Below the pieces are notes generated by a model. It worked only from the letters and a program-made list of their open reading frames with translations, was not told the origin of the DNA and did not search any database. DNA of 64,000 nucleotides from an uncultured Nitrososphaeraceae archaeon (lineage in GTDB: Archaea > Thermoproteota > Nitrososphaeria > Nitrososphaerales > Nitrososphaeraceae): the NCBI GenBank assembly GCA_963779615.1, contig CAVZZA010000003.1, positions 800,001 through 864,000 of the forward strand, in the 5' to 3' direction. Below are positions 1-64,000 of the stretch, piece by piece. Numbering within the stretch: position 1 is the stretch's first letter; each line of letters begins with the position of its first letter. The position numbers and the translations under genes were made by a program.

Positions 1-1
1 A

Positions 2-406
2 TTCATTAGGCCCAAAGTTAATCCAATATTAGTTGAAGCAGACGCATCAAGATTTGAGCAGGTAATTTCCAACCTAATGGACAATGCAATTAAATTTATC
101 GACAGTACAGAAGGAAAAGTAACAGTAAGTATTGATTTTGATGCAGATTATGCAAATCAGCATAACAATGTCAAGGATAAAAAGAAGTCAGTAATAATAA
201 GTGTCAAGGATAATGGTCGAGGAATCCATCCAGATATGTTTCATAATTTGTTTGACAAATTTACTTCAAAAGCAGAATTTGGAACTGGATTGGGATTGTT
301 TATTTCCAAAAGCATTATTGAGTCCCATGGTGGAAAGATATGGGCGGATAATAACAAGGATGGAAGAGGCGCAACCTTATCATTTAGTCTACCATTGAAA
401 GATTAA
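2..406 (+). CDS. Sensor histidine kinase, C-terminal HATPase_c domain (5'-partial, runs off window)
   Basis: Frame open from base 2: N box EQVISNLMDNAIKF, G1 SVKDNGRGI, F box LFDKF, G2 GTGLGLFISKSIIESHGG. Confidence 0.93.
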   Translation, partial: FIRPKVNPILVEADASRFEQVISNLMDNAIKFIDSTEGKVTVSIDFDADYANQHNNVKDKKKSVIISVKDNGRGIHPDMFHNLFDKFTSKAEFGTGLGLFISKSIIESHGGKIWADNNKDGRGATLSFSLPLKD

Positions 407-659
407 AGCACGGAATATATACACCGTCAAACAAAGATTGCGCCATCAATCTACATTGAATATGGTAAAATTATCCTTTTTATGCGTCTTCTTCCAAATG
501 CAGGTCACACTTTAGCGGTGATCACAACTAGCTATAACTCTATTGAATTTTGGGATAGAATCTAGTTTAATCGGTAAAAGATATCTTATACAAGAACAAT
601 AAATATGTTTTATTTCAAATAATAAGAATTTGTGCTAGAATATATCCTGTTTATGACAT

Positions 660-2129
660 CTAAATCCCCGCACCTCTGCCGTAGTACATGTGGTCCTCTC
701 GATGTCCACCCTGTCCCCTGCCTATGTTTTTATAATCTGAGGCAAATTCGATGGATTTTATCCATTTCACCATTTTGAATCCAAGTTGGGTTTCAACTCG
801 TAGCCGTAAAGGAGACCCATAAGGAACACTTAAGGGTTCGCCATTCATTTCATAGGCAAGAATGGTCTGGCGATGCTTTGCGAGATCTATGTGTATTGTT
901 TCATAAAACTGTTCCCCCTCAGAATATTGATAAGAGTAAAACACAACATACCGCGCCCCGGGAAGAGGCTTGCATATGGAAATTATATAACTCAGTGGGA
1001 CACCAGCCCATTCCCCTATGGCAGTCCATCCCTGAATGCATGAATGCTCCGTAATTTGAGACTCTTTTTTCATTGAGTGTAAATCCCCAAGTGAAAGTTC
1101 AAGAGGTTTTTCAACCAATCCATAGATTTTCAGTTTCCAACCAACAAAACCATTTTCCAGCATATCCCTGTATTCTTTTGTGTCAGGTGGATAGCCGTTT
1201 GCCCTAAAAAAAGGAGTGAGATCTGATTTTGAAAACTGTTGTTTTGACGATACAGCCCTTCTGAACAAAATACTCCTTATTGGCTCTATAACAGAACCAA
1301 GTTTATTCTGTACAAATCTAGGATACTTTAGTGAAACACCTGTAGCCCAAACTTGAATGGCCACAACAACTAGAACAAATAGCACAAATATTCCAATGGC
1401 CATGCCAAGGCTCGTTGCCTTTCCTAAAAATATATTGCCCATATTTTCCGGAAAATTTGTTATCATGACCATTGACACATGGATAACAATAAACAGAACA
1501 AACCCCACCATCCCAAGGAAATGAAGGCTGCGTGCAACTTGGCGTCCTCTAAAAATCTTGGGATACCATGGAAATTGAGCGCCTATGGCTGGAGACATTG
1601 CGGCACCTGTTGCAATCATGAATGGTCCAAGTACAAACACTACACCAAAGTATGCCAGCTGTTGCATAGGATCGTAAGGGTTACCTTCAACTGCAAAGTG
1701 AAAACTTGCGTACTCCAACACAGTGTGGAAAGCCTGAGGGAAAATTGACCAGGAGGTTGGAACAAGTCGCTGCCACTCGTCACTTGTAAAAAGCAGAATA
1801 TAATATGCCGCACCATTAGCTATCCAGAAAATAATAGAAAAAAAGTGCCAATGGCGACCTAATCCAAGGTTTTTATGTCCAGGCAAAGCAATCCATGATG
1901 AAAATGATTCCTCCTCCTCAAGGGAAATCCACACTCTTTTCCTAAAATAAGGCACAAATTTTTTTTTCGTAAATCTTGCCCATTCTTTTCCAGGTATTGC
2001 GCCATCATGCCAGTAGAGTTTTGGAAGGGCGCTGAGTATCTCTACTCCACTGCGAATTAACAGAACAATGAAAATTAAATTGATGAAATGGGCAAATCGC
2101 AGCCAGAACGGAAAGTCATCAAAGACCAT
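660..2129 (-). CDS. Cytochrome b + molybdopterin oxidoreductase fusion (sulfite oxidase / MsrPQ-like)
   Basis: N-terminal TM helices with heme His (LRFAHFIN, GRHWHF, RSLHF..IH). C-terminal Mo domain with HSCIQGW, LAYEMNGEPL, GSPLRLRVE, KMVKWI. Confidence 0.88.
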   Translation of the reverse strand: MVFDDFPFWLRFAHFINLIFIVLLIRSGVEILSALPKLYWHDGAIPGKEWARFTKKKFVPYFRKRVWISLEEEESFSSWIALPGHKNLGLGRHWHFFSIIFWIANGAAYYILLFTSDEWQRLVPTSWSIFPQAFHTVLEYASFHFAVEGNPYDPMQQLAYFGVVFVLGPFMIATGAAMSPAIGAQFPWYPKIFRGRQVARSLHFLGMVGFVLFIVIHVSMVMITNFPENMGNIFLGKATSLGMAIGIFVLFVLVVVAIQVWATGVSLKYPRFVQNKLGSVIEPIRSILFRRAVSSKQQFSKSDLTPFFRANGYPPDTKEYRDMLENGFVGWKLKIYGLVEKPLELSLGDLHSMKKESQITEHSCIQGWTAIGEWAGVPLSYIISICKPLPGARYVVFYSYQYSEGEQFYETIHIDLAKHRQTILAYEMNGEPLSVPYGSPLRLRVETQLGFKMVKWIKSIEFASDYKNIGRGQGGHREDHMYYGRGAGI

Positions 2130-2182
2130 ATAAAGAACCCACTGTTGTGTTATTGGTAAAGGTATAAAAGATATTTGAAATC

Positions 2183-3346
2183 CTATATGCTGGTTGAATC
2201 ATGATCATTGTCGTCATCGTCATCATCTTTATGATTTGAAATGGCTCTTTCAGCATCTTTTTCGCCTTCTGCTATCAGTTTCTTTATCCTATATGTGGAG
2301 AAATCGGCATCCTCAAAAAGATAGTGCAAATCATCCTCCTTTTTGCCAATTCTTATTACATCCGTTATGGCTGCGCCATGTTTTTGGGTTAATGAGTGAT
2401 ATTCAGGGTCTAATTCTTTAAGTTTGTCTTTTGTTTTTTGGTCTACCTGTGCATCCTCTGAATAGATAATAGAATATATGTTCTTTAAGAGATTCAGATA
2501 CTTTTCATTTACCTTTAGCATTTCCACATTCCTGTCGGTTTTATCCATGAATATGATATCCCTAGCCCTGTGCAACACACCTATCATACTGTTTGGAATC
2601 TCCTTTTGTTGACGAGGGAATACGTCAACTATGTAGAATTTTTTGTTTTTCATGGGGGATGCTCTCATAACTTCCATCATAGGGGTGTTTGTGAGTAAAC
2701 TTCCATCCCAGAGATACCTGCCATCTTTTTTGGTCCACCTTATGCCATAAAAAGGGTATCCTGCGCATGCGATTATATCATCCACATTTATAGCCATATG
2801 AGCAGTATCGAAAATAACAGGCTCGCCTTTCTGTATGTCAGTTGAAGTTATAATCAGCCTGGAATTCCTACTATCAGTCTTATCCGTATCCATTTTTTGT
2901 AGCATCTCAAAGTCTATATAGTGTCTCAAAGTTTTTTTCAGCGGGGTTGTGTCATAAAGATAATTCCACAGATAAGGCAAAAAATAATCTGGTGAGCTTG
3001 GCATGAACCACTTTGGCAAAAATGCTTTTGGAATGCCATAAAATACAGAATAGGCTGAAAATAACATGGCCCTCATTTTATCTGAGGATATATTGGGCAA
3101 CGATAAAACATGCTCTGCATATATTAAATTCTCAGACAAAGAAAGCCAAAAATCCTCCAGAATCGACGGCACATCTTTACCTGCATTTTGTGCAGCAGTT
3201 ATTATCGAGGTATTTATGGCACCAATGGAAGAACCAGCTAAAACGTCGAATTCAATGCCCTTTTTATAAAGGCTTTTGTAAACACCGCACTCATAAGCAC
3301 CCAATGAGCCACCTCCCTGAAGTACCAGGACAGTCTCTAATTTCAC
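2183..3346 (-). CDS. Patatin-like phospholipase/esterase with DUF3734-like C-terminus
   Basis: GGGSLG oxyanion loop, GSSIG nucleophile, WDGS catalytic Asp. Confidence 0.92.
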   Translation of the reverse strand: MKLETVLVLQGGGSLGAYECGVYKSLYKKGIEFDVLAGSSIGAINTSIITAAQNAGKDVPSILEDFWLSLSENLIYAEHVLSLPNISSDKMRAMLFSAYSVFYGIPKAFLPKWFMPSSPDYFLPYLWNYLYDTTPLKKTLRHYIDFEMLQKMDTDKTDSRNSRLIITSTDIQKGEPVIFDTAHMAINVDDIIACAGYPFYGIRWTKKDGRYLWDGSLLTNTPMMEVMRASPMKNKKFYIVDVFPRQQKEIPNSMIGVLHRARDIIFMDKTDRNVEMLKVNEKYLNLLKNIYSIIYSEDAQVDQKTKDKLKELDPEYHSLTQKHGAAITDVIRIGKKEDDLHYLFEDADFSTYRIKKLIAEGEKDAERAISNHKDDDDDDNDHDSTSI

Positions 3347-3391
3347 TTTATCATGTCTCCTCTTTATTGATATATCCAGAATTTCTTTTAT

Positions 3392-4738
3392 TTATGACAG
3401 TTGACTCACATCGGGTTTAAAGAGCACATCCGAGGTCCAATCATCCATAACTTTTAACTTCTTTTTTGCGGTTGGAAGGTTAGCCAAATAATATGATCGC
3501 CAAATCCACCAAGCCAAAAATCCATGTAACTTGACTTTGCCAAATAGTATAGCAACGCCTGTCCTATTTCCGATATTTGCCATCATTCCTTTTGTTTTGT
3601 AATCAAACTTCGTTTTCTTGCCTTCGCTTTCTTTTCGGACAGAGGAAATAATGTTTTTTGCGGCCACGTCGCTCTGCCTTATTGCATGCTGCGCGGTTGG
3701 AGGATATGGTTTTCCAGTATGATGGTCTGTTACAGATGCGCAATCCCCCAGTGCATAAACAATGCCTTCATGATTTTTTACCTCCAGATATTCATTTGTT
3801 ATGATTCTATGGCCTTTGTCATGTTCGCATTGGATATTTGCAATCAATTTGTTTTGAGTCACGCCAGCTGTCCAAATAAGAGAATAGCAAGGTATCAAAG
3901 TATCATCATGCAGTATCGCTTTATCGCTTGTTGCTCCTTTGACTTGTGTATTCATCATAAATTCAACTCCACTCACTTTTAGTCTTTCCAAAGCAAACTC
4001 GCCCAGTTTTACATCTATCTGCTCTAGTATTTTGTCAGTAGCACTAACAAGAATGACCCTTACATCAGACATGTAGATGTCTGGATAATGTTGTTTTATG
4101 GTATCTCGGACAAAACCGTTTATTGCTCCCACTGTTTCAATACCACTAAACCCCCCTCCAACAACCACAAAAGTTAACAGGCTTTTTCTCAAGTCAGGGT
4201 TATCCTGTTCAAAATTGGCTTGCTCTAGTATTTTTATTATGTGATTCCTCAAGGTAATTGCATCATTAATAGTCTTCATTGTAAACGCATTTTCTTCTAC
4301 ATCAGACATACCAAAGAAATTGTTCTCGCTCCCTAATGCAATGACAAGGTAATCGTATTTTACTATGTGTTCATGTAAGCCTTTTGGTTGATTTTGTTGA
4401 TTAGAATTTCTTCCAATAATATGGTTCAGAACCACTTGCTTGTTATTCAGATCTACTGATTGTACATTTGCCTCAAGGAATTTGGCCTTTCTGCAAAATG
4501 ATCTGACCGGTGTAACTATATGCCTTGTTTCAATCATTCCAGCCGCTACCTCAGGAAGCATGGGAGTAAATAGAAGAAAATTGTCTTTACTTATAAGGGT
4601 AATTTCAACACTATCGTCATCATGAAATTCTTTTTGAATCTTTTTTAAGACACCAATTCCTGCAAACCCTCCACCGAGTATCACTATATGCTTAGAATCG
4701 AGAATCCCAGCACTTCTTTCTTTATTGGCTACAGGCAT
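3392..4738 (-). CDS. ndh: Type II NADH dehydrogenase-like NAD(P)/FAD oxidoreductase
   Basis: GGGFAG and VGGGFSGIE dinucleotide motifs, FTPMLPEV, YALGDCA, PPTAQHA, GFLAWWIW tail. Confidence 0.85.
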   Translation of the reverse strand: MPVANKERSAGILDSKHIVILGGGFAGIGVLKKIQKEFHDDDSVEITLISKDNFLLFTPMLPEVAAGMIETRHIVTPVRSFCRKAKFLEANVQSVDLNNKQVVLNHIIGRNSNQQNQPKGLHEHIVKYDYLVIALGSENNFFGMSDVEENAFTMKTINDAITLRNHIIKILEQANFEQDNPDLRKSLLTFVVVGGGFSGIETVGAINGFVRDTIKQHYPDIYMSDVRVILVSATDKILEQIDVKLGEFALERLKVSGVEFMMNTQVKGATSDKAILHDDTLIPCYSLIWTAGVTQNKLIANIQCEHDKGHRIITNEYLEVKNHEGIVYALGDCASVTDHHTGKPYPPTAQHAIRQSDVAAKNIISSVRKESEGKKTKFDYKTKGMMANIGNRTGVAILFGKVKLHGFLAWWIWRSYYLANLPTAKKKLKVMDDWTSDVLFKPDVSQLS

Positions 4739-4759
4739 TATTTTCAGTACTCCATTTTT

Positions 4760-5490
4760 CTATTCCACATGATGTTGGTGAACCAGATCATCATAAATCT
4801 AACTGTCTGGACGTTAACAAATTCCAGCATACCGTACCAATGTAACTCTACCAAATCCACTCATTTTAGTCCCTCCAAAAAGAACTCTAGGATCAGAGGC
4901 TACTACATTAATAACAGATACCCTCCAGGTTGAGCCGTTTTGGAGAATTTCCCTGCTTTATCAAGATCTTCAGTCCACATACTTGCTCCAAGACCGTATT
5001 GAGAATCATTGGTAATATTCAGAGCATCCATTTCACTATCCGCTAAAAAATTAGGCGCAACAAGGCCAAATATCTCTTCCTGCGCCACACGCATTTTTGG
5101 TGTAACATTCTAAAAAGCCGGGGCGGTCATAGAAACAACCTTTTCCGCCTACCTGCTCACCTACTGCGAGAATCTCTCCCCTTCCTTAACGGAGTCTTTA
5201 ACCTGAACCTATTTTTTCCAACCCATCAAAATTCACAAGAGATCCCTTATCTGTATCCTGATATAGGATTACCCACTGAAGTTTCTCTAATTTTTGAGCA
5301 AAATTTTCAATAAATTCATTTGCTCTTTTCCTTACAACAATAAGGCGCTTTGACGCCATGCGGCTCTGTCCGCAATTAAAGCGGCCTTTGATAGCACCAG
5401 ATGTCGCTTTCTCAATATCTGCATTTTACATACTATGAACGGATCGCTGCCTCCTAGCCCCAGAACTGTTTTTTTATCTTTGATGTTACC
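4760..5490 (-). pseudogene. Aldehyde (succinate-semialdehyde-type) dehydrogenase remnant, C-terminal half only
   Basis: Fragments in several frames: LGLGGSDPF, NCGQSR (catalytic Cys lost), EEIFG, NDSQYGLGAS, GMLEFVNV. Multiple stops and frameshifts. 5' limit approximate. Confidence 0.85.
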
Positions 5491-5610
5491 ATTTGAGATA
5501 CTTGCTTTAATTAGTTGAAATTACTGGTAACATACACGATATAAAATAAAATAATGGAATATTACCAAGATAATCTTTATAAAGGATAAAATGGGGAAGC
5601 ATTGTAAGAT

Positions 5611-6309
5611 ATGAATGATAAACACAACAATGGTCCTTCACTGAAAAATAAATTTTTGGTAGAGATAGTTGGAACGTTTATCCTAGTTTATGCGATTGCT
5701 TCTGCCGCTACGGTTTATTCTGGCAGTGGTCAGTTAGGGGTAATCGGGATTGGTTTGGTTCATGCTCTTGTGCTAACAGCAATAATATACGCAATAGGTT
5801 ACCGTTCGGGTGCCCAGGTTAACCCCGCAGTTACAATAGGCTTGCTGGTTGCAAGAAAAATCAAGGGTAAGGAAGCAGCGGTCTATATCATAGCCCAAAT
5901 CATTGGTGCGGTAATTGGTGCAGCTGTTGTGTACACAATATTTGGCTCAGAAATGTCTGCGAGCGTAACGTTACCTTCTGAAGATAATGTTGTTAGGGCA
6001 TTAATATTGGAAACCGTAATGACATTTACTTTGGTGTATGTTGTGTTGGCAACCACTACCTCAAAGAACTTTAGTATTGCTCCATTGGCAGGCGTGGCAA
6101 TAGGGTTTACACTTGGTTTAAATGTTATGTTTGGCGGTGCGATTACCGGTGGTTCACTAAATCCAGCCCGTTCTTTTGGTCCTGCACTGATTATGGGAAA
6201 CTTTAGCTATCACTGGATTTATTGGGTAGCACCAATCATCGGCGGGTTGATTGCAGCAGCAGTTTACAAGGCATTGCACAAAGATGCAGATCTTCCATTA
6301 AAAGAATAA
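5611..6309 (+). CDS. MIP family channel (aquaporin)
   Basis: Two NPA motifs (SGAQVNPAVT, GGSLNPARS), six hydrophobic helices, WIYWVAP. Confidence 0.96.
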   Translation: MNDKHNNGPSLKNKFLVEIVGTFILVYAIASAATVYSGSGQLGVIGIGLVHALVLTAIIYAIGYRSGAQVNPAVTIGLLVARKIKGKEAAVYIIAQIIGAVIGAAVVYTIFGSEMSASVTLPSEDNVVRALILETVMTFTLVYVVLATTTSKNFSIAPLAGVAIGFTLGLNVMFGGAITGGSLNPARSFGPALIMGNFSYHWIYWVAPIIGGLIAAAVYKALHKDADLPLKE

Positions 6310-6729
6310 CTAAAACAATAAGGACACTCAGATCAAACAACAATCCAACTTATTTTTCCTCTAATGGGATTGATCATTACATGTATTTCTGCTTTAACAC
6401 CATGTCAATTCCTCATATCACTTTACACATCTTTTGATTATAGCACTGGATAATTGGTTAAGGTGGTGAACTTTGGTGATAACCTGGATCATTATCCGGT
6501 TAAGAGACCGTGCTATAACGAGGCACATCGTTTCTTACCCATGTTAAAAATAAAAGCCTGCAACAGGAAGATAAAAAGTGAGGGTAATCATTAACGAACA
6601 CACGAAATATTGTTTTTACAGTCCCTCCTACTTCAATGGAAATAACATTATGACGTTTCTGACAATAAATCCAAATAAATGCATCTGCTAGCAAGGTTCA
6701 TAATCACTATGATGGAATTATCTGATTTA

Positions 6730-7199
6730 CCTAACTATTGATATATCTCATGATGTTTTTTCTGCTACTCTCCTTGATACACTGTCAAGTCCTTTCAAAA
6801 GCCAGACAACCCACTTAATCCTCTGTTTCCAAATACTATGATGTCAACATCATTATTTTTTATAAATTTGACTATGGTCCCAACTATTGAACCAACTTTA
6901 ACAATTGACTCGATATTGATTTGATCATTTGAGTATTCCTTCTTCTTTTCTTTAATGATTAAATTCATATCCGATTCCATTTTATCATAGTCTTCTTCAA
7001 TAGAATGTGTAATGAGTATCTCTCCCTTGTCAAAAGTACGAATTTTAGCAATCTGTCTTGACGAGACAGGCACTTCGGGAATCACATGAATAATAAATAT
7101 AACTGATTGATTAATTTAGGCAATTTCAGTTGCTCTCTTTAATGCTTTTTCTGACATTTTTGAAGCATCGTAAGGGACAAGAATCCTGCTGTATTGCAT
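6730..7199 (-). pseudogene. Universal stress protein remnant
   Basis: ATG at 7199 reads MQYSRILVPYDASKMSEKALKRA, then a stop and frameshift, then DIIVFGNRGLSG...SVSRRVAE with further breaks. Confidence 0.85.
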
Positions 7200-7432
7200 A
7201 TCGTTAATACCCTAACCAATTATTAATTCGATGTGATGTGTGTCACTCCATTTTTTATATTTTAATCATAACAACAAAAACAGAAACACAACTTCTTTCA
7301 TCATATTAGTAGAAGATATCAATTAAATTTTTTTGAAAATTAAGACACTGCTAAAAAAAATGAAAAAGACAAGTATTGGCAAATTGTCAAATGCCATATA
7401 ATTATATAAAGAATCACAACATCTTTTTTCAT

Positions 7433-8626
7433 GTGGTCTTATCCATTGAGCAAATACTACAGGATTTAGCGGTTATTATGATAATAGCGTCGGCAATGAC
7501 GTTGGTTTTTCACAGATTAAAGCAACCTATTGTGATTGGATTCATAATTGCAGGAGTCATAATTGGACCTCATACACCGCCATTTAGTTTGATACACAAC
7601 GACGAAGTTCTTAAACTATTTTCAGAGCTCGGTGTAATACTTTTGCTTTTCACTGTAGGAATGGAGTTTCCCATACAAAAACTAAAGAAAATAGGAAAAA
7701 AGGCCACCGTTATTGCTGTTAGTGAGGCTTTCGGAACGTTGATTGTGGGATTTTTGACTGCACAGGCCTTGGGACTTGCTTTTTATGATAGCCTCTTTTT
7801 GGCTTTGGCAATTTCAGTGACAAGTACCGTTATTGTAATGAGGGTACTGGGAGAGTTGCATATGATGAAAGATGACTCTGCCCAGTTGATTTTGGGAACC
7901 GCAATAATTGAGGACATTATTGTCATCTCACTGCTTGCCATTTTTCAATCTTCAGGAACAAGTGGCAATATTTCGATAAATGAAATCATGATTTCTGTAG
8001 GGACAACATTGGCATTTATTGTAGGAGTCTTGGTAATAGGTTCAAAAACCGTACCTCGGTTGATTGATGTTATTGCAGGAACCAATAATCACGATGTCTT
8101 GATTGTAGCTGCAGTGGGAGTGGCCTTTGCTCTTGCATTTGTCTCCTCTCATCTGGGAATATCTGTTGCTGCGGGTGCTTTTTTTGCAGGGGTTCTTGTT
8201 GCAGAATCAAAATCTCATTCAGTTACAAGTGTTTTGGCTACGCCCGTTAAAGACATCTTTGCCGCCATGTTCTTTGTGTCGGTTGGTGCATTAATGGACT
8301 TTAAGCTAATGCCTCTTTTTATAGTTCCAGCGCTTGTGTTAATTGCGGTTTCCATAAGTGCCAAATTTGTCACAGTATTTCTTTCATCAAGGGCTCAGCG
8401 CATAGACAATATAACCTCTGTGCGTACAGCTATCGGTTTATCATCATCTGGTGGGGAGTTGGCACTTGTTGTAGCAAAGGGCGGAAGCGATACCGGAGCA
8501 ACCAGTTCCATAGTGTTACCTATGGTAGGAACTATGACTATTATTACCACATTTATTTCCCCTTATGTCATAAAATACGGATGGAAAGTTGCAAAAAGAT
8601 TCAAAGACAAATCGAAGCAGCAATAA
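7433..8626 (+). CDS. Cation:proton antiporter, CPA2/KefB-like
   Basis: About 12 TM helices; ELGVILLLFTVGME, SVTST, IIEDI, GAFFAG, FFVSVG. GTG at 7433 chosen because TTATATAAA lies at 7402-7410. Confidence 0.92.
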   Translation: MVLSIEQILQDLAVIMIIASAMTLVFHRLKQPIVIGFIIAGVIIGPHTPPFSLIHNDEVLKLFSELGVILLLFTVGMEFPIQKLKKIGKKATVIAVSEAFGTLIVGFLTAQALGLAFYDSLFLALAISVTSTVIVMRVLGELHMMKDDSAQLILGTAIIEDIIVISLLAIFQSSGTSGNISINEIMISVGTTLAFIVGVLVIGSKTVPRLIDVIAGTNNHDVLIVAAVGVAFALAFVSSHLGISVAAGAFFAGVLVAESKSHSVTSVLATPVKDIFAAMFFVSVGALMDFKLMPLFIVPALVLIAVSISAKFVTVFLSSRAQRIDNITSVRTAIGLSSSGGELALVVAKGGSDTGATSSIVLPMVGTMTIITTFISPYVIKYGWKVAKRFKDKSKQQ

Positions 8627-8750
8627 CAACAGCAACAACCATCATTATTGCCTGATTCCGATACTAAAAGCAGCTGCGGTTAACCTTGCTTTAATACACC
8701 GCTGCGCATCTCTATTTTCATTTATCTAAATATAACCAAAGGATCCGGAT

Positions 8751-9110
8751 TTAAACATCCATTGAACCATAACGGGTACAGTATTGTTTTAAGCATATTG
8801 CAAATCCCACATGTTCACAATCATCTGCCTCACAACTCTTGCACCAGGGAATACAATCTCTAAAAAAAACTGTTACATCTTTTAACAGATCCTTATCGTA
8901 AAAAATCATGTATTTATCTTTTAAAACATATTTGACATCGATTGGAGAATCTGCTGATTGGTTATTTTCTGTTGACGATAGCCATTTCATAAAGTCAATT
9001 GTTCCAACATCCAAAGAAGTGGATGAAATGGGTTTATTGAGCATAATTTTGGATTTTCTAGACAATATTTCCTTATCTTTCCTTTCCAGATACAATACCG
9101 ACAAATACAC
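8751..9110 (-). CDS. Hypothetical protein with C-terminal SWIM-like Zn site
   Basis: WCKSCEADDCEH (CxxC-x4-CxH). Start codon uncertain. Confidence 0.6.
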   Translation of the reverse strand: MYLSVLYLERKDKEILSRKSKIMLNKPISSTSLDVGTIDFMKWLSSTENNQSADSPIDVKYVLKDKYMIFYDKDLLKDVTVFFRDCIPWCKSCEADDCEHVGFAICLKQYCTRYGSMDV

Positions 9111-9696
9111 TATTAAGGGTATCTGTTAAAAATACCTGTGAATGCATAATTATTATCATAATTATAATTATTTTGGTTGTTATCATTATTGCAATGGAGA
9201 ATTTGCTGTAAATGCTAAACCTGTCAATTGACATTAATAGATTCGGTGAAGCACATTGCTCAAAGGAGCAGTCTCAATATGCGGTGTAGTTGGTTTGATT
9301 TTAACCTGTAAAAGGAAAAGTAAAATCCGTATGTGAGACAAACTAGCTGAAAGAAAAATTACCACTTCGTCCGCTCTTTTGCCATAACTGCATCCTTAAG
9401 TTTCTGGCAATTGCGTTTTGTGTTTAAACAGATTTTTGATTTTTACTTTCTTCTTTTTCGTCATCAATGTCGTATTCGGTATAAATTATTTTTGGCATTC
9501 TCGATAGTATGTAATTGAGTTTATTAGCGTTTGCCTTAAAATCAATAGAAGAATATGGTGTGAGATTGATGAGAGTCTTTCACATTGTAATATCATTTAC
9601 TAAAAAGCCATAAAACGATCTTATAACAATAGAAAAATGAATGCCCTTTAATGGTTTTGTAAAAATGATCCCATGTGGTTAGTGGGCAAGGTGGCT

Positions 9697-9728
9697 AGTG
9701 CAGATATCGGTCCTTTCAATTGGATTCT
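9697..9728 (+). repeat. Degenerate copy of the palindromic AATGCCGATATCGGTTC site
   Basis: AGTGCAGATATCGGTCC matches 14/17 to 21554 and 23660, followed in register by N8-GGATTCT. Intergenic. Confidence 0.5.
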
Positions 9729-9879
9729 GATTATAGTGAAACTGTTAAGGATATAAAGTTCTCGGGTGCAAAGACAAAATTAATCTATTCTTGACGACTT
9801 TGCTGGACTTCGCACAAATAAATGTTAATTGTTGGTGCCACTTCAATATTCTTAAAAGAGACTGGATGCCAATAACCAA

Positions 9880-10857
9880 ATGCATTACCTAAAAAAAGAA
9901 AAAATGCTTATTGCTAGTATTTTCTCGCTCGTCATCATCATTGCTGCACCATTGGTCAACCTTGCGTATAGCCAACCAAGCCAATTGAGCCCAAACAGCA
10001 GTAATTACAACAACACAAATACAAATACACCAAAAATACAGGATTTCCCATCAAAAGAAGTTCGCGTGGGAGACATAGACATCGCATACAAGACCTTTGG
10101 CAAGGGCGACCCTATTTTACTGATAAACGGTTACTCCTTCACCATGGACAGCTGGGACCCAACTTTATTGGAAACTCTTGCTTCCAACCATACAGTAATC
10201 GTTTTTGATAACCGAGGAATAGGAAACACAACCTCCGGTAGTGAACAGCAGTTCTCAATATCGCTATTTGCAAATGATACCGCTGGCTTGCTAGAGGCAT
10301 TAGACATCCAGAAAGCAGATGTGCTGGCATGGTCATTAGGCGGAAGAATTGCTCAGGAATTGACACTTAATTATCCTGATAGAGTTGGAAAACTTATTCT
10401 CTATGGAATAGGTTGTGGGGGCGAGGGATCTGCGCCACAAAGCCAGGAAGTTCGTAACGAGTTTGTTAATCGAACGGGAACTGCAGAAGACAGAATAGCA
10501 AGAGTAGTACCATTATTCTTCCCCCAAGAATGGCGCAATGAAAATCCGAATTACCTTGAAAACATTCCAAAAACTACAGAGACAGTTCTTAATGAAACAC
10601 TTGACAAGCAGATAGAAGCTGCAGCCAGTGCACCATCTACTTGTGATAGGCTAAAAAACATAACTCAACCTACACTAGTCATAGTTGGAACTGACGATGC
10701 GGCTACTCCTGCAGCAAATAACCTAAGAATGGCAGAACTTATTCCCGGAGCTTGGTATGTCCAGATTAACGGAGGGGGACATGGATTGATGTACCAATAT
10801 CCAGAACAGTTCAGCAATATAGTAAAAATCTTCCTGGAAAATACAAATACCCATTAA
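9880..10857 (+). CDS. Secreted alpha/beta hydrolase
   Basis: Signal-like N-terminus (..NLAYSQ), DNRGIG, AWSLGG nucleophile elbow, GTDD acid, GGHG His. Confidence 0.9.
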   Translation: MHYLKKEKMLIASIFSLVIIIAAPLVNLAYSQPSQLSPNSSNYNNTNTNTPKIQDFPSKEVRVGDIDIAYKTFGKGDPILLINGYSFTMDSWDPTLLETLASNHTVIVFDNRGIGNTTSGSEQQFSISLFANDTAGLLEALDIQKADVLAWSLGGRIAQELTLNYPDRVGKLILYGIGCGGEGSAPQSQEVRNEFVNRTGTAEDRIARVVPLFFPQEWRNENPNYLENIPKTTETVLNETLDKQIEAAASAPSTCDRLKNITQPTLVIVGTDDAATPAANNLRMAELIPGAWYVQINGGGHGLMYQYPEQFSNIVKIFLENTNTH

Positions 10858-11063
10858 TTGGTGTAATATTTTCAGACTCCTTTTTTTGTTCTTGCGTCTC
10901 AAATCCGGTCACAATAAATAAAGAGAACAAACATCATTTCTACAAAAATCCCATGGTTAACATTATTATCCTTACAACCAAACAATAAATAATCATAATA
11001 GTTTAGATTTTTCTTAAAGAAATAAAGAGTTAAGATAATATAAATAGAAACATTGTATTATGT

Positions 11064-11323
11064 ATGAATCCTAAGGTAACAATACTATTAATTTGTGCAA
11101 TTCTCTCAGTGCCGACATTTGGCCTTATTACAGAACATATAGTGGAACAGAAAATTTGTAGTTTGCTCAAGGACAAACACAACAGCAACAGGAACAAGCT
11201 GCCCCATCCATAGTACACAATAAAAGCAAACCAATGCAAAACCCGCTGCCAAGTAATGAAACAAATCAAACTTCAAATATGGAAATCAGACGAGATGGTG
11301 ACGATCAAATAATGAAAGATTGA
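11064..11323 (+). pseudogene. Small secreted Gln-rich protein, frameshifted
   Basis: MNPKVTILLICAILSVPTFGL.. signal-like start. A frame change near 11160 gives FAQGQTQQQQEQAAP...IMKD*. Confidence 0.5.
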
Positions 11324-11653
11324 ATATTTCAAACTCATGTGTTAGGTCATTCAAAATACCCCTTGACAAACAGTTAGAAAAGAAATGAAACAACTTTATT
11401 TATAGACTTAGTTGTATTGCAGGGTATCAAACATCTAATCATGAATAACTTGTATTGTCACCTTTAACGATATGATAATTATCTTTATGTTTTTTTTTGA
11501 TTTATCAAATTAGTATCACGGAAAATTTTTCATAAGGTATGCGGAAATGGAATGGAAGTAACATATTAGTGCCTTTTCCTGTGATATTTTCCTTCAACTA
11601 TACCTTTAAGCTTATATAATTACCTATATATCTAATTAATCATTATTAAATAA

Positions 11654-12121
11654 ATGCCATTTAATCGGATTCTTGTACCTTTTGATGCCTCGGAATTGTC
11701 AATCAAGTCAATAGAACAAGCAATAGAATTATCCAGGGAAAATCAAACGCAGGTTTTTATTCTCCATGTAATTAGAGAAATACCTTTTTCAACACGTTTT
11801 TCGAGAATAGAACTAAGAAATCAGGAGGTTGTTATTTCGCCACATTCTAAAAAGGTGTATGATGAATTGAGAGATGATATGAATTTAACTCTTGAAGAAC
11901 AGAAAAAGAAATATGGCAGATATAAAATATCTATTAGTACAGAAATTAGAATAGGTGAACCAGCAGAAATAATTGTAGAATTTACCAAACAGAATAACAT
12001 TGATCTTATCATTATGGGGAGTATCGGATTAAAAGGAATTTCAGGAATGATAAAAAAATTGGGAAGTATTGCAAGGCAAGTAGCAGAAGAAGTTACCTGT
12101 CCAGTATTGATAATGAGATGA
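11654..12121 (+). CDS. Universal stress protein (UspA family)
   Basis: RILVPFDAS, GEPAEIIV, DLIIMGSIG, LGSIARQVAEEVTCPVLIMR. Confidence 0.95.
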   Translation: MPFNRILVPFDASELSIKSIEQAIELSRENQTQVFILHVIREIPFSTRFSRIELRNQEVVISPHSKKVYDELRDDMNLTLEEQKKKYGRYKISISTEIRIGEPAEIIVEFTKQNNIDLIIMGSIGLKGISGMIKKLGSIARQVAEEVTCPVLIMR

Positions 12122-12478
12122 TAATCATTAATTAGGTTATGACTACGTAAATGTAATTGAACTATTGTTTTAGAGATGCTTATCTGCATGATCAATCTGT
12201 TTTCTAATGATGTTTATCATCTATTCAAAAATTCAATAGATGTAAATCTTAATGTCATCATTATTCAGGCATGCCGCTATATACGTCAGTACATTAATGT
12301 CTTTGGACTCTTCGTTTACGTTCTCCTTTTTAATACCCATTTTGAACTGCATTTAATGCATTGTTGTATCATCTTTAGGTATTTTTATATGAAAATAAAA
12401 TTCTCGCAAAGGATAATAATAGAAAAATATATAATTGTTGATGGCGATTCTCAAAAACTTTATATTGTCTGTTTTTTG

Positions 12479-12958
12479 ATGGCTACGCTTTGTCTTTTGC
12501 TTATGGTTTTAGCAGCGTTATGGCTGTCCCGCCTGATCTTATCAAAGGAAACTATGACTTTGGACCCATTTTGTGGGTACAGGATGACAAGCAAGGCAAT
12601 ACAGCATGGCTTCTTTTTGGAACATGGAATCTAACCTAAATAACCAAACAAACAGCGAAACCATAACTCTTTGGGTGTATCTAATGCCACAATTGATATG
12701 GTTAAACCTGATGGAACAATGAAACACACCCATGCACTAACTAATTTTGTATTGTCTAATTCCTCAAACACAAATAGCAATACAACTGTATACAACGGAA
12801 CATTCACTATAAGTTTGAAGGTCCCGGTTAATGAAGTCCCTACAAGCATAAAAGTGATGAATAAAGGCGTGTTGAGCCTCTAGTTGAACCCTGAAAGTGT
12901 AAAGGATCGCTTTGGAGGTAATTTGATATGCGATACAATATCCAATACATCTGATTAA
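12479..12958 (+). pseudogene. Secreted hypothetical protein remnant (family I recognise as common in Nitrososphaeraceae)
   Basis: Hydrophobic leader, then fragments QGNTAWLLFGTW, DMVKPDGTMKHTH, YNGTFTI, VPTSIKVMN, RFG, split by stops and frameshifts. Confidence 0.6.
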
Positions 12959-13082
12959 GCCAATGGTTTTGGAAATAGATAACACAATTTAATACTATTA
13001 TTTAATATTTCAATTGAGCATTCTTTTAATTTTTTCCTTTTTGAACCAATAAAGTATTTAGATATTTAATTTAAGGATAAAC

Positions 13083-13275
13083 GGGCTTTTCATCTAACGA
13101 TTTTCTACTCCTTGTTGTGAAAATCTGCGAAAAGATGAGCCAGTTTATGACATTTTTTAGTTTGCATTTCTTTCTTCTGCACGGAAAATAGTCATCAAAG
13201 CATTCGGTCCTATCCTTCAAGTATTGCAGTCCTCTCAATGATGCCTTTTTCATAAGGGAATGCAGATGATGGTTT
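13083..13275 (-). mobile_element. IS6-family remnant (transposase C-terminus and one end)
   Basis: YLKDRTECFDDYFPCRRKKCKL is homologous to the C-termini at 24390-24520 and 38790-38920. GGGCTTTTCATCTAA resembles their IR. Confidence 0.85.
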
Positions 13276-13346
13276 TATGTATTGTAGATGGTAACAGGAT
13301 TATATCATGTGACTAAGAAAAGGATTTTGTTGTAAGTCATGTGTTT

Positions 13347-13790
13347 TTACAAAGCACCAATCTGCTTCATCAAGCCTGCCAAATCATAGAAAAGTTTCTC
13401 TTCTACAATTTCCTCATTCTTCAATGTACAACCGTGCAAAACTCTGTCTGAAACCTTTTATTTGTGGGTTGAATCATCCATCCATCAAAACCCTTCATTG
13501 GACCTTTGAATGTTCCTGTAAAATTGGTTATCGAAAATGTCCAGTCACCTTGGCCAACTAATACCTTCTATGGGTCATTATCATTACGGTTGTCTGGAAA
13601 AGCCTTGAAAAACTCAACAGAATTATCCTTATGATTCGATCGTCCCTTCGTTGGCTCAGGTCGACCTGGCCAGTATATCGCAAATTCCTCCGAGTGACGC
13701 TTGTTAAATGCGTCCCACTCCTGACTATTCCATGCATCATCTAGAGTTTTCATTAGCTTTAGATTTCCTTCTAGGTTTATTTGGATATGG
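13347..13790 (-). pseudogene. SnoaL-like ester cyclase remnant
   Basis: LDDAWNSQEW..FFKAFPD..DP*KVLVGQGDW..FTGTF..FCTV..EEKLFYD. One in-frame TAG (13568) and one frameshift (~13425). Confidence 0.85.
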
Positions 13791-13998
13791 TTATTGCAGA
13801 GTTGGCAACAGATAAGGTTTCACACATTGCTAATGGTTATTTTGACGATTGATGGAGATGGTGTATGTTAAAAGCATTTTTTTATATGTAAAGGAAAATA
13901 ATGGATAAGGTTGTTACCGTATGCAGTTAATTAGTATTTGCTTAGTGAGTTAATTATTATTTCTGGAATTAAATACTATTTATTCGTAATACATATAC

Positions 13999-14961
13999 TT
14001 GACTACCAGTAATTATAACAATTCTTTTACAATTAATCCTTCACTAAAAATTGATCACGTTCATCTTAGGGTTTCTGACCTAAAGGAATCTGCCAGGTTT
14101 TATCAGTCAATTTTAGGATTCAGGGTTTTAAAGGAAGACTCGGCTACAAAAACCGCCTTTCTTACTACTTCTCCTGTTGACAATCCTGAGGAAAAAGAAA
14201 AGGTATCGCCATTACTTGTTTTAACTCAGTTAGATAATGAGTATTCCTCATATCATAAAAGCATAAAAAAAGAATCTGGGCTATACCATTTTGCCCTGTT
14301 ATTGCCCGAAAGAGAATATTTAGCAGCCTTTATTCGGCACATTAAAGAAAATCTTGATTCCTCATATTTTGAGGGCATGGCAGACCATGCTGTATCTGAG
14401 TCGATTTACTTTCATGATCCAGATCATATCGGGATTGAAGTCTATAGAGACAGGTCACCATCTGAATGGATCTGGAATAACAATAAAGTTCACATGGTTA
14501 CCGAGCCTTTGGACGTGGCCGATTTGCTGACTAAACATACTGCCAAAACATGGGACGTAATGCCTCCAAGCACCACAATTGGACACGTCCATCTGCACGT
14601 GTCCAGTCTTACCAGGACACGAAGATTCTACAATGGTGTGCTTGGTCTTTATCATACCGCCTCGTGCCCTGGCGCTTATTTCTTTGCGGCTGATCGGTAT
14701 CATCATCACGTGGCAACAAACACCTGGATTGGAACAAACATTTCGCCGGCCAATAATAACGAACAGCGGGCACCAGGTCTTGATCATTATGCAATAGCAC
14801 TGCCTAATAACGATGAAGAAATAACAAGACTAAGGAATAATTTTGCTAATCTTGGAATAGGCATCGATGATAAAATGGCCGAAACTGATAAACAAAACCA
14901 TAATACCACATTTTATGTTTATGACGCAGATGGAATAAAAATACAATTACTGTTCAGATGA
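13999..14961 (+). CDS. VOC/glyoxalase protein, CatE-like (catechol 2,3-dioxygenase family)
   Basis: IDHVHLRVSDL, GLYHFALLLP, ADHAVSESIYFHDPD, IGHVHLHV, YHHHVATNTW. Confidence 0.9.
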   Translation: MTTSNYNNSFTINPSLKIDHVHLRVSDLKESARFYQSILGFRVLKEDSATKTAFLTTSPVDNPEEKEKVSPLLVLTQLDNEYSSYHKSIKKESGLYHFALLLPEREYLAAFIRHIKENLDSSYFEGMADHAVSESIYFHDPDHIGIEVYRDRSPSEWIWNNNKVHMVTEPLDVADLLTKHTAKTWDVMPPSTTIGHVHLHVSSLTRTRRFYNGVLGLYHTASCPGAYFFAADRYHHHVATNTWIGTNISPANNNEQRAPGLDHYAIALPNNDEEITRLRNNFANLGIGIDDKMAETDKQNHNTTFYVYDADGIKIQLLFR

Positions 14962-15449
14962 ATTTGTCTTTTAGAGTTTATTTGATAATTCAATTGATAA
15001 AATAACATGTGCATATGTGCAGCAGATTGGTGCATTTCAAGCGCTAGCCCATGTTCCTCTATAACCAGCATAGAGACTGTCTTAATTGTTTTTTAATGTA
15101 TGTATTACAACTGTTTATGTTTTTCTTTTTCTTGTCTATTTGATAAACCAAAATCAATATGCCACCTTTAATTATCATGCATATCCCTTTCACACAGGTC
15201 TTGTTTAGCATTAGAAAACAAAATAATTTCAGAACACAAATAGTTAGAAAATGAATCATTTCTCCAAATCTCGTATATGAAACTTCATTATTACACATCT
15301 ACTTTCCATTTATTATGACGGATTGTCATACTGCTAACATTAAGCTTAATGGAACCTCGCATCTGCTAGGCAACAGAAAGCGAGTTTGCTTTATTATGTA
15401 ATGTTTCACCGTCCAAGTAAATGGGTTGGAATGGACGGAGATAACGTGC

Positions 15450-17012
15450 CTACGGTCTAGCCGAGCCGCCACCTACATACTTGAATGCTATAAGCGAACC
15501 AGGACTCCACAATTTGGTGGTAGGGGTGATTGGACCTTCCTTCATAGCTTGCACTGGACCCATCATGTCAGTAATCACGTATAGAGTGAGGCCGTCGGGA
15601 CTAAAGGCGATGTCGCGGTAACGGTTCTCGGAGTGGAATAGTATTTCGGGGTTACCCAAAACTGCTGTTCCATTTTCTTCTAGTGCTATTTTGAAGATCT
15701 TGCCGGCCTTCAGAGTCGTCATTAGAAGGTTATTCTCCCATCCGGGAATAGCATTAGAGGTGTACAGTCGCAAGCTTGACGGTGCAACGGTTGGATAGCA
15801 GGTAGAGGCCATCTTTCCACATGTCTTGGCCTGATCTGTAAAGTTAAAGTTGCTATCTACAGTGTAGAATGTTTGGATTGGAGGTACGAAATTTGATGCA
15901 TTAAATTCACTTTCATTTTTCACAGTCACACCAGCAGGTGCGGGTGCAACATCGTTAAATTTCAACTCTTCGCAATTCTTCGCAGCAGACCAGTTATAGT
16001 ACTGATATGCTTTGTCGTCAATGTAGCCTGACACATACGGCCATCCATAGTTTCCGCCTGCTAGAAGATGATTAATTTCATCATCAGAATTATCCCCATG
16101 CTCTGAAACGTAAAGATCGCCGTTGGGACCCACCGCTATTCCCTGGGCGTTACGGTGACCATAGGTAAAGACGTGGCTTTGGACTCCGTTGATAACGGGG
16201 TTGTCTTCAGGGACGGATCCGTCTGGATTCATGCGGAGTACTTTACCCTCATATGTACTCCAGTTCTTGGCAGCGGCCTGCTGAGCAGTGGGCAGATGCT
16301 GTGCCATGTTGTTCAAACAGGCTAAAGCCATCTGGTTTTTGCCCTGATCACCTATTGTGTAGTATAGCTTGCCATCAGGACCAAATGTCATACGGCCAGA
16401 GTTATGATCACCGCTTCCCGAGAGGCCGCTGATAAGGTCTAGTGGCTGGCCAATAGTATTGGTAGTTGGGCCGTACGTGAATCTAGTGATTTTGGTTTTG
16501 AGGTCAAGTTCCTCACCACCGGAGCCTTCCTCATAGGTATAGGCAACGTAAATATAGTGCGTGTTATTAAAATTGGGGTCAAATGCCATTCCAAGGACAC
16601 CGTCCTGACCTGCGGATTGATTAACGTTAGGGATAGGCATGCTGCTGAGCTTTGTTCCGTTATTAGGATCTATCCGTATAATGTCCTTTCCTACCCGCTC
16701 CGTAATCCAGAGTGTATCATCAGGACCATAAAGAATGTTTAAAGGAGCGCTAAGGTTTCTCGCTATCACGTTGACAGAGAAGCCCTTCTCTTTCAAAAGT
16801 TGTTCGCGAGCTTGTTGTTGAGCTGGGGTTAATGTTTCGTTGACAGTTACCGGGAATGGATCCTCTCCTTGACCCATTGCTGATTGAACAATATTAATAG
16901 TGGAAAAGCCACTAAACATTGCTGGAATTACTGATAATAGTATTATTCCAAATAATACTAACGTCATAACATTATGTTTTATTTTAAATTTTACACTTTT
17001 ATGGCTTATCAA
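15450..17012 (-). CDS. Secreted PQQ-dependent glucose/sorbosone dehydrogenase (soluble GdhB-like)
   Basis: Signal/TM N-terminus; QDGVLG, HNSGR, IGDQG, YGHRNAQG, SEHG, DEIN, NYGWP, RYRD. Confidence 0.92.
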   Translation of the reverse strand: MISHKSVKFKIKHNVMTLVLFGIILLSVIPAMFSGFSTINIVQSAMGQGEDPFPVTVNETLTPAQQQAREQLLKEKGFSVNVIARNLSAPLNILYGPDDTLWITERVGKDIIRIDPNNGTKLSSMPIPNVNQSAGQDGVLGMAFDPNFNNTHYIYVAYTYEEGSGGEELDLKTKITRFTYGPTTNTIGQPLDLISGLSGSGDHNSGRMTFGPDGKLYYTIGDQGKNQMALACLNNMAQHLPTAQQAAAKNWSTYEGKVLRMNPDGSVPEDNPVINGVQSHVFTYGHRNAQGIAVGPNGDLYVSEHGDNSDDEINHLLAGGNYGWPYVSGYIDDKAYQYYNWSAAKNCEELKFNDVAPAPAGVTVKNESEFNASNFVPPIQTFYTVDSNFNFTDQAKTCGKMASTCYPTVAPSSLRLYTSNAIPGWENNLLMTTLKAGKIFKIALEENGTAVLGNPEILFHSENRYRDIAFSPDGLTLYVITDMMGPVQAMKEGPITPTTKLWSPGSLIAFKYVGGGSARP

Positions 17013-17291
17013 GGTAAAAAATCATATTAAAACAAAAATATAAAAGGATTACTTTCAGGTATTAGGCATTATGTTGTAATAATCGAGTCTTAAATCACAA
17101 GACACAAAACTAATAGGATTATACACCAATGAGACTGAAACCATTAGACGGTTAGTTGAAATAGGATAAATGGACAATCCGACAACAAACTCAAATTAGC
17201 AAGGCATCAATCCTAATGCATACTAAATTGTCTAAAAATTATCAACAGGTTTCTATATAAGTATTGAAAGTGAGAAAATAGGCATTATAAA

Positions 17292-19019
17292 ATGAAAAAT
17301 ATTGGACTCAAACGTCTTCCAAATGCTTACAAGAAAGAGAATATAGGATTAATCTCTGGACCACTATTATTTATCATTATACTTTTCTTTCCCTTTCCTC
17401 ATGATGCATCCTCAAACAATGCAAATACCGATTCGGGTAATTCACAATTTCCATTTTCTCCCCAAATTGCCTTGGGAACAATGGTATGGATGGTCATTTG
17501 GTGGGTTACCGAATGCGTACCATTAGGGTTTACAAGCCTTTTGGCGCCTTTTATTTTCATAGTTAGCGGAATTCTCACGGTTAATCAAGCATTGCCTAAA
17601 TTCTCTGATCCCATAATATGGATATTCATATCAGGCTTTGTTCTTGCTGCAGCGTTTAAGAAATGCGGGTTGGACAAGAGAATCGCGTATAAGCTTGCCA
17701 CATTCTATAAGGGAAACAATCCAAAGGTTGCCATATTCTTTATCGCATGCCTACCCGTGTTTTTACTTTCAATGACTGGATCCATAACAGCTTCCACAAC
17801 CATAGTGTTTCCTTTTGTATTGGCGTTTATGAACATTTTAAGCACACCAGTTGAATCCTCTCAAACAAACAAAAGCAATACAGATACTACAAATAACAAC
17901 AACAGCAATATTGCCGCCAGCCCTCACAAAAATGCCCCAAAAAAAGACAAAGTCAAAAAAAACACATATGCCGAGGCAAGTTTTCTTTCCTTGGGACAAG
18001 CTGCGACTGCGGGAGCAATGTTGCTTTTAATAAGTACGGCGCCCAACCTTATAGCCAAAGCTACTGTAGAAGACTTTGCACCGGGGAAAACAATCTCTTT
18101 TACAGATTGGTTTATAATAGGTTTCCCACATGCAGTTATGGGTTTGCTAATATCGTGGAATGTCATTTTCCTAATTTTAAGGCCAAAAATAGAATCTCTT
18201 TCTTCAGTTAGGTATCAGTTTAAGAATAGTTTGACTAAAATGGGTAAAATGACAACGGAAGAAAAAACAGTGTTGATGATACTGCTTGTGGCGCTGAGCC
18301 TATGGGTTGCGCCGTCACTAATAAGATCCCTTTATCCTCTTGATACCAATAACACCAACACAAATGAAAAGGCAGAGGAAAAGGGCATTTTGTTTATATT
18401 GTTGAGCAGTTTTGCAAATAATGTACCAGAATCGATTCCTGCTTTATTAATAATATTGGCAGCAGGATTAATCAGAATTAAAGGAAACAATAACAAAGAA
18501 GAAGGGACAAACAACAATTCTGCAGTAGCAAGTCATCCTATTTTAAACTGGAGTGAGATACTAAAGGCGATAGATTGGAACATCATATTTCTGTTTGGTG
18601 GCGGTTTGGTGCTGGGTCTTGGGATAGAGAACAGTGGCCTTGCGTCTTTGATGGGTGATCTGATATCAAAAAGTGTAGGAGACAATATGACAGAATTGAG
18701 CATATTTGCAATAAGTGCTATAATGGGTTTTGTGATGTCATATGCCTCATCCAACACTGCTTCTGCAGTGATAATGTGTCCTCTTGCTGCCTCTCTTGCA
18801 ATAGGTGCGGGTTTTAACCCTATTCCACCTATTATTGCAGCTGGTTTAGCGGCATCAATATCAAGTGCCATTCCTTCCACAACTCCACCTATGGCAATAG
18901 TATATTCTTCAAAGGCAGTTAGCATTTTGAACATGTTTAAGACAGGAATTATATCCGATATACTAAGGCTTGTCATTTTGATTACCATTGGTCCAATATT
19001 GATAGGTTTGGTTTACTAA
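17292..19019 (+). CDS. SLC13/DASS dicarboxylate or sulfate transporter
   Basis: WWVTECVP, GLDKRIA, STAPN, IDWNIIFLFGGG, SNTA, TTPP. Asn-rich loop insertions. Confidence 0.9.
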   Translation: MKNIGLKRLPNAYKKENIGLISGPLLFIIILFFPFPHDASSNNANTDSGNSQFPFSPQIALGTMVWMVIWWVTECVPLGFTSLLAPFIFIVSGILTVNQALPKFSDPIIWIFISGFVLAAAFKKCGLDKRIAYKLATFYKGNNPKVAIFFIACLPVFLLSMTGSITASTTIVFPFVLAFMNILSTPVESSQTNKSNTDTTNNNNSNIAASPHKNAPKKDKVKKNTYAEASFLSLGQAATAGAMLLLISTAPNLIAKATVEDFAPGKTISFTDWFIIGFPHAVMGLLISWNVIFLILRPKIESLSSVRYQFKNSLTKMGKMTTEEKTVLMILLVALSLWVAPSLIRSLYPLDTNNTNTNEKAEEKGILFILLSSFANNVPESIPALLIILAAGLIRIKGNNNKEEGTNNNSAVASHPILNWSEILKAIDWNIIFLFGGGLVLGLGIENSGLASLMGDLISKSVGDNMTELSIFAISAIMGFVMSYASSNTASAVIMCPLAASLAIGAGFNPIPPIIAAGLAASISSAIPSTTPPMAIVYSSKAVSILNMFKTGIISDILRLVILITIGPILIGLVY

Positions 19020-19434
19020 ATGAAGGAAAAAGGCTATAGTTATGTATAGATTTATCCGTATTCAAAGGGCATTTATTTTAAACAATAGAGACCAATTACA
19101 TAAACAAACTGTTTATTTATTCTATCAGCATCACAAAACATAAAACGAATAAGAATATTTTCTACCCGAGTGATATGTTTCGTCATTGGGCATTCCTAGT
19201 TTTAGGAAATGATTTTTCATTTTTTAGTTTCTTCTAGATTAGACATTGTAATTGCATGGTGATCAAGTCATGGCTTATCCAGAGTATTGGCAGTTAGAAT
19301 ATTAATACCAATCCAAGTATTTAAGGATACGTTGATAGTATCCTAAATAATAAATGACGTTGATATATGGCATAGTCTAACCCCTCAATAATACAAGAAA
19401 CAAACAGGTATCCATTTTTTTATCCTATAAAATA

Positions 19435-19790
19435 TTATTTTATTATTAATACCGGACCTTTACTATTGTGTAATACATTATGAGAGACTCCCCCTAATAA
19501 TGCCGTTTTAACCTTTCCGTGACCTATGCCTCCAATAACAATTTCACATCAAAATTACTCTTTTCACCATAATCAATCATAATGGATGCAGTGTAGCCAC
19601 CTTTTAAAAACACCACTTCAGGTTCCATATTGTATTTCTTCGATTGGTTTTTGCCAGATTCAAGAATATCTTTTGCTTCTTTCTCTAAAGATGCGATTAC
19701 AGAATGACAATTTTTTTGGGATTGGACATAAACAAACGGCGGTATTTCTAATACATATAAAACAGTTAACCAAAAGATAAAACCAAACCA
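19435..19790 (-). pseudogene. Universal stress protein remnant
   Basis: C-terminal GSIGHGKVKTALLGGVSHNVLHNSKGPVLIIK* is out of frame with the upstream LEKEAKDILE segment. N-terminus missing. Confidence 0.75.
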
Positions 19791-19809
19791 CATCAGACTA
19801 AAGTGTTAT

Positions 19810-20300
19810 AATCGCAATAGGAGCATCATAATTTCAACTATTCAGTTAATTCCATTAGCAAAAGAATATGCTTCCAAAGAAGAACGGTGGAGACAAATTC
19901 ATAAAAGATATGGCATCAGAGAACGGCAGTTTTATTCGACTGAGAAAGATAATTTCGCTTTAGAAAGTAGTTTTATTGACGAACATCTTACAAACTCTTT
20001 TATTCTTATGTTCAATGCTTTTGAACATTCATTTAGAGGCATATCTAAGGAATTTGATGATAAAATATATCCTCTCAACCCAAACTTGGGGGTTTATTTC
20101 CTAATATCATTGTCTAAACTAAATTTGTTGAATGCAGAGATGAACACATTTATAGAGATTGTCCTAGTAATTAGAAATTCAATTCATAATAACGGAATTT
20201 TCGTCGCAACTAAAGGTAATCCAGCAAAATCTTTACCCTGGAAAAATAAGACATATAATTTTTACAATGGTACCATCATTAATGTCGATGATGTTTGGCC
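19810..20300 (+). pseudogene. Truncated gene with RNSIHNNG (HEPN-like) motif
   Basis: Frame open from ~19810 with no convincing start. Contains FNAFEHSFR and IRNSIHNNGIF. 3' end runs into an antisense integrase stub. Confidence 0.5.
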
Positions 20301-20432
20301 CTCTAAACCTAAAAAATTAAAAAACCTTTCCAATCTTTTTGGATATTTTTCTCTGGTTACTGGCGACTTTAGCGCAAATAAATATAGAGACCAGACGTTT
20401 TGTTCTTGTTTGTTGTTTTGTTCTACTATCAC
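20292..20432 (-). pseudogene. Tyrosine integrase 5' stub (copy 1)
   Basis: GTG at 20432 reads VIVEQNNKQEQNVWSLYLFALKSPVTREKYPKRLERFFNFLGLEGQT, homologous to YALRSSESKRHYPKRLKVFLDYL at 27.1 kb. Confidence 0.8.
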
Positions 20433-20484
20433 CTTTTTTATACATTTTATTTTAGAACCCTCTTAAAAGAACCCGTTATAGGAA

Positions 20485-20503
20485 TGGGCCCAAGGGGGTT
20501 TGA
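20485..20503 (-). mobile_element. att-like tRNA 3'-end fragment (copy 1)
   Basis: Minus strand TCAAACCCCCTTGGGCCCA corresponds to T-loop, T-stem and acceptor strand of a GGGCCC-type tRNA. Lies 52 bp upstream of the integrase stub. Confidence 0.8.
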
Positions 20504-20904
20504 GTAAGGTAGATAAGCGGGTTCAATCAACTTTTGTACATAACTAAAAGGATTTAAATTGTGCAGATAAAGAAGTTCAATAACAATGTTAGGACACTAT
20601 AACAAACATAATTTCGTTAAAAGTCAGTAGTTATAGACAGGTCAAAGTAGAATGCGATTGAATGCTACTGTAAGACGGGATTCATGATTATACAGTCATT
20701 AGATTCTATCACATTTTTTATACGCAGTTTTGATAATAGCTTGGATACTGTCAGAAAAGAATTGAAGAAAGAATTCAAAAAAGATGGCCCTGACAAATAT
20801 TTCATGCCAAACTCTGAACAAAAATATACTTGTGTCACAAACATCCGGTATTGCTAATCTAATACATCAAATGGTGAAAAAGTTTAATTTTAGATTGGCT
20901 ATTA

Positions 20905-21054
20905 TTAAGTTGCAGTATTATCTTTTTCGGCATCGGCCTGATTGCTGTCACTTTGGGTTTCACTTACATCATATGCAGTGCTTTCTTCATCTAATGTTTC
21001 GTCTTTGAGGATTTTCTTCACCGCTTTATCCTCTGCAAAAACATCTTCACTCAT
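20905..21054 (-). CDS. Small acidic hypothetical protein
   Basis: MSEDVFAEDKAVKKILKDETLDEESTAYDVSETQSDSNQADAEKDNTAT. TATA-like TTTATAAA about 25-35 bp upstream. Confidence 0.45.
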   Translation of the reverse strand: MSEDVFAEDKAVKKILKDETLDEESTAYDVSETQSDSNQADAEKDNTAT

Positions 21055-21553
21055 TGCTGTAAATGATGAAACAAAGTATTTATAAATATCATAATCCAAG
21101 GAGATAATAACAATATCTTGCTTTAATCAATCCGTTTCATATTTATATTATAATTATTATGAATTCTGCGATTTCTCATTGTAAAATCCATATTTTTACA
21201 GCAATCAAAAAAGATGAGGGAAAATAATGCATATCCTCGGTCCGTAAATAGTTGAGCATGTGACATAGTGAGCGTGACAAATGTTCCTGTCACGTGATAA
21301 AATTAAATAAACTCTGGGGAGGAGTATGGAAAATTAATTATAATTCTGTGGACTTTAATGAAAGAAATTAAAAGAAAATGCTCATGCATCAATATAAAAA
21401 GACAACATCGATATGATTATATCTATTTATTATTAATTCTAGAGTTATGAATAACTTTGTTCTTTTTCTCTCTAGTAATAATGTACCATTTTAGAAGGTT
21501 TTATATAATTGTCACCTAAGGGATGATGACTTTGGCTTCGAAAAGTAGGGATA

Positions 21554-21570
21554 AATGCCGATATCGGTTC
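21554..21570 (+). repeat. 17-bp direct repeat with palindromic core (left copy)
   Basis: AATGCCGATATCGGTTC, identical to 23660-23676. Core CCGATATCGG is a perfect palindrome. Confidence 0.85.
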
Positions 21571-22081
21571 TCAATAAGAGATTCTACTAAATTACGTGAT
21601 ATAACCAAATTTAAAGATTATGGATTCATTTGTTATTACTCATGTGTAGTCATTTAAACTATATTAGATACCATTTTTTAGAATTCATCTGAATAACATA
21701 ATAAAAAAGGGTTGAATGAACAACAAATATTGGCCATGGCATGTTCCTTACCCTTGAACTGATGCTGTTACAATTGGCATGTTCCTTTCTGCATGCATTA
21801 CTTGAGTTACATACTGCAATACGAATCGTAAATATGTAGGTTTGTTAAGTCAACTCTTTTACATTTTCTTGGCTCATGGTTAAGTTAGATAAATCCACTT
21901 GTATCAAATAAAAAAGTCAACAAATTACTGTTAAAACAAGAATAACAAGCAAAGAGCATAGCAATCATAGTAATGTGATTGTAATTCGTGGGGATACGGT
22001 TCAAGGATGAAGATAATCCCTGAACATAGTGATGTTTTCTCGGGATTAAGGATGAAGCGCTATGTTTGAATATTCATTTTG

Positions 22082-23431
22082 TTATTTTTTATTTTTATGG
22101 ATTTCGTTCATGACGTATTGCATATAATCGACCATTTCAGTTTTATCCAATGACGTTTCAACTCCAGATGCTTCCGAAATTTTATCTTCAAGATTCTTTG
22201 CAATGGTCAATACTCGGGATTCTAATTCTTTATTTCTATAAGCAGTGCCAATACTACCAAGGAAATTGGCTTGCTCAGTTACAGATTTCCTAATTGATCT
22301 TAGAAGTACATTATCCCGCGAAACAATTTGGGCTGCCGAATATAGTCCTGAATAAATAAAGTAGCATGAGAATCCAATAAGAGAAATCGAAAGCAGGCCA
22401 AATGGCGGATATGCAGCCTGAGTAGCATTGGCAGATCCCGTAATATAGAAAAATAAAAATCCGAATGCAGCTAACATCAATTGAGTTCTGACTGCAGAGC
22501 CCATCTTAATGGTTTTTGCTATTGATAAGAAAGAGGTTCCAAATATGATTCCTGAAAGAAGTCCTGCAAAAGAGAATATGAGAATATTTAGGAAAGCATT
22601 TGCGTCACCAAAAGGATCTAAATACCCCAACGCAAAAAGAGGAAATTCTATATTGTAATAAATAAGAGATATAATCATTATAGACCAAAACTTGTGTCTT
22701 CCAATTCTGTGTAGATATCTATATAGCAATTTTACACTGCCTATCCAGGTTAAGATAAATGCAGTTACGGAAAAACCATTGTTAATTAAATTAATTTGAC
22801 TTCCGATAAATTCACTACTAAATTCAGGAAAATAAGCAACATTACCTAAAGAGATAATCGGTTCTTGCTGTGCCAATGTATCCAATGCGTAAATCAAACC
22901 GAATAACCCATTCGCAACATAGGCTATCATAGCAAGTGTAAATATCAGGATAATGTTATTTTTATCAAAATTCTTATACCATAGGATGAATGCTCTTGTC
23001 AATAGTCCCAATATACCAATCCAAATTCCAAAACTAATAATGTAAATAATGTATAGAAAAGCGGTATAATATTCTTGAAATATCGCAATCTGTAGAACAA
23101 CAGAAGTTAACATTATTACGATTATAATTTGTGATATGAATATTATAAAAAAAACTAATTTGAAATGAATGTATTTTACTTTTGTCAGTTTTTCGATATT
23201 TTTAACACGATAAATAATAAAAACAGATGATAAAATTAGAAATATTGTCAAACCTACATATAGAAGAATCCCAGGCAAAGAGGATACATATTCGGGAATA
23301 AAATCTGAGATAATACCGATCTGAGAATCTATAATAACAGAGATAATCATGAATATAAAGACAATCAGAATTCGGTTGTTTTTGGGTTTCACAGAAGATG
23401 ATATACCATCCACATAATTTTTAATGTTCAT
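22082..23431 (-). CDS. Polytopic membrane protein (~10-11 TM) with soluble C-terminal tail, uncharacterised Nitrososphaeraceae-type family
   Basis: 449 aa with alternating hydrophobic helices, YPPFGL, and tail LRSIRKSV..FLGSIGTA..SGVETSL..DYMQYV. Confidence 0.85.
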   Translation of the reverse strand: MNIKNYVDGISSSVKPKNNRILIVFIFMIISVIIDSQIGIISDFIPEYVSSLPGILLYVGLTIFLILSSVFIIYRVKNIEKLTKVKYIHFKLVFFIIFISQIIIVIMLTSVVLQIAIFQEYYTAFLYIIYIISFGIWIGILGLLTRAFILWYKNFDKNNIILIFTLAMIAYVANGLFGLIYALDTLAQQEPIISLGNVAYFPEFSSEFIGSQINLINNGFSVTAFILTWIGSVKLLYRYLHRIGRHKFWSIMIISLIYYNIEFPLFALGYLDPFGDANAFLNILIFSFAGLLSGIIFGTSFLSIAKTIKMGSAVRTQLMLAAFGFLFFYITGSANATQAAYPPFGLLSISLIGFSCYFIYSGLYSAAQIVSRDNVLLRSIRKSVTEQANFLGSIGTAYRNKELESRVLTIAKNLEDKISEASGVETSLDKTEMVDYMQYVMNEIHKNKK

Positions 23432-23659
23432 ACATATTATCGTTAAACGATGTTGTTGAATTTATAGAATTGTGAATATATTAAATAACCTCAACCCTAG
23501 GTATTAGACGGTGCGTCAAAAGTAAATATTTAGAGAATTTGTAACAAAAAAGGCTTTTCGTCCAGTATCGCATATGGAATAAATCTTAAGCGAATCCAAA
23601 TAACATTATCTATTTTTAACTAGAAATTTTATTTCTGGTCTAATCCATCCGTGGGTGCT

Positions 23660-23676
23660 AATGCCGATATCGGTTC
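23660..23676 (+). repeat. 17-bp direct repeat with palindromic core (right copy)
   Basis: AATGCCGATATCGGTTC, followed by CCTATAACGGATC. Confidence 0.85.
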
Positions 23677-23861
23677 CCTATAACGGATCACAAAACAAAA
23701 GAGAAATGTTATTCTAAATATCTTTAGATACTTTGGTTGTTTAGTCAAATTAAGGCTTATGTATAATGTATGCCAATCAGGAAATTCTTTAAACAACACG
23801 AGTATCCGGAGCCTCCAAAGCATATTATAACTTTTAAGATAAAGTAAGCATTAGTTATGAC

Positions 23862-24528
23862 GGCTCTGTTCACTTAACCATAAGGCTAAAGCTTGAAGGA
23901 GCTCTATCCCCTTTGTGGTTAGCAGAAACAGAACACCTTCATCATACATTGGCTATGGTCTTTATTTGTACTTCTCGGGGTTGTCCTTAAGGCGTGTTTC
24001 AGAAAGATTGTCTTGCTCTGTCAAGCGAAACCACGTTTCAGTCTGGAACTGGATTCAGAAATACAAACCTAAAAGGATGTATTCAAGAAGGAAAACGATA
24101 TTCGACTTTATCATTGATGAGACATTAATCAAAGCAGGCTCGGAGTTAGTGTGGCTGTGGGTAGCCATTGAGCCAAAAAACAGGCAGATTCTCGCATTGT
24201 CAATCTCCAAGGAAAGAAACATGTTTGTTGCAGAGAGGTTTATCTCAGGATTTATCAAGATTTGCGGAAAGCATCCGGTTTCAACAGACGGTGGCACATG
24301 GTATCCACAAGATTGTGGGTTCTTGAAGATAACGCATCACATCCATTCCCCTTTGGAGAAAAGCCTGATTGAAAGGACGATGCAGTAAATCAAGGACAGG
24401 TCTGAATGCTTTGACGACTACTTTCCCTGCAGGTTGAAGAATTGCAACCTAAAGCATGTTCGGAACTGGCTGAACCTGTTTGTAGATTACCATAACAAGG
24501 AGATAAAAACGCTTAAGTGAACACAGCC
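23862..24528 (+). mobile_element. IS6-family insertion sequence; transposase has one internal stop
   Basis: IRs GGCTCTGTTCACTTAA / TTAAGTGAACACAGCC. 8-bp TSD GTTATGAC (23854-61, 24529-36). IDET, STDGG, IER motifs. TAA at 24386 with the frame continuing to 24520. Confidence 0.95.
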
Positions 24529-24529
24529 G

Positions 24530-24874
24530 TTATGACATAGATTGATTCATTATTCTTTTATCATATGCCTCAATTATCTTTTGTAAACCATGTTCTTCTT
24601 CCTTTGCTGCATCGATAAATTCATCTAAAAAGCTGCATTCTTTCACAATTCTGACCTTATCAAAGAAATCCTGGTTATGTAATCTCTCAAGTTCTATGAT
24701 CTCAGAAGTAGATGATTCGTTATATGCAGACTTAATTAGATTTTTTTGAATCAGTAATCGGTTATAGCGACTGGCTGCAAAATAGCGCCTAAAGAGATTC
24801 AACCTCTCCTTCTTACCGATCCTCTCAAGTTCTCCTTTATCAGGGAATTTAAAATCAATCATCTTGTTGGTCAA
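24530..24874 (-). CDS. Hypothetical helical protein
   Basis: Clean, charged 114-aa ORF (FAASRYNRLLIQ). No family recognised. Confidence 0.65.
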   Translation of the reverse strand: MTNKMIDFKFPDKGELERIGKKERLNLFRRYFAASRYNRLLIQKNLIKSAYNESSTSEIIELERLHNQDFFDKVRIVKECSFLDEFIDAAKEEEHGLQKIIEAYDKRIMNQSMS

Positions 24875-25034
24875 CCGTAAGCAAATCTTGGTACTATCGC
24901 CTAATCAATATTTTCTTATTGAGTTTGGAATGGCAGATTTAAGTTGTAGTTTATTGTCAATTTCTCTTAGTATCCATTATTTGTGATATTTGATTGTAGT
25001 AAACACGTATAATTATGCCTTATCTACTTCCTCA

Positions 25035-25330
25035 ATGGATTAAAATCAAAATATGCGCAGATATGACCGTGCGAGCAGGATACTTTGACACTGGTCTGAA
25101 GGTTAGTGCTATCACCGGCCTTCTTTAGCTGTGCACTAGACTCCCAAACTGCATAGCCGATGAATGTGCCACTGCCACCAACGCCTTTGCGGAGCTGACC
25201 TGAAATGAATCCAGGCTGGCTGTTGACTAAAGGCGTATGATGACTTTATTAAGGTGTAATAGCCGCTCTACCCACACATTAAAATTTACACATAATAACT
25301 AAAGATACACATACCTACCCATTTTCTCTT
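25035..25330 (-). pseudogene. Antibiotic biosynthesis monooxygenase (ABM) remnant
   Basis: Minus frame SQPGFISGQLRKGVGGSGTFIGYAVWESSAQLKKA resembles the ABM pattern QPGFIS.QLH.G..GS..F.NYAVWES. Flanks are broken. Limits approximate. Confidence 0.75.
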
Positions 25331-25430
25331 TTCCTTCCCTTTCTTCTCCTTCTTTTTGGATTCTTAGTATATCTGCACTATAATTAGTAGTTTCTACTTG
25401 TCTGAGCACCTGATACACATCTTTATTGTT

Positions 25431-25552
25431 AAAAAATTAAAAAACCTTTCCAATCTTTTTGGATATTTTTCTCTGGTTACTGGCGACTTTAGCGCAAACA
25501 GATACAGTGACCAGATATCAGGTTCACGATTATTCTCATTTTCAATCAACAC
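25431..25552 (-). pseudogene. Tyrosine integrase 5' stub (copy 2)
   Basis: GTG at 25552 reads VLIENENNREPDIWSLYLFALKSPVTREKYPKRLERFFNFL. 25431-25498 is identical to 20311-20378. Confidence 0.8.
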
Positions 25553-25606
25553 TTTTTTCTTTACACCTTAATTTAGTAAAACCACTTAAAAGAACCGTTA
25601 TAGGGG

Positions 25607-25622
25607 TGGGCCCAAGGGGTTT
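25607..25622 (-). mobile_element. att-like tRNA 3'-end fragment (copy 2)
   Basis: Minus strand AAACCCCTTGGGCCCA, 54 bp upstream of the stub start. Confidence 0.75.
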
Positions 25623-25741
25623 AGTAATAGATATATTACGAATCCAAATGCAAAAATAAGGCCACATTTCTTTTTATATGGATTAATAATTCAAAAAATC
25701 AAGTAAAACAGGGAGTTTTTATCCAATAACCTATTACTATA

Positions 25742-26737
25742 ATGATGGATGAGTTAACACTCAAACAATTGAGGGGCTCTAATTTTTATTCCCCAGAAAT
25801 TATTGATCTTGTTTTTGATTCCAATAAAATGGTGGAAATTATAACAGACTGGGTCAATATTGCCGAAAAAGGATTTGATACGCTATGGGATCCAATTATG
25901 TTTGATTTTTTATGTAAATACTGTAGAGAGGGTATGTACCTAGCTAAAAGACAGATCAAGGAAAAAGGTATCAAAATACGAATGATTACCGAAACAACAA
26001 AAGAAAATCTCGGTTTCATAGACTCCCTGAATTGTCCTAATATGAGACATTTAGATGGCATTAGGGGCAACTTTGGAATTTTTGATCAACGAGCTTACAT
26101 GGTATACATTTTTCATAAAGAAAATGAAAAACCCGATCAAGCTCTTTGGAATAATTCAAAAGTTTTAGTGGACCAACAGCAAATTCTTTTTAACAAGCTA
26201 TGGAAAATATCAATTCCATTTTCTACTAGAAAAACAGAATTAGAGAATGCCGAAAACCCTCCCCGGAAAAAAATTTTTACAGACTATAAAGATATTCAGC
26301 AGGAACTAGTTTCAATAGTAGAACAGTGCAGAAAGGAACTTTGGATATTTTCTTCTACCAAATTATTTAATCACGTTATAAACAAAAACAATTTCCTGAA
26401 ATACTCTAACACACTTTTAAAAAAAGACATACGGGTCAAAATTCTATTTGATGGTATTGACCTAAACATACTGAAACAAATCCGTGAAATAAATAATACA
26501 ACTAGCAGTAATCAAATCCAAATCGGCTATACAAACAAGTTGGGAAATTTTAATGAACTGGTAGTAATAAATGACCAAAAATCTGTATTGAAGATAAAAT
26601 ATGACAATACCTTAAATCTAGGTGCTTCAGTATCAAATGAAGAACACCAAATAGTCTTGCAAGGTATCCTATTTGAAAAATATTGGAATGAGATAGAAAG
26701 TCTATCATCATTAAATAACATGACTAAAGGAGATTAA
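25742..26737 (+). CDS. Tandem TrmB/PLD-like sensor-domain protein without kinase module
   Basis: RMITETTKEN..RHLDGIRGNFGIFD..QQQILFNKLW and a second degenerate unit ending ILFEKYW. Resembles N-termini of Nitrososphaeraceae histidine kinases. No H or G boxes. Confidence 0.7.
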   Translation: MMDELTLKQLRGSNFYSPEIIDLVFDSNKMVEIITDWVNIAEKGFDTLWDPIMFDFLCKYCREGMYLAKRQIKEKGIKIRMITETTKENLGFIDSLNCPNMRHLDGIRGNFGIFDQRAYMVYIFHKENEKPDQALWNNSKVLVDQQQILFNKLWKISIPFSTRKTELENAENPPRKKIFTDYKDIQQELVSIVEQCRKELWIFSSTKLFNHVINKNNFLKYSNTLLKKDIRVKILFDGIDLNILKQIREINNTTSSNQIQIGYTNKLGNFNELVVINDQKSVLKIKYDNTLNLGASVSNEEHQIVLQGILFEKYWNEIESLSSLNNMTKGD

Positions 26738-26829
26738 ACTCCTGATAAATCACCGGTAATGATGACCACTCTTTCTTGTTGATATCTTGCAAATGCAAGC
26801 AACATTCCTTCAAACTTGTCACCGTTCTT

Positions 26830-27214
26830 TTAAATTGTAATTATAATTTTCCAGTTAATTATAATTCCATTCATTTCACAAAATAGCTTGACAGGTTTAA
26901 GATAGTTCTTTATGGTCTCTGTCGATATTTCTTTTCTTTCATCTCTTTGGTTTTGTACAGTAAAGAATTTGATAAGTTCGCCTTCCAACCAACTAACTCC
27001 CCTTTCTATAATCAGTCCATAAAATGAATTGGACTTTTCTTCGATTGATAAATCTTTGATTTGTAAATAATCAAGAAAAACTTTTAATCTTTTAGGGTAA
27101 TGCCTTTTTGATTCTGATGACCTCAAAGCATAGATAAATTTGATGAGGAGAAAGGCCTGCATTCTCACAGACTTGAGTAGTTGATGAAGACGATGGGGAA
27201 GAGAGCAAAGTCAT
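26830..27214 (-). pseudogene. Tyrosine integrase N-terminal fragment (copy 3, longest)
   Basis: ATG 27214, frameshift ~27140, then FIYALRSSESKRHYPKRLKVFLDYL...EISTETIKNYLKPVKLFCEMNGIIINWK. Catalytic domain absent. Confidence 0.8.
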
Positions 27215-27264
27215 TTAATTACAATAGATTTAGTGTGGGCCTTTAAAAACGAACAGATGTATTA

Positions 27265-27287
27265 TGGGCCCAAGGGGGTTTGAACCC
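27265..27287 (-). mobile_element. att-like tRNA 3'-end fragment (copy 3)
   Basis: Minus strand GGGTTCAAACCCCCTTGGGCCCA (GGG-TTCAAAC-CCCCT-TGGGCCC-A). No tRNA 5' half upstream. Confidence 0.85.
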
Positions 27288-27409
27288 TATATGATTGGTG
27301 GTTAAATAGTTTCTCTTATCAACATTTCAAGAATTCACCATATTGTTTTATAAAGAATTGAAAAGAAGAGTTCACATTATATTCTCAAATATGTTTCCTA
27401 ATACTATTT

Positions 27410-27874
27410 TCACTTTTTTTTGTTAATCTTATCAGGAACTACTGATTCCTTTGTCTGTTGGTTTAATTGTATTAAGACATCGGATATCGGAATATCAAAC
27501 TCATATGCCATTTGAAGTATTTCATCTATTTTGGATACAAATTCTTTTTCGCCTATTTCAAGTTGAAAGCTATAAACATTGATCTCTTCAAGCAATGATT
27601 CTAATTTCTCTTCTGGTAATCCTATTCTATCCAATACTTTTTTTAGTCTAACGGATGAAGCAAAATGATTTACGTCAAGACCTTCTTTTTTTAACACTAA
27701 AGCAAGCCCCCTCATCAAGTCAATGTCAGGAATGTCTTTTCTGGCCTGTTGATGGATATCCGTTACAGTCCCCGCACCAATGCCGTTGTTTTCTGCTATT
27801 TTGTTACGGGTAAATCCCTGGAGCCACTCATTTAATACCTTTGTTTTTATTGACTGGGGAATTTTGGCAACCAT
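27410..27874 (-). CDS. N-terminal HTH protein, probably truncated, mobile-element associated
   Basis: KVLNEWLQGFTRNKIAENNGIGAGTVTDI HTH pattern followed by a helical region. Confidence 0.7.
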   Translation of the reverse strand: MVAKIPQSIKTKVLNEWLQGFTRNKIAENNGIGAGTVTDIHQQARKDIPDIDLMRGLALVLKKEGLDVNHFASSVRLKKVLDRIGLPEEKLESLLEEINVYSFQLEIGEKEFVSKIDEILQMAYEFDIPISDVLIQLNQQTKESVVPDKINKKK

Positions 27875-27974
27875 TATTTATTTTAACAATTTATTAACTA
27901 CCGAAGTATATAAAATATAAAAAAAATATGGGTTGAAACATTATGCTTTGATTGTGCTTGTAATGTGAAGTCAT

Positions 27975-28094
27975 CATTTGACCACCATTTGACCACCATT
28001 TGACCACCATTTGACCACCATTTGACCACCATTTGACCACCATTTGACCACCATTTGACCACCATTTGACCACCATTTGACCACCATTTGACCA
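27975..28094. repeat. Tandem repeat (CATTTGACCAC) x ~10.9
   Basis: Ten perfect 11-bp units plus a 10-bp partial unit, with no spacers. Confidence 0.98.
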
Positions 28095-28569
28095 TATTAA
28101 AGTATTTGACGCTATTGCAGAGTATAAAACCATCATGAACAAATGAACATATTGATCTTAACAACGGGTTAGTAATATAGACGCTTAAAGGCTAATTTAC
28201 AAGGATATCATAAAGTTTTTGCCATAATGAATGGGTTCATAATCTAGTTAATGTAATTAATGCATAGTCACAAAAAATCTTCCACTTATAATGCTGCCAT
28301 ATGATCAGAATATAACAATAAACAAAGATGACCAATTTTACAATCGCCATAAAAATCACAATTATCATAAAGCCTTTTCCATGGTTAAAATAAAAACACC
28401 ATAGTCCAATTCAATGGCAGAGGTACAGGGTATATTGTCATATTGCTTTGATGCGAACGTGTACTGACTCTCACCTGATATAAAACACAGAGAATTTTTC
28501 CAAAATGCAAATGTTGAACTAGAGTTTGACACCATACTCAAGCACCACATATTCTATAATTACAAAAAA

Positions 28570-28842
28570 TTATGGGGCTAATGTTGTTTTGCTGTTCCAC
28601 TGCACGGTCCATTTTTTTAAGTAGAGGATAACCAAAATCGCATAAACCAAAAGTTTGACGGGAATTGAAAATGGAAAGGGAACAAGAAATGAAACAGGAA
28701 TGTTTATTACCCATATCAGTAGCAAAATCAACAAGAACCTTCTTAGTTTCTCTATCCTATATGCGGCCCACAAATTCAGAATGGGAATTACTGAAAACAC
28801 CATCTGTTCTCTGACGCTTATGATCTTGCTTTTAGTTTCCAT
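28570..28842 (-). CDS. Small membrane protein
   Basis: QMVFSVIPILNLWAAYRIEKLRR plus two TM helices and KKWTVQWN. Confidence 0.7.
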   Translation of the reverse strand: METKSKIISVREQMVFSVIPILNLWAAYRIEKLRRFLLILLLIWVINIPVSFLVPFPFSIPVKLLVYAILVILYLKKWTVQWNSKTTLAP

Positions 28843-29415
28843 TTATTTTTTCATCATGCCCATTTCATTGATTTATAGAGCCCCTTTATTTTAAATGCTT
28901 GATGTTAATGCTCTTTGAAAGGTTAAAACAACAGAGTTTGTTTTATGCATCCAAACAGCAATCATTTTTGTCAAATCATAATCAGTGTTACTATCCACAA
29001 TAAATAATTGATCTTATTCAGCATCATCAAAAAGAGTATCCCTAGCGGCAAATCTACAAACATACACCCATCTTCTGTAAAAAAACCCAATCCAATGCGG
29101 GAAGGGGAAGCTGACACGTGCATGAAAATATTGGGTCAGCTGGCATCAAAACCAACCAAGGTTTTCAATCTTTGCACCATTACCAAGGCATGCCTAGCCA
29201 TCGTAGAGGAAAGTGTTTGAACCCAGGCAAAGAGGTTTCTTTTTGGGAGAACAATCATCTTATGCATATAGGTAGGTTATGCCTGTGACACAACACAAAA
29301 AAACACCATTATCTGTGTTTGATGGTGACAACTTTCCCCCTTTTTAATTTTTTTCAAAAAACTATGAATATCAAGTACAATTTATGTACATCGGTTTTTA
29401 ATATTCTCTCTATAC

Positions 29416-30060
29416 ATGGCCTTACCAATGGAACTACTGAATTTTATCAACAGCGCCTTCATAATTCCCGATAACTTTTTCAACAAGGTTTTAACCTCTA
29501 GCATCCAGTTATTGGCAGTTGTTGAGCCTTTTGGGATAATACCAATATTGATAAACCTAACAAAGGAGATGGAAAAGGAAACAAGCAAGGCACTGTCAAA
29601 AACCGCCGCCGTAACATCTGCGCTGTTATTGATGGTTTTCGGAATCGCGGGAACACAAATTTTATCGACCTTTGGAATCACAGTTAGCAGTTTCATGGTT
29701 GCCGGAGGAGCTTTATTGTTTATAGTATCTTTGGAGATAATGAGGCACGGTGAATTGAGAAACATAAAGAATGAACTAAACAACACAGGGGTTGTGCCCA
29801 TTGCTTTTCCCCTGATAGCTGGACCTGGGGCCATTACCTCGGTAATGATTTCCCATCAGAATGACGGACCCATAGTGACAGTAATATCAATAATAATCGT
29901 AATCAGCATAACCTACCTTGTATTGCGTTTGATTAAGCCAATTTACAGGGTTTTGGGAAACAGAGGCTCTGAAGTGATTTCCAGGATTTTCGCGGTCATA
30001 TTAGCGGCGATTGCAATCCAGTACATAGTAGAGGGCTTGAGAAATATTATCATACGATAG
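29416..30060 (+). CDS. marC: MarC family membrane protein
   Basis: VVEPFGIIP, FMVAGG, VVPIAFPLIAGPGAIT, ILAAIAIQYIVEG. Confidence 0.93.
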   Translation: MALPMELLNFINSAFIIPDNFFNKVLTSSIQLLAVVEPFGIIPILINLTKEMEKETSKALSKTAAVTSALLLMVFGIAGTQILSTFGITVSSFMVAGGALLFIVSLEIMRHGELRNIKNELNNTGVVPIAFPLIAGPGAITSVMISHQNDGPIVTVISIIIVISITYLVLRLIKPIYRVLGNRGSEVISRIFAVILAAIAIQYIVEGLRNIIIR

Positions 30061-30571
30061 CAAGCAAGCAAGCAAACATGCAAACAATCACGAGTCCTGC
30101 GGCCATCCTTCTATATTTGGCAATGTTTTGCTTGTTTGGAATTTTTTTTCTTTTTTTTCAGATTTATCTTGAAAACCAACTTCCAGCCTTTACAGCATCA
30201 CAAACAAAGGATTTCCATGCAAAATGATTTCTTCAGCAACTTAGTTAGATCGACAAAAAGTTTCATCATCATAAATAATTCCAATCCCATAGGAAACCAT
30301 CTGCATTGCTTGCTTCTAGCTCAATGAGGAAAAAAACGGTCAATGGTGCCTAGGCATACACGTATTCGCAAACACAGCTATGCATGCACACGCGCGCGCA
30401 CAAACCGTCAGCCTCATAAAAACAAACAAATTACTTTTCACTGGTAAAGGAAAATAGATACAAAACTCATCACAAATTCCTTCAATTTATTCGGGATTCA
30501 AAACCACCACCAAAATGAAAAATATCCGGCTCCAATATCAAATTAAAATACCAACCTGCGCCAAAGACCAT

Positions 30572-30991
30572 GTGACACTAATTTCAGCCAGCAGGGACAT
30601 TGACTCCACAGTAGATAAGGTATGGAATGTTATTTCGGATACAGACAGAGATCCCGAGTATTGGCATGGGACAAGATCTGTGAAAAACATCAAAAAGGAG
30701 GGTAACGTGATAGAGAGGGAAACGGTAATCGCATTTAAAGAATCAAAGTGTAGAGAAATAGTAACACTGTACGATAAAAATCAAATTACAACAGAGATAA
30801 TTGATGGGCCTGTTATTGGGAAAAAAATTGTTACACTGGAAAAAATAGACGAAAACAAGTCAAGGATAAACGTAAAATGGGACATACATGTGAAGGGTTA
30901 TGCCGGGTTATTTTCATTTTTTGTAAAAAAACACATTTTGAAAGGAACCAAAGAGGCACTTGCCAGAATAGCAAACAAGGCGGTAGAATAA
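30572..30991 (+). CDS. SRPBCC/START (polyketide cyclase-like) protein
   Basis: ISASRDIDSTVDKVWNVISD..PEYW..GTKEALARI. GTG 30572 preferred over 30515. Confidence 0.85.
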   Translation: MTLISASRDIDSTVDKVWNVISDTDRDPEYWHGTRSVKNIKKEGNVIERETVIAFKESKCREIVTLYDKNQITTEIIDGPVIGKKIVTLEKIDENKSRINVKWDIHVKGYAGLFSFFVKKHILKGTKEALARIANKAVE

Positions 30992-31235
30992 CAGAGCAAT
31001 TAATTAAATCAAACATATCAAAACAATATACAAAAGGCAATCTCATAAACAGGGCAATTGTTTATGCACATGTAAAAAAATTTAGGATAAACGCAGCAAA
31101 GTTTTCCAGCACAAAATGATAAGGGTAGAGAAAAAATGCAGCAAAGACAACAATGCCCTTTAAAGTTTAGAAATAAAAACAAAACACATTCTCCTTCTTT
31201 ATTGAAGGAACAAAAATAATTGGGTGAGCTATACT

Positions 31236-33479
31236 TTAAAGTATATGGCTTCCCATGTTTTTACTGCCGTTAGGGCCGTTGTTTTTTGAATTTATTTTCA
31301 TTTTTTCTTTTGCTCTAACAAAGTGATTCAGGGTTATTTTGAATTTTTCTAAATCTTGTTTTTCCATTTTAGGACTGGTGCTGTTTTTGCTATCGTTGTT
31401 GTTTTGCTCCTTAATTTTTGCATGCGCAGCTAGAAAGTCTCTCAACGCTATGACGGAGGCCGAATTAACCAATCCTTCAATCTCTGCGCCAGTAAATCCA
31501 GCAGTTAATTCCAGCATCTTGTCAACCGACAATGACTTATTGTCGATGGGTTTCTTTTTAGTGTGGATTTGTATTATTTGTTTCCTGGAATCAGCATCGG
31601 GAACTGGAATCTCTATGACTTTATCAAAACGCCCGGGTCTTAACAGTGCGTCATCTATAATATCAACCCTATTTGTTGCGCCAATAACCACAACACCATT
31701 AAGAATTTCTAACCCATCCAACTCCGTTAGCATTTGGCTCATCATCCTTTCAGTCACACCACTACCCGGCCCTCCAATTTCAGATCCTCTTCTTTGAGCT
31801 ATTGCATCCAATTCGTCAAAAAATACTATACATGGAGCAGCCTGTTTTGCTTTTCTGAAAACCTCCCGTATACCCTTTTCTGACTCGCCAACCCATTTGG
31901 ACAGTAATTCAGGGCCTTTAATGCTAATGAAGTTAGCCTCCGAATTGGAGGCCACAGCCTTGGCAAGCAGGGTTTTACCTGTTCCGGGTGGACCATAAAG
32001 AAGGATCCCTTTTGAAGGCCTGATATCGGCAAGGTCATATAATTCGGGATAGTTTAATGGCCATTCAGTCATTTCTACCAATTCCTGCTTTACATCTTTT
32101 AACCCTCCGATATCATCCCATTGAGTATCAGGCCTCTGGATTTGAAACTCCCTGATTGCAGACGGAGATACGTCTTTTAGCGCGTTGTTAAAGTCGGAAT
32201 TTGTTATAATTATCCTGTTTAACGTTTCAGGTGGAATTGGAGATTGTTCAATATTAATTTCAGGAAGAATTCGTCTTAAGGCCCTCATCGCGGCCTCTTT
32301 TGTCAGGACTTCCAAATCCGCGCCAACAAAACCATGGGTGATTTTTGATATCTTTGACAAATTTACGTCTTCATTCAAAGGCATTCCCCTGGTGTGGATA
32401 TTGAGTATTTCCAGCCGGCCATCCTCATCAGGAATTCCCAGTTCTATCTCCCTGTCAAATCGACCGGGCCTTCTAAGTGCAGGGTCTATTGCATCCTGCC
32501 TGTTGGTGGCCCCAATTACTACAACTTTACCCCTGGATTGAATTCCATCCATAAGGGTTAACATCTGTGACACCACTCTTTTTTCAACCTCACCTGTCAC
32601 TTCCTCTCTTTTTGGGGCAATAGAATCGATTTCATCAATGAATATTATGGACGGAGCATTTTCTTGGGCCTGCTTAAACGTATCTCTCAGTCTTTCTTCG
32701 CTCTCGCCATAGAATTTGCTCATAATTTCAGGACCGCTGATAGAGTAAAAGTTTGCGTTGGTTTCGTTGGCAACCGCTTTGGCCAGCAGTGTTTTACCGG
32801 TGCCTGGCGGGCCATAAAGTAGGACACCCTTAGGGGCCTCGATTCCGATTTTTTCGAACAATTCAGGATGGCGTATTGGCAATTCTATCATTTCCCTTAC
32901 TTTTTGTATTGGATCCTTCATACCGCCAATATCTTCATAGTTTATCCGTGGAATTTTTGGCGAAGGCTCTGTTTATAGTCACCCAAGGTAAATTTGGTGC
33001 CACTACCAACAATTAGCGGGCCATTGCCAGGACTTTAGGTTGTTTACTACAAAGGTAATCTTTTTTCCCATCAAATTTATGGGAATGGTGTCCATTTTTG
33101 ACACAACACGGCCCTCCAACAGACTTGGAAGGTAGTCGTCGAATCCAGAATATTCCAACTCTTCACTAGGCACCAGATTGACCTCTTTTGCTGCATGCGC
33201 AGTCCCAATTTTTTTGATGCGGACATGATCATCTATTCCCGATTCTAGAGCAGTTCGGGTGTACCCATCTATACGAACAATATTTCTGCTGTAGTCAGAG
33301 GACAGTCCAGACCACAGTCGTACATAACTGCATTTCTTTTTCCCTTTTAGTTCAATAATGTCACCAGTCACCAAGTTGAACTCGTCCATAACTTTGGGGT
33401 CAACAAGCGCTAATCCTTTTCCAACAAAGCGAATATCTGTTTCAGCAATTTTTAATAGTTTATCTTGTGAATTTTCCAT
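31236..33479 (-). CDS. cdc48: CDC48/VCP AAA ATPase (frameshifted near 32960-33030)
   Basis: N-domain in the 33003-33521 ORF. Two AAA domains with [20 protein letters not shown]. The YEDIGG linker joins them after a frame change. Confidence 0.93.
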
Positions 33480-33600
33480 TAATTTATCTCCCAGTTGTTT
33501 TGGAACATGTACATTACACATTGTAATAGTTATTACATAATATAAATTATCCTAACATAAAGTAAGATTTAATTTACAGGGCAAACAGTTATTACATAGA

Positions 33601-34347
33601 GTGTATAATAGAGATTTTTCTGTTCCCCAGGCAATAAAGGAAATCATAGTGTCAAACGACTTTTACCTGAAGGCAATCAAATCAGGCATTGTAAATTATA
33701 CAGCTCTCGCCAATAAAATTCACAAGGATGTAGAATCCATAACACTTTCAAGTGTAAATATCGGAACAATCATTGTAGCCATAAAGAGATTTGCTGATGA
33801 GTTGATTAAAAATGACAGTTATCCTCAACAGGCAACAAGCAACAACAAGGATAATGAGAAGAGCACCGAACCAGACGAACAGAAAAATCAGGAACCCTCA
33901 ATGTCACCAAATGATGTGAGAATGAGCCTTACTGGGAGCATTATTGACATTAATTTTAATAATGATACCATAATAAAAGACATTTCCGACATCATGCATG
34001 ATTTTTCTAAAGACACATTTTTTGACTATAATTTGATACACACAGCAAAAAAAATGTGCATATTTACTGAGGATATACAAGAATCAAGAAAAGTAATCCT
34101 CAACTTGAGAGAAAAATACAATGGAAATATGACTGAAGGTCTTTCAAAAATAACGTTAACTCTACCAAGTGAAAACATTATCCTAACAAGACAGATACTG
34201 TATCATATTTTTGACATGATAAACAATTACAAGATTACGCTCAATAATGCGTTCTTTACCAACAGGGAAATTATTTTGATTTTAAGGGGAAGTGAGGCTG
34301 CAAAAGCATATGATTTGTTGAGAAGAAAATTGTTTACCGAGAAATGA
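33601..34347 (+). CDS. Conserved archaeal hypothetical protein (HTH plus ACT-like regulator)
   Basis: SVPQAIKEII..GIVNYTALA..IIVAIKR N-terminus and EGLSKITL..EIILIL ACT-like C-terminus. Confidence 0.7.
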   Translation: MYNRDFSVPQAIKEIIVSNDFYLKAIKSGIVNYTALANKIHKDVESITLSSVNIGTIIVAIKRFADELIKNDSYPQQATSNNKDNEKSTEPDEQKNQEPSMSPNDVRMSLTGSIIDINFNNDTIIKDISDIMHDFSKDTFFDYNLIHTAKKMCIFTEDIQESRKVILNLREKYNGNMTEGLSKITLTLPSENIILTRQILYHIFDMINNYKITLNNAFFTNREIILILRGSEAAKAYDLLRRKLFTEK

Positions 34348-34527
34348 ATGTTAAACAAAAGGAAAAAAAGACGACTTTGATCATGGATTTTCAATGAAGC
34401 AACACTTTATAGCAGCAAGTGATATCAAACACAATACAAAAAATTAAAGATAAAAGATCATGGATTTGAAAATAAAGGCATAACTCATTTAAAAACAAAT
34501 AAAACAGTTGTGAATATTAGGAGAAAT

Positions 34528-36332
34528 GTGTCAAAACTATTAAAACTTAAAACAGGAACATGGGATTTATCAGAACTAATAAAAAATCCTAAAGACGATG
34601 AGTTTTCCAGTTTTTTGTCATCGATAGATGAAAAGGTAAAACAGTTTGAAAACAAAAGAATCGGATCTAAAGCCAGACATTCCATTAAAAAGTTTTTTGG
34701 AATTGGTAAAGGATACTGAAACCATTTCTGAAAAGTTAAGTATCATTTCAGGATACGCTCATTTAAAATACGCAGAAGACACCTCGTCAAATGAGGCCGC
34801 CGCCTTAATGACCAAAATGAACATTTTTGCGACAGAGATATCAAACAAACTTCTTTTCTTTGACTTGTGGTTTAAAAAAGAATTGGATGAAAAAAACGCA
34901 AATCGTTTGATAGAAGGAGTTCCAAAAGATTACCAACAATACCTCAAACACGAACGATCCTTATCCAAATTTACGCTAAAAGAACCGGAGGAAAAGATTA
35001 TCAATATTCTTGAAACCACTGGAATTGATGCTTTAATCAAAATTTATGACAGAATGACTAATGGTTTTGAGTTTGAGTATATAGAGGTCAAGGGAAGGAG
35101 AAAAATACGAAAAATGTTCACTAACAAAGAAAAATTGCTTACGCTTGTGAGAAGTTCACGATCGACTGAAAGGATAGCCGCATACAAGTCATTGTGGTCG
35201 ACATATAAAAAAAACAGTGGAGTTCTGGGAGAAATTTACATTAACAGAGCATTGAATTGGTACAACGAATACATTGTCCTTAAGAAAATTTCCATCACCC
35301 ATTTCAGTAAGAAACCTTTACAACGACATAGATGATAAAACAATTGAAACATTGCTCAAGGTTTGCAGATCAAACGCGGTAATATTTCAGAAATACTTTA
35401 AGGAAAAAGCAAAGATGCTAAAACTAAAAAAATTGGAGCGCTACCACCTTTACGCCCCAATTAAATCCCAAAAACAGGAAAAGATAAATTATGACAAGGC
35501 CATGAAAACAGTTTTAGACGCATACGCAGGTTTTGACCCGAAATTTAGGCAGGTTGTTGAAAAACTAATAGAAAAAAAACACATTGATTCTGAACTTAGG
35601 AATAACAAGCAGGGAGGAGCATTTTGTTCAACAATTACTCCCGAAATAGATCCCTATGTATTGCTAAATTTTGACGGGACCCTAAGGGACATATCCACAA
35701 TCGCTCATGAATTCGGCCATGCAATTCACAGTGTGCTAGCTTCAGACAAACCAATAACCGTACAACACCCACCTTTACCACTAGCTGAAACAGCGTCGGT
35801 TTTTGGTGAAATGCTGTTAAACGACAGCATGTCCAACAACGTATCCAAAAAAGAGAAAAAAATACTGCTAGCAGAACAAATTGACGATTTTTATGCCACC
35901 ATCATGAGACAAACATATTTTACAATGTTTGAGGTTTCTGCTCATGACACCATATCTAAAAACAATGCAACCACAATAGACGAACTGTCGGACCTTTACT
36001 TGAGCAATCTAAAAGAACAATTTGGAGATTCTTTAAAGGTAACAGAAGACTTCAAGTACGAATGGCTATACATCCCCCATATCTATCACTCGCCTTTTTA
36101 CTGCTACGCGTATTCATTTGGCAATTTACTTGTGATGTCTTTATATCAACAATACAAAAATGAAGGAAAAGACTTTATACCAAAATATATCAGGATTCTG
36201 GCAGCCGGGGGTACAAAAAAACCCGAAGAATTGTTGTTTGATGAAGGTATAGACATAACCAAGGAAAGCTTCTGGCAAAAAGGTTTCGATTTGGTTAACG
36301 AGAAAATTACAGAGTTAAAAACTATTAACTAG
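34528..36332 (+). CDS. pepF: M3 family oligoendopeptidase F (two frameshifts)
   Basis: WDLSEL start, KQGGAFC, HEFGH zincin motif, LAETAS, IPHIYHSPFYCYAY. Frame changes near 34670 and 35290. Confidence 0.9.
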
Positions 36333-36902
36333 TTATTAACAAAAAAAAGACATCAGAAACCACTCCAATTTATTTCATTATCGAATGCATTCACTTGTGT
36401 GCTTCCCATAATTTATGCACAAAAATTCCCTGTCTTTTTTTGATTACGCTAGTCTGAAGGTTTTAGATTGTTTGTTTGAATGCCTTCTAGGTATAACTCA
36501 TTGGCAAACATTAGGTATCATATCCAGTCAACAGGCAAAGGCACATCACATCATTTCAGGTTAAAATCACCCAGTTTAAATGCAAAATAGGATTGGTTTT
36601 GAAAATCATTTGACAAATTAACTGATACGCCACTGATTTGAAACAAAAAAATGCTTTTTTTTCCATGATGATTTGTTTCAGCTCAAGAAAACTTTTACTG
36701 TTTGCCAAAGGCGTTTGTGACACAATTGAATGGCATAGTTTTGTGGCAAAAGGAGAACTTTAATTACAATGTTACAAACATAATGGGTGTAGAAAACACA
36801 ATCACAAAAGAGAATTAATTATTTTGGTACAAACTGTTATATATCATTTCTCCCAAAAGAAAGGCATTTACCATTTTTTGTTTTATGTTATACAGGAGTA
36901 GT

Positions 36903-37142
36903 TTATTTATGTTCATCGCTAGGTTTAAAACCAGCAGTGCTATTTTTTTCACTTTCCCTATCCCTTCCTACGGACCTAAAAAACATTGCGGAAAAAACCA
37001 GCAATACTGAAACTATAACAGATGAGACAATTTGCGGAAAGGAACTGCCAAAAATCAAACCCACTGTTAAAACAACAACAAACACAATACCGAATATCGG
37101 GAGCCATTTTCTGATTATGTCATTTTTATTTATTTTTATCAT
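36903..37142 (-). CDS. Small two-TM membrane protein
   Basis: Two hydrophobic helices and a charged tail. Confidence 0.6.
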   Translation of the reverse strand: MIKINKNDIIRKWLPIFGIVFVVVLTVGLIFGSSFPQIVSSVIVSVLLVFSAMFFRSVGRDRESEKNSTAGFKPSDEHK

Positions 37143-37296
37143 TTGTATGAATTACCAAATACACAAATGATATTAAAAGAATATAGCACTCAACAATCCA
37201 GCCAGCCGGCCAGTAACTATACCAATGGTAATCTGATACCAGTGAACTATAGAAAATGAAACCCTAACGAAACAAACAAAATAATCAACCCATCAA

Positions 37297-37713
37297 TCAA
37301 TCAATCAATTCAACTATACCTTTGGTCAACATTAACCTTCTCAACTCCTTTGCAAGATCAGTCACGGTAATAATTCCAACTACATTTCCGTCTGACATTA
37401 CAGGTAAACGCCTGATTCTGTTATTGATCATCCTTTGCACAGCTACATCAACAGGGGTATCAGGTTCCGCAAAGGTTTGGATTTTAGACATCAATTCAGA
37501 TATCCTCACTTCAGAAGACTTTTTATCTTCAGCACACACCCTTTTCACAAAATCTCTTTCGGTTATTATTCCCAAGGACTTGTTATCTTTATCTTGAACG
37601 ATAAGGGAACTAATCCTATTTTCTTTCATAAGCAATGCAGCATCTAATGCGGATCTACTAGAATTAATCGTTACAACATGACGTGTCATTATCTGACTTA
37701 CAATTTCTTGCAT
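37297..37713 (-). CDS. CBS-domain protein
   Basis: VSQIMTR, LGIITERD, IRRLPV, VGIITVTD. Confidence 0.93.
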   Translation of the reverse strand: MQEIVSQIMTRHVVTINSSRSALDAALLMKENRISSLIVQDKDNKSLGIITERDFVKRVCAEDKKSSEVRISELMSKIQTFAEPDTPVDVAVQRMINNRIRRLPVMSDGNVVGIITVTDLAKELRRLMLTKGIVELID

Positions 37714-38270
37714 ACAATTTTTTAAGATAAACAATAAAAAAAGATTTCTTAAAAAAACAAAAAGCATGATTTATCAAAAGATCGACATATAAAAATAAAA
37801 AAAGATTCAAAAGATAACTTCAATAACACACTCTCTGTTGCCCAATTCTTTCCACACAGATGGAATTTGGCCAGCCGATTGTTTTGTTGAACGGATTTGA
37901 ATATGAATACAGGTTTCCTTTGTAAAAGGATGTATGGTGAACATACGCCCACACCGAGGTTAAAAACACGGTAAAAGATATTGTCAGGAAAGTTACGCCA
38001 CATAACCTGTCCAGCAAGTAGGTGTATGACATGGAAATGAATTTGGATTATGGCGAAGATACACAACAACCACAGAGCGATCATGCGCAAAAGATTTAAA
38101 ACGGCATAGGTAAGATAATAGCATAGAAATGGAAACAAAAAATATTTTTAACAAAATATTAAGTTGGATACGCCTTGTGAGAGCATCAAGAAAGCACAAA
38201 GTTACAGCTTAGGTCAATATGCTATTTAAGTAAAAATATTAAAAACATTTTTTATAATGTCCGATCTCAC

Positions 38271-38933
38271 GGCTCTGTTCACTTAACCATAAGGCTAAAG
38301 CTTGAAGATGTCCTATCTCCCAATGGTTTGCAGAAACAGAACACCCTCAGTGCATTAGCTATGGTTTGTATCTTTGTTTTCCAGGGCCATCATTGAGAAG
38401 GGCATCAGAAAGACTGTCCTGTTTTGTCAGGCGAAACCATGTCCCAATATGGAACTGGATTCAGATACACCATCCTCAAAGGATATCAACAAAAAGAAAA
38501 AAGATTTTTGGGTACATAGTGGATGAGACACTAATCAAGGCTGGTTCTAAATGCATCTGGCTCTGGGCTGCCATTGATCCAAAAGACAGGCAGATTCTGG
38601 CACCAAGCATATCCAGGGAGAGAAACATGCCTATTGCTGAAAGGTTTATCGAGGGTTTGGTCAAGACGCATGGAAAGTGCCCGGTATCGACTGATGGTGG
38701 AACGCGGCATCCCCAAGCATGCAGGTTCCCGAATCTAAAGCACCATATCCATTCCCCTCTGGAGAAAAGCCTGATTGAACGACCCACGCAGTATATCAAG
38801 GACAGAACAGAAAGTTTCGATGACTACTTTCCCTGTAGGGGAAAGAATTGTAAACAAAGCATGTAAAGAATCGGCGGCGGTTTTTTGTAGATTACCATAA
38901 CAATGAGTTAAAAATGCCTAAGTGAACAGAGCC
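38271..38933 (+). mobile_element. IS6-family insertion sequence, degenerate transposase
   Basis: IRs GGCTCTGTTCACTTA / TAAGTGAACAGAGCC. 8-bp TSD GATCTCAC (38263-70, 38934-41). VDET and STDGG motifs. Frameshifts near both ends. Confidence 0.95.
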
Positions 38934-39058
38934 GATCTCACTCATCAATAACTTATTAACTTTCTGCTAGTTATCTATTGCATTATTCTAAGTATTTTGT
39001 GAATTTAGCATCAATAAAAAATAAAAAATAAAAATTAGAGTTTAAAAAAAGAAAAAGT

Positions 39059-39640
39059 TTAGATTACCTGCCACGGTCTTGTCGCAAAAGTAACTCCAAG
39101 GCCTGCCGCTATTATTATGCTTTGATATATAATATTCATGTATGGAATTGGTTTCAATATTGGCTCCCCAGTTACTTGGACTGTTTGTCCCGGGCCTAAA
39201 CCTGGACCAACAGAAGCGAGGTTAAGTTGTGTATGGACGTGGTAAATACCAGGTTCGAGAGCTTTGGCTTCAAGTCTATATGGAATTTTCTCTTGTGCAG
39301 CAACATTGATTATATTTCCCGGTGGATCTCGACTGACAAACTCCCATCTGTTACCTGCATTGGTAGACTCACTGAAAAGTGATATCCATCCCCTTAAATC
39401 TCTGTTAACCAAACTTTGGAGTTCTCCAGTTACTACAAGAGTGTCACCAGTATGAAGAGACTGTGCAGAAAATGCTTCATTATTGATTCTAACGAATCTA
39501 CTTTGAAGTTGTGCTTGAACACCATGGCCTTCAGCATCCGGTATTAATGATAACATAACGCCTAAAACTGATGCAGTTCCAGCAATTATAGTTACAACTA
39601 AAAATACCATAGCGGGGTTGTTGCCGCTTTTCATATTCAT
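39059..39640 (-). CDS. amoB: Ammonia monooxygenase subunit B
   Basis: Signal peptide then HGVQAQLQSRFVRI, NAGNRWE, YHVHTQLN, GPGLGPG, ATRPWQVI. Confidence 0.98.
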   Translation of the reverse strand: MNMKSGNNPAMVFLVVTIIAGTASVLGVMLSLIPDAEGHGVQAQLQSRFVRINNEAFSAQSLHTGDTLVVTGELQSLVNRDLRGWISLFSESTNAGNRWEFVSRDPPGNIINVAAQEKIPYRLEAKALEPGIYHVHTQLNLASVGPGLGPGQTVQVTGEPILKPIPYMNIIYQSIIIAAGLGVTFATRPWQVI

Positions 39641-39662
39641 GTGTGGTTTCAACAAAAAACAT

Positions 39663-39672
39663 AGATAAAAAG
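39663..39672 (-). promoter_or_regulatory. Putative TATA box of amoB
   Basis: Minus strand GCAAA-CTTTTTATCT, 23-32 bp upstream of ATG 39640. Confidence 0.55.
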
Positions 39673-39849
39673 TTTGCTATGATAAATTCTAAAATATTTT
39701 ATAATTATTACAAAATAATCGATATAACATAAATAAATATTACAAACGATAAAAGTTATTTATAAAATAACCATTACAAAAACCATATGACTGATATAAA
39801 CATACAAAGTATAAGTATCGATACAACTGTATATAATACTGGATAAAGA

Positions 39850-40008
39850 TTGGGTAAAGATATCGATGTTAATCATAATAATGAAGAAGAGGGCACCTTG
39901 TGCAATTATTGTGGAAACATTATGGAAGCTTGTATGTGTGTTTGTCCTTATTGTGGAATAAGAGATAAATGCGAATGTTGCATTCTTGATGCAACTACAG
40001 GAGGATAG
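39850..40008 (+). CDS. 52-aa cysteine-rich metal-binding protein ending in Gly-Gly (not in ORF track)
   Basis: TTG start; MGKDIDVNHNNEEEGTLCNYCGNIMEACMCVCPYCGIRDKCECCILDATTGG*. Nine Cys with two CxxCG knuckles. Confidence 0.8.
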   Translation: MGKDIDVNHNNEEEGTLCNYCGNIMEACMCVCPYCGIRDKCECCILDATTGG

Positions 40009-40082
40009 TTATCCTTTATTGTTAAATGGCAATGAACACATTTAAACATAATAATAACAAACATCAATATTAAGAATAAATA

Positions 40083-42139
40083 ATGGAAAATTTTAGAGAA
40101 TCCATTTCTTGGGTTATTGGCGGTCCTCAAGGAAGCGGGGTTGATTCTGCGGCACATATTTTTATTAAATCCATTGCAATGTCCGGATTACATGTATTTG
40201 GCAAAAGAGAATACTATTCAAACATCAAAGGAGAACACAGTTATTTCACAGTCAGGGTTTCAAGTAAACCAATAAGGTCACATGTGGATGAAATAGATCT
40301 CCTAGTTACATTTGACGGTGAAACTGTAGTAAGGCACTCACCATATTTGGTAAATAATGGGGTATTGATATACGATCCAGAAATTAAGGGGAAAAAAATT
40401 GAGGATATCCACACCTTAGATTATTCATCCAAGAAAAAAATAAAAAAGATATTGGAAGAAAACAACAAAACTCTGGATTTTGGTGGAATTTTAGAGAATC
40501 TAAAAGAAAGAAATGTGTTATTGATAGAGCTGCCTTTTTTTGAACTGATTAAAGACTTTTCAGAAAAGATTAATGATCACTCCCTAAGCAAACTTGCTAG
40601 AATTACTAATGTGATGTCCCTAGCGGCATCGCTTGCAATACTGGATTTCGATACAAAAAAGATGGAAAATGGGATTCGGTCAATATTTTCAAGTAAACCC
40701 AAGATAGCAGAAATTAATGTGGATGCAGGTAACTATGCATACAATTATGTGAAATCCAAATATGCAGACAATCTCAAAAAACATTCCATGAGTTTGGTTT
40801 ATGACCAAACAAGCAATGACAACAGCAACTACATTATTGCGCAGGGAAGTCAATCATCACCCCTTGGAAAAATAGTAGCAGGCTGTAGGTTCCAAACATA
40901 TTATCCAATAACCCCTGCAAGTGACGACAGCGAATATCTGGAATCCAACCTCATAATAAAACAAAATGACAACAATAACGGGTCAGATTGTTGTAATCCA
41001 AACCGAGGATGAAATTTCAGCAATTGCCATGGCCATAGGATCATCATTGACTGGAACCCGCAGTTGTACAGCCACATCTGGACCAGGGTTCTCACTAATG
41101 GCAGAAGCTTTAGGATGGGCAGGAATGAACGAAGTACCAGTAATAATCTCATTGTATCAGAGAGCGGGCCCATCCACAGGATTACCCACCCGGCAAGAAC
41201 AAGGAGACCTGTTATTTGCGATAAACGCAGGTCACGGGGAGTTTCCAAGGATAGTGTATTCTTCTGGCGATATTGAAGAGAGTTTCTATGACACAGTTAA
41301 GGTATTTAATTACGCAGAAAAATTTCAATTGCCAGTCATCCACATGATGGACAAATTTATAGCAAACAGCATAATGACGTGTAAAATCTTCGATTACAAA
41401 AAGATAAAAATCGAAAGAGGGAAATTCATTGGCAAAAACTCTCTCCCTAATCCAGATTCAGGTGCGGATAATGGCATAAAACATTTTAAGCGCTTTAATC
41501 TCGAGGAGGGGCCAATTTCTAAAAGAGTTCCCCTAGGAACAGAAAATGGAATCTTTTGGAATACAGGAGACGAACACGATGAGCGAGGGTCATATTACAG
41601 AGGATCCAGAAATTAGAAAAAAAATGATGGAAAAGAGGATGTCAAAATTGCAATTAGTCAGTGATCAAATACCAGAGCAGGATCAAATAACAGTAGAGTT
41701 TGAAGACAAATTGAAAAAGGATATTGAAAGCACAATAATAATCTTAAGCTGGGGATCCACCAAAGGCGCAATTTTAGACACTTTGGAAAAGATATCTCCA
41801 GAATTTGAGAAAATAAGATTTATTTTTGTCCAAGTTAAATTATTGCACCCTTTTCCTTCAAGATTATTGGAAGACACCTTAAATAACATAACAGGCACAA
41901 AAACTGAAAACAGCACTACCAAATTATATTCAAATAGCAAGACAACCATAATAAGTATTGAGATGAACTATTTAGCACAGCTCGATATTTTGCTAAAGCA
42001 AAATACCACGGTAATCACCAACTATAACATTTTAAAATACAACGGAAGGCCCATGTCATTATCAGAATTATATGAGTCATTTACAAGGATAATAAGTAAC
42101 AATACAGGAAAAAGAGTGATTTTGGAGAATGGAGTATAA
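40083..42139 (+). CDS. korA: 2-oxoacid:ferredoxin oxidoreductase alpha subunit (two frameshifts)
   Basis: [54 protein letters not shown]. Frame changes near 40985 and 41585. Confidence 0.92.
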
Positions 42140-43094
42140 GCTTTCCGAGTATAAAACAGAGGTACATAATGATTGGTGTGCCGGTTGTGGAGATTTTGGC
42201 ATTTTAAACGCTATACAAATGTCTTTATCAGAGCTAAAAATACCTCCCCACAATGCAGCCCTTTTTTCAGGCATAGGTTGTTCTGGGAAAACGCCTCATT
42301 TTGTTCATACCTATGGGATACACACCCTTCACGGAAGGGTACTTCCATTTGCACAAGGGGCCAAGTTATCAAACCCTAACTTGAAAATCATCGCGGTGGG
42401 TGGAGACGGAGACGGCCTGGGCATAGGATCAGGGCACTTTATTAATTCAGGAAGGAGGAATGTAGACATCACGTATATAATTTACAACAATGGAGTTTAT
42501 GGCCTAACCAAAGGACAAGCTGCGCCTACATTAAAGATAGGCATGAAGACAAAGTCATTACCTCAACCAAACATGAATGACAGCATCAACCCCATTGCCT
42601 TAGCCATCATTTCCGGGTTTACATTTATTGCCAGAGGATACTCCTACGATGTAAAGCACTTGAAAGAGGTTATAAAGAAAGGCATACTTCACAAGGGGCT
42701 CTCTTTTATTGACGTATTACAGCCATGCCCCACATATAATGACATCAACACAAAAGAGTGGTACCAAAGTTATGAGATGGATCCCTCAGATTCAACCAAA
42801 AGGATACCAAAGATTTACAAACTAGAAGATGAAAATTATAACGGCATAGTAAACAACGAAAATGAATCACCATACAAAATGTCCCTAGCTTTAGAAAAAT
42901 CAAGGGAATGGGAAAAAAGAATTCCAATAGGAGTTTTTTATCAGAATGACAATATCGTCACCTATGGAGAGAGAATTGAAAGCAGAATAGAAAACTACAT
43001 TTCTTATCCCCCCGCAGAACAAATAGTAAATGATAAAGATGGCAACACAATAGCAAATATCGACAATCTTTTAGACAAACTAAAAACTCAGTAA
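42129..43094 (+). CDS. korB: 2-oxoacid:ferredoxin oxidoreductase beta subunit
   Basis: WCAGCG, SGIGCS, HGR, TPP motif [23 protein letters not shown]. Confidence 0.96.
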
Positions 43095-43447
43095 ATCATA
43101 GTAAAAGAACAAATAACTTTATTGTTATTTGCAAGACATTTTTTGTCAGATATCCTAAATTCATTAACATGACAATGTTATGGACCACAATCACAAGAGA
43201 TTTTGTCAATAAAAAACAAGATTGGCATAAAAACAACAGGGATTTACCCTCGTTGTTTAAGATTGACGGATGCATAGCCATCACTAAAACAACATGCAAA
43301 GAATGGATAAAGAATTAAAGAAAAAGTATCAGTGATTTTAAGCAATTATTAGATTTTAAAAAGAATCAGGACTCCCTATATACATATACATACAAAAAAA
43401 AGAAAAAATTTATTTTTAATATTTAAATTCATTAAAAATAATGGATT

Positions 43448-44098
43448 TTAATCCCATTTACTCCATGCAGCCATCCATCTGTAAGTCCATGTATTAAGTT
43501 TTGCGCCCAAGGCCGCAATAGGAACACAAAGCACCGCCCCGGCACCTGCTCCCAAAGCCACTGGACTGTTATAGAACTTTCCTACCTGAGGCTCGATTGG
43601 AGTCATGTATGGAGGTAGAGTAGGTCTTGGATATTTGAATGCCATTTCCAATGGATCCGAAACTAACAGTAAGTTAATCATATTAAACAATGGAATTGAC
43701 ATTCCAACCAGCACTCCTCCAATTAGTATTGCTGCATGTTTGTTCCTTCTTGTTGCCCAGTACGCCAAATCCAACAACATAGCCGACGGTATCCAAACCG
43801 GAACTGCGACAAAGTCATATGGGTATCCTAAGGCGAACCAGGCGCCCTTGGCAACCCATGTATAAATTGTCATGATAGTTGCGTAATACGTAGCTGTACC
43901 AGGAACACCTGTAAACAACATATAGTATATAGCTCCTACTACAAGCATTGTTGATTGAGATATAGAGAATACGACAAAAGATGTCCATGCCCAGTCAGTG
44001 TAGAAGATATAATCTCCTGCGTTGATTGTAAGCAAGGTACTGTTGACAGCAACAACAACAATGAACAAATAGTGAGTTGTACGTCTTAACCAGACCAT
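43448..44098 (-). CDS. amoA: Ammonia monooxygenase subunit A
   Basis: MVWLRRTTHYLF..NAGDYIFYTDWAW..TWTYRWMAAWSKWD, canonical 216-aa archaeal AmoA. Confidence 0.99.
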   Translation of the reverse strand: MVWLRRTTHYLFIVVVAVNSTLLTINAGDYIFYTDWAWTSFVVFSISQSTMLVVGAIYYMLFTGVPGTATYYATIMTIYTWVAKGAWFALGYPYDFVAVPVWIPSAMLLDLAYWATRRNKHAAILIGGVLVGMSIPLFNMINLLLVSDPLEMAFKYPRPTLPPYMTPIEPQVGKFYNSPVALGAGAGAVLCVPIAALGAKLNTWTYRWMAAWSKWD

Positions 44099-44118
44099 TA
44101 TAATGCAATTCTGATAGG

Positions 44119-44136
44119 TAATATATAAGATTTTGT
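44119..44136 (-). promoter_or_regulatory. Putative BRE/TATA of amoA
   Basis: Minus strand ACAAAATC-TTATATATTA, with TATA 21-30 bp upstream of the ATG (leaderless geometry). Confidence 0.65.
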
Positions 44137-44770
44137 ATATTTTTTAAAAATACAAGTCGAATAAGGTAAAAACAACTAGAGAACAACGCACAATAATGAT
44201 GGAAGTTAAAAAGGCCCCGTATGCCAAATACAACCCATAGTTTTTGACAATGTATTCTTTAGTAAATCAAGAAACAACATCAGCATCCCAAAATACTAAT
44301 GGAAGTCAACTGTTTACATATATCCAGTTTTCCGATAGAAAAAAATTGAGGCCCCATATCGCCCGCATTATTAAATGATCTTGTTTTTGCATGGAAAAGA
44401 AACACTGTACAAAAGTTTAATCCTAGAAATCCAAAAATAGGATTCAGGCATTTTAAAAACATGAAACAACCCAAAGTAGTCGGTTTTCAAAAAACGATGG
44501 CACATAACACCGCAAGATTGTAAATCCCAGAAATTAAACCGCCTGATTCCCTTTTCTACATAAAAATGATAAGGCATTGTTGAAAGAATGGTGTAACACA
44601 TCAAGTACTGATTAGAAAATGTTTACAATTCCCTCTTTAATGAAAAAACAAATGAACTATAGCATAAAGTAAGCTGGATAAATCATTTGTAGATCAGACT
44701 GATAAGAAAATAAACTTAACTTAGAAACAAGATTTCATTAAACAAGCATATAGAATAAAAAAAGAGGATA

Positions 44771-45127
44771 TTACATCCTTACTGGTTTTTCACCAGCTAC
44801 TTTCAATATCCAAATGATTCCTAATACCTCAATTACAGTCAATACAGACAGAGCGTATATGCCACTGGGTAATGGATATGCCCAAGGATATATAGTAACA
44901 CCTACGTAAATTCCTCCTGCCGTAGCTACCCAGCACAAGATAAAGCCTAAAACGAAAATACCTCTCATGTTTTCAACTCTACGTCCGATCATACGTTCAA
45001 TTTCATCTCTACTTGATCCTGAAGAACCTGATCCTGAAGAACCTGATCCTGAAGAACCTGATCCTGAAGAACCTCCACCGCTAGTTCCCGATGGTTTATT
45101 AGGACTATATCCTTTTGGTAAAGTCAT
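44771..45127 (-). CDS. amoX: Ammonia monooxygenase subunit X
   Basis: MTLPKG..ERMIGRRVENM plus two TM helices, directly upstream of amoA. Confidence 0.92.
   Translation of the reverse strand: MTLPKGYSPNKPSGTSGGGSSGSGSSGSGSSGSGSSGSSRDEIERMIGRRVENMRGIFVLGFILCWVATAGGIYVGVTIYPWAYPLPSGIYALSVLTVIEVLGIIWILKVAGEKPVRM
45014..45073. repeat. 15-bp x4 tandem repeat in amoX encoding (GSSGS)4
   Basis: TGATCCTGAAGAACC, four perfect copies. Confidence 0.95.
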
Positions 45128-45620
45128 ATTAAGTGTAATTAATACAATACCTTTTTAAATTTTGCTATTCACTTTATCATTATGGATATATTATAAGTTT
45201 TGTTAAAAATTTTTAATTTTACACAAACATTACCTATTAATTCATGCATAAATAAAATAAATAATAATATTGAAATGCATTAGTTTATCAATGATCAAAC
45301 AACAAGTTAGCAATAACCTAATTATAAACAAAAAGAAGTAGTAACACAGAATAGCCATTTTTACTGCAATGTTCCATGCAAACATTTCAAAATATGATGC
45401 ACGTCCAAAAAAAGACATCCAACACGTATGCATAAGCACATAAAGAACAATGGGCAGCATTTGATACCTAAATGGCCATAAACCAAGAAAGGCAAAAGGT
45501 CCCTGAATTAGGGACATTCATTTTCTGCGCGCTTCTGGTTAGGCAAAACAGCCAAGTTAAAAAATTAACCCATGCCCAAATAACAATTAACCCTTTATAT
45601 CCATAAATGATATAAAAATT

Positions 45621-46592
45621 ATGGCTATTTCATTAATTTCATCGGAGAAGGAATCAAAAGGACAAAAAATAAAAATCAATGGACAGGGCAAGATTGTTAA
45701 AGGAAGCACATTAATTAAAAGAGGGTTTGCCCACATGCAGAAACATGGAGTAATAATGGATGTTACAAATGTAGAACAAGCTCAAATAGCTGAGGATGCT
45801 GGTGCGGTTGCAGTAATGGTTTTAGATAAACTGCCTTATGACGTAAGAAAAGCCGGCGGTGTTGCAAGAACTGCTAGCATCAAATCCATCATCGATATAA
45901 TGAATGCAGTATCTATTCCCATAATGGCCAAATGCAGAATAGGCCATGTAACAGAAGCCAGAGTACTAGAGTCTTGCGGAGTTGACATGGTCGACGAGAG
46001 CGAGGTGTTAACTCCAGCCGATGATGAAAATCACATATGGAAATGGGACTTTACTACACCTTTTGTTAATGGAGCTAAAAATTTGGGAGAAGCCTTAAGA
46101 AGAATTGAGGAGGGAGCATCAATGATAAGAACCAAGGGGGAGCCAGGTACAGGCAATGTTGCCGAAGCAGTGAATCATATTAAAAAAATAAATAAAGAAT
46201 TAAGAGAAGTAAGATCAGCATATCAAGATAACGATTATCAAGAATTGGTGAAACTATCAAGAGAGCACAAGGTCTCTATAGAGTTGGTTAAAGAGGTCGG
46301 GAGACTAGGCAGGATCCCCGTTGTAAATTTTGCAGCAGGAGGAATAACAACTCCCGCTGACGCAGCTTTTTTAATGAGCCTAGGATGTGACGGAGTTTTT
46401 GTAGGGTCAGGAATTTTTAAATCTGATGATCCGTCTCAAAGAGCAAGATCCATAGTCATAGCTACTACCCATCACAACAACATTGAAGAAGTAATGGAAG
46501 CACAAAAACTGGTAGACGAAAAGAAATCACTATTGGGCCTAGATACAAAAAATTTAGAACTAAAGATGCAAGAAAGAGGTCCCTCTTTTTGA
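45621..46592 (+). CDS. pdxS: Pyridoxal 5'-phosphate synthase lyase subunit
   Basis: [51 protein letters not shown]. Confidence 0.98.
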
Positions 46593-47218
46593 CTGACAAC
46601 ATAAAGATAGGTGTTTTAAGCATTCAAGGAGATATTGAAGAAAACGTCCAGGCATGTAAAGAGGCTTTGAATGAAACAGGAATTACAGGAGAAGTCATCG
46701 AAGTGAAAAACTATGAGGAAATACTGGATGTTGATGGTTTAATTATTCCCGGCGGAGAAAGCACAGTAATTAGTACAATGATGTCACTAAATCAATCCAA
46801 TTGGGAAAAACTAAAGCAAAAAATTAGTGAAGGTTTACCAGTTTTAGGCACATGTGCAGGGATGATAATATTAGCAAAAAGAGTCCTTGATAAAACAATT
46901 GGCGAAACGCAACAAAAATTACTAAAAAGTTTAGATGTAACAATAGAAAGAAATGCATTTGGCAGACAGCATGAGTCATTTGAAACTGATTTAAACATAC
47001 CAATCATTGGAGAAAGACCATTTAAAGCTGTATTCATCAGAGGGCCAATTGTTAAAGAAACTGGCAAGGATGTGCAAATTCTATCAAAATATAATGACAA
47101 AATTGTGGCAGTTCAGCAAAACAACATCATCGGAACATCTTTTCATCCAGAGTTGGCAGAAGACAATAGGTTTTATTCCCATTTTATTAGAACGATTTTG
47201 AAAAATAAGAAATCATAA
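46589..47218 (+). CDS. pdxT: PLP synthase glutaminase subunit
   Basis: PGGEST, GTCAG, RNAFGRQ, FIRGP, SFHPE. Confidence 0.98.
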
Positions 47219-48030
47219 GATATAGATTACTATAACCTCATGTATAAAGATTAAAAACAATTCATTAACAGATTGAAGACGGTAAAGATTATTTTTAACC
47301 CTATTTGCAATCTTCAGCCCATGGTCCACAAATCAGTCTAATCGAATTAGATGTTACTTAAAGACACTTGCAATTTTAATATCCATATGGGTTTAATTGC
47401 TCTGCAAGGTTAAGACAATTTTTCCCATACAGTATACAAGAGAAAGGTTAGGCAAATAATTAATTATTTTTCTTCCGTTCCAATTCAATAAAGCAAACAT
47501 TTATGAATTTATTTGGAGAGGCCACCAACCCAAAAAATTAAAAATTTCTAATGGATCTTTCTTTGCTGAGCGATTGTATCCCCACATCATATTTAGATGG
47601 CATTGTTTTCTACCTCAATTGCATTAACTTACTATCATTCATCGTTTCGCCTCACAGTAACAAATCATAACTTTTTCTGACAATAATCCCTAATCCCTGA
47701 CATAATTTGGTTTGAAATAGCATCATGAATTTATTTCATCCATATTAACAATATACTTAAATAATCACAATATCCATATCGGAGTTGCATCAAGAATACC
47801 ATTGGGTTAGCCAATAAACTTGTTTATGGGTTTTTTGCTTTTGCGCATATTATCATAAAAGCAGAGCCTGCTAACTTGATATCTTTAACCCCATAAAAAA
47901 TCTCAGCATGTGGCTCGCGGTATTTAATATGTGAATTATTTTACGATAAAAAATGGCGGCAGATATTGTCCGGGCAATGACATGCAAAATCTGACAGACC
48001 ATACCATCAATTATAAATCATGTTCAATAG

Positions 48031-48147
48031 TGCGGGAGGTGGGATTTGAACCCACGAACCCCTGAGAGACGGGATCCCTTATGGAGATCTTAAGTCCCGC
48101 GTCTCCAAAATTATTTAATTAATTTGGCCAGGCTCTACAACCCCCGC
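48031..48147 (-). tRNA. tRNA-Leu(UAA) with two introns (48103-48121 in the D arm; 48076-48088 at 37/38)
   Basis: Spliced: GCGGGGGTTGTAGAGCCTGGCCAAAT|ACGCGGGACTTAAG|ATCCCGTCTCTCAGGGGTTCGTGGGTTCAAATCCCACCTCCCGCA. Both junctions form bulge-helix-bulge motifs. Confidence 0.93.
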
Positions 48148-49198
48148 TCTTTTTTAATTTTATTTCTGCTGGACTAATATATATAGTATAAAAGTTAAAG
48201 ACAATCCAATAAAATATATCTATAGGTTTAGCAAAAATATGATAATGCGATCTTGAAACAACTCTAAAAATGGACAATAAAGATATTGAAGGTTAATGAA
48301 CATTATGAAATGGATATACACTTACAACGAAAATTATTTTGATAGGTATAACATTAATATCAAATATACAGTCTTCGGATTTTCCATATAGATAGTCTAA
48401 TTATAACAGCACAAGCAAAACAAAAGAATTAACTTTTTTTATAAAACAATAATTGATGAAAGCATTATTGATAAAGGAATCAAAGTATGAAATCATCATT
48501 ATCAAATGCAACAAACCAAAATGGCAAAAAACAGAATGACGCCTTACACTTCATTTCTGTCATTTGTTCGGAAACTCTACCTATTACCAGTACATTAGAA
48601 ATGCCCAAAAAAATCAAAATAGTCCAGAAAAAGCAACATATGAATAGTTTGTTTGAAAAATAAGTTTAAATCGATCAAAGGAAGCAAATTTAACAGAGCA
48701 GGCCAAATACACAATAAAGATTGCATCTTATGGATCCATAACAGATTTTCTGCCAGAAATTAATGCCCTATGAAATGAAATAAAATATGAACTAATCCAT
48801 CACAACAACCTTTTTTATCGTGACAGATGCAGGATTTAGGGGGATTAATTCTCTATAAATCCACTAGATTAACTGGGGTATTCTGCATTTTCATAAAAAT
48901 ATGAGTTTTGGCCAATTCATTATTAAACTGTTTTACCATAATAGGTTCAGTTAAGCAATCACATATCAAGAAAGATATTATTTTAAGAACCTGTATGCAT
49001 TGCATGTCCAATTTGATACATTCATATCAATCACACATTAAATGGGAACATCAGAATAATTCGCCTTAGCTGAGGAATTAAAGACATTTGAAAGATTTTG
49101 AGTTATTGTTTTATTTACAACATCTAAACTAACAAAAGGATTTGAAAGAAAAGAAGGCGAATTGGTGCCATTTGATGATATGGAGTTTTGTGATGTTC

Positions 49199-49537
49199 CT
49201 ATAGATCTATGTATACCATTGTGGGTGATTGAATAGAATCATCACACTTATTGTAGAAATCGCAAAATCCTTTGAATTTATATATTGAGATATTATACCT
49301 GTTATTATATACATGTGTATCAAAGTGAGGACCAACAAATGCGGTTTGGCCATCAATTATACCATAGGAGTTAGTGGAACATTTAGTTATCTGAATGGCA
49401 TTTTGCGTTGCTTCAGGTAAATTAGGGGTTTCAGAAAACGCTAATGGAATATTTACAATCGGCATTATAAGTGAGGTAATGACTATGGCATAATATTTAT
49501 TCAGCATAATTGGAAAAAAATTTTCACTTCCTATCAA
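49199..49537 (-). CDS. Secreted hypothetical protein, probably frameshifted and continuing to ~48975
   Basis: Signal-like N-terminus (..IPLAFSE). An Asn/Ser-rich frame continues after the stop. Confidence 0.45.
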   Translation of the reverse strand: MIGSENFFPIMLNKYYAIVITSLIMPIVNIPLAFSETPNLPEATQNAIQITKCSTNSYGIIDGQTAFVGPHFDTHVYNNRYNISIYKFKGFCDFYNKCDDSIQSPTMVYIDL

Positions 49538-49725
49538 ATATTAGCATGGAAAAATGTAAAAAAGATTTAGAAAAAAGTAAAATGTAAAATCATATTTTAC
49601 CAATAACAAGCATATCACATGTACATTTAAAAAAAAATAAACAATGACTAACACAGTAGTATAAAATTACTCATGGTTTAGATCTACAACTACATTTACA
49701 GATTGGAATGAAGACTTTGAAAAAT

Positions 49726-49803
49726 AGATCTCCTGCGTGGTAGGCACCATTAAAGATTCTAAAAAAATTGTTGTTTGCCAATTGCGATACGCAGTTTTAA
49801 AAA
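49726..49803. mobile_element. Orphan IS-end fragment (copy 1)
   Basis: Starts AGATCTCCTGCGT, like the IR at 58284. About 78 bp similar to 55629-55706, with TGTTTGCCAATTGCGATACGCAGTTTTAAAAA identical. Confidence 0.6.
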
Positions 49804-49912
49804 GTTGACAATATTTGGAAAAATGCTAATGTGTAGGTGTACAATTAGAAAAAAGAACCAAAAAACCAAAAAAATTTTTAATCATACGATCAAAAAAAAA
49901 GATAAAAGAAAT

Positions 49913-50417
49913 CTATCCAGAGCCTATTTGATTAACAGGTAAACCTATAACTTTATCGCCTGAGGATGATTTAAGATATTCTTGCAACTTCAACAGATTT
50001 TCTGTTACGCCAGTCCCATTACCGTCTTCATTTGCTTGAACAGCGCCATTTGACCATTGTAAGATGCTCTCAAGTTTCAGATTTCCACCAGAACTTTGTG
50101 AAGATGTTTGATTATTTTGTGGTGGAGATGTTGCTTTGGTGGTGGAGATGTTTGATTATTTTGTGGTGGAGATGTTGTTTGGGTGGTGGAGATGTTTGAT
50201 TATTTTGTGGTGGAGATGTTGATTATTTGGTGGTGGAGATGTTGTTTGTGGTGATGTGATTGTCGGTTGTTGCAGGTGCTGTCTGGTTGGTTGTTTGGTT
50301 GCCTAAAGGTTGAATTGTTTGACTCTCTTGACCATAAACACTAAAGCTTAAGGACCCGAAAACCAAACTTGCTGCTAAAACTATTGGAATAGCTAACAAT
50401 AAAGATATTTTTTGCAT
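49913..50417 (-). CDS. Secreted protein with TSPPQNNQ repeats and short helical C-domain (frameshifted within repeats)
   Basis: Signal peptide (..SVYGQ), NQT-rich repeats 50100-50250, C-domain ESILQWSNGAVQANEDGNGTGVTENLLKLQEYLKSSSGDKVIGLP. Confidence 0.7.
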
Positions 50418-50950
50418 GTTGTATTTATTAAATACCTTCTTTAATATATTTTTGTTTCCATAAATAATAATAATAAATACAGAATTATGTTATAGTAAAA
50501 AGTAATATATTCTTATATGAGCAGGATAGACGATAAACTAATTATTAGATATCAACAATAAGCACCTATTTTAGGTCCTGCAAAACTTAAGAAAGAATTC
50601 TTTTTTGAATATCAATTAACGAAATTAATAAAAATAAGGTTAATTATCTTGTTGGATTTAATCTCAATAAAAAAAAATTATCATACCATCTAGAAAAACC
50701 AACACACTAACTAGAAAACAGATGTAAATAAAATAAATTTACAGATTGCATCAATCGTTTCTGGATTAAGCAAGTCACAAGTTTACAAGGGTCAAAAGAG
50801 CTTTGAAAACACTACGGGCATAAAATGGATTCATTATTTGAGTTCATTTAATCAGAAATAGAAGAATTTAATCTTTAGGAACTAGAAATACAAATGTTCT
50901 GTTTGAAAAGGTAAGATGGTATTAGATATGGTTTAAAAAAAAAGAGGATT

Positions 50951-51492
50951 TTAGCCGGAGCTAGAATCAGATGAGTCAGAGCTAGAATCAGATGAGTCAG
51001 AGCCAGAGCCAGAGCTAGAATCAGAGCCAGAGCCAGAGCCAGAATCAGATGAGCCAGAGCCAGAGCTAGAATCAGATGAGTCAGAGCCAGAGCTAGAATC
51101 AGATGATGGGATACTACAATTTGCTTACCTGTTGCTTGGGACAAGTTTTGTTGCATTTGACTAAGGAGTGTTTCTGCCCCAGTAGCATTATCATCGTTCA
51201 AAGCAGATATAGCCTGACCTGTCATATTGAATAATTTTTCATTCAAGTTTCCGCCTGTTTGGTTTCCCATTGCACTAGTTTGGTTTCCCATTGCACTAGT
51301 TTGGTTTCCCATTGCACTAGTTTGGTTTGCTGCTGCACTAGTTTGGTTTGCTGCTGCACTAGTTTGGTTTGCTGCTGCACTAGTTTGGTTTGCTATTTGA
51401 CCGAATGTGTTTACGTTTGCAAGACCTGTTGCTAACAATAATGTAGTAGCCAATAATATTGGTACAGATAAAATGAATAAATTTTTCATCAT
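50951..51492 (-). CDS. Secreted protein with NQTSAAA/NQTSAMG repeats, helical domain and Ser/Asp/Gly tail (one frameshift ~51110)
   Basis: Signal peptide (..NTFGQ), 21-bp repeats, domain AISALNDDNATGAETLLSQMQQNLSQATGKQIVV. Alternative frame IPSSDSSSGSDSSD..SSSG* ends at 50951. Confidence 0.75.
51257..51394. repeat. 21-bp coding tandem repeat x ~6.5
   Basis: GTTTGGTTTCCCATTGCACTA x3, then GTTTGGTTTGCTGCTGCACTA x3, plus a partial unit. Confidence 0.95.
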
Positions 51493-51723
51493 AATACCTA
51501 TGTAAACAAGACTATTATATGTTTATAGGTCATTTTATACTAATCAAAACATAAATTATTCATGCATATCAATACAATGTTTAAAAATTCCTTAGAGGTT
51601 TGATTCGGTGTTTATAGAGGATTTACAAAGATCCTACTTATTTTGCAAGGTCACCATTCTCAATCGCTCAGCTTTACTCCATCATCCGTATTACGAGCCC
51701 TTCAAATGTTCTGTTTCAAAAAA

Positions 51724-51798
51724 AGCCTTGGGTGGGATTTGGACCCACGACCTTTGCCTTACCAAGGCAACGCTCTAGCCAGGCTGAGCTACCAAGGC
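51724..51798 (-). tRNA. tRNA-Thr(GGU)
   Basis: GCCTTGG acceptor, GCTC/GAGC D stem, TTGCC-TTGGTAA-GGCAA anticodon arm, GTGGG-TCCAAAT-CCCAC T arm. Confidence 0.95.
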
Positions 51799-52256
51799 AT
51801 TTTATTATAAAAAAAATTAATAGCTAATTTAACCATTTCCATTAAACATATAAAATATAACAGGTGTAAACTAAAGTTATTCTTTTGCTGGATGGGCACA
51901 GTATTCCGGTTTAAAAGTCGATCAAGTTTCTCCAACTCAAAGTTTGGAAGGCAGTTTCTTTAAAAGGTTTAATCACGGCTCTTATGAAAAACCACGGCCA
52001 CACCCTCGTTTACCGCCGCCCTTGAATATGGAAAATTGTGTGGTCCAATTGGAAAAAACACCTCACTTTTTTAACAATTTCAGTTGTTTCGGATGGAATT
52101 TTTACTAGCATGTGAAGAACATAGGGGTTTTCAGATTGACTCCAATACATGTAGATCCATATTTAATCTTTTTACCATGTTATTATATATGCTTTAAAAT
52201 TGATCAATCAGATATTATGTGAATCAGTTCATTTATTGAGAACATTATTATTGATT

Positions 52257-52716
52257 TTAGTTAAAAACATCATTCATCTCCAAAATCTTTTTCAGAGATC
52301 TATGTCTATTGTAATCATCTAACAGTATTTTTGACAAATGTTTAGTTATATCAGTTACACTAATTACCCCCATGATTCTATTATCGGCTTCAAGCACAGG
52401 AAGCCTTTTTATCTTGTTTGAAAGCATCACCCTTGATGCGGTATCAACCGAATCATAAGCCATGATTGTTATTAATGGGGAAGACATAATATCTTCCACT
52501 AAAACATCACTCGCATTCAAGTTAGTCAAACACACCCTCTCCACCAAATCTCTTTCCGTAACAATTCCCAATGGTCGGTTTTCTTTATCTATAACAATAA
52601 CAGAACTTATCCGTTTTTCAGTTATAATTGATGCAACGTCTTTTGCATTTCTATTTGAAAACGCTGTAATAGTAAATGGTTCTCTGGAAAGACATTATTT
52701 CGCTTACACTACTCAT
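52257..52716 (-). CDS. CBS-domain protein (frameshift near 52690)
   Basis: MSSVSEIM / REPFTI..ISSVIV..LGIVTERD..IMSSP..IKRLPV..GVISVTD. Confidence 0.88.
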
Positions 52717-52931
52717 TAATATTTTAACTAACTGTAATTTGTACAACACATATAAAAATATATAAACAGAAAAAACTTAACTGATAAAACAAAATCAACT
52801 ATAATCACAATTCATATACAATTATTTACAATTCCAATAGAAACATAACAACAAATAAAGAAATAAAGTTATTTCAAATCACAGTTTCCAATAAGCAGGC
52901 AAACATAATTTACAACACAGTAATTTGCAAT

Positions 52932-53004
52932 TCAGCGTGTATGTCTGCTTTCACATATGAGCCGCCCTAGCCTAAGCATATTCGGTAAGATCCTATTCAT
53001 CGTC
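52932..53004 (-). ncRNA. Candidate C/D box sRNA
   Basis: Minus strand ACGATGA (C) -11 nt- CCGA (D') -stem- ATGTGA (C') -15 nt- CTGA (D). GC-richer than flanks, with a TATA-like sequence about 30 bp upstream. Confidence 0.35.
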
Positions 53005-53304
53005 ACGATAATAAACAAAGAAATGCTATCAACTTTATTTAATATGTTAAATCCTTTTCACATATTTATGGTCGTAATGAAGGCACCATTATAAAGGGGA
53101 TACAAGAAAATAGGAAAATAGGAAAACGGACAACAAACAGATGCAAAATGACGCGTTTTTCTTCTTTTAAAATACCAGATGAAATTAAGAAATAACACAT
53201 TGTGATGATACGCATTACTTTGAACAACCCTGTGCAATACACAAAGCCGGCTAACAATTAAGATGTACATAAAAAATAAAATCGATAAGTTTTAACTGTA
53301 ATTA

Positions 53305-55056
53305 ATGTATTTTTCAGAGCTTGCTGAAATTTTTGAAAAGATGGAAAAAACAACCAGCAGATTAGAACTTACCAATCATCTTGTTCACATATTAAAAGAA
53401 CTCCTCAGAAATAATTGATAAAATAGTTTATTTAATTCAAGGCAAATTAGGACCAGACTATCAATCTAAAGAGTTAGGAGTGGCAGAAAAAGTTGCAATA
53501 AAATCATTAGCATTAGCAAGCGGTTATTCTGTTAATGACATTCAGACGAAATACAATAAAATTGGAGACATAGGGGATGTTGCTTATGAAATATTAAAAT
53601 ATAAATTACAAAGACATTACTTATACGAAAAATTAACAATCGAAAGAGTATATGACACATTAATAAAAATATCAAATTAACAGGGTCTGGTTCAGTAGAT
53701 CACAAGTTAAAGTACATAAACAGCTTGTTGAATAATTCTACCAACTTAGAAAGCAAATTCATTTTAAAACTAATACTTGGAAATTTAAGACTCGGAATAG
53801 CAGACTTCACAATTTTGACGCAATAGCCATATCATTTACAGGAGATAAAAAAAACAGAAAAGTGCTGGAAAGAGCATACAATGTCTCCAGTGATTTAGGA
53901 AAAATTGCAAGAATATTGTTTAATGGCTCATTGGATGAAGTTCAATCTATCCCAATTTCTTTATTTGTTCCAGTCCGTCCAATGCTTGCTGAAAGAGCAT
54001 CTGATGCAGATGGAGGCATTAAAAAAAATGAGTGGAAAAATGTGCTATGCGGAATATAAAATAGATGGAGAGAGAATTCAAATCCACAAACACAACAATA
54101 GGATAGAGATGTATACAAGAAACCTAGAAAACGTCACAAACAATTTTTCAGATATAGTTGATGAATTTAAGAAAATAAATACCAAAGATTTATCGCAGAG
54201 GGAGAAATTGTTTCTATTGATTTAATGACAAGAAGATTTCTTCCCTTTCAAAGTTTAATGCATAGAAGAAGAAAATACAAAATAGAGGACGCAATCAAAG
54301 ATTATCCTGTAATTCTAAACCTATTTGATATATTGTTTTACGATAACCAAGATAAAACAAATTTACCTTTTTCAAAGGAGAAAAATTTTGGAAGAAATTT
54401 TTTGGGTTTTAAAAATAACAAGATCAAGTTGATCAGTCAGACAAGAGTTACAGAAATAGAAGAAATAGACAGGTTTATGGCAGAAGCAATTGAAAACGGC
54501 TGCGAGGGATTGATGATTAAAAACCCTGAAAGTCATTACCGTGCCGGAGCAAGAGAATGGGCATGGATAAAATTGAAGAAAGAATATTCAAACAAACTTT
54601 TAGATACAATTGATTTGGCAATAGTAGGCGCCCTATATGGAAAAGGGAGAAGAGTTGGAAAATATGGAGCTTTGTTATTGGCGGCATATGAGCCCAGATG
54701 AAGACATTTTTTTTACAATATGCAAGGTAGGAACAGGATTTACTGACGAAATACTTGAAGAAATTACAAAGAAATTAAAACAGCATGTAATAAAAAACAG
54801 GCATCCGCGAGTAAATCCAGGTGCAATTAAAATGGATGCATGGTTTGAGCCAAAAACAGTTATAGAGATATATTCACCTGAAATAACCCTAAGCCCAATG
54901 TATACAACATCTATCAACAAAATAAAAAGAGGGTATGGATTAGCGCTACGATTCCCCAAATTTACAGGTAAAATAAGGGAAGACAAAAATGCAGAGGACT
55001 CAACAACAGTAAAGGAAATTGAAAACATATACAAAAAACAGTTAAAATCAATTTAG
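53305..55056 (+). CDS. lig: ATP-dependent DNA ligase (at least seven frame disruptions)
   Basis: MYFSELAEIFEKME..SRLELT, LRLGIA, PMLAER, EYKIDGERIQIH, EGLMIK, WIKLKKEY, KVGTGF, LRFP. Confidence 0.93.
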
Positions 55057-55628
55057 TAATTGCAGACATCAAAAAAAACATACTCTCAATAGTTTTATAA
55101 TATTATGAAATGTTCTTTTTTTCAGAATATGGAAATTTACCGATTCAAATAGACGTTAGCCACTTTTTGACAGATCAAAACCTATCGATGTATTAATTGA
55201 CCAGAACACAATTTTTTACAGGCTCGAATCATCACTATAAGATAAAAAGCGGAATAAGATGAAATGATAAACATGACCACAATGCTCACAAAATATTTTA
55301 AATTGTAATTAATAACAATAACAACATATTTAACAAGCCATTGTAAAGACATCTTTATTTCTAAAAACAGAAAAATACCAAAATAGGTGATTAATCAATA
55401 AATTTTTTTTGCATAATTGGAATAAAAACAGATTCAAGACTGCTTTGTTGCATGATTCAATCAGTTAAAACTATGCCACCCTATTAGCAATTCCCATTAA
55501 ATTATGACTATTTACTCTGGATAATAACCAAAACGCTGACAAAAAACGATTTACAATCATGCAACAAAGCACTTTAAGACTGTTAGTCCACATTTACACT
55601 CCCTTCCATTGCCTTCACGTCGCAGATT

Positions 55629-55706
55629 AAATCTCTTGCATAATCAGCACCATTAATATTTTGAAAAAAATTGCTGTTTGCCAATTGCGATACGCAGTTT
55701 TAAAAA
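55629..55706. mobile_element. Orphan IS-end fragment (copy 2)
   Basis: Starts AAATCTCTTGCATAAT, 15/16 identical to the IR at 58284. Similar to 49726-49803. Confidence 0.6.
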
Positions 55707-55963
55707 AATCTTTTGAATAACCGTTGAAAAAAAAATTGTTAATTTTGATATGCATGTAATTATAGAGATTTGTTGATTAAACCAAAACATTAACAAATAA
55801 AATCACTGCAGTTATGGGGATAAAAGAGAAAGAAAAGAACATCCCATCAATACTGCAATAGCAGAAGGTTCAACAATCAATATCACACCGCAAAATCATA
55901 AATCTTGAAAAATATGATATATCCGATTACAATAATTAAATAACCAAAACAATAATATAAATT

Positions 55964-56395
55964 ATGCAAAAGTCAAGAAAAATAGCTGCAGAAATATTAG
56001 TATCCATTGCATTTATTTTATTAGCTGCCTATATAGCCGATGCCGCAATAGCAATGCTAAACAATTCAGAAGGGTTTTTGCCCCTTTCAGCAAAAGACAG
56101 AGGAATGATCTTTGGAGGAGGTTCGATACTTCTCTTTTTCCTATCATACGGTATCGGATTTAACATTAAATCCAGGATTTTAACTGCATTGTTGATTATT
56201 GGAGGCGCATTGATGGGCACATCAATAATATTTTCATCTTTTATAATACCCGGAGATTCATTTCCGACATCTAATTTAAATTCAACATCAAACAATTCAA
56301 CTAATCAAGCAATATCACCACAATTCCTTGGAATCATAATAATAGGATATATAATAATGGGGTTAGGAATACTAAGAGTAATAAGAAAAAAATAA
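55964..56395 (+). CDS. Four-TM hypothetical membrane protein
   Basis: YIADAA..GFLP..RGMIFGG and four hydrophobic helices. Confidence 0.75.
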   Translation: MQKSRKIAAEILVSIAFILLAAYIADAAIAMLNNSEGFLPLSAKDRGMIFGGGSILLFFLSYGIGFNIKSRILTALLIIGGALMGTSIIFSSFIIPGDSFPTSNLNSTSNNSTNQAISPQFLGIIIIGYIIMGLGILRVIRKK

Positions 56396-56771
56396 ATTAA
56401 ACATACATTAATTTTATATTTTTTCATCATCAAAACAACAAGTCTTGTAGGTGAGTTTTTTTTTTGTTTGTTTATAATGATGGGTAATCTTCAATGATAA
56501 TAACGTCTGGCGGATTTTCCATTAGAATTCCGTCCATCATTCGCTATAAATTATTAGATACTGTTAAACTAAAACCATACTTTTCCAATTCATCCATTGT
56601 TTGTAATTTTCCATAACAAATCAAATTATGTAAAAATAAAACTAAAAGGTCCAAAAATAAATATTTTGACAAACATCGTGAAACTTTTAATTAGGCTAAC
56701 AAAAAAGGAGTTTTCGCAGATGATTGTAGGTTACATTAAAGATTATTACGTTCTTTAATAAATTACAATTA

Positions 56772-57944
56772 TTGGAAACTATCTTGGTCAAAGGTCCAGG
56801 ACTTTTAAAGATTAGAGGAGAGTGTGAAATATTGGGAGTAAAGTTTACAAATACTTTTATTTTATACAATAATAACAAATATCTTCCAATTGAAAAAGGC
56901 AAGGATTCAATAATAACCTTAAAAAAAAATTCACGTTGCATCTTTCCAAAAAGAACCACAGAACAAGATCAGTCCAAAATTGGGACAAAAATGTGGGACA
57001 ATATTATAAGGTCAATCGTAAAATCAAATAGAAAAAGAATAATAATCATTGGTCCTTCAGATGCAGGAAAATCCACATTAACCTTATTTATAGCAAACAA
57101 ATTGATAAGCAAAGGTTTAAGGCCAGTCATAATAGATTCAGATATTGGTCAAGGAGAATTATCGCCTCCAACCTGCATTGGAGCAGCAATAATATCAAAG
57201 CAGACGATAGACCTTGCAGAAGTTAATCCTGATTACATTAATTTCATAGGGCACATACAACCAATAGGGTATGAATCAAGAATAATAAATTGCATAAAAA
57301 GATCATATGATAAATTAAACAAAAATAATAACATAACTCTAATTAACACAGATGGCTATATGGGCCAGAATGAAAACAACTACAAAATAGATCTAATAGA
57401 AAAGATAGGACCAGACTGTATTGTTTGCATGGGAGAAAATAGACATATTAATGACTTTTTTAAGACAATAAAAGAAAAATATTCGAATAACCCAAACATA
57501 CAAATACTACAAGGACAGGCACCATACAAAGAAATTCAAAAATCTGTTTATGATAGAAGAGATAAAAGGTTACTAAAATACTCCAAACTCTTTAAAACAT
57601 TCCTCAATAAGGTAATTATTTCTAAAAAAAAAATAAATGCCATATACTACAAAGACAAATTTTTTTTATTAAATATCATGTCTCATATTGATAAGGCCAA
57701 TAAAGTGGAAACAAACAGCAAAAGAATTCAAGATTTGATAAGCAATAAAATTTTTATGCAAGATCGCTTTGTGGGTCTTTCATTAGAAGCAGATTATGAG
57801 AAAATTATAGGTTTTGGCACATTAAAAGATTTTAACCACGACTTTTTTTCAATTCAAGCATCTGTAAATAAATTTGACTATATTTTCATGAGCGATATAA
57901 AACTATATTACAATAACAGTCCGTTATATTACCATAAAATATAA
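56772..57944 (+). CDS. Clp1/Grc3-family polynucleotide 5'-kinase
   Basis: GPSDAGKST P-loop, DSDIGQ, PPTCIG, INTDG. Confidence 0.88.
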   Translation: METILVKGPGLLKIRGECEILGVKFTNTFILYNNNKYLPIEKGKDSIITLKKNSRCIFPKRTTEQDQSKIGTKMWDNIIRSIVKSNRKRIIIIGPSDAGKSTLTLFIANKLISKGLRPVIIDSDIGQGELSPPTCIGAAIISKQTIDLAEVNPDYINFIGHIQPIGYESRIINCIKRSYDKLNKNNNITLINTDGYMGQNENNYKIDLIEKIGPDCIVCMGENRHINDFFKTIKEKYSNNPNIQILQGQAPYKEIQKSVYDRRDKRLLKYSKLFKTFLNKVIISKKKINAIYYKDKFFLLNIMSHIDKANKVETNSKRIQDLISNKIFMQDRFVGLSLEADYEKIIGFGTLKDFNHDFFSIQASVNKFDYIFMSDIKLYYNNSPLYYHKI

Positions 57945-58283
57945 ACAATGCATATCATCAGCAATAAAATTAAATTTATTCAAACTCTAATAAAAATTAT
58001 TGACAGGCACAGGTAATAGAAAAAGCGAGGTAATTGAAAATAATATTTGCATTGTTTGTAAAAGCAATCTAACAAAAGAGAATACAAGAGTAAAAGAAAA
58101 CCAAAAATACGCAAAATATAGAAAAGTAGTATGTTCAAGTTGTTTTAAAGATTATTATCCAACCAACTAAATAACCATTCTAAGGTTATTCTAAGATGGA
58201 TCACTTTAATTATTAAAAATATTGTGTAAAGAGATCTCCTCACTATTAGGTTCACATTTTAAAAGTATTTGAAAATAATCATT

Positions 58284-59323
58284 AGATCTCTTGCATAATT
58301 AGAAACAGTATACCGCATCAGCATGGCAATGACTGATGCCCATCTAAAAAGACGATAATATTCTGTAGTTTACCAGCCCCTGATGCTATATCGGATATCT
58401 TGTCATAATTTCTCAACCTGTTTCTGAAGATATCGCTCACTATCCTGTACTTTTTCATCCTGCAAATGGTGTGCTCCATCACCATCCTTTTTCTGGAGTG
58501 ATTCTGGTTGCACTCTTTTTCCTCTTGAGACAACTCATTTTGGTTCCTCTTATTTTTGTTTGACAGGTATGACGTTTGGTCAGGAAAGTCTTTCTCAACT
58601 CCAAGATATCCGAGATCAAAAACATTAACGGCATCTTTTGGAGTTACCGGGTGATTCTTTTTATAGATGCTATAGTCGTGTCTGTGTCCTTTCTTGTCTT
58701 TTGTTTTATGGATAATAACACCGAAGTTGTTAACCATGAGATGTGTCTTTACGGTATGCCTTTTCTTCTTGCCTGAATAATACGCCTTCCTTCTCCTCCT
58801 GTTTTCAGGCCTTGGTATCTGCTGTTCTGTGCAATCAGTGAAGAAATAAAGCCAGGAAAGTACCTTTCAACCTCTCTTGTGTGCGCAGATTTTTGGTTGT
58901 TTTGTGCATATTTTAAGGAATTGGCGCACACCTCTTACCAGAGACAATCTTTTGGATGTCCCTACAGATGTTGCTTTGGTCCAAGTCAAACTAAAAGCCG
59001 GCCAACGTTAGGTTATGCAAAGACGGCAGTAGACCAAAAGCATCAGAAACCTGTTCTTCACATCCATCTTGAGGCGTCGCCCAGCACCCATGGATCGTTT
59101 CCTACTATCATTTCTTTGGGATAATCGCCTGATCTCATGCCTGCCGTATCTTTTTGATATCCCCTTACCGTAAATGTCATCAAACCCCTTTACTGTCAGG
59201 CCGGTGAATTACTTGAAAAGCAGTGGTTTTCTGGACAACCTGTTATACGAGAGCAAAGCAAGGACAGGGAATTAATGAATTTATGGTCATATAGCTGTTT
59301 AGTGGCAATTACGCAAGAAATCT
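58284..59323 (-). mobile_element. IS5-like (DDE_Tnp_4) element, pseudogenised transposase
   Basis: IRs AGATCTCTTGCATAATT / AATTACGCAAGAAATCT (15/17). Fragments FTGLTV, DCTEQQIPRP, YYSGKKK, HDY, DLGYLG, RMVMEHTICRMKKYRI across frameshifts. Confidence 0.9.
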
Positions 59324-59404
59324 CTGGCATAATCTGCGTAGTTTAATGATGACAATTTAGCAGATAAAAATAATAGGAATAATTGTCCAAAACAGATAGG
59401 TTAT

Positions 59405-59717
59405 GGGGTAGCCTACTAGTACCAACACGAATAAAAGGTCCCATCTCACATCTTACCAAATCCACCACGTAGACGCAACAGCATGGCTGAGCTGCCTTAG
59501 GGTTGCTCCCTCCCGGACCTCACCCATTTCGGCAATACACAGTCAAGTCCACACCTTCATGTGGTTTGCTGTTCATAGCCATCCGATACGGCATGGTTTC
59601 ATGCTGGCCAGATAAGCGGGTTCCTCCCACTCATGAATTTACCTAGTAGTTGCTGATCTCAACATGAAGCCGATTTCTGATTTGGGGCACGGCTAGCACC
59701 CCGATCCTACCTACCCC
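59405..59717 (-). ncRNA. ffs: Archaeal SRP (7S) RNA
   Basis: About 313 nt, GC-rich, with terminal helix GGGGTAG/CTACCCC, an Alu-like 5' domain and helix 8 GAGGTCC-GGGA-GGGAGCA. Confidence 0.92.
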
Positions 59718-59852
59718 AAATATACCACTGATAAATGCAAATATAATTTTATTGGAAAAGTTATTCGGAAAAATCAAGATAAAAACAGTATGATTTTAGA
59801 GCAATAAAATTAAAAAACTTTGCAAAAAAAAAATATACAAAAGAGATGTGGA

Positions 59853-61523
59853 TCACATCATGCCATCCATTCCACCTGGTGGCATACCACCCATTCCTCC
59901 TGGTGGCATACCTCCACCTCCGGCTGATTTACTTGATGCAATAACATCATCAATCCTCAAAATCATCGAAGCAACTTCTGTAGCCGATTTAATGATTTGC
60001 TCTTTTACCGACAATGGTTCAACAATATCTTGTTCAGCCATGTCAGCAATCCGTGAATTACGAGCATCTATACCAGACCATGTGGATCCCTTACTCTGCC
60101 TTGATCTCAATTCAGTCATTGTATCAATCGAATCCATGCCTGCATTTTCAGCCAATGTTAAAGGAATGACCTCCAATGACTCGGCAAATTTTTCTGCTGC
60201 AAGTTGTTCTCGGCCTGACAAAGTATTTGTCCATTCTTTCAGCTTATTTGAGACATAGGCCTCAGGGGATCCACCTCCGGCAACGATCAATGGTTTTTCC
60301 AATACATCTTTTGTTACCATTAGGGCGTCATGAACTGAACGATCAGCCTCATCAACTACCCTTTGAGAACCACCGCGGATAAGAATTGTAACAGCTTTTG
60401 GGTTTTTACAGCCCTCTATGAATACCCATTTGTCTGTTTCAACTTTTCGTTCTTCGACCAGATCGCTGACACCCAAATCTTTGGATGTCATATCATCAAG
60501 ATTGTTAATCACACGGGCTCCTGTGGCTCTGGCCAGTTTTGTCATATCACTTTCTTTTACACGGCGGACGGTCAGAATTGAGGATTTTGCTAAATAATGT
60601 TGTGCAATGTCATCAATGCCTTTTTGGCAGATCACTACATTTGCACCCGCAGCAGTTATCTTATCCACCATTGATTTTAACATGGTGTTTTCTTCATCAA
60701 GGAATCTTTTCATTTGATCTGGTGAAGTTATATTCAATTTAGCATCAAACTCGGTTTTTTCAATTTCCAATGCAGAGGTGATTAATGCTATTTTTGCATT
60801 CTCAACACGTTTTGGCATTCCACCATGCACAACTTCTTTATCCAAAACCATACCTTTTATTAATTGAGTATCCTTAATAGAACCACCTGCTTTCTTTTCA
60901 ACTTTAATGTCATCCAAATCAACTCTTGTAGAACCATTATGCGTTTCTGCCACTTGTTGTGCAGCAGTAACTACAATATTAGCTAAATCAACAGAATCTT
61001 TAGAAACCAATTTGGTTTGCATAGAAGTTCTAGCTATTTTCATCAATTGGCCTTTTTCACCAGCATTTACCTTCATTGCAATACTGTTCAAAATTTCAAT
61101 TGCCTTAAAAGCACTCTTTCTATACCCATCTACAATAACAGTAGGATGAACATTTTTTGCAATTAACTCCTCTGCTCTTTCAATCAAAGAGCCTGCTAAA
61201 ACCACTACAGATGTAGTCCCATCACCTACCTCGTTATCAGTTGCTTTACTTATTTCCACCATCATTTTTGCGGCAGGATGTTGAACATCTATCTCCTTTA
61301 GAATGGTTGCCCCATCATTAGTTATAGTTACATCGCCTAACGAATCGACAAGCATTTTATCCATTCCTCTGGGGCCTAAACTTGTTCTAACTATTTCTGC
61401 AACTGTTTTTGCAGCAGTAAAATTATTTTTTTGAGCTTCCTTACCTTTGGTCTCACTAGACCCTTCTTTCAATATTAAAACCGGCATACCGCCAGCTGAA
61501 CCTTGTTGAATTGACACTTCCAC
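59853..61523 (-). CDS. ths: Thermosome (group II chaperonin) subunit
   Basis: [31 protein letters not shown] tail. Confidence 0.98.
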
Positions 61524-61637
61524 TATTCACCTTAAAATTATAATAAAGTTGAGGTATTTGGTATATTAAACTTACTTATGAAAAAGGATTAAAAATGAAT
61601 ATGATGGTTGAGGTAAAATAAAGAAAATAAAAAATCG

Positions 61638-62120
61638 CTATTCAAATAATGCATCGTATTTTCCTGCTGATACATCTGCATATAATTCTTTAGCAACTTT
61701 ATCTTCAACTTTTATACCCAAACTTAAACAAGAACCGATTATTTCTTTAGCAATAGACTTTACATCTGGGGCATACGAAACATCTAATTTCATTTTAGAT
61801 ATTTTAACAATACTCTGCATAGAGATATTTCCAACAAAATTGGTTCCAGCAGTGCCTGAGCCCTTGTTTATACCAGATTCTTTAAAAATAAGTGCAGCAG
61901 TTGGCGGAACACCAACTTCTACAGAAAATTTTTTGGTTTCGGGGTCAACTTCAACTTTGACAGGTACTTTCATTCCAGGAAAATCTTTGGTTTTTTCATT
62001 AATGGTATTAACAACCTGCAAAATATTAATACCAAGCGGCCCAAGAGCGGGTCCCAATGGTGGGCCTGCACTAGCTTCTCCTCCACTCACTAAAGCATTT
62101 ACAACTTTTTTTTCGCTCAT
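61638..62120 (-). CDS. rpl11: 50S ribosomal protein L11
   Basis: GGEASAGPPLGPALGP, GMKVPV, PPTAALI, GSCLSLG. Confidence 0.98.
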   Translation of the reverse strand: MSEKKVVNALVSGGEASAGPPLGPALGPLGINILQVVNTINEKTKDFPGMKVPVKVEVDPETKKFSVEVGVPPTAALIFKESGINKGSGTAGTNFVGNISMQSIVKISKMKLDVSYAPDVKSIAKEIIGSCLSLGIKVEDKVAKELYADVSAGKYDALFE

Positions 62121-62162
62121 AAACTATAATCTAACGTACTAATATAAAATCCACTTATATTC

Positions 62163-62945
62163 TTATAAAATTTTTTTTAAATAATTAGCATCAACTGTTA
62201 CAGGAATTTGATATGGTGAATCTAACAAAACTACAGTTGCCTCCTGCTTCTCATAATCCACCCTCATTATTTTAGCTTTCATAGATTTAAAAGGACCAGC
62301 TATGATTTCGACAGTATCATCTATCACTAACTCCGTTACTACAGGTTTCTTTATCAAATATCCTTCAAGATCTTTAAATGGCAACTCCCCTCTGATCTGA
62401 CCTCTTATATGACGTATACCATGTAGGGCTTCATATGCAATATTGGAATCTAAAGCTTCAACTATAACATAACCTTTAAAACTTTCAAGAAATAAAATCG
62501 AATAAATCCCCTCAATCTTTTTAGAAGACAATCTGCTCTGAAGCATAGAAGCTATTAAACTTTCTTGACCTCCAGAAACCCGGACAACAAAAAACTTAGA
62601 ATCCAAATCGTCATCATCGGTGTCGGTAATAACTTTAGTATTTTTTTCTATTCCCGACGATTCACCTTCAACATCATCTTTGCCTGATTTTTTTTTATTG
62701 TCTTGTTTGTTTTTTTTCCCCTTTTTGGATCCTTCTTGCGAAATAGAGATCGTTTTACGGTCAATCTTATTTTTGGAATTGTTTCCACGATTTATATCCA
62801 CAATACCAATACCAGCATCGATGTCGTCAACATTCACACTTTTATCATCACCATCATCATCATCGGAATCAACATCCAATAGTTTTATGTCTACATCGTC
62901 ATCATCAGTGAGCTTTTTTGGCATATTATTAAAATCATTAAACAT
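62163..62945 (-). CDS. spt5: Transcription elongation factor Spt5 with ~115-aa acidic N-terminal extension
   Basis: NGN (FFVVRVSGGQE..KGYVIVEA) and KOW (VEIIAGPFK) domains, upstream of rpl11. Confidence 0.95.
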   Translation of the reverse strand: MFNDFNNMPKKLTDDDDVDIKLLDVDSDDDDGDDKSVNVDDIDAGIGIVDINRGNNSKNKIDRKTISISQEGSKKGKKNKQDNKKKSGKDDVEGESSGIEKNTKVITDTDDDDLDSKFFVVRVSGGQESLIASMLQSRLSSKKIEGIYSILFLESFKGYVIVEALDSNIAYEALHGIRHIRGQIRGELPFKDLEGYLIKKPVVTELVIDDTVEIIAGPFKSMKAKIMRVDYEKQEATVVLLDSPYQIPVTVDANYLKKIL

Positions 62946-63044
62946 AGATATTTGGAATTTATAAGTTTATAATGTCAAATCTAAAAAATAACGTTTTAAT
63001 TTGTGATAAAGGATAAATTAAACAAATTTTGACATTAATTTTTA

Positions 63045-63920
63045 TTGATAAATAACTTTACACTAGTAACATCCAGGAAGGACCCAGCAAGTATTACGAT
63101 GAGAAATTACCTGATGGAGGATGAAAAATTTGAAATAACCAATTGCCATATTCAAAAAAATCAGAACAATAACAATTATTTAGATGGAGATTATACAGTA
63201 TGTAATTCTTCAAAACATTCAAACACTAATTTAATTATTACTGACCAAAGTTTAATCAATTTTGATAATTTTAATTCCAAAATACCAAAAGATCATTTAA
63301 TAATATTTTTATCCAAACATGAATCTAAAAGCAAAAAAGCCACCTTAACATCTCACAGCACCGGAAATTTTTCAGACATTGTTTTAATGGGTGGGAAACC
63401 AATGGAAATTGGAAACACCTTTCCTTCGTTTCAAAAATACTATATGAAGAAATTGTATGAAAATAGAAATGAACTTTTAAACTTTGATTTGACAATTGAA
63501 GCTACCCATCACGGACCAACTTCATTATTGAATCCAGTGTTATTCATAGAAATTGGCTCATCAGAAGATGAATGGAATGACAAATCTACTGCGTCAATAG
63601 TTTGTAAGAGCATTTTAGACACAATAAAGAACATCAATATAAATATAAACAATAATTACACAGATATAGGAATAGGAATAGGAGGAAACCACTATCCACA
63701 AAAATTTAATGATCTAATAGTGTATTCCAATGTGGCATTTGGACCAATCATTAGCAAATACAATCTTCCCTTTATTAATGAAAGGATTATGAGTCAAATT
63801 AAAGAAAAAAGCATAGAGAAAATAGATATGGCATATATTGATAAAAAAGGGATAGGTCAAGAAAAAGAAAAAATTCTAAATATTCTAAGTTCTCAGGAAT
63901 TAGAGATCGTCTTTATTTAA
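63045..63920 (+). CDS. dtdA: D-aminoacyl-tRNA deacylase (archaeal DTD2/GEK1 type)
   Basis: DPAS, FLSKH, HSTGN, EATHHGPT, FIEIGS, GGNHY. Confidence 0.95.
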   Translation: MINNFTLVTSRKDPASITMRNYLMEDEKFEITNCHIQKNQNNNNYLDGDYTVCNSSKHSNTNLIITDQSLINFDNFNSKIPKDHLIIFLSKHESKSKKATLTSHSTGNFSDIVLMGGKPMEIGNTFPSFQKYYMKKLYENRNELLNFDLTIEATHHGPTSLLNPVLFIEIGSSEDEWNDKSTASIVCKSILDTIKNINININNNYTDIGIGIGGNHYPQKFNDLIVYSNVAFGPIISKYNLPFINERIMSQIKEKSIEKIDMAYIDKKGIGQEKEKILNILSSQELEIVFI

Positions 63921-64000
63921 AATTCTGATCGACCCCATAAATAAATTCACTAGTTTTCTGCACAAATAAAATCAATTCCATAAATTTAAAAGAATAACAA

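Follow-up and report, generated by a model that had tools for sequence, protein, structure and literature searches.

The window, by which we mean the whole 64-kb stretch of DNA that was analyzed, contains an island at about 19.0 to 29.4 kb with a GC content of 0.31 to 0.34, compared with 0.37 to 0.43 in its flanks. About 10 kb of the chromosome of this ammonia-oxidizing archaeon consists here of the leftovers of mobile elements that were inserted serially at sites duplicating the tRNA-Met gene end, and all that is left of each unit in the resulting array is an att copy, some cargo, and the stub of a dead integrase gene. The repeats that delimit the units share a 13-nt core, CCCCTTGGGCCCA, which was found in exact form at 27265-27277 (A), 25607-25619 (B), and 20485-20497 (C), always on the minus strand; a scan of the 64-kb window yielded no further match to this core even when two mismatches were allowed. 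Dinucleotide-preserving shuffles contained 0.01 exact matches on average, which is the number expected by chance, and 0 of 100 of them reached three. The cores are separated, start to start, by 1,658 nt (A to B) and 5,122 nt (B to C), and each is followed by a spacer that runs to the start codon of an integrase stub (50 nt in A, 54 nt in B, and 52 nt in C) and that contains a TTTTAA(A) box. The first-pass annotation had described three minus-strand modules at 27265, 25607, and 20485, each composed of a tRNA 3'-end att copy, a spacer of about 50 bp with a TTTTAA box, and an integrase stub, and this description was confirmed. The features of the island are as follows, in the direction of the array.

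27288-29364, minus strand: proximal island end, with an HTH ORF and a tandem repeat
27265-27287, minus strand: att copy A (core 27265-27277), with 23 nt that exactly match the tRNA-Met(CAT) 3' end
27215-27264, minus strand: 50-nt spacer of module A, containing a TTTTAAA box (left-end type L2)
26830-27214, minus strand: integrase stub A, ATG at 27214, without a catalytic domain
25742-26737, plus strand: 331-aa cargo ORF that appears intact, no curated family
25607-25645, minus strand: att copy B (core 25607-25619); the unit beginning at A has its right end here, of type Rb
25394-25606, minus strand: module B, an integrase stub of 52 aa preceded by a 54-nt L3-type spacer that includes a TTTTAA box
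25027-25245, minus strand: ABM-type monooxygenase remnant, C-terminal half only (PF03992, E = 0.0015, below the Pfam cutoff)
24530-24874, minus strand: ORF of 114 aa, with a paralog at C3:564384-564740 (89% DNA identity)
23854-24536, plus strand: IS6-family insertion sequence with flanks (IS at 23862-24528; 8-bp direct repeat GTTATGAC)
23640-23688, minus strand: degenerate element end of right end type Rc (GAACCGATATCGG motif), then a decayed core
22082-23431, minus strand: cargo ORF of 449 aa, multipass membrane protein as judged by sequence, no family match
21540-21582, minus strand: second degenerate Rc-type element end, core decayed past recognition
20485-20530, minus strand: att copy C (core 20485-20497) with right end type Ra
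20262-20484, minus strand: module C, an integrase stub of 56 aa preceded by a 52-nt L3-type spacer that includes a TTTTAA box
19020-20261, no strand given: distal island end, with an ORF remnant and a Usp-like pseudogene

Cargo and edges of the island

The cargo of the island can be assigned weakly at best from its sequence, and several of its ORFs have no family. The 331-aa ORF had been called a sensor protein, a name for which no family support was found; its look-alikes in language-model comparisons are Nitrososphaerota proteins, some of them PLD-like or TrmB-like, which may serve as a lead only, and distant homologs lie near att copies in two related genomes (G016 and G044). Family support was also lacking for a 152-aa ORF that had been labeled a HEPN-like remnant. 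The call of a membrane protein was upheld to the extent that the 449-aa ORF appears multipass by sequence, but it matches no family; a copy with 83% DNA identity is present in another genome (G002:C220). The call of an ABM remnant corresponds to the weak, subthreshold match to PF03992. The IS6 element was correctly identified, as it has terminal repeats and a match to DDE_Tnp_IS240 (E = 5e-6). This copy is a simple insertion with an 8-bp target duplication, and some 60 diverged copies of IS6 are found genome-wide. Signs of decay in the island include the two degenerate element ends, the IS6 insertion, the ABM and Usp remnants, and the low GC content.

At its distal end, the island contains an ORF remnant extending from 20008 to ~20290 on the plus strand and a Usp-like pseudogene at ~19440-19793 on the minus strand, with no closing att copy. 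The proximal end includes a 154-aa HTH ORF (27410-27874) and an 11-bp tandem repeat (27950-28116); neither a tRNA nor an att copy was found from 27288 to 29364, and the DNA upstream of A is not recognizable as an element end. Among 30 loci with homologs of the HTH gene, a core lies nearby only at the window's own locus. Similarity to relatives picks up again at 29364, just ahead of MarC. No partner core was found in the 64-kb window for either outer end of the array.

Source of the repeats and their distribution in the genus

The 23-mer at att copy A was matched genome-wide to the final 23 nt of a tRNA-Met(CAT) gene located at C3:264819-264892, 556 kb away from the array. This bears out the proposal that the repeats are att copies of a tRNA 3' end, with a donor that differs from the Ile- or Val-type tRNA that had been expected. 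The window had also been said to be without an intact GGGCCC-type tRNA, and its sole tRNA is tRNA-Thr(GGT) at 51724-51798. An intact target tRNA is likewise missing at the head of the array, where the sequence upstream of A is unrelated to tRNA-Met and alignment with the 5' part of the tRNA gave a score of 0.

The genome contains 12 copies of the 13-mer core and no copy of the reversed control, which is the highest core count among 34 genomes of the genus; these genomes together have 97 core matches versus 5 control matches, and the three that are single-contig assemblies have one core copy apiece. The 13-nt core is used by at least two unrelated tyrosine-recombinase lineages. The array in the window, which had been viewed as a special platform, is instead accompanied elsewhere in this genome by other groups of that core, and similar same-strand arrays are found in relatives, with four copies each in G002:C119 and G004:C31. 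The unit from B to C has an L3 left end paired with an Ra right end, and the identical pairing occurs in two units in G002. Across the arrays, there is no consistent pairing of left-end with right-end types, which implies that unit boundaries may have been reshuffled.

Truncated integrases and their intact counterparts

Stubs A, B, and C all align with the N termini of full-length integrases from the same genome. Stub A, which starts with ATG, corresponds to residues 1 to ~113 of ~420, with similarity ending at ~26842-26872, and it is frameshifted near 27150 and matches the Phage_int_SAM_1 profile (E = 3.5e-4). Stub B (GTG at 25552) corresponds to residues 1 to ~45 and stub C (GTG at 20432) to residues 1 to ~50, with integrase similarity stopping at 25430 and ~20292-20298, respectively. 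Because the PF00589 catalytic domain spans residues 130 to 320 of a 421-aa full-length relative, all three stubs end ahead of it, and their original reading as tyrosine integrase N termini cut before the catalytic domain therefore stands. The window contains no match to the PF00589 profile and no intact integrase. With the catalytic domain also gone from the stubs, the units of the array are remnants and not live members of an element family. The genome as a whole has only three PF00589 matches, none of them at a tRNA-Met core, and the full-length integrase that the first-pass annotation had suggested looking for was found neither in the window nor beside any tRNA-Met core of this genome. The L7-type homolog in this genome is frameshifted and adjoins a different tRNA.

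Intact counterparts are present in relatives, which are other species with at most ~83% DNA identity and fragmented assemblies. In G044, a tRNA-Met is followed by a 55-nt spacer of the L3 type and an intact 405-aa integrase gene, and this locus is an intact form of modules B and C. A second related metagenome-assembled genome has an integrase gene 3' of tRNA-Met whose product is identical to stub C at 36 of 47 residues, and in G037 the integrase encoded after tRNA-Met matches over residues 3 to 358. An A-type integrase in G016 is full length but frameshifted, and a homolog of spacer A is present in the same genome (G016:C109). In total, 48 related integrase loci were found, of which 33 were scanned for an upstream tRNA, and a same-strand tRNA lay directly upstream of the integrase gene at 13 of those 33.

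In Sulfolobus, the integration of SSV-type elements itself splits the int gene. The location of att upstream of the gene in the window had been queried against the layout of SSV1, but it is normal for this integrase family, as indicated by the 13 of 33 loci and the intact gene in G044. In contrast to the SSV type, the gene here is not split, with att upstream of it, and a later deletion or frameshift would account for its inactivation. An SSV-type (class I, "suicidal") integrase was accordingly rejected: att precedes the start codon, the G044 homolog is intact, and a search of the island for an int(C) fragment found none.

Origin and status of the array

The stretch is best explained, with a probability of roughly 0.8, as a tandem array, now decayed, of cryptic integrated elements (CIE) whose attachment site was the tRNA-Met(CAT) 3' end. 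The exact cores, the stubs, the intact relatives, and the other arrays all favor the proposed sequence of successive integrations with later loss of the integrases. Points against this reading are that the head of the array has neither a tRNA nor a decayed tRNA 5' part, that the DNA upstream of A is not recognizable as an element end, and that left-end and right-end types pair inconsistently; in addition, with no partner core at either outer end, the array could not have arisen in place by the simple model unless some further event intervened. The structure of such arrays is of a kind already known. Krupovic et al. 2019 (PMC6563490) state that integration in Thaumarchaeota is targeted mainly to tRNA 3' ends, that att sites there are short, with a median of 17 bp, and that tyrosine-recombinase elements build arrays through re-use of one site. 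Tandem integration and integrase loss after integration have been described for archaea (PMC8371274). The array resembles the thaumarchaeotal CIE with XerC/D-type integrases, as they are presented in PMC6563490, in the targeting of tRNA 3' ends, an unsplit integrase at one end, short att sites (13 to 23 nt here), accessory cargo that includes UspA-like genes, and growth by site re-use. It differs from them in that the integrases in the window are all truncated, the array is detached from the tRNA, and 12 copies of one core occur in several separate groups in this genome. Compared with tRNA-targeting elements that have an unsplit integrase, the array retains the tRNA-end repeats and an int gene that adjoins att and is uninterrupted by it but lacks both the catalytic domain and the tRNA at its head.

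This layout, together with the usual behavior of tyrosine-recombinase elements, suggests how a live element works. Its attP would consist of the final 13 to 23 nt of the tRNA, and ~50 nt downstream of attP, behind the TATA-like TTTTAA box, the element would have an integrase gene of its own, unsplit and of the class II (pNOB8/XerCD-like) tyrosine type. Recombination with the tRNA end, or with the att copy of an earlier element, would insert the element and leave one extra direct core, so that repeated insertion would generate an array of units composed of core, spacer, int, and cargo. Deletions would later have eliminated the catalytic portions along with much of the cargo, so that the remnants became fixed in a form of "gene capture." She et al. 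are said to have described such capture in Sulfolobus in 2001-2004, with an inactivated integrase reportedly fixing the element and tRNA-fragment repeats and int fragments remaining; the island likewise contains fixed elements with these two footprints. For annotation, the stretch should be regarded as mobile-element remnants and its three short "integrase" ORFs as pseudogenes. The analysis also shows heavy use of a single tRNA-Met site in this genus of soil ammonia oxidizers and shows that att copies can come to lie far from their tRNA.

How the array came to lie away from its tRNA is a separate matter, for which the leading account, at about even odds, is that a genome rearrangement or a deletion excised it from an array anchored at the tRNA or severed it from such an array. 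A more doubtful account departs from this in origin only, replacing relocation with formation in situ: the array would have been built on another copy of the tRNA-Met gene, or on a long att copy introduced by an earlier element, and the later destruction of the 5' part of that copy would have left the 23-nt fragment at A. Consistent with this, att copy A retains 23 nt of tRNA identity versus 13 to 18 nt in the other right-end types, and long tRNA copies do exist, such as a partial copy of ~48 nt located 1.1 kb past the tRNA-Met of G037. Synteny is broken at the MarC-side edge of the island in each of the four relatives that were compared at this site, suggesting that the spot is flexible. However, the 5' part of the tRNA is untraceable even though the 23-mer is perfect, and no tRNA was found upstream of MarC at any of six loci scanned in relatives.

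It is improbable that the units are still-mobilizable cassettes, an archaeal counterpart of the bacterial CIMEs that have lost their integrase and kept attL and attR. A tRNA-Met-specific element would, under that model, enter a core and later be excised by its own integrase with or without resident units, and excision could move cargo, the 331-aa gene for example. In favor of this model, cores A, B, and C are exact copies in direct orientation, and the A-B and B-C units, bounded by exact cores and without a functional integrase, fit the CIME sequence definition as given in PMC5704250. Cognate integrases are intact in related genomes, and end types are mixed between arrays, as recombination between cores would give. 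Against these points, this genome has no intact integrase at any tRNA-Met core (none of the three PF00589 matches lies there), its L7-type homolog is both frameshifted and at a different tRNA, and the cores at two more element ends in the island have decayed, which argues that att copies are not being maintained there. No excision product was seen either, in data that could not have revealed one reliably. The accretion of streptococcal ICEs and IMEs and the formation of CIMEs, in the account of PMC5704250, proceed similarly through integration, decay that keeps attL and attR, and more integration at the same place; the array differs in its archaeal host, the absence of conjugation genes nearby, its location away from the target gene, and the putative nature of any mobilization. 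Mobilization of the units by an incoming integrase, as in the bacterial cis-mobilizable elements, or their movement in trans, as the first-pass annotation had suggested, is possible but unsupported.

Slightly less probable again is the idea that orphan att arrays are working secondary landing pads for tRNA-Met-specific elements, which could enter at any of the scattered cores, with an incoming integrase that may excise integrase-less units along with itself in an archaeal form of accretion-mobilization. If it were true, cargo could spread between strains of soil ammonia oxidizers and new att sites could be seeded off the tRNA; orphan att copies that still recombine would, hypothetically, provide extra entry points for mobile DNA.

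An assembly artifact, in which the array was placed here by a misjoin at repeats in the five-contig assembly, is very unlikely. The genome is rich in repeats (some 60 IS6 copies and 12 cores), but pieces of the island are matched at 99 to 100% by short contigs from three public runs on soil or outdoor samples, and a relative with ~95% identity has the same HTH-side flank continuing into core A, although the outer edges of the island are bridged by none of these. The IS6 copy within the island moreover has its own target duplication. The "integron-like" label, which would imply a capture platform with one resident recombinase, promoterless cassettes, and a dedicated site, almost certainly fails: the array shares with integrons a superficial repeat-cargo-repeat pattern of repeat-bounded units with unrelated genes, but the window has no resident intact recombinase and no intI, attI, or attC, its repeats were copied from a tRNA 3' end and are not attC-type sites, and every unit was once an autonomous element and still has an integrase remnant and a promoter-like box of its own, the same modules being ordinary tRNA-adjacent integrative elements in relatives.

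Att cores and the donor tRNA

The stretch is best read as a commonplace tandem array of integrated elements that targeted tRNA-Met, now decayed and cut off from its tRNA; the kind is already known. The first-pass annotation had proposed an integron-like platform, which does not fit, whereas its reading of the repeats as tRNA-end att copies followed by integrase remnants stands. The genome (G000; 3.17 Mb, five contigs, 36% GC) carries the array within C3:800001-864000, where C1 to C4 denote contigs of this genome, and the three modules described from the sequence were borne out, each combining an exact core, a spacer with a TTTTAA(A) box and the N-terminal stub of an integrase. The cores lie in the window as follows.

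27265-27277, minus strand: core CCCCTTGGGCCCA, copy A, exact
25607-25619, minus strand: core CCCCTTGGGCCCA, copy B, exact
20485-20497, minus strand: core CCCCTTGGGCCCA, copy C, exact

No fourth copy was found across the 64-kb window with two mismatches allowed; shuffling gives a mean of 0.01 exact copies, with three or more in 0/100 shuffles. The short open reading frames begin 50 (A), 54 (B) and 52 (C) nt from their cores, and the TTTTAA(A) box in every spacer, judged by how archaeal promoters are built, probably serves the integrase gene as its TATA element.

A 23-nt stretch that ends at A reproduces without a mismatch the 3' end of a minus-strand tRNA-Met(CAT) gene (C3:264819-264892); this gene lies 556 kb away from the array. 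The expectation that a genome-wide search with this 23-mer would find a tRNA donor was correct, but the donor is of the Met and not the Ile/Val type. It was called Met by ARAGORN; in archaea, tRNA-Ile2 may likewise have a CAU anticodon. The 13-mer core occurs 12 times in the genome, and a reversed-pattern control gave 0.

C3, minus strand, 11 copies: 264819 (the tRNA), 263345, 251161, 232276, 177771, 172368, 122129, 117207 and the three in the window
C2:1548-1560: one copy

Nine of these tRNA-Met cores thus lie outside the window, over C3:117207-264892 and at C2:1548-1560. The 13-mer is present in 32 of the 34 genomes of the genus (97 matches versus 5 for the control), the highest copy number being that of G000; each of the three single-contig genomes has one copy, the tRNA itself.

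Integrase stubs and their intact relatives

The identity of the stubs as integrase N-termini, already held in the first-pass annotation, was shown by tblastn of the open reading frames against the genome and by alignment to full-length relatives, two of which are present in G000.

C4:214153-212888: full-length integrase, 421 aa, directly 3' of tRNA-Arg GCG
C3:386396-387652: full-length integrase, directly 3' of tRNA-Ala TGC

The alignment covers residues 1 to ~50 in stub C, 1 to ~45 in stub B and 1 to ~113 in stub A, and DNA similarity to all relatives ends at 20292-20298 (C), 25430 (B) and ~26842-26872 (A). Stub A is frameshifted near 27150, after its ATG (27214) but ahead of the conserved region. 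The catalytic domain PF00589 matches residues 130-320 of the 421-aa integrase (26.3 bits, slightly below the Pfam cut-off of 27.1) and residues 141-331 of a 507-aa relative (31.1 bits, Pfam); because the stubs end ahead of this span, the domain is absent from all three. No further integrase fragments were found in the island, the low-GC stretch at ~19.0-29.4 kb of the window that holds the array and its cargo. Across G000, remnants of the family are strongly one-sided: 15 loci retain an N-terminal piece only, which in roughly half of them stops somewhere from residue 42 to 63; against these stand two internal or C-terminal fragments and two full-length genes. Erosion that proceeds stepwise from the 3' end, with the tRNA or att end as an anchor, would account for this one-sidedness.

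Intact counterparts exist in related genomes. In G044, the same upstream neighbor gene as in G000 accompanies an identical tRNA-Met; next come a 55-nt B/C-type spacer (left-end type L3) and an integrase that is intact at 405 aa and has 25 of 41 residues in common with stub B. In another related metagenome-assembled genome (MAG), an integrase after tRNA-Met has 36 of 47 residues in common with stub C, while G037 carries tRNA-Met, an L3 spacer and then an integrase matching residues 3-358, and G016:C109 carries an A-type (L2) spacer with a full-length but frameshifted A-type integrase.

Carriers of the family are Nitrososphaeraceae ("Ca. Nitrosocosmicus" and "Ca. Nitrosopolaris"). A tRNA scan took in 33 of 48 integrase loci from public genomes, 15 being dropped because the match did not start near the N-terminus. 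Same-strand tRNA ends lie just upstream of the match in 13 of the 33, with Met (twice), Ala, Arg, Lys and Ser among them; none was detected upstream in the other 20, some of which have little upstream sequence. Placement of att ahead of an unsplit integrase gene is therefore the usual layout in this family and no oddity. A single-protein query with the intact integrase found no relative in a viral contig collection. At G037:C208 (6041-7206; locus L021), tRNA-Met and the integrase run directly into a second, ~48-nt partial tRNA copy 1.1 kb downstream. The arrangement may represent an unusually short unit, an element with a long att or a fault in the MAG assembly.

Element ends, cargo and mobility

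Same-strand core groups also occur in G002:C119 (four cores), G004:C31 (four) and G044:C1 (three). Comparison of the flanks of 27 junctions, 12 from G000 and 15 from loci of relatives, revealed left ends (L2 of the A type, L3 of the B/C type, L4 and L7) and right ends (Ra, Rb, Rc and Rd) that were seen repeatedly. The L7 end in G002 and G004 stands before another tyrosine recombinase, which occupies this tRNA-Met core although its lineage is not related to that of the window's stubs.

Junction A: unique flank, core, L2
Junction B: Rb, core, L3
Junction C: Ra, core, L3
23660-23688: additional Rc-type right end in the B-C interval, motif GAACCGATATCGG, followed by a decayed core
21554-21582: additional Rc-type right end in the B-C interval, motif GAACCGATATCGG, followed by a decayed core

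With the two Rc ends and their decayed cores counted, at least five junctions have left remains in the island, and decay of att copies does take place here. The L3...Ra pairing of the B-C unit (a unit being the stretch from core to core) was also found twice in G002; delimiting units by strict end pairing was dropped and the pairings were not relied on, because those outside L3...Ra are mixed. Pieces of the island recur in other settings in G002:C220, G004:C36, G009:C278 and G016:C109. The same unit order was found in none of the relatives, all of which are too distant or too fragmented for the comparison.

The GC content is 0.31-0.34 over ~19-29 kb versus 0.37-0.43 in the flanks, and the island and its flanks contain, besides the array, the following.

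Ending 19019: Na/sulfate symporter, flank
~19440-19793: Usp-like pseudogene
23862-24528: IS6-family element with direct repeat GTTATGAC on either side
Starting 29416: MarC, flank

The usual target duplication of the IS6 family is 8 bp. The element is ~667 bp, with a second copy in the window at 38269-38934 and some 60 diverged copies across G000 (65-77% identity); the family is old and large and has probably helped to scramble synteny. There is also a candidate ABM remnant (Pfam, E 0.0015, short of the cut-off). Open reading frames of 331, 449 and 114 aa are intact and belong to no curated family, and searches for cargo function gave NCBIfam and PADLOC matches in 0/9 and 0/6 proteins, respectively. 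By language-model features only, the 331-aa protein resembles Nitrososphaerota proteins, some of them PLD-like or TrmB-like; homologues of the 331- and 449-aa proteins adjoin in G004. An 11-bp unit, CACCATTTGAC, forms ~13 head-to-tail repeats at 27950-28116, just upstream of a 154-aa HTH gene, and recurs in four copies at C1:527119-527163; these repeats might be an iteron-like or protein-binding array.

One study (PMC6563490) states that 57% of integrated elements of Thaumarchaeota target tRNA 3' ends, describes their att sites as short, and treats arrays from re-use of one site as known for tyrosine-recombinase elements. For archaea, another (PMC8371274) places tandem integration and post-integration integrase loss on record. 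The bacterial model, as outlined in a third (PMC5704250), runs from integration through decay to a cis-mobilizable element (CIME), which keeps attL and attR without an integrase, and on to more accretion; the history read from the window array is the same, and the first-pass idea of units moved in trans amounts to this model. PF00589 matches in G000 (E up to 0.01) number three, at C1:517.6 kb, C4:213 kb and C3:387 kb, and 0/3 lie beside a tRNA-Met core. The only homologue of the L7-type recombinase above 31% identity in G000 is at C4:252.1-253.4 kb, with one frameshift; at C4:251950-253400 this frameshifted gene follows an intron-containing tRNA.

Public runs were covered as contigs only, with four low-depth runs compared with the stretch (word shares of 0.05-0.11). 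Their contigs include same-strain pieces at 99-100% and a relative at ~95% in which the flank still leads into core A. These low-depth contigs showed no joint that would match an exact excision of A-B (1658 nt) or of B-C (5122 nt), and a 25-nt exact pattern for the A junction had 0 matches in metagenomes. In run X4, one contig has a B-like spacer fused to the core together with precisely the 23 tRNA-identical nt, its shorter side being 24 nt; the joint looks like a relative's tRNA-Met/L3 junction and is indistinguishable from an A x B deletion product.

An array away from its tRNA

The core at 232276 adjoins lipA and gcvT/gcvH, and therefore several core groups are orphaned from the tRNA; the orphan groups in G000 are 177771/172368, 122129/117207, the window's group and the C2 copy. 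An identical 305-aa SDR gene follows cores 263345 and 177771, which indicates segmental duplication. The gene that G012 and G015 carry 2.4 kb downstream of tRNA-Met is, in G000, the one at C3:752.7 kb, and its orientation is opposite to that of the tRNA. The DNA upstream of MarC differs in 4/4 relatives examined (G003, G010, G011 and G018), which makes the island's proximal edge a synteny breakpoint; the symporter-side edge is not fixable by synteny, because in G013 and G008 no symporter comes after the GSDH homologue. On the basis of the G012/G015 gene placement, the MarC breakpoint and the core at lipA, G000 has been rearranged around att copies on more than one occasion.

The preferred reading, to which we give roughly even odds, is that part of the tRNA-anchored array was relocated to the window site. 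The main alternative is that the array formed in situ at a lost tRNA or a long att copy, an account against which it counts that the DNA upstream of A bears no likeness to the rest of the tRNA.

Other candidate readings were rejected. A decayed tRNA at A is not borne out: against the tRNA 5' part, the 70 nt that precede the 23-mer score 0, which all 2000 shuffles reach or exceed. A larger, island-enclosing element anchored at tRNA-Thr(GGT) at 51.7 kb was dismissed because neither an integrase nor a 3'-end repeat follows that tRNA. The HTH gene upstream of A, from a multicopy family in 30 of 34 genomes, does not mark an element family ending in this att, as a core is nearby in 1/30 loci, the window's own only. 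No partner core closing the array beyond C was found in the 64-kb window. A 14-nt direct repeat, AAACAGAACATTTG (50888-50910 and 51700-51722), brackets a gene that lies immediately 3' of tRNA-Thr(GGT) and encodes a secreted protein of low complexity, rich in repeats.

G018 is collinear with C3:746-762 kb (to 761.97 kb), beyond which it skips to MarC (window position 29364). This break was rejected as proof of insertion in G000: G018 retains a piece of the 3' end of the PAC2 gene, and the break is for that reason a deletion or rearrangement in G018. The 67 kb of G000 without a counterpart at the G018:C5 locus (C3:761971-829364) carry ordinary accessory genes. Beyond MarC, CDC48 is split into an N-domain frame (33003-33521) and an AAA frame (31236-32921), and peptidase M3 into two overlapping frames (34646-35335 and 35274-36332); these splits are frameshifts, pseudogenes or assembly consensus errors.
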